This document shows, in pieces, positions 1-32,000 of a stretch of DNA of 32,000 nt. The first letter of the stretch is position 1; every line of letters starts with the position of its first letter. Both the position numbers and the translations under genes were made by a program. This DNA comes from Zygophlyctis sp. KS116 (lineage: Eukaryota; Fungi; Chytridiomycota), in NCBI GenBank assembly GCA_054661495.1, contig BAAFSQ010000042.1:1-32000 (forward strand), written 5' to 3'. Below the pieces are notes generated by a model, which saw nothing but the letters and a program-made list of their open reading frames with translations, searched no databases and was not told the origin of the DNA.

Positions 1-90
1 TAAAATTTAGTGCATTTTAGTAAAAAAAAAATTTAGATTTTCAGAAAATGAGGGCCAATGGTCCCACAGGAAAAATCGGACACACACACC

Positions 91-3000
91 TCATCCCTCA
101 AATTCTGGGCAATTGCGCTTTTGGGTCAAGTAGAAAATCAATTTCTCGGCCACATGATAGCTTGAGCTTTCAACTTGGTTTTTTTGACAGAATTTGTTCC
201 AGATTAGTAAGAGTTCTTCATCAGAAAAGTCTTCAAAAATAAAAGCCGACTCCTTCGGAAATCTACGCATTAAACCAGGATTTTGATTTCGAAGCATTTG
301 ATTGATTTGCTCGTCATAACCAATCAGAATGACTGAGATATCATCATTTTCAGTTCCTTGAACTTTTTCAACCAATACATCCAAAACTTGTTTGCCATAA
401 AGATTATCGTTTAGCGCATATGCTTCGTCAATTACTAGTACCTTTCCGCGGGCATTATCGATTATCGAATTAGCTTTTTTTTGAGATTCTCCAATGTACC
501 CACCAATAAAATCAGAGGCTGTTTTCAGAACCACGTCTCCAATTGAAAGGAAGTTCAGGTGCTTTAAAAGAGTTCCGTAAAATTCTGCAAATTTAGTCTT
601 TCCAGTTCCTGGATTTCCCAAAAATAACCGATTTAGATTCAGAGGCAACGTTGGCATTCCCTTCAGCTCTAATTCATAATTTTTCTCACTTATAGAAACC
701 AGTTCTTTCACACATTTTTTAATCTGCTTCCATCCAATCATACCATCAATATCTTTTAAAACTTTTTGAACCTTTTCGTTTTTCATTGGGTTGCATCCGG
801 CAACATCTTCCAAAACCAGCCTCATTTCGCCATGCCAGTCCGGACGAGCGCATGCCTTTCTGGTAGCTTGTTCAATCTTCTGCCTGACTGCTCTAGCGTT
901 ACCGAATCCTTTTCTATTGGCAAGTTTGCTCAACTTGCGAACAACAAGCTGCCCCACATTTTCATCTGCATTCCAACATTTTCGATTTAGCTCGTAATTC
1001 CAAATTTGTAGAAGTTCATTTTCATCAAAGTCGTCAAAGATAATACACTGGAAACGACTTTTCAGTCCTTCGTTGTATGCGAAAAGTTTGTTGGATATAT
1101 CATCTTCGTATCCAGCCAAAAAAATCGACAAATTCTTTCGTTCTTTTTCAGAAGCTACAAGAAGCTCAGAAATTATTGCTTTGCCTTGAGCATCTCCCGA
1201 AGGATCCAAATCGTATGCTTCGTCTATAAAAAATGTTCCACCGTGTGCTTGTTTTAATTGGTTTCTAAATTTAGCTGGCCCATTATCCTTCAACATTTGT
1301 GCAGAAGTTTCAGTAAAATCCGGTTTGGTCCTAAGTCCGCATTCACAAAGTATCTCTGCGAAAAGCCGTGCTGCAGTTGTTTTTCCTGTACCAGGATTCC
1401 CCAAAAAACAGAAATTTAGCTGAGGGAGATTTTCTTCACGTGCTTCAATCGGCATTTTCTTTAACGCTAATGATAATTTAAAGATTTCGAATGCAACTAT
1501 TTTAATTTTTTTCCATCCAATAAAATCCATAAGCTTATCCATAGACAAGGAATGTACATTTTCGGCCTTCTTGAAAAACGTCCATTGTTCTTTTGGAGAT
1601 AGATCCAAATCATTCCGACGTTGATTATCCTGAGGGTCACAAGGAACATTTTCTATCAACTGGAGTTCGTCTTCAGTGAGCCATTTCTCTCGCGCCAAAG
1701 GATATATTTTGGAAAATATTTTCAGTAAAGCTTTTTTATCTGTAGTAGTGTTTTGAGTATCATCTGAACCACGAGCTAGTGTTTTGAGTATCATCTGAAC
1801 CACGAGCAATCGCTACTAGCACCAATGGATGCAATTTGACGGCTTTTTTACAATAATTTCTGAAGTTCGTTCTCGCTTCATCTAATTGATTGTGCGCTAG
1901 GAGTTCCAGACAACGGATTAAGTCAAATTCTGGTTCCCTAAAAATTATCTGGTTTTTTTCGACAGTCTCAAGATATTTTAGACCAGCAAACATACGGATC
2001 GATTTTTCTTTCCTGAAATTTGAAAATCTTAATTTGGTCAGCAGCTCTTTCTCTATTGAAGGTTTGGAGCAGGAATTTAGAAACAACGACTTTCCGTTCC
2101 AATCTTCTGCCATAGGTGTTTTCAGATGCGATAATACTTTACGAGCTAAATGAAAATGTTCATTAGCCAGTGAAGAAGCCCGAGATATGCCTGGAAGTAT
2201 CAATTTGATATTTGAACTTATAGAAAGTGATTGATCCTGGCCAAGACCGTCCGGCATCAATTCCAGAAGTTTTAACATCTTTGCTTTGTCAGCCTTTATC
2301 AATATTGAGGGATAAATACAATACGGATCCCAAAAAACGAATGAACCTGAAGAAGACAAATTAACCGCATCAAAGCCTTTGGCCTCATACCATTGCAAAA
2401 CCCACCGAGAAACTTGAGTGATATAATCATTTTCAATTGGATTTCTAGATTTTTTTGTACCTTTCACATTTCGTTGGGCTTTCTTCGGTATGCCAGTTGG
2501 CTTCGGCATTCCAGTTGGATATTTAAGTAAATGAGCTGAATATCCATATCCAAAAATAATATTAACCAAACTTTTATCCGTTGGAAGCGAAACTAGTAGC
2601 TTTTCAAGGTTTTCCTTGCACCAAAAAAGAACTTCAATTCCGTTTAAGGAAGAAGGGGTAATATTTGTAGGCAACTTTATTTCTGTCTTATGCCGACCAG
2701 CAACCCAGAAACATGGGATATTCTGTGGAGATGCCTGGCATTTATACCATATATCGTCATCATTTGCAACAAGGCGACTAAGCAGATGAATCTTTTTTTG
2801 TATGAACTCTTCACCAAATTTGAAATCAGGCTCATGATATTCTATTTCTTCATTTTTTATGAATGAAACAATTTCATTCGGTATGGAAGGAAGAGCGTGT
2901 TTGATTTTATCGTTTGCTAGAGAATCTAGAGCCACGATTTCTTCGGTGATTGAGCACGTAGGACACGCATTTGGAATTCCATCTGAACAAATATTAAGCT

Positions 3001-6000
3001 TAAATGAATGATGATTTTTGGAGCATTTCCAATCCAAAATCTTGTCACAGCGAGGGATTTCTGGTGAATCACATGGCATATTGATAAGCGATCCGCAATT
3101 GGAAAAATTCCAGCACTGTTTTTCAGAATTAGTTCTGCATTGAAGAGAGATCTCACCATTCACATATTTTCTGTAATTTGAGCAAGATGTTGTAATTAAA
3201 TGGTTGCATTTCAATGGAAGCGATACTTCTTCCTGACAAGCTGCCAGCTGCATTCTACCATCTTTTGACTTGAATAATTCCTGAAAAGCAGTACCACATT
3301 CTGAAATCACATGATGCTCACATTCATCCCGAATAACAGTTATTTTTTCGATGCAATTTAATAACACGTCACTTTTTCCATCTTTAAGATTCATTTTAAT
3401 GGGAAGAAGAAAACTCTGAGCCATACTTGAGTCCAGAAAAAGGTTTTGTAGTTGATCATTTTTTAAATCCAGAGAATTCCAACAAGACATTGTTTCTATA
3501 TCTCTTTGATTGCAGGCTACATTCAAATTATGACCACACAATGGGCTACTTATTTGACAAAGTTTTAGGCAATCTCTTTTCATTATCTGGGCATCTTTAC
3601 ATGCCATTATCTCTTCATGACCACAAATTCTTACTACATTAACAGGTTTCGTACATAAAACCCCAAATTTACTGGCAGTAAATGTATCAACACCTTCCGT
3701 TACGCTGCTGATTACATGTGAGCTGTTAGATTCCAACAGTTTATCTATTCCAAGCTTGTTTTCACATTCAGTCCTTAGTAAGTGACGACAAGTTGGGTTT
3801 TTGATACTAATAATTTCTGAGCAAGGAAAAATATGAGAAGATCGTGAAAATGCATCATCACAACTCATTCTGACTTCATGGCCACAAAGTTTTTTAAGAA
3901 CGGAACTAACTTTGCATATATAATCAACAGGTCCGTAAGATTGTCCTTCCAAAACTCCATTTTCTGATACATTGCATGATCCGCCAGTCCAAGACTTCAA
4001 TTGGATGCTTTGCATGCATGGAACAGTTGCCTTGTGTCGACAACGAGGAAGAAGAATATCCACATTTTGAGGGCAGACAAAAGTACTAGGATCGAGCGTA
4101 AATTCATATTTTAAGAAACAATCCAGTGTCACAGAATGACCACAGGTTCCAATATATTGGCATTTTTGATTGCAAGGCGGAGGTTTTGTTTTTGAAGTGA
4201 GGTAATTCATGATCAAATGGCATGATCCGTGCAGCTCATGCTTGCAATCAGGATAAATATATGCCGTTAGAGACTTTTTTTGGCAAATAGGAATTAATGA
4301 CCGATCAGCAATGATTTTCTGATACTGCGAGCATGGTATTTTTATCCTATGCGTACACGGAAGTGTAAATTCTTCCTGGACGGAGCACGCAAGCGTCACA
4401 TCCGAACATTTAACTTTTTGGCTAGGATGTATCAGACATTCAGAAGGTAGCAGCTGATCACATCTATTTTTGTGTGTAAGACAAGGCCAATGGCACTTCA
4501 AGCCGCATGGGTGGCCACATTTCAAAATCGAGTCGCATTCCAGATGGCAAAACCCTGCTATAAGCTCGTCTGCCTTTTGAATTGATTTTATCTGCTTGGG
4601 GTGAGCTGGGCAATTAATCGGAAGAGATGAGTCCATGCGATTTTGCATAAACTCTTCGGTTTGAACCATATTTATATCATCGTGATCATCCGTTCTATCC
4701 ACAAAAGGCTGCTGAAATCTTTTCACAGTTTTTTGCCAATGCGATACTTGATTTCTGTCAAAATAAGCGGCATTTCCTACAATATACATACCGATCCGTG
4801 CTCTACTTAACAAAACAATCATTCTATTTTGGAGCTTAACAGAAGGTGTTTTAGATACCCCATCAATAACCAAAGATACAATTACAATGTCAGCCTCATC
4901 ACCTTGGAATCGATCAACTGTAGATAATCTGATTGAATCATTAGGATTGCCAATGAGCGTGAATGGTGGCTTTTTAAGCAAATTTCGTAGCAAAATCAAT
5001 TGACCTTTGTAAGGAGTAATTATAACAATAGATTGTTTAGGGACTCCATTATCAACTAGATATTTTGCAAGCTTACAGACCATATCACCTTCCACATTAT
5101 TAACTTTTGATAAACCAACTTTCGAATTTGTTTGTGCTCCTCCGTGACTCCAAAAAAAAACATCACATGCAATACCTGGAACATGCAGCCCACGCCCCGC
5201 AGATTTAGATAATATCGCAGATGTTCTTAAATTTGAATCCTGTCCAATCAATCGCTTAGTTACAAGTTTGTCATCTTTAATTTCTGTGATGCCAGAATAA
5301 AACGATCTAGTAAAATCACTGATTTCCTTTCGCATTCGACGCTGTATAGAAAGTACATGGTATGGAGCACATAATTCTTTCTGAGCTCTTATTAATCTTT
5401 CAAAAAGTGAACATTTAATTTTGTTGATTTTTTCAAACTCGTACTTCGAATTCACACTTGGCTGTAGTTGTAAATGATCACCTATCATTTCGAGCTTTAT
5501 TGTTGAGCTTCCAATACAAGAAAAAAGAATCGGCTCCAAAACTTCTGATGCTTCTTCAACCAGAATGGCGAAAGGATTAGTTCCTCTGATTGCATCCAAT
5601 CTAGAAACACATCCTACAATTGTACCGGCTATTACTGCTTTTCCTTCATAAACACCAGACCGACTTTGAATCAAGGCAATGTGATACTCCCGCTGCTTTT
5701 GCTTAAATGAAGTATCCAGCTGTTTGAAGCATTTCGGATATAATGATATAGCATATTCAATATATTTTCTTATAGCATTCAGTCTTTCCAAATGACCCAT
5801 ATCCCAATCCCATGAGTTCGGTAATTTAATTTCAGTTAGTTCCATTTCATTCGGCCCAACAATTTTGGAAAAGTGGGTTCTATCAGCGGGCTCCTCCATT
5901 ATCTCTTCAAATTCATAAACTTCAAAAATATCTCTTAAATGCTCGAAGTTGTCCTCTCCTTCCGAGTCTGCATCAGAACATTCTTGCTCATTTACAATTT

Positions 6001-9000
6001 CAATATCAGATCCTATAGATATGTCATCATCAACATTAATAATATCTATTGCATCTTCATAAATATGCTTATCAGAATCACTAAGAACGATATTATCAGC
6101 ATTTGGGGAATCTAATTCCTGACTAATTATTGAATTGTGCGAAGAAATATCTATTTCCAAAATGTTCATCCCATCCTTGCTATTAGAGTTACCATCTTTC
6201 AAACTATCATAATTTTTGTTATTTCCTAGCATTTGTTTATGATCGTTGCAATACAAAGAGCCTTCAATTCGATCCCCTTTACACGGTTTTCCTTTAGATG
6301 TAGTGGCAGAACATTTTCCATTCTGCGTAGACCTTAAATGTTCAATATGATTCACCTCCTGATGGTTGATACAATAAGGATTGTTCTGGGATTTTCCGCG
6401 ATCCCGACATTGGTCTCCTATTTGAGATTAGAAACACAAAAATAAGTACCTCGTCTTGTTTTTGCTTTGCAGCGGATAGGCTTATGATCATGGCAATAAG
6501 TTTGGAACGGCATTGCTAACTGTTGACAAATTATACCGTAATTATTATGAGACATACAAAGTATGTGATTTTCGCAAGTATTTCGGGGAGGATCATCAAG
6601 TGCGACTTCTGCAACTAATCCAGATTCCAAGCAGACCCAGCAAGCGTGCGAATCACAATATAATTGATTTATATCCAGAACTCGCGGTTGATCGCAGTCT
6701 GTCTCTTTACAGCTATGCTCAACGCAAAAACTTTTTCCTTCAGTTGCAGAATTCAAGCATTTTTTCATATTTACGCCATTTTCGAATTCACAAGAATGCA
6801 AAGCACAAAAAGGACCACCCACATCGGCGATTGTTAAACATTCACTATATGCACACTTTGGCGCAGGCTTAAAGTTTGTAATGAAGTTAAAAATAATTTC
6901 GGCTAAACTCATCGGGCCGACGTAGTGTTTAACACCATCAAAGAGCTTTTCTACTAAATGAACAGAAGAATTTCCCAGTACTTTTGCTACATTGAAACTG
7001 CTCGGTGGGTTATCATGTATTGAATCCATGAAGCCAACCCAAGATAATATTTTTGCCAAAGTATCCACATTTTCATAGACTGATTTGTTATCAAATGATT
7101 GTGACACCAAATCTTCTTCGTCCAAATAAAATCCTTTCAGCTTCATAAAAAAAGCTCCCAGACTTTCAATTTCCCCGTGAAGTACGTTAAGTTCTAAAGT
7201 AAAATTTCAATAATTACCCGTTCTCAACTTATGAACAAGGGGCAGTGATCTCCTCATCTTCTTTTCAGAGTATGCAGCTAATTTTGAATCTGGAGAATCC
7301 CCCATCCTAATCATCCGTACGAATGGCTCGGCCTTAATTAAATCAAGCAAAAACTCGTCTATAGCATGATTTTTGTAAGAAAGTATAAGAATCGGCGGCT
7401 CGCCAGCAGAGGGAGAAACTTTCATCCAAAGAGAACGAACAATTAAAAGTGCGCGAGCCATCACTACACCCACATACGACTTTCCAGTACCTGGCGGTCC
7501 CTGTGTACAGTGAACAGGATGCGTTATACATCCCATAAAACTGTCAAATTGTTCAGCATCCAAGTTAGCTTTTTGAACAAGTGCGGCCAAATTTCGAACG
7601 AGCTCCAATCGACAATGTGCATTTCGCCGAATTCTAATAATCTAACTATAAATTGAAGTTTTCTTACAGGATCTAACAGACTTTCATCCACCATCTTGGC
7701 AATCTTTTTTGTCACTTCATCAAATTCCATAATCTCAATATCATGATAAGTCAGCTCGAATGATGCATCATCAATTGAATCTTGATCCTCGACATTTTCG
7801 TCCTCGTATTCATTATCTTTTTCATCCTTATTTTGAAAATCTTCCTTTGAGCTATAGGGATGTGCTCCAATATTCAGATTATCAGCCAGGGGCAACCGGG
7901 AATATCTTTGATCTTCTATAGCCTTTAAAACAGGTATATATTCAGGCACAAATGTCTGACAGTCAATTATTGCAACATCAGCGCCAATATCTAACATGGT
8001 GCAATCATCAGCTAAATTGATGCCTTTTTCTAAGTAAACCTCCTTCAAGATTGTAACAACAACTTTCCCTTGTTCCCTTTTAGAAAATTCTGAAAAAGAG
8101 TCTGTATGAAAACCAATTTCAGCCCAAATAATTTTATCATTGAGCGAAAGGCCTGCTCCTCGGGTAGGCAGCATAACTAAACCAACCAAGTTGGAGCTCT
8201 TTAATCTAGATGTCGTTTTCCAGTGTATGCGCTCTGGAGGCCTTCGACTTTGTACGTTTTCAATGAAAATCCGATTATCAAAAGATTTTTTCACAATAAT
8301 CCCATCATAAATATGGCTGGAAGCCTTTGGTCCAGGAGGACCTTTTAAGTTGTTGCGAGTAACTTGGGCGCATTTCGAACAGAGGCCTTTTTCATGAAAC
8401 TTGTTTCCACAAACCAAAATCGCCTTTGAATCACATCCTTTACTTCGACAATCCCCGATAAAATCTCCTCCGTCAGCTCTCCACAAGAGACGACCACACT
8501 CTTTACCATGCTCCAATTGTTTGCAATGTGGAGAAATGATCGAATTACCATCACCAAAAGTCATTGCGACCCATACTTTTGTAATCGTATCAAAATATTC
8601 TGCGCTATCTGAATAGATTCCTCCGTATCTAGTATCAGGGCCCTTAAAGACAGGAAGCAGATTGGGTTGGAAATTTGTTAAATCCGATAACCATCCAATA
8701 GAACAATCTCTCCATTCTGTATACTTTGTAATCAGATTTTCTGTATCCTCTTGTATCTTATTGTACTTTATCACCCAAGGCTTTTCTAATTCATTTAAAA
8801 TATCTGTAATCTGCTTTTGCAAATTACGATGCTCCTGATTTTTAAAGGACAAAACTTGTGCAGCCTCTGCCAATGTAGCATTTAAGTGATATTTAACATC
8901 ACCTCTTTCTATATCCCATGTGATATTTAAAATACGTTTGACAGTATCTAGCACAATTTCTACTGGTTTTACGAGCGCATCATTTTGTAATCCAATCGAC

Positions 9001-9463
9001 TTGACACTATTTTCAACAAACAATATCAAAGTATTTGATACATTTTGAATTGACAGTGATCGCAGCTCTTCATTAGAAGACACAGGAAACTTTGCTAAAG
9101 CCAAGATCAAAATCTCCAAATCCTTCAAAGAGATATTTTTCGGATTAGCCCAACAATCATGCCACTCCTTTTTAAATTTCACTATAATAGCCGGTAGCTT
9201 TGATGGAACAATCAAGGATTTTCTCAAGGCTGGTAAGAGTACTTTACCATTACTTTTCTGATCTTTCTGATCTTTTTGATCTTTCTGATCATTTGCATTC
9301 CGAGAAACTATTTCTTTAAAATGTATAAAGTACAATTATTCTTCTTCAAAACATGCGAATATTTGCATTTAGAACCAAACTTGCACGTCCCAGTCTTTGA
9401 ATACTCATTACAGGTTTTAGAATTATTCCTTTTAGCATTAATTGATTGATATTACCGATTCAT
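91..9463 (-). CDS. Giant ZNFX1/Upf1-like SF1 helicase fused to CCCH finger, Zn-finger arrays, PARP-like segment and tandem CbbX/SpoVK AAA+ domains (~3070 aa; frameshifted by a 31-nt duplication, possibly a pseudogene)
   Basis: Exons 9463-9456, 9428-9334, 9307-7668, 7641-7218, 7193-6450, 6417-91. GT-AG introns 9429-9455 (27 nt), 9308-9333 (26), 7642-7667 (26), 7194-7217 (24), 6418-6449 (32) join the ORF-track pieces in frame. Motifs: C-x8-C-x5-C-x3-H (CNEYSKTGTCKFGSKCKYSH); SF1 motifs QGPPGTGKS, SYKNHAID, VEEASE, IGDHLQL, QRRM, TVDRFQGDEAD, VLLSRAR; repeated LxCGH/CxH NFX1-like fingers; two GNPGTGKT ... IDEAY ... GY AAA+ modules. Frame break at 1746-1807. Confidence 0.85.
1746..1807. repeat. 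Perfect 2 x 31-nt tandem duplication inside the helicase-AAA gene
   Basis: TAGTGTTTTGAGTATCATCTGAACCACGAGC at 1746-1776 and 1777-1807. ARGSDDTQNT appears at the end of ORF 1760..6355 and again at the start of ORF 91..1809. Confidence 0.97.
9255..9290 (-). repeat. 9-nt coding repeat, (DQK)x4
   Basis: GATCARAAA-type unit four times, encoding DQKDQKDQKDQK just after the CCCH finger. Confidence 0.85.
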
Positions 9464-9738
9464 TTTTTTTTCTTTCCCTTTTTGACCAATTTTTACAGTT
9501 CGGACAATCTGCAGACGATCAGTTTGCATTTGTTTTAGAACTAGGACTGCGCTCTGGTGAATAAAACTTGGATTTTGGATTTGCCCCAATCAGACACGCC
9601 TTCGTGCGTCTCAAGTGGAGCAACAGGGCCATTATGCCATAGTAATCATAGAGTAGCATCTACATAGTAGTTTCTAGTAAATATTTGTAATAAAAATAAA
9701 TCATTTTAAAAATAAACAAGTTCTATTGTGCTTTACAA

Positions 9739-9982
9739 TCAATGATTGTTAATCTGAAATCTTCCCAGAGACAGTGGTTTAATTTCTACAATCAGATTAT
9801 TTTTCCTGATTGAGATTGGTAGTGATGTATTTACATTTGATGCATTTGGTAATTCTGGAGGAAGTTTAAAATCATGCATTTGGCATCCTATGGTTACTAT
9901 TTAGCAATTTACCACGAGAACAATACAATGTATTATCATTGGCTAGCTTCTTCTCACAGACTAAACACCATGCCAGATCCAT
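9739..9982 (-). CDS. ECL1: Ecl1-family small zinc-binding protein (72 aa)
   Basis: Exons 9982-9913 and 9887-9739, intron 9888-9912 (25 nt). Spliced product MDLAWCLVCEKKLANDNTLYCSRGCQMHDF... has the Ecl1 C-x2-C...LYCS-x2-C-x3-D signature. Not in the ORF track. Confidence 0.85.
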
Positions 9983-10162
9983 CTAATATTTTCTTGTAAA
10001 TTTCCTACAAACGAACACATGATGTGAAAAGCATATCATCAGCTGACTATTGGGAACGGATGTAAACCTGTCCGCAACGATCATACATAATTGTTTATCT
10101 AGTATTATAATTGAGATTTGGTATCTAGAGCAGACAGAATAAGGGTAGTGTTAAGATTTGAA

Positions 10163-12099
10163 ATGTTTGCAAGAATCAGATCGTTTTCTACTCTGCCAAA
10201 AGAGTCTGCGTTTATGGGATTGTCTGGCGGACAAATATTTCATGAGATGATGTTGAGGCATGATGTTAAAGTCATCTTTGGTTATCCAGGAGGTGCGATC
10301 TTGCCAGTTTATGACGCAATTTATGAGTCAAATTACTTTGATTTTGTGTTGCCTCGGGTAGGATTAAAAATACTGATAAATAGCATGAACAGGGTGCTGG
10401 GCATATGGCTGAAGGTTATGCGAGAGTAACGGGAAAACCTGGGGTGGTTTTGGTGACTTCTGGGCCTGGTGCCACAAATATGATTACGCCAATGCAAGAT
10501 GCGCTCTCTGATGGGCTTCCAATGGTGGTCTTTTGTGGTCAGGTACCAACTACAGCAATTGGTACTGATGCTTTTCAAGAAGCTGATGTTATTGGGATTT
10601 CTAGATCTTGTACAAAATGGAATGTTATGGTAAAGGATACGTCAGAGTTACCAAGGAGGATCAATGAAGCTTTTGAGATTGCTACAAGTGGACGTCCAGG
10701 TCCAGTTTTGGTTGATTTACCAAAGGATGTTACAGCTGGAGTTTTAAGAAAGAAGATTGTAGGTGGGATAGATGCGTTTATTCCTGGAAAAAAGCGAGAA
10801 CAAGATTCAATTTCCTCTGCAACAATGAGTGCATTGCTTAAAACTGCAAATGCTATAAATAATGCTCAAAGTCCTATTTTGTATGTTGGCGCTGGTATAC
10901 TTTATTCTCCTGAAGGACCATCTTTGCTTAAAGCTTTGGCTGATAAGGGGAATATTCCAGTTACAACAACTTTGCAAGGCTTGGGTGCGTTTGATGAATT
11001 GGATCCAAAGTCTTTACATATGTTGGGAATGCACGGAAGTGCTTATGCAAATTTAGCTATGCAAACTGCTGACGTTATTGTTGCCTTAGGAGCCAGATTT
11101 GATGATCGTGTAACTGGTAATCTCAAAAGTATGTATTTTGGTTTAAATATTTAGAATTCGCTCCTGCAGCTAGAAGAGCGGCATTGGTTAAAAAAGGAGG
11201 GATATTTCAGTTTGAAATTGCACCAAAGAATATCAATAAGGTTGTGCAGGTTGATACTGCTATTGAAGGAGATGTGGCTAAAAATTTGAAGCATTTGATT
11301 CCAATGATTGAATCAAAACCACGCTCGAGATGGTTTGCCCAACTAAATGAATGGAAACAAAAATATCCATTCACTTACACCCCATCTCTTCCAGGAGCTA
11401 TTCTTAAGCCTCAAGAAGTCATCGAGGAGTTGAATAGACAAACTGAAGGGATGAAGGATAATGTTATTATCACTACTGGTGTCGGGCAACATCAAATGTG
11501 GGCTGCGCAATACTTTAGGTAAATTTCGAATTTTAATAATGTAGATGGCGAAGTCCACTTTCCTTTGTAACTTCTGGAGGACTTGGAACTATGGGTTTTG
11601 GATTGCCTGCGGCTATTGGAGCAAAAACGGCATTTCCTAACAAAATTGTAGTTGATATTGATGGGGATGCATCATTTTCAATGACTGGTATGGAATTGAT
11701 GACAGCCAGACAGCACAATATTGGAGTCAAGGTCCTTATCTTGAACAATGATTTCCAGGGAATGGTAATTTTTTAATATAACTTTAGGTAAAACAATGGC
11801 AAGATCTCTTTTATGATAAAAGATATTCTGGAACAACAATGAAAAATCCTGATTTTGTTAAATTTGCAGAGTCAATGAATTGTAAGGGGCTCAGGGCCAG
11901 TACAAAAGAAGAACTACCTTCAGTGATGGCAGAGTTTTTGGCGACAGATGAGCCTGTTGTGCTCGATGCTAAAGTTGATAAACGTGAGCACGTATTTCCA
12001 ATGGTGCCTGCTGGTATGGGATTACATGAAATGGAGTTGGGAGAGACAAAGCTGCACGAGCCCAATCACAAATTTACAAACTCATTCATGGCGCCATAA
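10163..12099 (+). CDS. ILV2: Acetolactate synthase catalytic subunit, mitochondrial
   Basis: [12 protein letters not shown]|[51 protein letters not shown] motif. Introns 10358-10383, 11129-11154, 11519-11544 (26 nt each) and 11765-11787 (23 nt). Confidence 0.96.
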
Positions 12100-12128
12100 A
12101 TAGAAAGAAAATATTTTGATGAATACTA

Positions 12129-13136
12129 TTAGGATTGGATAAAATTCTTTTGTTTTTTCCTGAAATATATACCGACTGTTGTGATCATGTTTCCAATTCC
12201 TATTATAGCAAAAAGCGTACCAACAACTGCAACTTGCCATTCTTGATGACCGTGATAAATATACTTTTTTCCCATCACATATGAATTATATATTTGCCAA
12301 AATTGACCCACAATAGAAAAAGGCAGCAAAATTATTAAATCACGACCCAATTTATCCATCGTAGCACCATCTCCAACTACTGTATCCATCGGACCTACTT
12401 TTTCTAATGCAATTAGAGCGTATAATCTATGAATTTGGTATCTATATTGTAACCATTGTAAAACTCCTAAATACAACCAAAACCAGAAAAATGGTGTCCT
12501 AAATTCATAATAACTCTGAGAAGAAGGCCAAATCTTTTCATCAATTAATCCCCTAAATCTTACCAAAAGTATCCCACTAATAATGACTGACAAGTAATGA
12601 TGAATTATCCACCATGGACGTATTTTAGATCCATTCACCATTAAAATATGCTTTCGAAGTACAGCAGAACAGTAATAATATAGCAGTAAAAATGCACAAA
12701 TTGCATCGGTAACTCTGTTTGAGAAAATAAATAATGAGAAAGCAGCGCAAAAACATCCTGCGATTGTCATCTTCAATTTAAACAATTCATATTCCTTTTT
12801 ATATTCTCTTCGTTGTTTAAACGGGCGAATAACAAAAGGACCAGATTTACTGATATTAATGAATTTTAAGAATTACCCGAGCGCCAAACAAAGCATTGGA
12901 TGCGGCTTTCTAGGAAGAGCCGATTCTAGTCTATGGACTTTATTTTTGACCAATAGCAATTGTTGCCAATCAGCAGATCTTTCGTGAATCATTAATTTCA
13001 TATTCTTCTTTATTGACTCTAGCTCTTTGATACATTTGTCTTGTTCTGCATTCAGCTGCTCTGCCAAGAGATTTAAAGATAGCTCTTTGGCCTCTAAAGA
13101 CTTTAAATCCTCTAGCAAATGTAGTTCCCTTTGCAT
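12129..13136 (-). CDS. TMEM120: TMEM120/TMPIT-family membrane protein
   Basis: N-terminal coiled coil, YKKEYELFKL, NGSKIRPWWIIHHYLS, QYRYQ motifs. Intron 12850-12876 (27 nt) and a probable in-frame intron 12534-12563 (30 nt) whose removal restores GILL-IWP. Confidence 0.88.
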
Positions 13137-13204
13137 TAGTCTGCGTAACCTTGCCCTCTGTGAATGACATCAGTTCACATTGTTGTTTGTTTATAATCAG
13201 AACA

Positions 13205-16200
13205 ATGTTTAACTTTAAAATGATCAAAATGCAGTTGATGATTGCTATTAGTCTCTCAATTATTTCTCCTGGGAATGCAGTAACTTTATTTAACAGTAAG
13301 ATTTCTTTACTGATCAAAGAAAACGATTTTGATGCAAATGGACAAAAATGCTTGGTGCCAATGAGAGCAAATGTCAGCTGTCCGGCAGTTTGTGTACCAG
13401 ATATCTCTCTTTGTCCCAAAAGTGTTGCTCCTGCTCCTTGTCAAAGTGGTTCTTATTATTGTTCGGACGGAACTTGTAAATCTGGCCAAAACGAAAAAGC
13501 AGCTTGCAAAGATATCAAACCAGTATGTTCTTGCATGTATGGATTTTCTGAATCTTCCAATCAGAAAACGGATGTTGCTCTATATCCATGTTCTGCAGAT
13601 TATAAAGTGGATGTTCCAAATTATGCTCAAACGCATATTTTGGGCGATCAGCCATTGATTGATAAGTGTCTCTCCTCGATAAATCTTGCGAAAAGCTTGA
13701 AAGTAGGAACTCAGCCTGTGATTCTTCACTGTAAATCTAAAACCATTCCAAAATTGACATTTTTCGAGTCAGGTAAGCTAATTTATCTCTCACACTAGAA
13801 TTTTTGATTGGTTACTTTATCATATCTTTTGAATTGGTTTTACTTGTTTCGTATGAAATCTATAGAATTTCCCGAAAAGTGAAGTTTAACGCTAAAAATA
13901 AGTTTCAACAATTTCAGTACAGGGACTCGACGCTCAATATTATTACGGAAGATGATAAGAATCCTGATCAAAAGCCTAATCTCATTGGTATTCGTATGAG
14001 TGGGTATAAAAATGATACATTTGGTAGCATTGTCAGACATAGTGTGATATTAATGAGTTTCTTCTGGATGTTTATTTTCTTAATCCTTATTATGGACTAC
14101 TATGGTTGGTTCTCAGGAATAAATTACCGGGATCAAGCTATGCTTCTGGTTGATCAAAGAACTCTATCAATTGCTTTTATCGTAATTTGGAATTTCACGG
14201 CTATCTGGTTTATTACATTATACTCTCAATCGACAAATCTCTTGACTTATTTCCTTGGAGAAGAATCTCTCGAAAATTCCAGCTATGTTCTTATCGAGAA
14301 AAAAATGGATGTTCAAAATATTGTGAATCAAAAAGCAGACTGGGTCTCATATTTGCTAAGAATAGAAAAATACTTTCATTTTGCCAAGTTAGACTCTTCA
14401 TTTACATTAGTTCCTGTCGATAAAGGAAAAAATCAGGGAAAATTTATAGAATTCGAGTGTGTGCGATACAACTACAATCCAGAAACCAGAACTTTTTCCC
14501 CTCATGAATTTAGCGCCGGATCTAAAATTGCAGACTTACATCAAAAAGCATCAGGCCTGACTTCTGTTGAGGCATTTACTAGGGCAGACCTCGTTGGATT
14601 GAATAAAATTGCATTTAAAAAATCAAGTTTCTGGACTGGTATCAAGGAAGAGTAATTATATCTGAATAATTAATGATTAGATTTACCAGCATATTTTATA
14701 TATATCAGCTTATGCTTCTGCTTACTTGGTACTTCTACTCATATTACTTGATGGCTTTTGTTGCCACAGTAATAATTATAGGTTCTGGACTGTCTGTTGT
14801 TTATTTGACCCAGCTTTCACAAGCTCAGATTCTTAACATGGCTACATTTAAGGGAGTTTATGAAGTTCTTCGTGATGGGAAATGGAAATCAGTTAGCTCT
14901 GAGGAATTGGTTCCTGGAGATATATTAGAACTTAAACCCTCCGACTCTCCAATCACAGTCGACTGCATTATATTAAGCGGAGGTGTTGTTGCGGATGAAT
15001 CAACATTAACAGGTATTCTGGAATGTTTATTAAAGATAAAGGGGAGGCATTACCAATAACTAAATTTTTCTTGCCAAATACCAGCGATTCATTTAATCCT
15101 GAAGAAATTCACTCAAATTATGTATATGCAGGCTGTAAGATTTTGGAGATCAAACCATCACAAAATGATTTACCCGTGATCGCACTTGTCATGAATACCG
15201 GTGCCAGGACCGCAAAGGGCACATTAATTAGAAACATTCTTTTTCCATATTTCTATAAATTCACCTTCACCGAACACCTGAAAGTTGTATTTGGAATTCT
15301 CATCTTGTGGGGCATATTACTTTTGTTTGTTGGAATGGCTATTCTGTCGATGACTATTGAAAGTTGGTTCTTCGGAATGGCAAGTATATCTCAAGTTTTA
15401 AGTCCTTTATTGCCAACTGTTTTAACTATTGGTCAAGCAATTGCAGGTGATAGACTAAGAAAGAAAAAAATTGCATGCTGGGATCTTAATCGCATCACAG
15501 TGGCAGGAAAAGTTCGTTATTTTTGTTTCGATAAAACTGGTATAGTTTAACATTCTAATTAAAAGGAACTTTGACAAAAGATCATTTGGAGTTTATTGGC
15601 GCTCAGGGTGTTGATGCCGAAAACAATTTTGAGGATCCACAGGTGCATTTTGATTCATTCTCGGATCTAATGAAACACATAATGCTATCCTGTCATACCT
15701 TATCTACGGTAATAATTAGATATATCTGAACTATAGCTCGGAGACAAATATGTTGGGAATTTTGTTGATACAGAAATGTTTCGGCACACAAATGCGACCT
15801 TAAAGCATTGTGAAGGCAGCAAAAAGATTGAGCCTGATTCATTAGTAGTTCCCCAACCGTATAGCGGTATTAATGCATTGCACATTATGAGGAAATTTGA
15901 ATTTTCTCATAAGCATGCATATATGTCTGTAATTGTCGGCGATAATATATCCGGTAAAAAATATGTATTTTTGAAAGGTATGCATTATTTATATATTCTA
16001 ATTACTAGGATCATTTCAGAAAATTAAAGAAATAGTTGATCCCGCAACTCTTCCGGAAAATGCAGACGAAATGATTCAATATCACTCTTCAAGAGGGTTT
16101 TATGTCATCGCCACAGCGTCTTGTGAACTACCTGCCGAGACATCAATCGATATGATATTAAGGTGGCCAAGAGAATTTCTGGAAAAAGATGCATGCTTTG

Positions 16201-17591
16201 TGGGATTGATGTTGTTCCGCAATGAAATTAAAAAAGACACTCCCAAAGCGCTTTCTCAACTTCGAGATGGCGGATGCAATTTGGCAATGCTAACGGGGGA
16301 TAACGTTAATACTGCTATCTATATTGGCTGGACTTCTGGAATGATAAAAAAAGGTGGCCCACGCCAAGCCCCAGTTGTAGTTATCGGAGATGTCATCGAG
16401 AAAGACTTGAGATGGAAAAATTTAGATGATGATACCGATATCAGTGAAGGAGTTTTATCGACTTTGATCCAAAGAAGTAGAAGAGGTTTTAGACCCATTG
16501 AAATAGCAATCACAGGAAAAGCCTTCGCTCAATTATCAGCAAATGGATGGCTTCAAAAGAATTTACAAGAAGTAAGAATTTTTGCGGGAATGAAACCAAA
16601 TGATAAAGTTAAATGCGTACGATTATTTATGGAAAAGGGGATTACGGCAATGTGCGGCGACGGAGGAAACGATGCAGGAGCTCTTAAAACGGCACATACC
16701 GGCATCGCTTTGACACCTGATAACAATTCATCAGTTGTGGGGCATTTCTCATCTACTGATCCATCAATTATGACATGTGTCGAATTGCTCAAAGAAGCCC
16801 GTTGTGCTTTAGACGTATCATTTGCTTCATATCGATACTTGATGCTATATGGTGAGATTACTGGATTCGTTGGCATGATTCAATATTTCTACAGAACTTC
16901 TGTCAGTCAAGCTCTCTACATTTTGATTGATCTTACAACTATACCTTTAAGCTGGGGTATATCATCTGCTTTACCAGCCAGAAAGTTAGTTGAAAGTAGA
17001 CCAACTGCTAGGCTATTAGGCTTTGAAATTGTATCTTCAGTTGTAGGGCAATTGTTTATTGACATAATATTTATGATTGCGGCGATCAGTGCTCTTACAC
17101 AACAAGACTTTTATAAGTGCCATGCTTTCTCTCCATTAAATGTCGATATGACTAGATGGTGGGAATTAGCTGACAATTATGAAGCATCTTTGATATCGAT
17201 TTTCATCATATTCCAAATATTCAGTGCTGCTGCAGCCATCAACATTGGTTCACGCTACAGGCAAGGCTCGTTCAAAAACTGGACTTTTGTGGCTATATAT
17301 ATTGTTTGTACTTGCTTCATATGCTATATAATCCTTGCAGATCCAAATCCTATTGGTTGTTTATTCAGAATCAACTGTGGCACAAAGGAATCTCTATTGT
17401 CATTAGGTTATACGGTGAACTTTAATGCGCCAGCAGTTTACCATTCTGAATTCGGACATAATGTTTTCCCGAGACATTTTAGGAACTGGATATTGGTCGT
17501 TTGCGCATTGAACTTGTTAGTATTGCTACTTTGGGAAGGATTAGTAATCCAAGGTCCTGTTCGGCGATGGTTAGCCCGCAAATGGAAATGA
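13205..17591 (+). CDS. P5-type (P5B-like) P-type ATPase with signal peptide and Cys-rich N-terminal extension
   Basis: ELVPGD, DESTLTGE, SPLLP in TM4, CFDKTG|TLT, MLTGDN, MCGDGGND. Introns 13773-13798 (26), 14652-14680 (29), 15013-15041 (29), 15540-15565 (26), 15709-15736 (28), 15978-16008 (31). Start could also be the ATG at 13220 or 13229. Confidence 0.9.
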
Positions 17592-17647
17592 TTTTTGGCT
17601 GCGGAGCATAATGAAAGAATAAATAACCGAGTTTCGTGTTTTTAAAA

Positions 17648-18979
17648 ATGTTTGACGAAGTGATAACTCCAGATGAAATGAAATTTCTACGACTTTTGCT
17701 GAAATGTGATGCTAACATTTCTCAGGAGCAAAAGCACTTGAAGACAAAGTTGGCGAGAAAAGATTTCACCAATTACGTGGAGGTAAAACACGAACTTATT
17801 CACCTCAAGGACATTGCTAGATTACGGCAAATGCTTTCTTCTCTGGAAGAAGATCCAAAAAGAAACAAAACTGATAAAGATTTGGTAGAATATCGAAATC
17901 GTGTGGAATATTTGGATACTGCATTGACTCGTTTAGAAGTAGAAGCTGCTCCTCCTCCCATGAGCATGATACCTCCTCCAATAGTAATTTTGAATTAACT
18001 CAGCTTAGGATGGAACTGCCGCTCCAGCCGCTGAAGAATCTAGTGGTGCTAGTGGATGCTCATTTTTGAAAGCGAGTTCGCAAGCTGCTGCTGCGCCTAG
18101 TGGAGGATGTATATTTAAAAAAGCTGCTGCTCCGGCTCCAGTGGAACCTTCAGGAGGATGTATATTTAAAAAGGCTGCTGCTCCGGCCAATCCAATTCCA
18201 CAAGAGACTCAAGGTGGTTGTATTTTTAAAAAGGCATCTTCTGCAGCTCCTTCTGGGGCTCCAGCAGGAGTATGTCCGATTACCCAAAAATCATCTGCAG
18301 AGGGTGCATGCCCATCTACTCAGGGAAAGAGCGAAGAAGATCTTTTCAAAATGTCTGAAGAAATGGGAGGATGTCCAATGTTTCAAGCTACTCCTGAAGA
18401 GTCAGAAAAAATGCGTAAAGAAGCAGCGAAAGGATTAGACAGTGCTAAAAAAGGATCATGCCCAATGACTGGAGCTGCATCTAGTGGAGGTGGTTGTCCT
18501 GTAGCAGCTCCCGGAGAAAATCCAGAGTTGGAAGGAACATGGATGGCACCAGTTTCTGATGACCCAAATGAATGTCCGACATTCTTGCCAAGACCTATTT
18601 TGGACGCTCCAAAGTATTCTAACGTCAAGAAACGTATCAAGGCTGATGATGGATTAGTCTTTTTGGAAGACGCTGAGAGAGAAATTCAAAGAACCTTGGA
18701 TGTTACTTTGGAGAAACTTAAGAAGGGAGAAAAAATAGAGGATGATGTAATGGAAGAGGTATTTTGTTAAATCTAACTCTAGGTAATGAAGAAGAATCAG
18801 GAAAAATTCAAAAAGGTACTTATATGAACATGACTAACATTTAGCATGAAACTGAAATGAAAGTAAAGGAATACCCAATGATCTCTGCCCAATCATTATT
18901 TTTTGCTCATATTCACAAGCTTTGGATGATATCTGCAGTCATTGTGCTTGGAGTTGTTATCCAAAAACTCATGATTTAG
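17648..18979 (+). CDS. USE1-like ER SNARE with Cys-motif (GC[IS]F / CP) repeat linker and C-terminal TM anchor
   Basis: N-terminus EMKFLRLLLKCD...LRQML...EYRNRVEYL resembles the USE1 N-terminal helical domain. The C-terminal coiled coil (KKNQEKFKKHETEMK) is followed by TM LWMISAVIVLGVVI. Introns 17984-18008 (25), 18759-18782 (24), 18816-18844 (29). The gene model is solid; the USE1 assignment is by eye. Confidence 0.65.
18054..18240 (+). repeat. Coding repeats encoding GGC[IS]F[KL]KA x4
   Basis: Near-identical GGAGGATGTATATTTAAAAARGCTGCTGCTCCGGC at ~18102 and ~18153, with diverged copies at ~18054 and ~18213. Confidence 0.85.
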
Positions 18980-18995
18980 ATTTCCAAAAAAAAAA

Positions 18996-19704
18996 TCATT
19001 TAAATCTTAAATATTTGGGCCTGATTACATTTTTGTGCCTTCGAAACGTTAAAGAGATTCGTGTCTGAGTTCTACATTGACTAAATATTGAATTTGGAGA
19101 GTTGAAATTAACAATTTTTGAACAAGGAATTTCATCAACCAAAGATTCTTTTATCCCATGAAGATAATCTGTATAATACTCACCAGAAAGAATCAAGATA
19201 GATCTTGGTTCTAGCAGCAGTGAAAATTCTGATTCTAGACAAATCTGAGAATCTTTACCAAAACTAGAAGATTTTGGATACAAATCTAAAATTGTATGAC
19301 CTCCTAGAGATACCGTAGCGATCACTGGATCATAGCATGGTCCATCTTCACTAAAAGTTAGACTTATTAATTACTGCGGCATAACTAGAAATTAAGAATA
19401 TGCTGTACTTACTTCCTTGACCAACTTGATACTCATTGATCAAGCACTGATTAAACTCTGGAATCAACCCGGGAAATTGACATTGAATTTGTACAGAAAG
19501 CGATTGTAACCAATCTGGCAATTCCTCACCAATCGCTATTTTTATTTAATAGTTAATAGTACCTCGTGTCTCGTTTGGAACTGATCGTGCACCCCATTCT
19601 TGTAACCTCCTATTCTTGAGAGATACCCATCTTCCTTTTGGCAATGACTGTACTTTTACATCCAAGTCTTGTGTTATGAAATTCTCTTGATAAACAAAAG
19701 GCAT
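18996..19704 (-). CDS. ALKBH6: AlkB-family 2OG-Fe(II) dioxygenase, ALKBH6-like
   Basis: Spliced product has WVSLKNRRLQEWG, NQCLINEYQVGQGIMPHEDGP, TVSLG, LLEPRS, YLHGI, RISLTFR. Introns 19536-19562 (27), 19385-19412 (28), 19351-19374 (24); micro-exon 19375-19384. Confidence 0.88.
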
Positions 19705-19750
19705 CAGATCTTATCGTTGAAGACCCTACTGCATTTGATCAGATCACTGT

Positions 19751-20302
19751 ATGGGCAGAAGAACTAATCCATTCGCTTTAAGAGTAGGAAAACTTATTTC
19801 CTGGCCATCCAATGTCTCTCATCCTCTTCTCGGTGAATACATCAGACATGTTTTTCAAGGATTTCTAGTCTCTGAGCCTGGAATTAGATCATCCTTATCA
19901 GAAACATGGGTCAATGTAACAGTTTTTGGAGATCCGGAGAAAATGAAGTATCATCCGTGGGTAAATAAACCTCTTCTTGAATGGGATCAAGCTGAATTGG
20001 AACCAGAAAAAGCATTGGGAAAATTGGAACAACGACTACTTGGATTGGCAACAACACATCCTCACATTTCTAAACTATTCAAGGAAATTCCTAAAAAGAG
20101 TTTAGTGCATTTATCTACTTCCCTTCATGGAATCAGTGGAGCATTGGGAATGTTTAAGAATAGGCCAATTAAATTAAAGATAAACTTTATCACAAATCCG
20201 CTATTGGACGCTGAAATATTGGCTCAATATGTTGCAGTAAACATGTCTAAAAGGATGAGTTTGGCTGCGGTTTACAAGGATTTATTAAGAAAAAGCTCTT
20301 AA
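19751..20302 (+). CDS. rps3: Organellar-type ribosomal protein uS3 (Rps3), N-terminal half only; putative nucleus-encoded uS3m
   Basis: MGRRTNPFALRVG...W matches the bacterial/organellar S3 start MGQKxNPxGxRLG. NPLLDAEILAQYVA matches PELDAxLVA. The protein stops before the GIKxxxSGRL motif. Confidence 0.75.
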   Translation: MGRRTNPFALRVGKLISWPSNVSHPLLGEYIRHVFQGFLVSEPGIRSSLSETWVNVTVFGDPEKMKYHPWVNKPLLEWDQAELEPEKALGKLEQRLLGLATTHPHISKLFKEIPKKSLVHLSTSLHGISGALGMFKNRPIKLKINFITNPLLDAEILAQYVAVNMSKRMSLAAVYKDLLRKSS

Positions 20303-20397
20303 TTCTTTTTTCCAGATATAAAGTGATAGAGAATAATAAGTCCAACTACAACTGTTCCTAAAATATTTGCCATGTTACTTAATTGAGTGTCTGTCAT
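20299..20397 (-). CDS. OST4: Oligosaccharyltransferase 4-kDa subunit OST4 (32 aa)
   Basis: MTDTQLSNMANILGTVVVGLIILYHFISGKKN fits the OST4 pattern (TDxQL..xANxLG...LIxLYHF). It is only the 3' part of ORF 20299..20538. Confidence 0.9.
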   Translation of the reverse strand: MTDTQLSNMANILGTVVVGLIILYHFISGKKN

Positions 20398-20577
20398 CTT
20401 AAAATTAATATAGGATTTTTTACTTTTACTTGTTAATACAGGGATTTTAATAGAGAAGTTTATGGCTTTTTCAGGTAACACGGTACACCCTAAAAACTGT
20501 CTTAATTGGATTCCATTAAGTGGCAATGGATAATACAAGCTGAAGCTATTATAAAATTATTATTATTATTATTAAAT

Positions 20578-20921
20578 TTATTTTCTATCTTCAACCTGTA
20601 TATTAAAAAAGATGAAAATACCATGATCAAATGATATCCAAATTTAGTCTTTACTTGTCCAATAATTGGTTTGTCCGATGTACTAGGCTCAAGATCAAAT
20701 GCAACTGCACTAAATTCTTGGACTAGTCCACTTCTAGTCATCCATCCTAAACTACCGCCAGATCTTGCCTTATCTATAGAATATTTTGCTGCGATTGATG
20801 CAAAAGTGTTTCCCTTTTGGATTTCTTCCAGTGCCGCTTGAGAAGCCGAGGCTTTTTCTGTTAGGATGTGTCTGACTTTAATAGAAGTTGCTGGTTTAAG
20901 ACCTTTTTGGCCTTTGCCCAT
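20578..20921 (-). CDS. PIN4: Parvulin Par14-type peptidyl-prolyl isomerase
   Basis: IKVRHIL, YSIDKARSGGSLGW, KTKFGYHLIM|VEDRK*; intron 20596-20621 (26 nt). Confidence 0.92.
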
Positions 20922-21198
20922 TTGATAGTAACGTTCAGTCGTAGGTCAATGGACTTTTAGATTGCAGTAATAGATAATAGTGCAAAGTATCCTACAAGCC
21001 TAGCGTTGAGTCAATATACAACATTTAAAAATTATGTATTAATATGTTTTCGAGAGTTATCTGTCCCCAATTGATACGTCCAAGTCAAAATATAAAGAAA
21101 CATTAAAATTATTGAACAATCTTTACGACTGCCTACAAATGAGTTTAATCAAGACTGATGATATACAGCCCCAAAGTGCACGATATCTTTGAATCATT

Positions 21199-21361
21199 CT
21201 ATTTAGTCCGAACTTGGACTATCAGCGTTTTGATTATGCGCCACAATCAACTTAAGTATCAGACTGTTAATCTTGTCTTTTAAAATGCGGAAAGAATACT
21301 TAGAACTGACAATGATATGAAGAGAATAATCAGTAGTGGAGATGGTCTTGTCAATGATTCC
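21199..21361 (+). repeat. Dispersed ~165-nt repeat, copy A (inverted relative to 29597-29767)
   Basis: Near-identical to the reverse complement of 29597-29767, apart from a few substitutions and a short central indel region. Confidence 0.93.
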
Positions 21362-21696
21362 TCTCAAGGATGGAGAAATGCATAATGTACTGAATCAGAT
21401 GCAATGGAGGTAGAGGTATTACTGTCATGGTAGGAAAAGATCATTTCAATTCTGACTGCGAGTCGGATATTGTTGCATTTGCTTCCCTTCCCTTGTGAAA
21501 CGTAAAATGCTAAAACTCTAAAAACACACCAGCTGTTACCATTGATGAAGCTGATGACTGATGTACGAATCATCTTGCTTGGCAAGTTCATTAACAGCAT
21601 CGACATCTACACAGATTACTCCTGATAGAAACTTCCTCACTCTCATTGTTGATTCTTTGATTAATTGGAAATGACAACACTCTGGAAATATTAGAT

Positions 21697-22317
21697 TTAT
21701 AAAGAAAATCGTTTAAATTTCTTTTTCAATTGTCCTGGAGATAACTGATACAAATTCAATTTCAAGTCTCTACTCATTCCTTGATAATCATCTGCATACT
21801 TTTCTTTTAAAGCTTTTAAAAGAATCAATTCATTTCCTGAATTAATTCTTTTAACAGTAGACGGTAAATTTGATAATTCTCTAAGTTGATCTACAATTTC
21901 TGTTTTAGACTCTGTTTGATCAATGATTGAGAAATTTCTCAGCTTCTTTAAATTGACTCTTGATCCTAAATTCTTTACCCGATCATCAAAATCATAGACT
22001 GGTTCACCTATCAAGAGTTCTTTAGACTCTGATACACTCTCAGAATTGGTAAAAGACAAATCCCTAAATTCTGTCTTGAGTTCATCCTTTATATTCCCCA
22101 ATTTAGACTTTAGAAGAGAGTAATTAACAGAGTAATTCAAGTCTCCTCCTGCTTTTCCATTTAAAAAAGATTGTAGTCCAATTTGAGAGTAATTTTGAGA
22201 TAGTGTCTTTTTAGTGTCCCAGGCCTTCTTTATCAATGGCATGCAAAAGTTTAGATTGTTTGATTTGGACTTTCTAGATACTTTTTTCTTTTGTCTCTTT
22301 TGTCTTGGAGTTGTCAT
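21697..22317 (-). CDS. NOP16: Ribosome biogenesis protein Nop16
   Basis: Basic N-terminus, IKKAWDTKKTLSQNY..GL...N...GG, KYADDYQGMSRDLKLNLYQLSPGQL. Confidence 0.92.
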   Translation of the reverse strand: MTTPRQKRQKKKVSRKSKSNNLNFCMPLIKKAWDTKKTLSQNYSQIGLQSFLNGKAGGDLNYSVNYSLLKSKLGNIKDELKTEFRDLSFTNSESVSESKELLIGEPVYDFDDRVKNLGSRVNLKKLRNFSIIDQTESKTEIVDQLRELSNLPSTVKRINSGNELILLKALKEKYADDYQGMSRDLKLNLYQLSPGQLKKKFKRFSL

Positions 22318-22332
22318 ATTTTAGATAAAATT

Positions 22333-22655
22333 TTAAGATTTCCTTTTTATAGAGTCTAGAGTGCTAGACAAGACTTGTTGAAGAGGCGGATTCCTCCGCA
22401 TGCATAGTTTCAAGTCATCTAAATTAATATTTGATCTTTTTCCATGTTTAGAAAATGATTCTAAATCCAACGCTAGAAATTTTGTCTGATACAACAAGAC
22501 TTTAACGAGCGCTTCAATGTACATGGGACTAATTTCTACTTGAATAGAAGAAGCTACTTTTTTAGATTCTTTTCCTACAAAATAAGTCAAGGATTCAATC
22601 AACTATAAATTTAAAGAATGGAAAATACACGTTGGTCTGGATGGTCGAGATTCAT
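22333..22655 (-). CDS. MHF1: CENP-S / MHF1 histone-fold protein
   Basis: Exon 1 22655-22629 (MNLDHPDQR), intron 22603-22628 (26 nt); DLESFSKHGKRSNINLDDLKLCMRRNP signature. Confidence 0.9.
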
Positions 22656-22811
22656 TAATCTGTCTTGTTGAGCGCTGGAGGGATTTTAAATGAAATTTAA
22701 ATGAAATTATAAATGCTTAAAAAGGATATAATATTAAACTATCTACTGTAGACTCTAGAGTAACCAAATCTATGCCGCTTTGGGCGCTGGGCCGCTTTTA
22801 CCTTTATAAAA

Positions 22812-23828
22812 ATGATTAAACAAACCATTATACTTTCTTCTCTCTATATGATTGCTCAAACTAAGTCTGATTTTGAATATAGCGGTCAGTACAATCAACC
22901 AGAGTTTATCAGTGGAATCATCAATACCATGAATGAATTTAGATCAGTCAAGAATCTGCAATGGGATCAAGAAATTGCAAATTGTACTTTTGTTACTGCT
23001 TGTTTTAGACAGAAATTTCTTTCTGTGTCTGCTCATGGTCATGCAATGGGGATGAGGCCTTGTCATACTTACACTTGTGGTGGAGTCACATGTAAGAAAA
23101 CTGCTGCTTCAGAAGGTGCATTTCAATTTGATATCAGAGAAAAAGATGGTTATCAGAAGCCTATCAGAGATATAGTTGCAAATCCTGATGGTGGTCATGA
23201 AAAACCAATACTAAGTTTGAATACTACTAGAATTGGATGTGCGACACATATCGCAGATAAAGTACTAGCAAATAATGCTAATCTTTATTGTGGTTATAGT
23301 AAGAATCCAGACTGTCATGATGAAAATTGTTGCAATCAGTTTTATAAAACTAAATTAAAAGAATGTAAGGAAAAGGTTTCTACAGATGGAACTTATTATT
23401 TCCGTTCTTGGGATGTATGTGACAGTTTTCCAAATGCTGATCATGTTATTGCTGCAAATATCCAGATGCAAATTAATGCATCTGGTATCCCCAATCCTGA
23501 AACGACAATTCAGAATATACCAACGACTGTAGTTTCTACGACTACAGTTTCTGCGGCTACAGTTTCTGCGGCTACAGTTTCTCCGACAACAGTTTCTACG
23601 ACTACAGTTTCTCCGACAGCAGTTTCTCCGACAACAGTTTCTAAGAATGATGTTGAAAATACTGAAACTACTTCTACGACAATACCATCGACAGCAGTTT
23701 CTCCTACTGTATTGGCACCTTCATCTTATCCAACCAATTATGATGACACTGTAAGCATTGGCAGCACTGGGATGCGTAATGTTGCATTTACAGGACTATT
23801 TTCATTTTTCATATTGATTCAGTTTTAA
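22812..23828 (+). CDS. Secreted, probably GPI-anchored, divergent CAP/SCP/PR-1-like protein with Ser/Thr stalk
   Basis: Signal-peptide-like start; MNEFR..KNLQWDQEIA and GH..IL...TRIGCA CAP-like motifs; Cys-rich region, S/T repeats, hydrophobic C-terminus. Confidence 0.7.
   Translation: MIKQTIILSSLYMIAQTKSDFEYSGQYNQPEFISGIINTMNEFRSVKNLQWDQEIANCTFVTACFRQKFLSVSAHGHAMGMRPCHTYTCGGVTCKKTAASEGAFQFDIREKDGYQKPIRDIVANPDGGHEKPILSLNTTRIGCATHIADKVLANNANLYCGYSKNPDCHDENCCNQFYKTKLKECKEKVSTDGTYYFRSWDVCDSFPNADHVIAANIQMQINASGIPNPETTIQNIPTTVVSTTTVSAATVSAATVSPTTVSTTTVSPTAVSPTTVSKNDVENTETTSTTIPSTAVSPTVLAPSSYPTNYDDTVSIGSTGMRNVAFTGLFSFFILIQF
23523..23642 (+). repeat. 15-nt coding minisatellite x8 (xTTVS-like pentapeptide)
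   Basis: Eight consecutive 15-nt units, each ending AGTTTCT. Confidence 0.92.
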
Positions 23829-23928
23829 AAACAAAATCATTCTTCAAGATAATTATTGAATTTGAGATCAGTAGTATAAAATTCTTATCGTAAAGTCCGC
23901 TGAACGAAATACCAATAATCTTTTGAAA

Positions 23929-24469
23929 ATGTTTACATCAATCAATATCAAGGAATGGGTAGAGAATAATTCTCATTTATTACAGCCTCCTGTCAATAAT
24001 TACTGTTTATATAACGAAAAGGATTTTACTGTCATGCTCATTGGCGGTCCAAATATTAGAAGAGATTATCATGTACTTTTGGGTTTTCTAATATTAGATT
24101 AATTGCACAGAAGAATACTTTCATCAGATTAAAGGAGATATGATTTTAAAGATTGTCGAACCAGACGGGAAGTTTACTGATGTACACATAAAAGAAGGGG
24201 ATGTGTTCTTACTCCCAGGAAACATTCCTCATTCACCTCAGAGATTTGAGAATACGCTCGGAATAGTCTTGGAGAGACGCCGTCCTGATAATTCTCTAGA
24301 TACGCTTAGATGGTACTGTGAAAAAGAGGAATGTAGATCAATCGTGTACGAAGAATCATTTCATTGTGTGAATTTAGGGACACAGTTAAAACCAGTCATT
24401 GAAGCATATTTCTCTGATGAGGAAAAAAGAACTTGTCCGAAATGTGGACATCTGAATCCTAAAAGTTGA
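23929..24469 (+). CDS. BNA1: 3-hydroxyanthranilate 3,4-dioxygenase
   Basis: [19 protein letters not shown]|[23 protein letters not shown] and TCPKCG; intron 24073-24097 (25 nt). Confidence 0.95.
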
Positions 24470-24517
24470 ATTATAAAACCCGATCTCAAAGTTTTTAGAT
24501 AATCTAATTGATTGCTT

Positions 24518-25961
24518 TTATTCTTCAGTTTCCTCGTGATGAGTCTCAAAAGTTCCAGAGACAAGTGCTAAAGTACTGCAAAAAGCAATAAAATATACCT
24601 ATAATTAGTATAAAAAATATCTTACAAAAGTTTCAATGTAAAGAAATGCTCTATTATAGGGAGTGTTCACTGTTTGAGACCAGACATTAGGAAAAATTAA
24701 TGTCGCTGTTAGTACACCCAATTGCTGAATAACTTGAATAGAAGAAAACATTGCGCCTTGGGATTCATGAGAAACAGATTTTGATAAGAGTCCCTTTGCA
24801 GTCGGAGTACCAAGCGCACTAAGTCCTTCAAAAGTGACAATGGCTAAAATCATCCAGCCAGCAGTAGCAGTAGACATTAGAAAAGCTCCAAAAGTCATCA
24901 CCATGAGAGAAATTCGCAAAATCCAAAGATCAAATAAAATAGACTGGGTAAATATTCGTTTTACTATTGGAAATATGAGAACCATTGTTAATAGTCTTCC
25001 AAGTGCTAATATTAGCAAGTAAATTCCTTGATCAAACGAATCCCATCCAAAAGAGAAGGCTGCCCATAAGAAAAAAGTACTTGCTCCTCCAATTGTAATT
25101 CCAATAGAATACATTACAAAAAACAGTATAGCTCTATAAGTTGCGTATGTTTCACCAAAAAAGGTGATAATTGATTTTACAAATTCTATAGGCGAAATAT
25201 TCAAACTGTTTGGGCTGCTTTCCTTATTGAGAGATTCTTTAACTACTAGAAGAATGTATAACAGAACAAAAATTTGGATTCCTAGAGAAACCTCAAATAC
25301 CCGTTCCATTCCATTTTCCAGTCCTCTATAAAGGGCACCACCAAGCACAGGTCCAATAGTGAATCCTAGAAAAAATGTAGTTTCAAGAATCACGAATACA
25401 GAAGTTCTAGACTCTGCAGTGCTAATATCTGCAATATAAGCAAAAGATGTAGAAACCAACATTCCCCATGATCCTAAAAATCCACCAATCAATCTCTCTA
25501 TAGCCAATAGCCATAACGGTAGCCGTAGTTGCATGATCAACAATATGGCGACATTGGAAAGTATTGCAGATCTTAAACGTAAAATGTATATTGACTTACA
25601 TGACCGGCAAAAGCATGATTGGCTTTCTACCAGTACTATCTGATAGTTTCCCCAAAAGCGGAACCGAAAGTAGTGATGGTATATTTGCGAGTAAGGCAAA
25701 TGTCATTTCCCATTTAGCCGTCGCCGATTGAACATTTGGCAATACTCTACATTCTTCCCATGATATAGTACTTGATCCATAATTTTCCTGACAAATATAC
25801 AAAAGTAGCCATTGTTGCGTTACATTTATAATCTGACTGAATGCTAAAATATGCAAGAATAGAGCTGGGAGAAGCAGAACTGGACTATTTGCACCTTGTT
25901 TAGGGACCGATGTAGAATCAGGAATAATCTCTTCTAATAGAGGTTCTTGCTCATTGTCCAT
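24518..25961 (-). CDS. MFS transporter (SLC46/TCR-Tet-like)
   Basis: GKLSDSTGRKP motif A, AYIADIS...R, GFTIGPVLGG, multiple TM segments, N-terminal EQEPLL dileucine-type sorting signal. Introns 25572-25599 (28) and 24599-24625 (27). Confidence 0.9.
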
Positions 25962-25981
25962 GACTGTATTTATTTATCTGT

Positions 25982-27127
25982 CTAATATGCAAGGGTTTTG
26001 TACATGAAAGAAACTGAGTCCTTGATCATTAATGGATCCAGATCAACAGCCTCATAATGCATAGCTGCCACAACCCATAAATGTGGACCGGTTAGTACTG
26101 AAATAGAAACTACAAACACGGCCCATACATTCACATCTACCAGAGTTAGTGAATGCATTCCAAAAGCTAAAAGATATGCTCCAGTCATACTTAATAAAGC
26201 TATTAAAGTGAATGGTGCTGTAAGATAAAGAAATCTAGCTAAGTCGGTCCATTCAACTTTTCTAATTGGAGAAAATGCTGGATTTGATGACTGCTTGAGT
26301 GAAGATATTTCTGATAGCATATGTCCGATTGAGTGCCAAGGTCCTAAATAGACTATAAATCCTACCAGAGGATTCATAGAGTTGAATAAAATCCAAAACA
26401 TTGCAGATTTTAATATTTCATATATCCAAACTTGAGAACTTGGCTCCTGTTTTATAACTGGAAATTGTGCCGGTGTAAAATCTTTCAGCTCTATTAAAAG
26501 ATTTACAATTGCAAAAGTTGTTAAAAGTAGAAAATGTTGACTCACCATTATCCTGTGAAGCCAGACATAAGAATAAGATGAGTCTGGAACCTTTATAAAC
26601 CTTTCAACAATTGATATAGTTAGGTGTGGTCTTGTAAGAATCGCTAAAGATAAGATGAAAACTCCTCTTGAAAGGTATAATATTTGTTGATAGATTGATT
26701 TTAATTGAATGTAATCTAGATCCCCCTATCTTTAGAATTTTAGAAATACCTCTCCAAAATGATATGCTGACAATGCAAGAAAAATCAGAAATGTAAATGA
26801 AGTCTGATACTGCCAAGACACTGACCATAAAACCATTATACTTAAATAATGAAAATAAAAGATTATTCTAGGGATTATCCAGGCCATATTTGATGACTTC
26901 TTTCCTTTGTCAAAGTTTCTGGTATAGTACAACTGATAGAAAACAATATGATCTAATGCACCATGTGGAATAACAGTCAGAACCATGAGTAAGATGATGA
27001 GTAGTCCGGAAATTGATTCAAAGTATTTTGGAGAAAGATAAGAGAAGAGTATGGATAATGCTGTGAGGAGTAATCTACCAAGTTGAATACCATGAGAGAT
27101 CATTTGTTTGCTGGAACGTGATGTCAT
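25982..27127 (-). CDS. blh: Brp/Blh-family beta-carotene 15,15'-dioxygenase (retinal-forming)
   Basis: All four family His motifs occur in a polytopic membrane protein: IPHGALDH, SAYHFGE|GD, WHSIGH, LTGPH. One 24-nt intron at 26726-26749; exon 2 is open from 26725 to 25982. Confidence 0.85.
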
Positions 27128-27205
27128 TGCATTGTGTGATCTGCTGTGTGATCTAAATTCTATTTTTAAACGGCAACTTACCGCCGCAAACCGAAACTTG
27201 TTAAA

Positions 27206-27679
27206 ATGGCTGATCCTGATCAATCTCCTCCAAATGATGGATCCTCTAATGTGCAAGTCAATTACATCATAGTCCCTCTTCTACTTATCCTGATCATCAT
27301 TGTTGCTATACTCCTAATGAAGTATCAGACTTGGTGTGCATGGAAGTTTTTCAAGCCAAAAGTAACCAAGCAAGAGGAACCGGTACAAATAAGTCATCTA
27401 TCCATGTTAAGAGTGAGCTCTCCTCCACTTGATCAATCAAAATTGCAGTCAAAAGAGACTCCGATTGTACTAGAACTTTCAAATTCTGCAGAAACTCGCA
27501 GATCTTCAAGCTCAAGATCTTGGATTTCAAAGTTTAAGAATTCAAAGGATTCTCAACAAAATATGATTGGCTCAATTTTAGATGAAGATGAAGAGAATGA
27601 AGTTACTATTTTAGAAAGTAATGCCATTGTGTATTCAGGTACTCCTCCTTCTTATGGACAATCACATTTGGATGTTTAA
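27206..27679 (+). CDS. Hypothetical single-pass membrane protein with low-complexity tail
   Basis: 157-aa ORF with one strong TM (IIVPLLLILIIIVAILLM), a Ser-rich tail and a PPSY motif near the C-terminus. Confidence 0.7.
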   Translation: MADPDQSPPNDGSSNVQVNYIIVPLLLILIIIVAILLMKYQTWCAWKFFKPKVTKQEEPVQISHLSMLRVSSPPLDQSKLQSKETPIVLELSNSAETRRSSSSRSWISKFKNSKDSQQNMIGSILDEDEENEVTILESNAIVYSGTPPSYGQSHLDV

Positions 27680-27946
27680 TAATTTTTGGGCTTATCAGTT
27701 GAAGCTGATTATATGTACAAGACTGTAGTTCAAACGGAAAATACTAAACTCAAAATGGTTGGCGTCAGTAATCAAATATTCATACATGGTGTTTTTCAAT
27801 GGCAATTTGGCAAATAGTTTTTTACTCAAACCAATAGAATTTATTAATTCTTTTCAAGATATTTGGATGAGATAGATGTAACTTAAGTCGTCAAGAGCAG
27901 CATAACCGCACTCGAAGCCCTCTGTGACAAAAATCTATTTTTTAGA

Positions 27947-29383
27947 ATGAGTCTTCAATGCATCGAGAGATTGCCTTGGTATGATCATCAAGGATTGTCT
28001 TCTCAGCCATACATTATCGGCATTAGCGGTGGATCGGGTTCTGGGAAAACTTCAATCGCTAAAAAGATTATTGATGATCTGGCAATCCCTTGGATCACAT
28101 TGTTGAGTATGGACTCATTCTATAAATCATTAACTGAAGATCAGAGAGAGCAAGCATACAGAAAGTAAGTCATCCGATATAAAAAAAAAGTGAATATGAC
28201 TTTGATCATCCAAACTCATTTGATTACGATATTTTATATGATTCATTACTGAATCTCAAGAAAGGCATCAAGGTTGATATTCCAATGTATGACTTTACAA
28301 CGCATTCAAGGTAATTTTTTAATTTCTAAGCTTTAGATTACCGCAAACTCAAAGCTTGTATGGGGCCAATGTAATAATTTTTGAAGGGATTTTTTCTTTT
28401 CATGATAAAAAAGTTCGAGATCTATTGGACTTGAAAGTTTTTGTTGCTTGCGATGATGATATAAGACTGGCAAGACGCTGTAATTTCGTCTAATATTTTA
28501 AGATCACAGTGAAGAGAGATATCTCTGAAAGAGGTCGTGATTTGAATGGTGTCTTGCATCAGTATCATAAGTTTGTTAAACCAAGCTATGATACATATAT
28601 TAAACGTACTATGGATTATGCAGACATTGTGCTTCCAAAAGGAATAGATTCACAAGGTTTTATTTTGATTTTTATTATTATTTAGCATCAATGGATCTCA
28701 TTATTCAACATGTTTTACTTCAGCATATGAAAAGATGTTTTCCCTTTAAAGATCTTTTGAATACTATATGCTTTGATGAAAAGGCGATCCCATCTACACT
28801 ACATGTATTGGATCAAACTCCATATCTCAAGTCATGCATTGAAAAAATGAATGATGAGAAATTGGAACTGAAAGAATTTTTATCTATTTCAGATGAATTA
28901 GTAGTAATGCTACTTCGTTATGTTTCAACTCTTTTTGAAAACAGTAAAGAATTAACAGTATCAAAAATCTGCGGTGTCTTTTTAGAAAGATATCCTAATT
29001 CTATAAAGATTGATTTTAATCTAGTTTATACAGATGCATCTTTTGGGAAATTATGTATACGCACCTTATCTAATGGAGAACCTGGACTCTATCTTTGTGA
29101 CGTTCCAGAAGATATCTGTAATAGAAAGGTTATTGTATTTGATGCTCAATGCTCAACTGGATCTGCAGCTGTCATGGCTATTCGAGTATTATTGGATCAT
29201 TGTGTCTTGGAGGAAAATATCATCTTTTGCTCTTTGGTTTGCTCAAGATCATCTGCTATTCTCATACATAGTATCTTTCCAAAAGTTGTTATGGTGAGCT
29301 GTAGATTAGAGAACAGCATTACAGTTCACAAGTTTCCAGTTTTGGAAAACTTAAATACTTCACCTGATTCGGAACGTAATTGA
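27947..29383 (+). CDS. URK1: Uridine kinase with C-terminal UPRTase-like domain (URK1/UCKL1 type)
   Basis: [65 protein letters not shown]. Introns 28165-28190 (26), 28311-28336 (26), 28480-28509 (30), 28657-28685 (29). Confidence 0.93.
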
Positions 29384-29419
29384 TTATTTTCCCTCAATAA
29401 ACTCAATATTACATCTCTC

Positions 29420-29767
29420 ATATAATATTTGTAAATCTTCTCCATCTCTAAAAAAAATTCGCTTGTATCCACCCGTAAAAGATCCATAATCATCAGTATC
29501 TGCTATGTAAATCGTTTTGCATTTAGCATTATCTACCCGCTACCCGCTTCCCCCATCCTCGATATTTCTGATATCAGTTAATATTTTATGAGGTGCGGAA
29601 TCATTGACAAGACCATCTCCACTACTGATTATTCTCTTCATATCATTGCCAGTTCTAAGTATTCTTTCCGCATTTTAAAAGACAAGAATTAACTGACAAA
29701 GTAAGACAACTGAAGTTGATTGTGGCGCGTAATCAAAACGCTGATAGTCCAAGTTCGGACGAAATAG
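29420..29767 (-). pseudogene. Decayed fragment of a multicopy protein-coding family
   Basis: The minus strand reads NAERILRTGNDMKRIISSGDGLVNDSAPHKILTDIRNIEDG, then after a frame break KTIYIADTDDYGSFTGGYKRIFFRDGEDLQIL*. It looks protein-like and internally repetitive but has no intact start-to-stop gene. Confidence 0.45.
29597..29767 (-). repeat. Dispersed ~165-nt repeat, copy B
   Basis: Reverse complement of 21199-21361. Confidence 0.93.
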
Positions 29768-29894
29768 TGCGGTACAAAGTTCAAATGTGATAAAGACTTG
29801 AAATTGAATTTGTATTAGTTATCTAAGGAAATTTAAACGGTTTTCTTAATAAATCTAATATTTCCAGAGTTACGTCATTTCAAATAATCAAAGA

Positions 29895-32000
29895 ATGAAC
29901 AATGAGAGTGAGGAAGTTTATGATGATGTATCAGGAGCAACCTGTATAGATGTCGATGCTGTTAATGAGCTTGCCAAGCAAGGTGATTCGTACATCAGTA
30001 ATGATATTCATCAGGTCCAGAAAGCAATTGATTTATTTCTGAACTCTGATTTCTCAAACGCAGAATTATTTTTAAAGACTCAATACTGTAAATCTCTATA
30101 TTACACATTTGGGTATGGGACTATTCTCTTTTTAAAATCGATAATGACTTTTGATCCGGCAGATATTCATGATTGCTCAATAGCTTTAGAAAATTCTGTA
30201 CAATTGGCTTCAATTTTGCGGAAACCGCAAGGTTTTATATCATCTATAAGTGGATATTTTACTGGGAAAGGTTCCAAGGAAGTTGCTCATTTAAAAATCA
30301 TGAGTAAATTAGAAAGGCATGCAGAATTGGTATATGCAGAATCATTTCTTATTAAAGCACAATTATCTCTGGTTACTGATAAGAATATGGTTGCTTTCAT
30401 AAGAGAAGGACTTAAAATTAGAGCATCATATTCCATATATAAGAATATGTATAGATTTTTAAGAAAAGTATACAAGGAAGATGGAGAAGATGGCTTTAAA
30501 AAGTATAATATTGATGAACATTTTGTTTCTGGTGTACTTTTTGGAAATGGCGCATTCAATATGATTCTGTCAATGATGCCATCAAAGTTGCTTAAATTAT
30601 TTGAATTTATTGGATTTAGTGGAAATAGGCAGTTCTCAATGTCTTGCTTAGAGACTGGTGCTAAATGGCCTAAAAGAGATACAACAATGTGTTATCCAGA
30701 GCCAAAAAAAGATATTCCAAAGGATAAAATACTAGTTCCTTTTAAACTTCCAGATGGGGTCTCTGGAAATCGAGCATTTTTGTGTGATCTTTGTTTGCTA
30801 GTATATCATATAGTGTTTTCAAGTATGATTCAACTTCCTGATAGCAACATGCCCTTGGCAGGAAAAATGGTTGATATGCAATTAAAAAAGTATCCGGAAA
30901 GTTTTATTTTTCTTGGATTAAAGGCAAGATTAGAGCAATCCAAATGTAACCCCATGCTTGCTGAAGCTGAATATATAAAAGTAATTGAAAATCAGCTAGA
31001 TTGGAGAAACTTGACTCATGTTTGTTATTGGGATCTTGGGTTTTGTCAAGCAGCTCAAGGAAAATGGAAAGAAGCTGCTCAAAGTTTTCAAGTTTTACTT
31101 GCAGAATCAAAATGGAGGTACGATATCATTTCCTGTTTCTAATTTCACAGTGCTGCTATTTATGCATACCTCCAAGCTTCATTTTTATATCATGCAGACA
31201 AGGAAAAATACGCTGACAAAATTCTGGAACTAATGGATTCTGTTCCAAATTTAACAAGAAAAATTGCAGGAAAAAGCGTACCTTTTGAAGTATGATATTT
31301 CATTATTGATTTCCTAGAAATTTGTGTCTCGAAAAGCAAGAAAGTTTAAATCACAAAACAATCGACTTCTATTACCTGGATATGAAGTAATTTATATGTG
31401 GACTGGTTTTGATATAATCCCTTTATCACATATGAACACTGTATTAAGTGAAATATCAAATCATCTCACTGACCTTGATTCACAACTTGAAAACTTCCAA
31501 AAAACTGGAAAAAATGCAGACTTGATTCCTTATGAAACATTTAATGATGACATTGCATTAGCTAGATTTTTAAAAGGAATTGCTATTCGTGAATTGAATT
31601 ATCCTACTAGCAATACGATAATACCAGCGAATGAATTAGTTTCTATTAAACCAACCACAACACAAATATCACAATTAACACTTTCATCTAAACAATTATC
31701 ATTTATTACTGCTGTTGCAGATCAAATAGTATTCGACCACTGGATCTTACCATACTCAAGATTTGAATTAGGACAAATTTATATGAGACTTGGAAATTAT
31801 AAATTAGCAAGAAAAGAGTTTAAAGCCGCCAAGAATGGCGGCTACACAGACAAGGAGACTGGAATTCTTCGTAAACGCTACTCTATGGAAAATTCATTGC
31901 ATTTAAAAACCCATAATTGTCTAGTAAAATTGACAGTATTGGAAATACTAGCAGGACTTACTGTAGAAGATTCTGAAGACGAAGAGATTGTTGAAGAGTC
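29895..32000 (+). CDS. IML2: IML2/TTC39-family TPR protein (3' end beyond window)
   Basis: LFLNSDF..AE, IMTFDP, HAELVYAE, GLKIRASY, SGVLFGNGAFNMILSMMP, FIGFSGNR, SKWS, KIAGKSVPFE|KFVSRKA. Introns 31118-31150 (33) and 31290-31317 (28). The frame is still open at 32000. Confidence 0.92.

What the first reader, a model, noticed from the sequence alone, without database searches (positions are those of the whole stretch)
91..9463. ~3070-aa candidate RNA-sensing/immune mega-protein: CCCH + ZNFX1-like helicase + Zn arrays + PARP-like + AAA+
Seen: five ORF-track fragments plus two tiny 5' exons join through 24-32-nt introns, and removal of one repeat copy, into one polypeptide. Domain order is CCCH finger, helical region, Cys/His cluster, SF1 helicase, NFX1-like fingers, PARP-like segment, two CbbX/SpoVK AAA+ modules. 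Known: ZNFX1 helicases act in dsRNA sensing and small-RNA pathways; CCCH plus inactive PARP is the architecture of the antiviral protein ZAP/PARP13; fungi have NFX1-helicase/CbbX-AAA fusions of unknown function. Inference: this is a single-chain sensor-oligomeriser-effector of RNA-directed defence, in a domain combination I do not recognise as described.
Basis: partly seen in the sequence, partly recalled or inferred. Interest (0 to 1): 0.8.

Follow-up and report, generated by a model that had tools for sequence, protein, structure and literature searches.

The report
Broken giant ZNFX1-like helicase–AAA+ gene
This chytrid gene belongs to a widespread but unstudied family of giant proteins that join an antiviral-type RNA helicase (ZNFX1-like) to an inactive PARP-like domain and a row of AAA+ motors. 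In this genome the copy is broken by a transposon and by a 31-base duplication.

Summary
The exon model and domain order are real. Five introns of 24-32 nt, all starting GTA, join the ORF pieces. Four full-length homologues (3,000-3,700 aa) align colinearly over window 9251-70.

Confirmed:
- a CCCH finger;
- an SF1 helicase whose best solved relative is human ZNFX1;
- a Cys-rich finger arm;
- a PARP fold without the H-Y-E triad (VIA Z 9.4; all top Foldseek hits are PARPs);
- SpoVK/CbbX/EccA-clade AAA+ modules.

Corrections:
- The 3' end is not natural. Window 114-1 is the end of a dispersed repeat, which supplies the last 7 codons and the stop.
- The rest of lid 2, a third AAA+ module and the tail lie on contig C89 of the same genome. 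The flanks join in frame, so the intact protein was about 3,500 aa.
- The 31-nt duplication is real but missing in two other metagenome populations.

The architecture is conserved in chytrids, oomycetes, plasmodiophorids, dinoflagellates, diplonemids, Mastigamoeba and cnidarians. All members are annotated hypothetical. One paper mentions the helicase-AAA+ fusion in passing.

A defence or RNA-surveillance role is inferred, not shown, and no RNA data exist. An RZ-like finger rests on motif spacing only. The scan has no note of this family on other DNA, only sub-notes on this window.

The parts
9456..9463 (-). Exon 1 (ATG plus 5 nt)
   Evidence: Reading. It joins exon 2 in frame after the 27-nt intron.
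9429..9455 (-). Intron 1, 27 nt, GTA..AAG
9334..9428 (-). Exon 2: one C-x8-C-x5-C-x3-H (CCCH) zinc finger
   Evidence: Pfam zf-CCCH PF00642, E 2.7e-10
9308..9333 (-). Intron 2, 26 nt, GTA..TAG
7668..9307 (-). Exon 3: family-specific N-terminal domain of about 546 aa. It contains an invariant Cys/His cluster at about 8370-8527.
   Evidence: Alignment A3 of 9 homologues has 44% mean column identity and invariant C261..C312. No Pfam or PDB hit. The Atlas feature search points to ZNFX1 PF25396 clusters at 0.88, which is only a lead.
7642..7667 (-). Intron 3, 26 nt, GTA..TAG
   Evidence: An HSP break falls here.
7218..7641 (-). Exon 4: first part of the helicase RecA1 domain, with Walker A (GPPGTGKS) at 7477-7500
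   Evidence: Pfam AAA_11, E 2.6e-8; sequence
7194..7217 (-). Intron 4, 24 nt, GTA..TAG
6205..7193 (-). Cys/His-rich insertion inside RecA1 (exon 5 plus the start of exon 6). It holds repeats of C-x6-7-G-x2-C-x9-[FY]C-x2-H and includes intron 5 at 6418-6449.
   Evidence: No Pfam family. Homologues also have an insert of about 600 aa between the two halves of AAA_11.
6418..6449 (-). Intron 5, 32 nt, GTA..TAG
   Evidence: Strain X4 carries a +1 C inside it.
5831..6178 (-). Acidic low-complexity stretch within the helicase insertion
   Evidence: Translation. The comparison with the acidic autoinhibitory plug of human ZNFX1 is inference only.
4712..5722 (-). Helicase motifs II-VI (end of RecA1 plus RecA2)
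   Evidence: Pfam AAA_11 and AAA_12, E 7.9e-31. Best PDB match is ZNFX1 9q9z_A, E 4.5e-26.
3032..4633 (-). Cys/His finger arm (NFX1/CHCC-like)
   Evidence: 29% identity over 651 aa to P0001, which carries PF26600 and PF26601. The ZNFX1 PDB alignment runs to residue 676.
2954..3031 (-). Terminal finger W-x-C-x4-H-x6-C-x7-C-x2-C, RZ-like by ligand spacing
   Evidence: The Cys/His residues are invariant in 13 homologues. The spacing is compared with human ZNFX1 C1849/H1853/C1860/C1869/C1872. Pfam, PDB profile and fold searches do not confirm it.
2279..2890 (-). PARP-like (pseudo-PARP) domain
   Evidence: AF2 model with pLDDT 78. All top Foldseek hits are PARP catalytic domains. VIA Z 9.4-8.6 to SRO1, RCD1, tankyrase and PARP10/12/14/15. 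The nearest Atlas models are PARP or inactive SRO. hhalign against real PARPs gives E 0.0016. No H-Y-E triad.
1808..2278 (-). Conserved helical linker ending in the motif AHPL..LA.AR
   Evidence: Alignment A1; helices in the model
1746..1807 (-). 31-nt tandem duplication (two copies) that shifts the frame ahead of the AAA+ region
   Evidence: Sequence. X3 has a junction unitig. X6 and X7 show single-copy paths.
775..1542 (-). AAA+ module 1 (SpoVK/CbbX/EccA clade)
   Evidence: Pfam AAA and AAA_lid_6; NCBIfam; PDB EccA1, E 8e-22
115..774 (-). AAA+ module 2, cut off inside its lid
   Evidence: PDB CbbX, E 5e-25. Homologues continue past this point.
1..114 (-). Terminus of a dispersed repeat or transposon. 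It supplies 7 codons and the TGA at 91-93.
   Evidence: Copies at 82-97% identity on contigs C649, C784, C617, C995, C715 and C89 all start at the same base. The X3 unitig ends exactly 30 nt into it.

Best explanation
The locus is a disrupted copy of a conserved, uncharacterised eukaryotic gene family.

Shown:
- One gene of about 3,500 aa once ran in this order: CCCH RNA-binding finger, a family-specific N-domain, a ZNFX1-type UPF1-like SF1 helicase with a Zn-rich and acidic insertion in RecA1, a long Cys/His finger arm, a PARP-fold domain lacking the NAD+ triad, a helical linker, and three tandem SpoVK/CbbX/EccA-clade AAA+ modules with a tail.
- In this genome a 31-nt tandem duplication shifts the frame before the AAA+ part.
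- A transposon-like repeat has inserted in the lid of module 2, separating module 3 and the tail onto contig C89.

Inferred mechanism of the intact protein:
- The CCCH finger and the helicase load on single-stranded RNA, as in ZNFX1.
- The acidic insert may autoinhibit the helicase.
- The rigid finger arm ends in an RZ-like finger whose invariant Cys sits where ZNFX1 has its ubiquitin-accepting Cys. That finger may act as an effector.
- The pseudo-PARP serves as a binding or regulatory module.
- Three AAA+ modules per chain would give a six-module ring in a dimer. The ring would act as an ATP-driven remodeller or as an ATP-gated switch, as in RNF213.
- The likely task is surveillance of foreign or aberrant RNA (virus or transposon).

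The copy here probably makes at most a truncated protein without working AAA+ modules.
For: - Gene model and colinearity.
- ZNFX1 is the best solved relative.
- The AAA+ clade assignment rests.
- PARP fold.
- Relatives with a true Pfam PARP domain C-terminal to a ZNFX1-like helicase.
- The same architecture occurs in 3,000-3,700-aa proteins of chytrids, Plasmodiophora, Spongospora, Saprolegnia and Mastigamoeba. It also occurs in Phytophthora, Symbiodinium, Diplonema, Chromera, Hydra and Clytia.
- Most members have three Walker A motifs about 260 aa apart and the RZ-like motif.
- Repeat boundary at 114.
- The continuation on C89 joins in frame as R-N-F-P-H-F-G-N-A-G, with the same length as in homologues.
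- Other evidence: loss-type variants segregate in nature; there are 17 synonymous to 23 non-synonymous differences; and the gene is single-copy in the assembly.
Against: - No RNA data exist for this organism, so expression, splicing and the fate of the duplication are unknown.
- The RZ-like finger is not recognised by PF20173, by a PDB profile search or by fold search. It also lacks the general-base His.
- The Z-RING/Miz E2-binding domain was not tested.
- The N-domain shows no sequence match to the ZNFX1 ARM domain.
- The left flank of the repeat on C89 is unrelated DNA. The two contigs therefore cannot simply be abutted. A mis-join inside the repeat or a real rearrangement cannot be told apart.
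- Nothing tests an immune role.
Confidence: 0.5

Rival explanations
1. The family is a housekeeping RNA-processing or RNP-assembly chaperone, or a small-RNA pathway helicase like Hrr1 or C. elegans ZNFX-1. It is not an immune sensor. The AAA+ modules would act as a narrow-substrate chaperone, as in CbbX, SpoVK and EccA.
For: [quoted passage not shown] The gene is single-copy with housekeeping neighbours. The family is old and wide in eukaryotes.
Against: Frameshifting and insertion alleles segregate in natural populations, and the ratio of 23 non-synonymous to 17 synonymous differences suggests weak constraint. Among the lineages returned here the distribution is patchy. CCCH plus a pseudo-PARP recalls antiviral ZAP-type proteins.
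Confidence: 0.3
2. The copy in this genome still works. The duplication would be spliced out as a new 25- or 28-nt intron, which restores the frame. The repeat at the 3' end would be an assembly or haplotype artefact, so a full-length protein is made.
For: GT..AG candidates of 25 nt (1800-1776) and 28 nt (1803-1776) both restore the frame. The junction unitig depth of 109 against 131-146 allows a minority single-copy allele. The C89 part has open frames.
Against: All seven clear introns of this gene start GTA and are AT-rich. The candidates start GTT or GTG. The gene-to-repeat junction is crossed at full depth by the X3 unitig. No uninterrupted copy exists in the assembly.
Confidence: 0.2
3. 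Two or more adjacent genes (a helicase/finger gene and an AAA+ gene) have been mistaken for one.
For: The frame break lies exactly between the linker and the AAA+ part. Prokaryote-style gene callers split the homologous locus L001 into seven genes.
Against: Predicted proteins of many species, and complete ORFs from transcriptome assemblies, contain helicase plus AAA+ in one chain. No start codon or intergenic spacer exists at the break. The single-copy form in X6 and X7 is in frame.
Confidence: 0.05

Closest known systems
[quoted passage not shown]
   Same: It is the best solved relative of the helicase. Both have a UPF1-like SF1 core with a large insertion in RecA1, followed by a long Cys/His finger arm. 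The terminal finger has the same ligand spacing as the RZ finger, including the Cys at the catalytic position.
   Different: No PF25396, ARM or PF20173 match. The general-base His is missing. The Z-RING was not tested. This family adds an N-terminal CCCH finger, a pseudo-PARP and three AAA+ modules. Its members run to about 3,500 aa against 1,918 aa.
Eukaryotic SF1-helicase fusions of the SpoVK-EccA-like AAA+ clade (mentioned in PMC11513918)
   Same: The fusion of an SF1 RNA helicase to CbbX-like AAA+ modules is the same, and the gene is very probably a member.
   Different: As far as the text shows, the paper gives one sentence and a figure entry. It does not describe the ZNFX1 link, the finger arm, the RZ-like finger or the PARP-like domain, and it reports no function.
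RNF213
   Same: Both are giant proteins that combine AAA+ modules with, possibly, an RZ-type finger. In RNF213, ATP binding to the AAA core switches on the E3 activity.
   Different: RNF213 has six dynein-like AAA modules and no helicase. Here there are three CbbX-type modules. No sequence or fold match was found.
ZAP/PARP13 and PARP12
   Same: Both combine a CCCH finger with a PARP-fold domain without the full triad in one chain.
   Different: Here there is a single CCCH finger, and the Pfam scans found no WWE domain. The resemblance is by analogy only. The closest folds are plant SRO/RCD1 and tankyrase.
Pseudo-PARPs (plant RCD1/SRO, TASOR)
   Same: They share a PARP fold without catalytic residues that is used as an interaction module. 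SRO1 and RCD1 are top VIA hits and TASOR is a Foldseek hit.
   Different: There is no sequence-level relation, and the partner domains differ.

Membership tests
ZNFX1-type helicases | UPF1-like SF1 helicase core closest to ZNFX1 | tested here: met
   Pfam AAA_11 and AAA_12. The best PDB match is 9q9z_A ZNFX1, E 4.5e-26, ahead of aquarius and UPF1.
ZNFX1-type helicases | Array of NFX1/CHCC-type zinc fingers after the helicase | tested here: met
   Homologues aligned over the array carry PF26600 and PF26601. The local Pfam copy gave no finger family for the window itself.
ZNFX1-type helicases | N-terminal ARM / ZNFX1 domain (PF25396) | tested here: inconclusive
   No Pfam or PDB hit, even with profile A3. 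The nearest Atlas feature clusters carry PF25396 at 0.88.
ZNFX1-type helicases | RZ finger (PF20173) with catalytic Cys and His | tested here: inconclusive
   The ligand spacing and the invariant Cys match. There is no HMM hit, no PDB profile hit, no fold hit, and no His at the base position.
ZNFX1-type helicases | Z-RING / Miz-like E2-binding domain | not tested
SpoVK-EccA-like AAA+ clade (CbbX, SpoVK, EccA) | Classical AAA+ module with Walker A and B and AAA_lid_6, closest to CbbX, SpoVK or EccA | tested here: met
   PF00004 twice in the window plus once on C89, with AAA_lid_6. TIGR02881, TIGR02880 and TIGR03922 give E 1e-75 to 2e-57 but fall below their equivalog cut-offs. PDB CbbX and EccA1.
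SpoVK-EccA-like AAA+ clade (CbbX, SpoVK, EccA) | Eukaryotic subgroup: fusion to an SF1 RNA helicase | tested here: met
   Colinear gene. The description is in PMC11513918.
PARP / ARTD | PARP catalytic fold | tested here: met
   All top Foldseek hits are PARPs at E about 0.01. VIA Z 9.4, with about 150 residues aligned at about 4 Å. Atlas.
PARP / ARTD | Sequence-profile membership (PF00644) | tested here: not met
   No Pfam hit. hhalign against real PARPs gives only 16% probability, E 0.0016.
PARP / ARTD | H-Y-E (or H-Y-x) NAD+-binding triad | tested here: not met
   In alignment A1, with the register from hhalign, there is no conserved His, Tyr or Glu at the expected strands. No structural superposition was available.
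ZAP/PARP13-like | Several N-terminal CCCH fingers plus WWE plus PARP | tested here: not met
   One CCCH finger only. No WWE family appeared in any Pfam scan.
RNF213 | Six dynein-like AAA modules plus an E3 shell | tested here: not met
   The AAA+ modules are CbbX-type. No RNF213 sequence was matched.

The most novel reading that the evidence does not exclude
The intact family would be an ATP-gated, RNA-activated transthiolating E3 machine. It would combine the ZNFX1 helicase and RZ-type finger with an AAA+ ring, in which two chains of three modules form a hexamer. It would also carry a pseudo-PARP reader. That would make it a mechanistic and evolutionary bridge between ZNFX1 and RNF213, working in antiviral or anti-transposon defence of protists, early fungi and cnidarians.
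Probability: 0.15. Interest if true: 0.85.

Novelty: new variant of a known kind. Interest (0 to 1): 0.55.

Why it matters
In 2025-26 ZNFX1 and RNF213 emerged as unusual E3 ligases that mark RNA or lipids, each gated by a nucleotide-driven motor. The family described here puts a ZNFX1-type helicase, a possible RZ-type finger, a pseudo-PARP and AAA+ motors in one chain, and it occurs across many eukaryotic lineages. It offers a natural experiment on how such modules are combined. It also suggests a candidate ancient RNA-surveillance system outside animals.

The locus itself shows the gene being lost in a wild chytrid population through a transposon and a duplication. That fits a dispensable, conflict-type gene.

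Tried and rejected
- RNA evidence: no RNA run holds the stretch, so splicing and expression could not be tested.
- RZ finger: PF20173 gave nothing on the segment or on the whole genome. Profile A2 against PDB sequences gave only a chance hit. The AF2 model (pLDDT 83) had no fold match (Foldseek E > 1, VIA best Z 3.2).
- N-terminal domain: no hit as a single sequence or as profile A3 in PDB or Pfam.
- Pfam zf-NF-X1 and PARP models do not hit the window pieces.
- I first read the TGA at 91 as the natural stop and the protein as having two AAA+ modules. I rejected that.
- I first mapped 'TLNG' and 'GYGY' onto the PARP His and Tyr motifs. hhalign gives another register. Either way the triad is absent.
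- Simple abutment of C42 and C89 is rejected. The repeat copy at C89:310-419 is only 95% identical and has an unrelated left flank.
- Seven literature searches found no paper on the family beyond one sentence in PMC11513918.
- The exon structure of C89 between 3826 and 4005 stays unresolved.
Full report
ORGANISM AND METHOD. Earlier notes of this scan call the genome a freshwater chytrid. The closest homologues found here are from Chytridiales (Nowakowskiella, Chytriomyces, Rhizoclosmatium), which fits. The assembly is small, 12.7 Mb in 1,175 contigs, and the window is the first 32 kb of contig C42. Every search used a single exon or ORF piece by reference.

GENE MODEL. All five long ORFs lie on the minus strand. 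Enumerating GT..AG introns that join neighbouring frames without stops gave one short AT-rich candidate starting GTA at each junction:
- 7667-7642 (26 nt)
- 7217-7194 (24 nt)
- 6449-6418 (32 nt)

Reading the 5' end gives ATG at 9463. It also gives intron 1 at 9455-9429 (27 nt), a 95-nt exon that encodes a CCCH finger, and intron 2 at 9333-9308 (26 nt).

Three things support the model:
- The 6449/6418 splice rebuilds a repeated C-x6-7-G-x2-C-x9-[FY]C-x2-H motif across the junction.
- A metagenome strain (X4) has a one-base insertion inside that intron.
- tblastn with four full-length homologues (Nowakowskiella, Chytriomyces, Gaertneriomyces, Plasmodiophora) is colinear from 9251 to 70. HSP breaks fall at the frame-changing introns 3 and 5 and at the duplication.

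With one copy of the 31-nt repeat, the exons from 9463 to 115 total 9,183 nt, exactly 3,061 codons.

THE 31-NT DUPLICATION. Positions 1746-1776 and 1777-1807 are identical, and 31 is not a multiple of three. In run X3, a possible source of this DNA, a 60-nt unitig spans the copy junction at depth 109. The flanks have depth 131-146, and the repeat 31-mer has depth 220. The duplication is therefore in the reads and is not an assembler slip.

In two independent freshwater metagenomes the contigs pass straight through a single copy. X7 shows a joint from 1745 to 1777. X6 has a loose end that matches the left flank. The single-copy form is in frame and fits the homologues.

Two GT..AG candidates of 25 and 28 nt would also restore the frame. 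They start GTT and GTG. All seven clear introns of this gene, five here and two on C89, start GTA. I put efficient splicing at about 0.2-0.3. Without RNA it cannot be decided.

THE 3' END IS NOT NATURAL. ORF5 ends in '...KRNCPEFEG' followed by a stop. The closest homologues run on through 'RN(L)PNFGNAG' into the rest of the lid. In Rhizoclosmatium they continue into a third AAA+ module and a tail.

Window 114-1 matches at least six other places in the genome at 82-97% identity. Every copy begins at the same base with AATTGCCCAG. The X3 unitig that leaves the gene ends at window 85. Its last 31-mer therefore holds one gene base plus 30 repeat bases, which is what a k=31 graph gives at the edge of a shared repeat. 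Seven codons and the TGA thus come from a dispersed repeat.

The missing part is on contig C89 of the same genome:
- C89:2776-3174, 3262-3744 and 4009-4323 match the Rhizoclosmatium C-terminus at 49%, 42% and 36% identity.
- The stretch starts with '...NNFPHFGNAGVVETLF'.
- It carries a third AAA+ module (Pfam AAA E 1.3e-16, plus AAA_lid_6).
- C89:2709-2785 is itself repeated on other contigs and ends in ...GAATAATT. It has a weak inverted match to the left terminus.

Counting the AATT once, the two flanks join as CGC AAT TTT CCT CAT TTT GGG. This is in frame and has the same length as the homologues' R-N-L-P-N-F-G. I take this as strong evidence that one gene of roughly 3,500 aa was split by an insertion of about 2.5 kb or more.

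One caveat remains. The left repeat end on C89 (310-419) is only 95% identical to that on C42 and is flanked by unrelated DNA. C89 is therefore either mis-joined inside the repeat or reflects recombination between copies. The exon structure of C89 between 3826 and 4005 is unresolved.

DOMAINS.
- CCCH finger: PF00642, E 2.7e-10.
- N-domain (exon 3): strongly conserved among nine homologues, with an invariant Cys/His cluster. No Pfam or PDB match, even as a profile. The Atlas feature search points to ZNFX1-domain clusters at 0.88, which is only a lead.
- Helicase: AAA_11 is split by an insertion of about 600 aa, and AAA_12 follows. The same split is seen in homologues. The best solved relative is human ZNFX1, E 4.5e-26, ahead of aquarius and UPF1. 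The insertion holds a Cys/His repeat cluster and a long acidic stretch. Human ZNFX1 has an expanded 1C domain with a '1Z' insertion and an acidic plug helix that blocks the RNA groove. The parallel is an inference.
- Finger arm: 29% identity over 651 aa to P0001, whose precomputed Pfam families are zf-CHCC_shd and zf-CHCC_ins. Most family members carry them.
- Terminal finger: W-x-C-x(3-4)-H-x6-C-x7-C-P-x-C is invariant in 13 sequences. A regular expression finds it in most members. Human ZNFX1's RZ finger uses C1849, H1853, C1869 and C1872 for zinc, with C1860 as the ubiquitin-accepting Cys. That is the same spacing but for one residue. PF20173, a PDB profile search and two fold searches give nothing, and the base His is missing. 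It stays a hypothesis.
- PARP-like domain: an AF2 model built from 17 sequences has pLDDT 78. All top Foldseek hits are PARP catalytic domains plus the TASOR pseudo-PARP (E 0.008-0.03). VIA gives Z 9.4-8.6 over model residues 7-210 against wheat SRO1, RCD1, tankyrases and PARP10/12/14/15. The nearest ESM Atlas models are PARP or inactive SRO proteins. Three environmental relatives carry a true PF00644 PARP domain C-terminal to a ZNFX1-like helicase. hhalign of my alignment against them gives E 0.0016 at 16% probability, matching 'GYDAV' to 'FDSV' and 'VFWDPY..YP..LI' to 'IVYDRTQVYPEYLV'. No conserved His, Tyr or Glu sits at the triad positions.
- AAA+ modules: SpoVK, CbbX and EccA models hit at E 1e-75 to 2e-57 with two stretches each, below the equivalog cut-offs. 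PDB matches are CbbX and EccA1. Walker A and B are intact in all three modules.

FAMILY AND LITERATURE. A library-wide HMMER search with the PARP-like and linker segment found 16 cluster representatives. Nine of them are 2,750-3,670 aa long. The named representatives and cluster members come from four chytrids, Plasmodiophora, Spongospora, Saprolegnia and Mastigamoeba. All but two are named hypothetical or merely 'AAA+ ATPase domain-containing'.

A word-based search with the helicase region adds Phytophthora, Symbiodinium, Diplonema, Chromera, diatoms (with CCCH), Hydra, Clytia and Andalucia. It also finds shorter Dikarya forms (about 2,300 aa) in which my motif scan found no RZ-like finger. 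Complete ORFs from transcriptome assemblies contain helicase plus AAA+ in one chain. A 13.4-kb contig from another organism (L001) shows the same order, including CCCH.

The only published mention I found is in PMC11513918. [quoted passage not shown] Recent ZNFX1 work supplies the mechanistic frame:
- an RNA-activated helicase;
- a rigid finger stalk;
- a Z-RING/Miz domain plus an RZ finger acting as E3, with RNA ubiquitylation;
- the remark that RZ-type E3s are gated by an ATP-dependent module, as in RNF213.

POPULATION SIGNALS AND CONTEXT. In this assembly the helicase, the PARP-like part and the AAA+ region are single-copy. Neighbours are ordinary genes: a TPP enzyme, TMEM120, a HAD hydrolase, an MFS transporter and Iml2/TTC39. 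Of 40 listed single-base differences in related metagenome strains, 17 are synonymous and 23 are not. That indicates purifying selection, but a weak one. Beside the duplication and the insertion, X6 shows a 28-nt deletion at about 6276 in a low-depth contig. Taken together, the gene looks dispensable in nature.

VERDICT. The end of the gene, the number of AAA+ modules and the intactness of this copy are corrected. The family is real, wide and essentially unstudied. A defence or RNA-surveillance function, an E3 activity and a ring formed by two chains are inferences still to be tested.

Noticed in passing
window 1-114; L023 (G000:C89) 310-2785: Dispersed repeat with termini AATTGCCCAG... and ...GAATAATT, a weak terminal inverted match and a possible AATT target duplication. 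The C89 copy holds ORFs with a transposase-like '...ESYHAQIK' motif. The family and its autonomy were not determined.
   Followed up: partly
window 1746-1807: The 31-nt tandem duplication could act as a new 25- or 28-nt intron. It is absent in two other metagenome populations. Because the unit length equals the k-mer size, single-copy alleles in the source sample can be judged only by depth (109 against 131-146).
   Followed up: partly
window ~6276-6303 and 6440: Strain X6 shows a 28-nt frameshifting deletion in the Cys-cluster exon, in one contig at depth 3.7. Strain X4 shows a +1 C inside intron 5.
   Followed up: no
window 6205-7146: About six repeats of C-x6-7-G-x2-C-x9-[FY]C-x2-H sit inside the helicase RecA1 domain. 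There is no Pfam family. They may be the counterpart of the '1Z' insertion of human ZNFX1.
   Followed up: no
L023 (G000:C89) 4200-4329: The C-terminal tail ends in a conserved C..GY.W......GGW.C.GG.H motif, in the tail segment that matches the Rhizoclosmatium homologue at 36% identity. There is no Pfam family.
   Followed up: no
whole gene and L023: All seven clear introns are 24-32 nt long and start GTA. As far as I know that is unusually short for a fungus.
   Followed up: no
L001 (Logan contig, 13,386 nt): A homologous locus in another, unidentified organism has the same order: CCCH, helicase, CHCC fingers, several AAA+ modules. Its introns are about 50-120 nt.
   Followed up: partly
P0102, P0112, P0137: Environmental ZNFX1-like helicases carry a genuine Pfam PARP domain at the C-terminus. 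One has a canonical H-Y-E-type motif. They may represent the ancestral state of the pseudo-PARP.
   Followed up: partly
L023 (G000:C89) 1-420: The left flank of the repeat on C89 is unrelated to the gene. Contig C89 may be chimeric inside the repeat, or two repeat copies may have recombined.
   Followed up: no
window 10118-11154 (+): A divergently oriented thiamine-pyrophosphate enzyme gene starts about 650 nt upstream of the ATG, so the two genes may share a promoter region.
   Followed up: no
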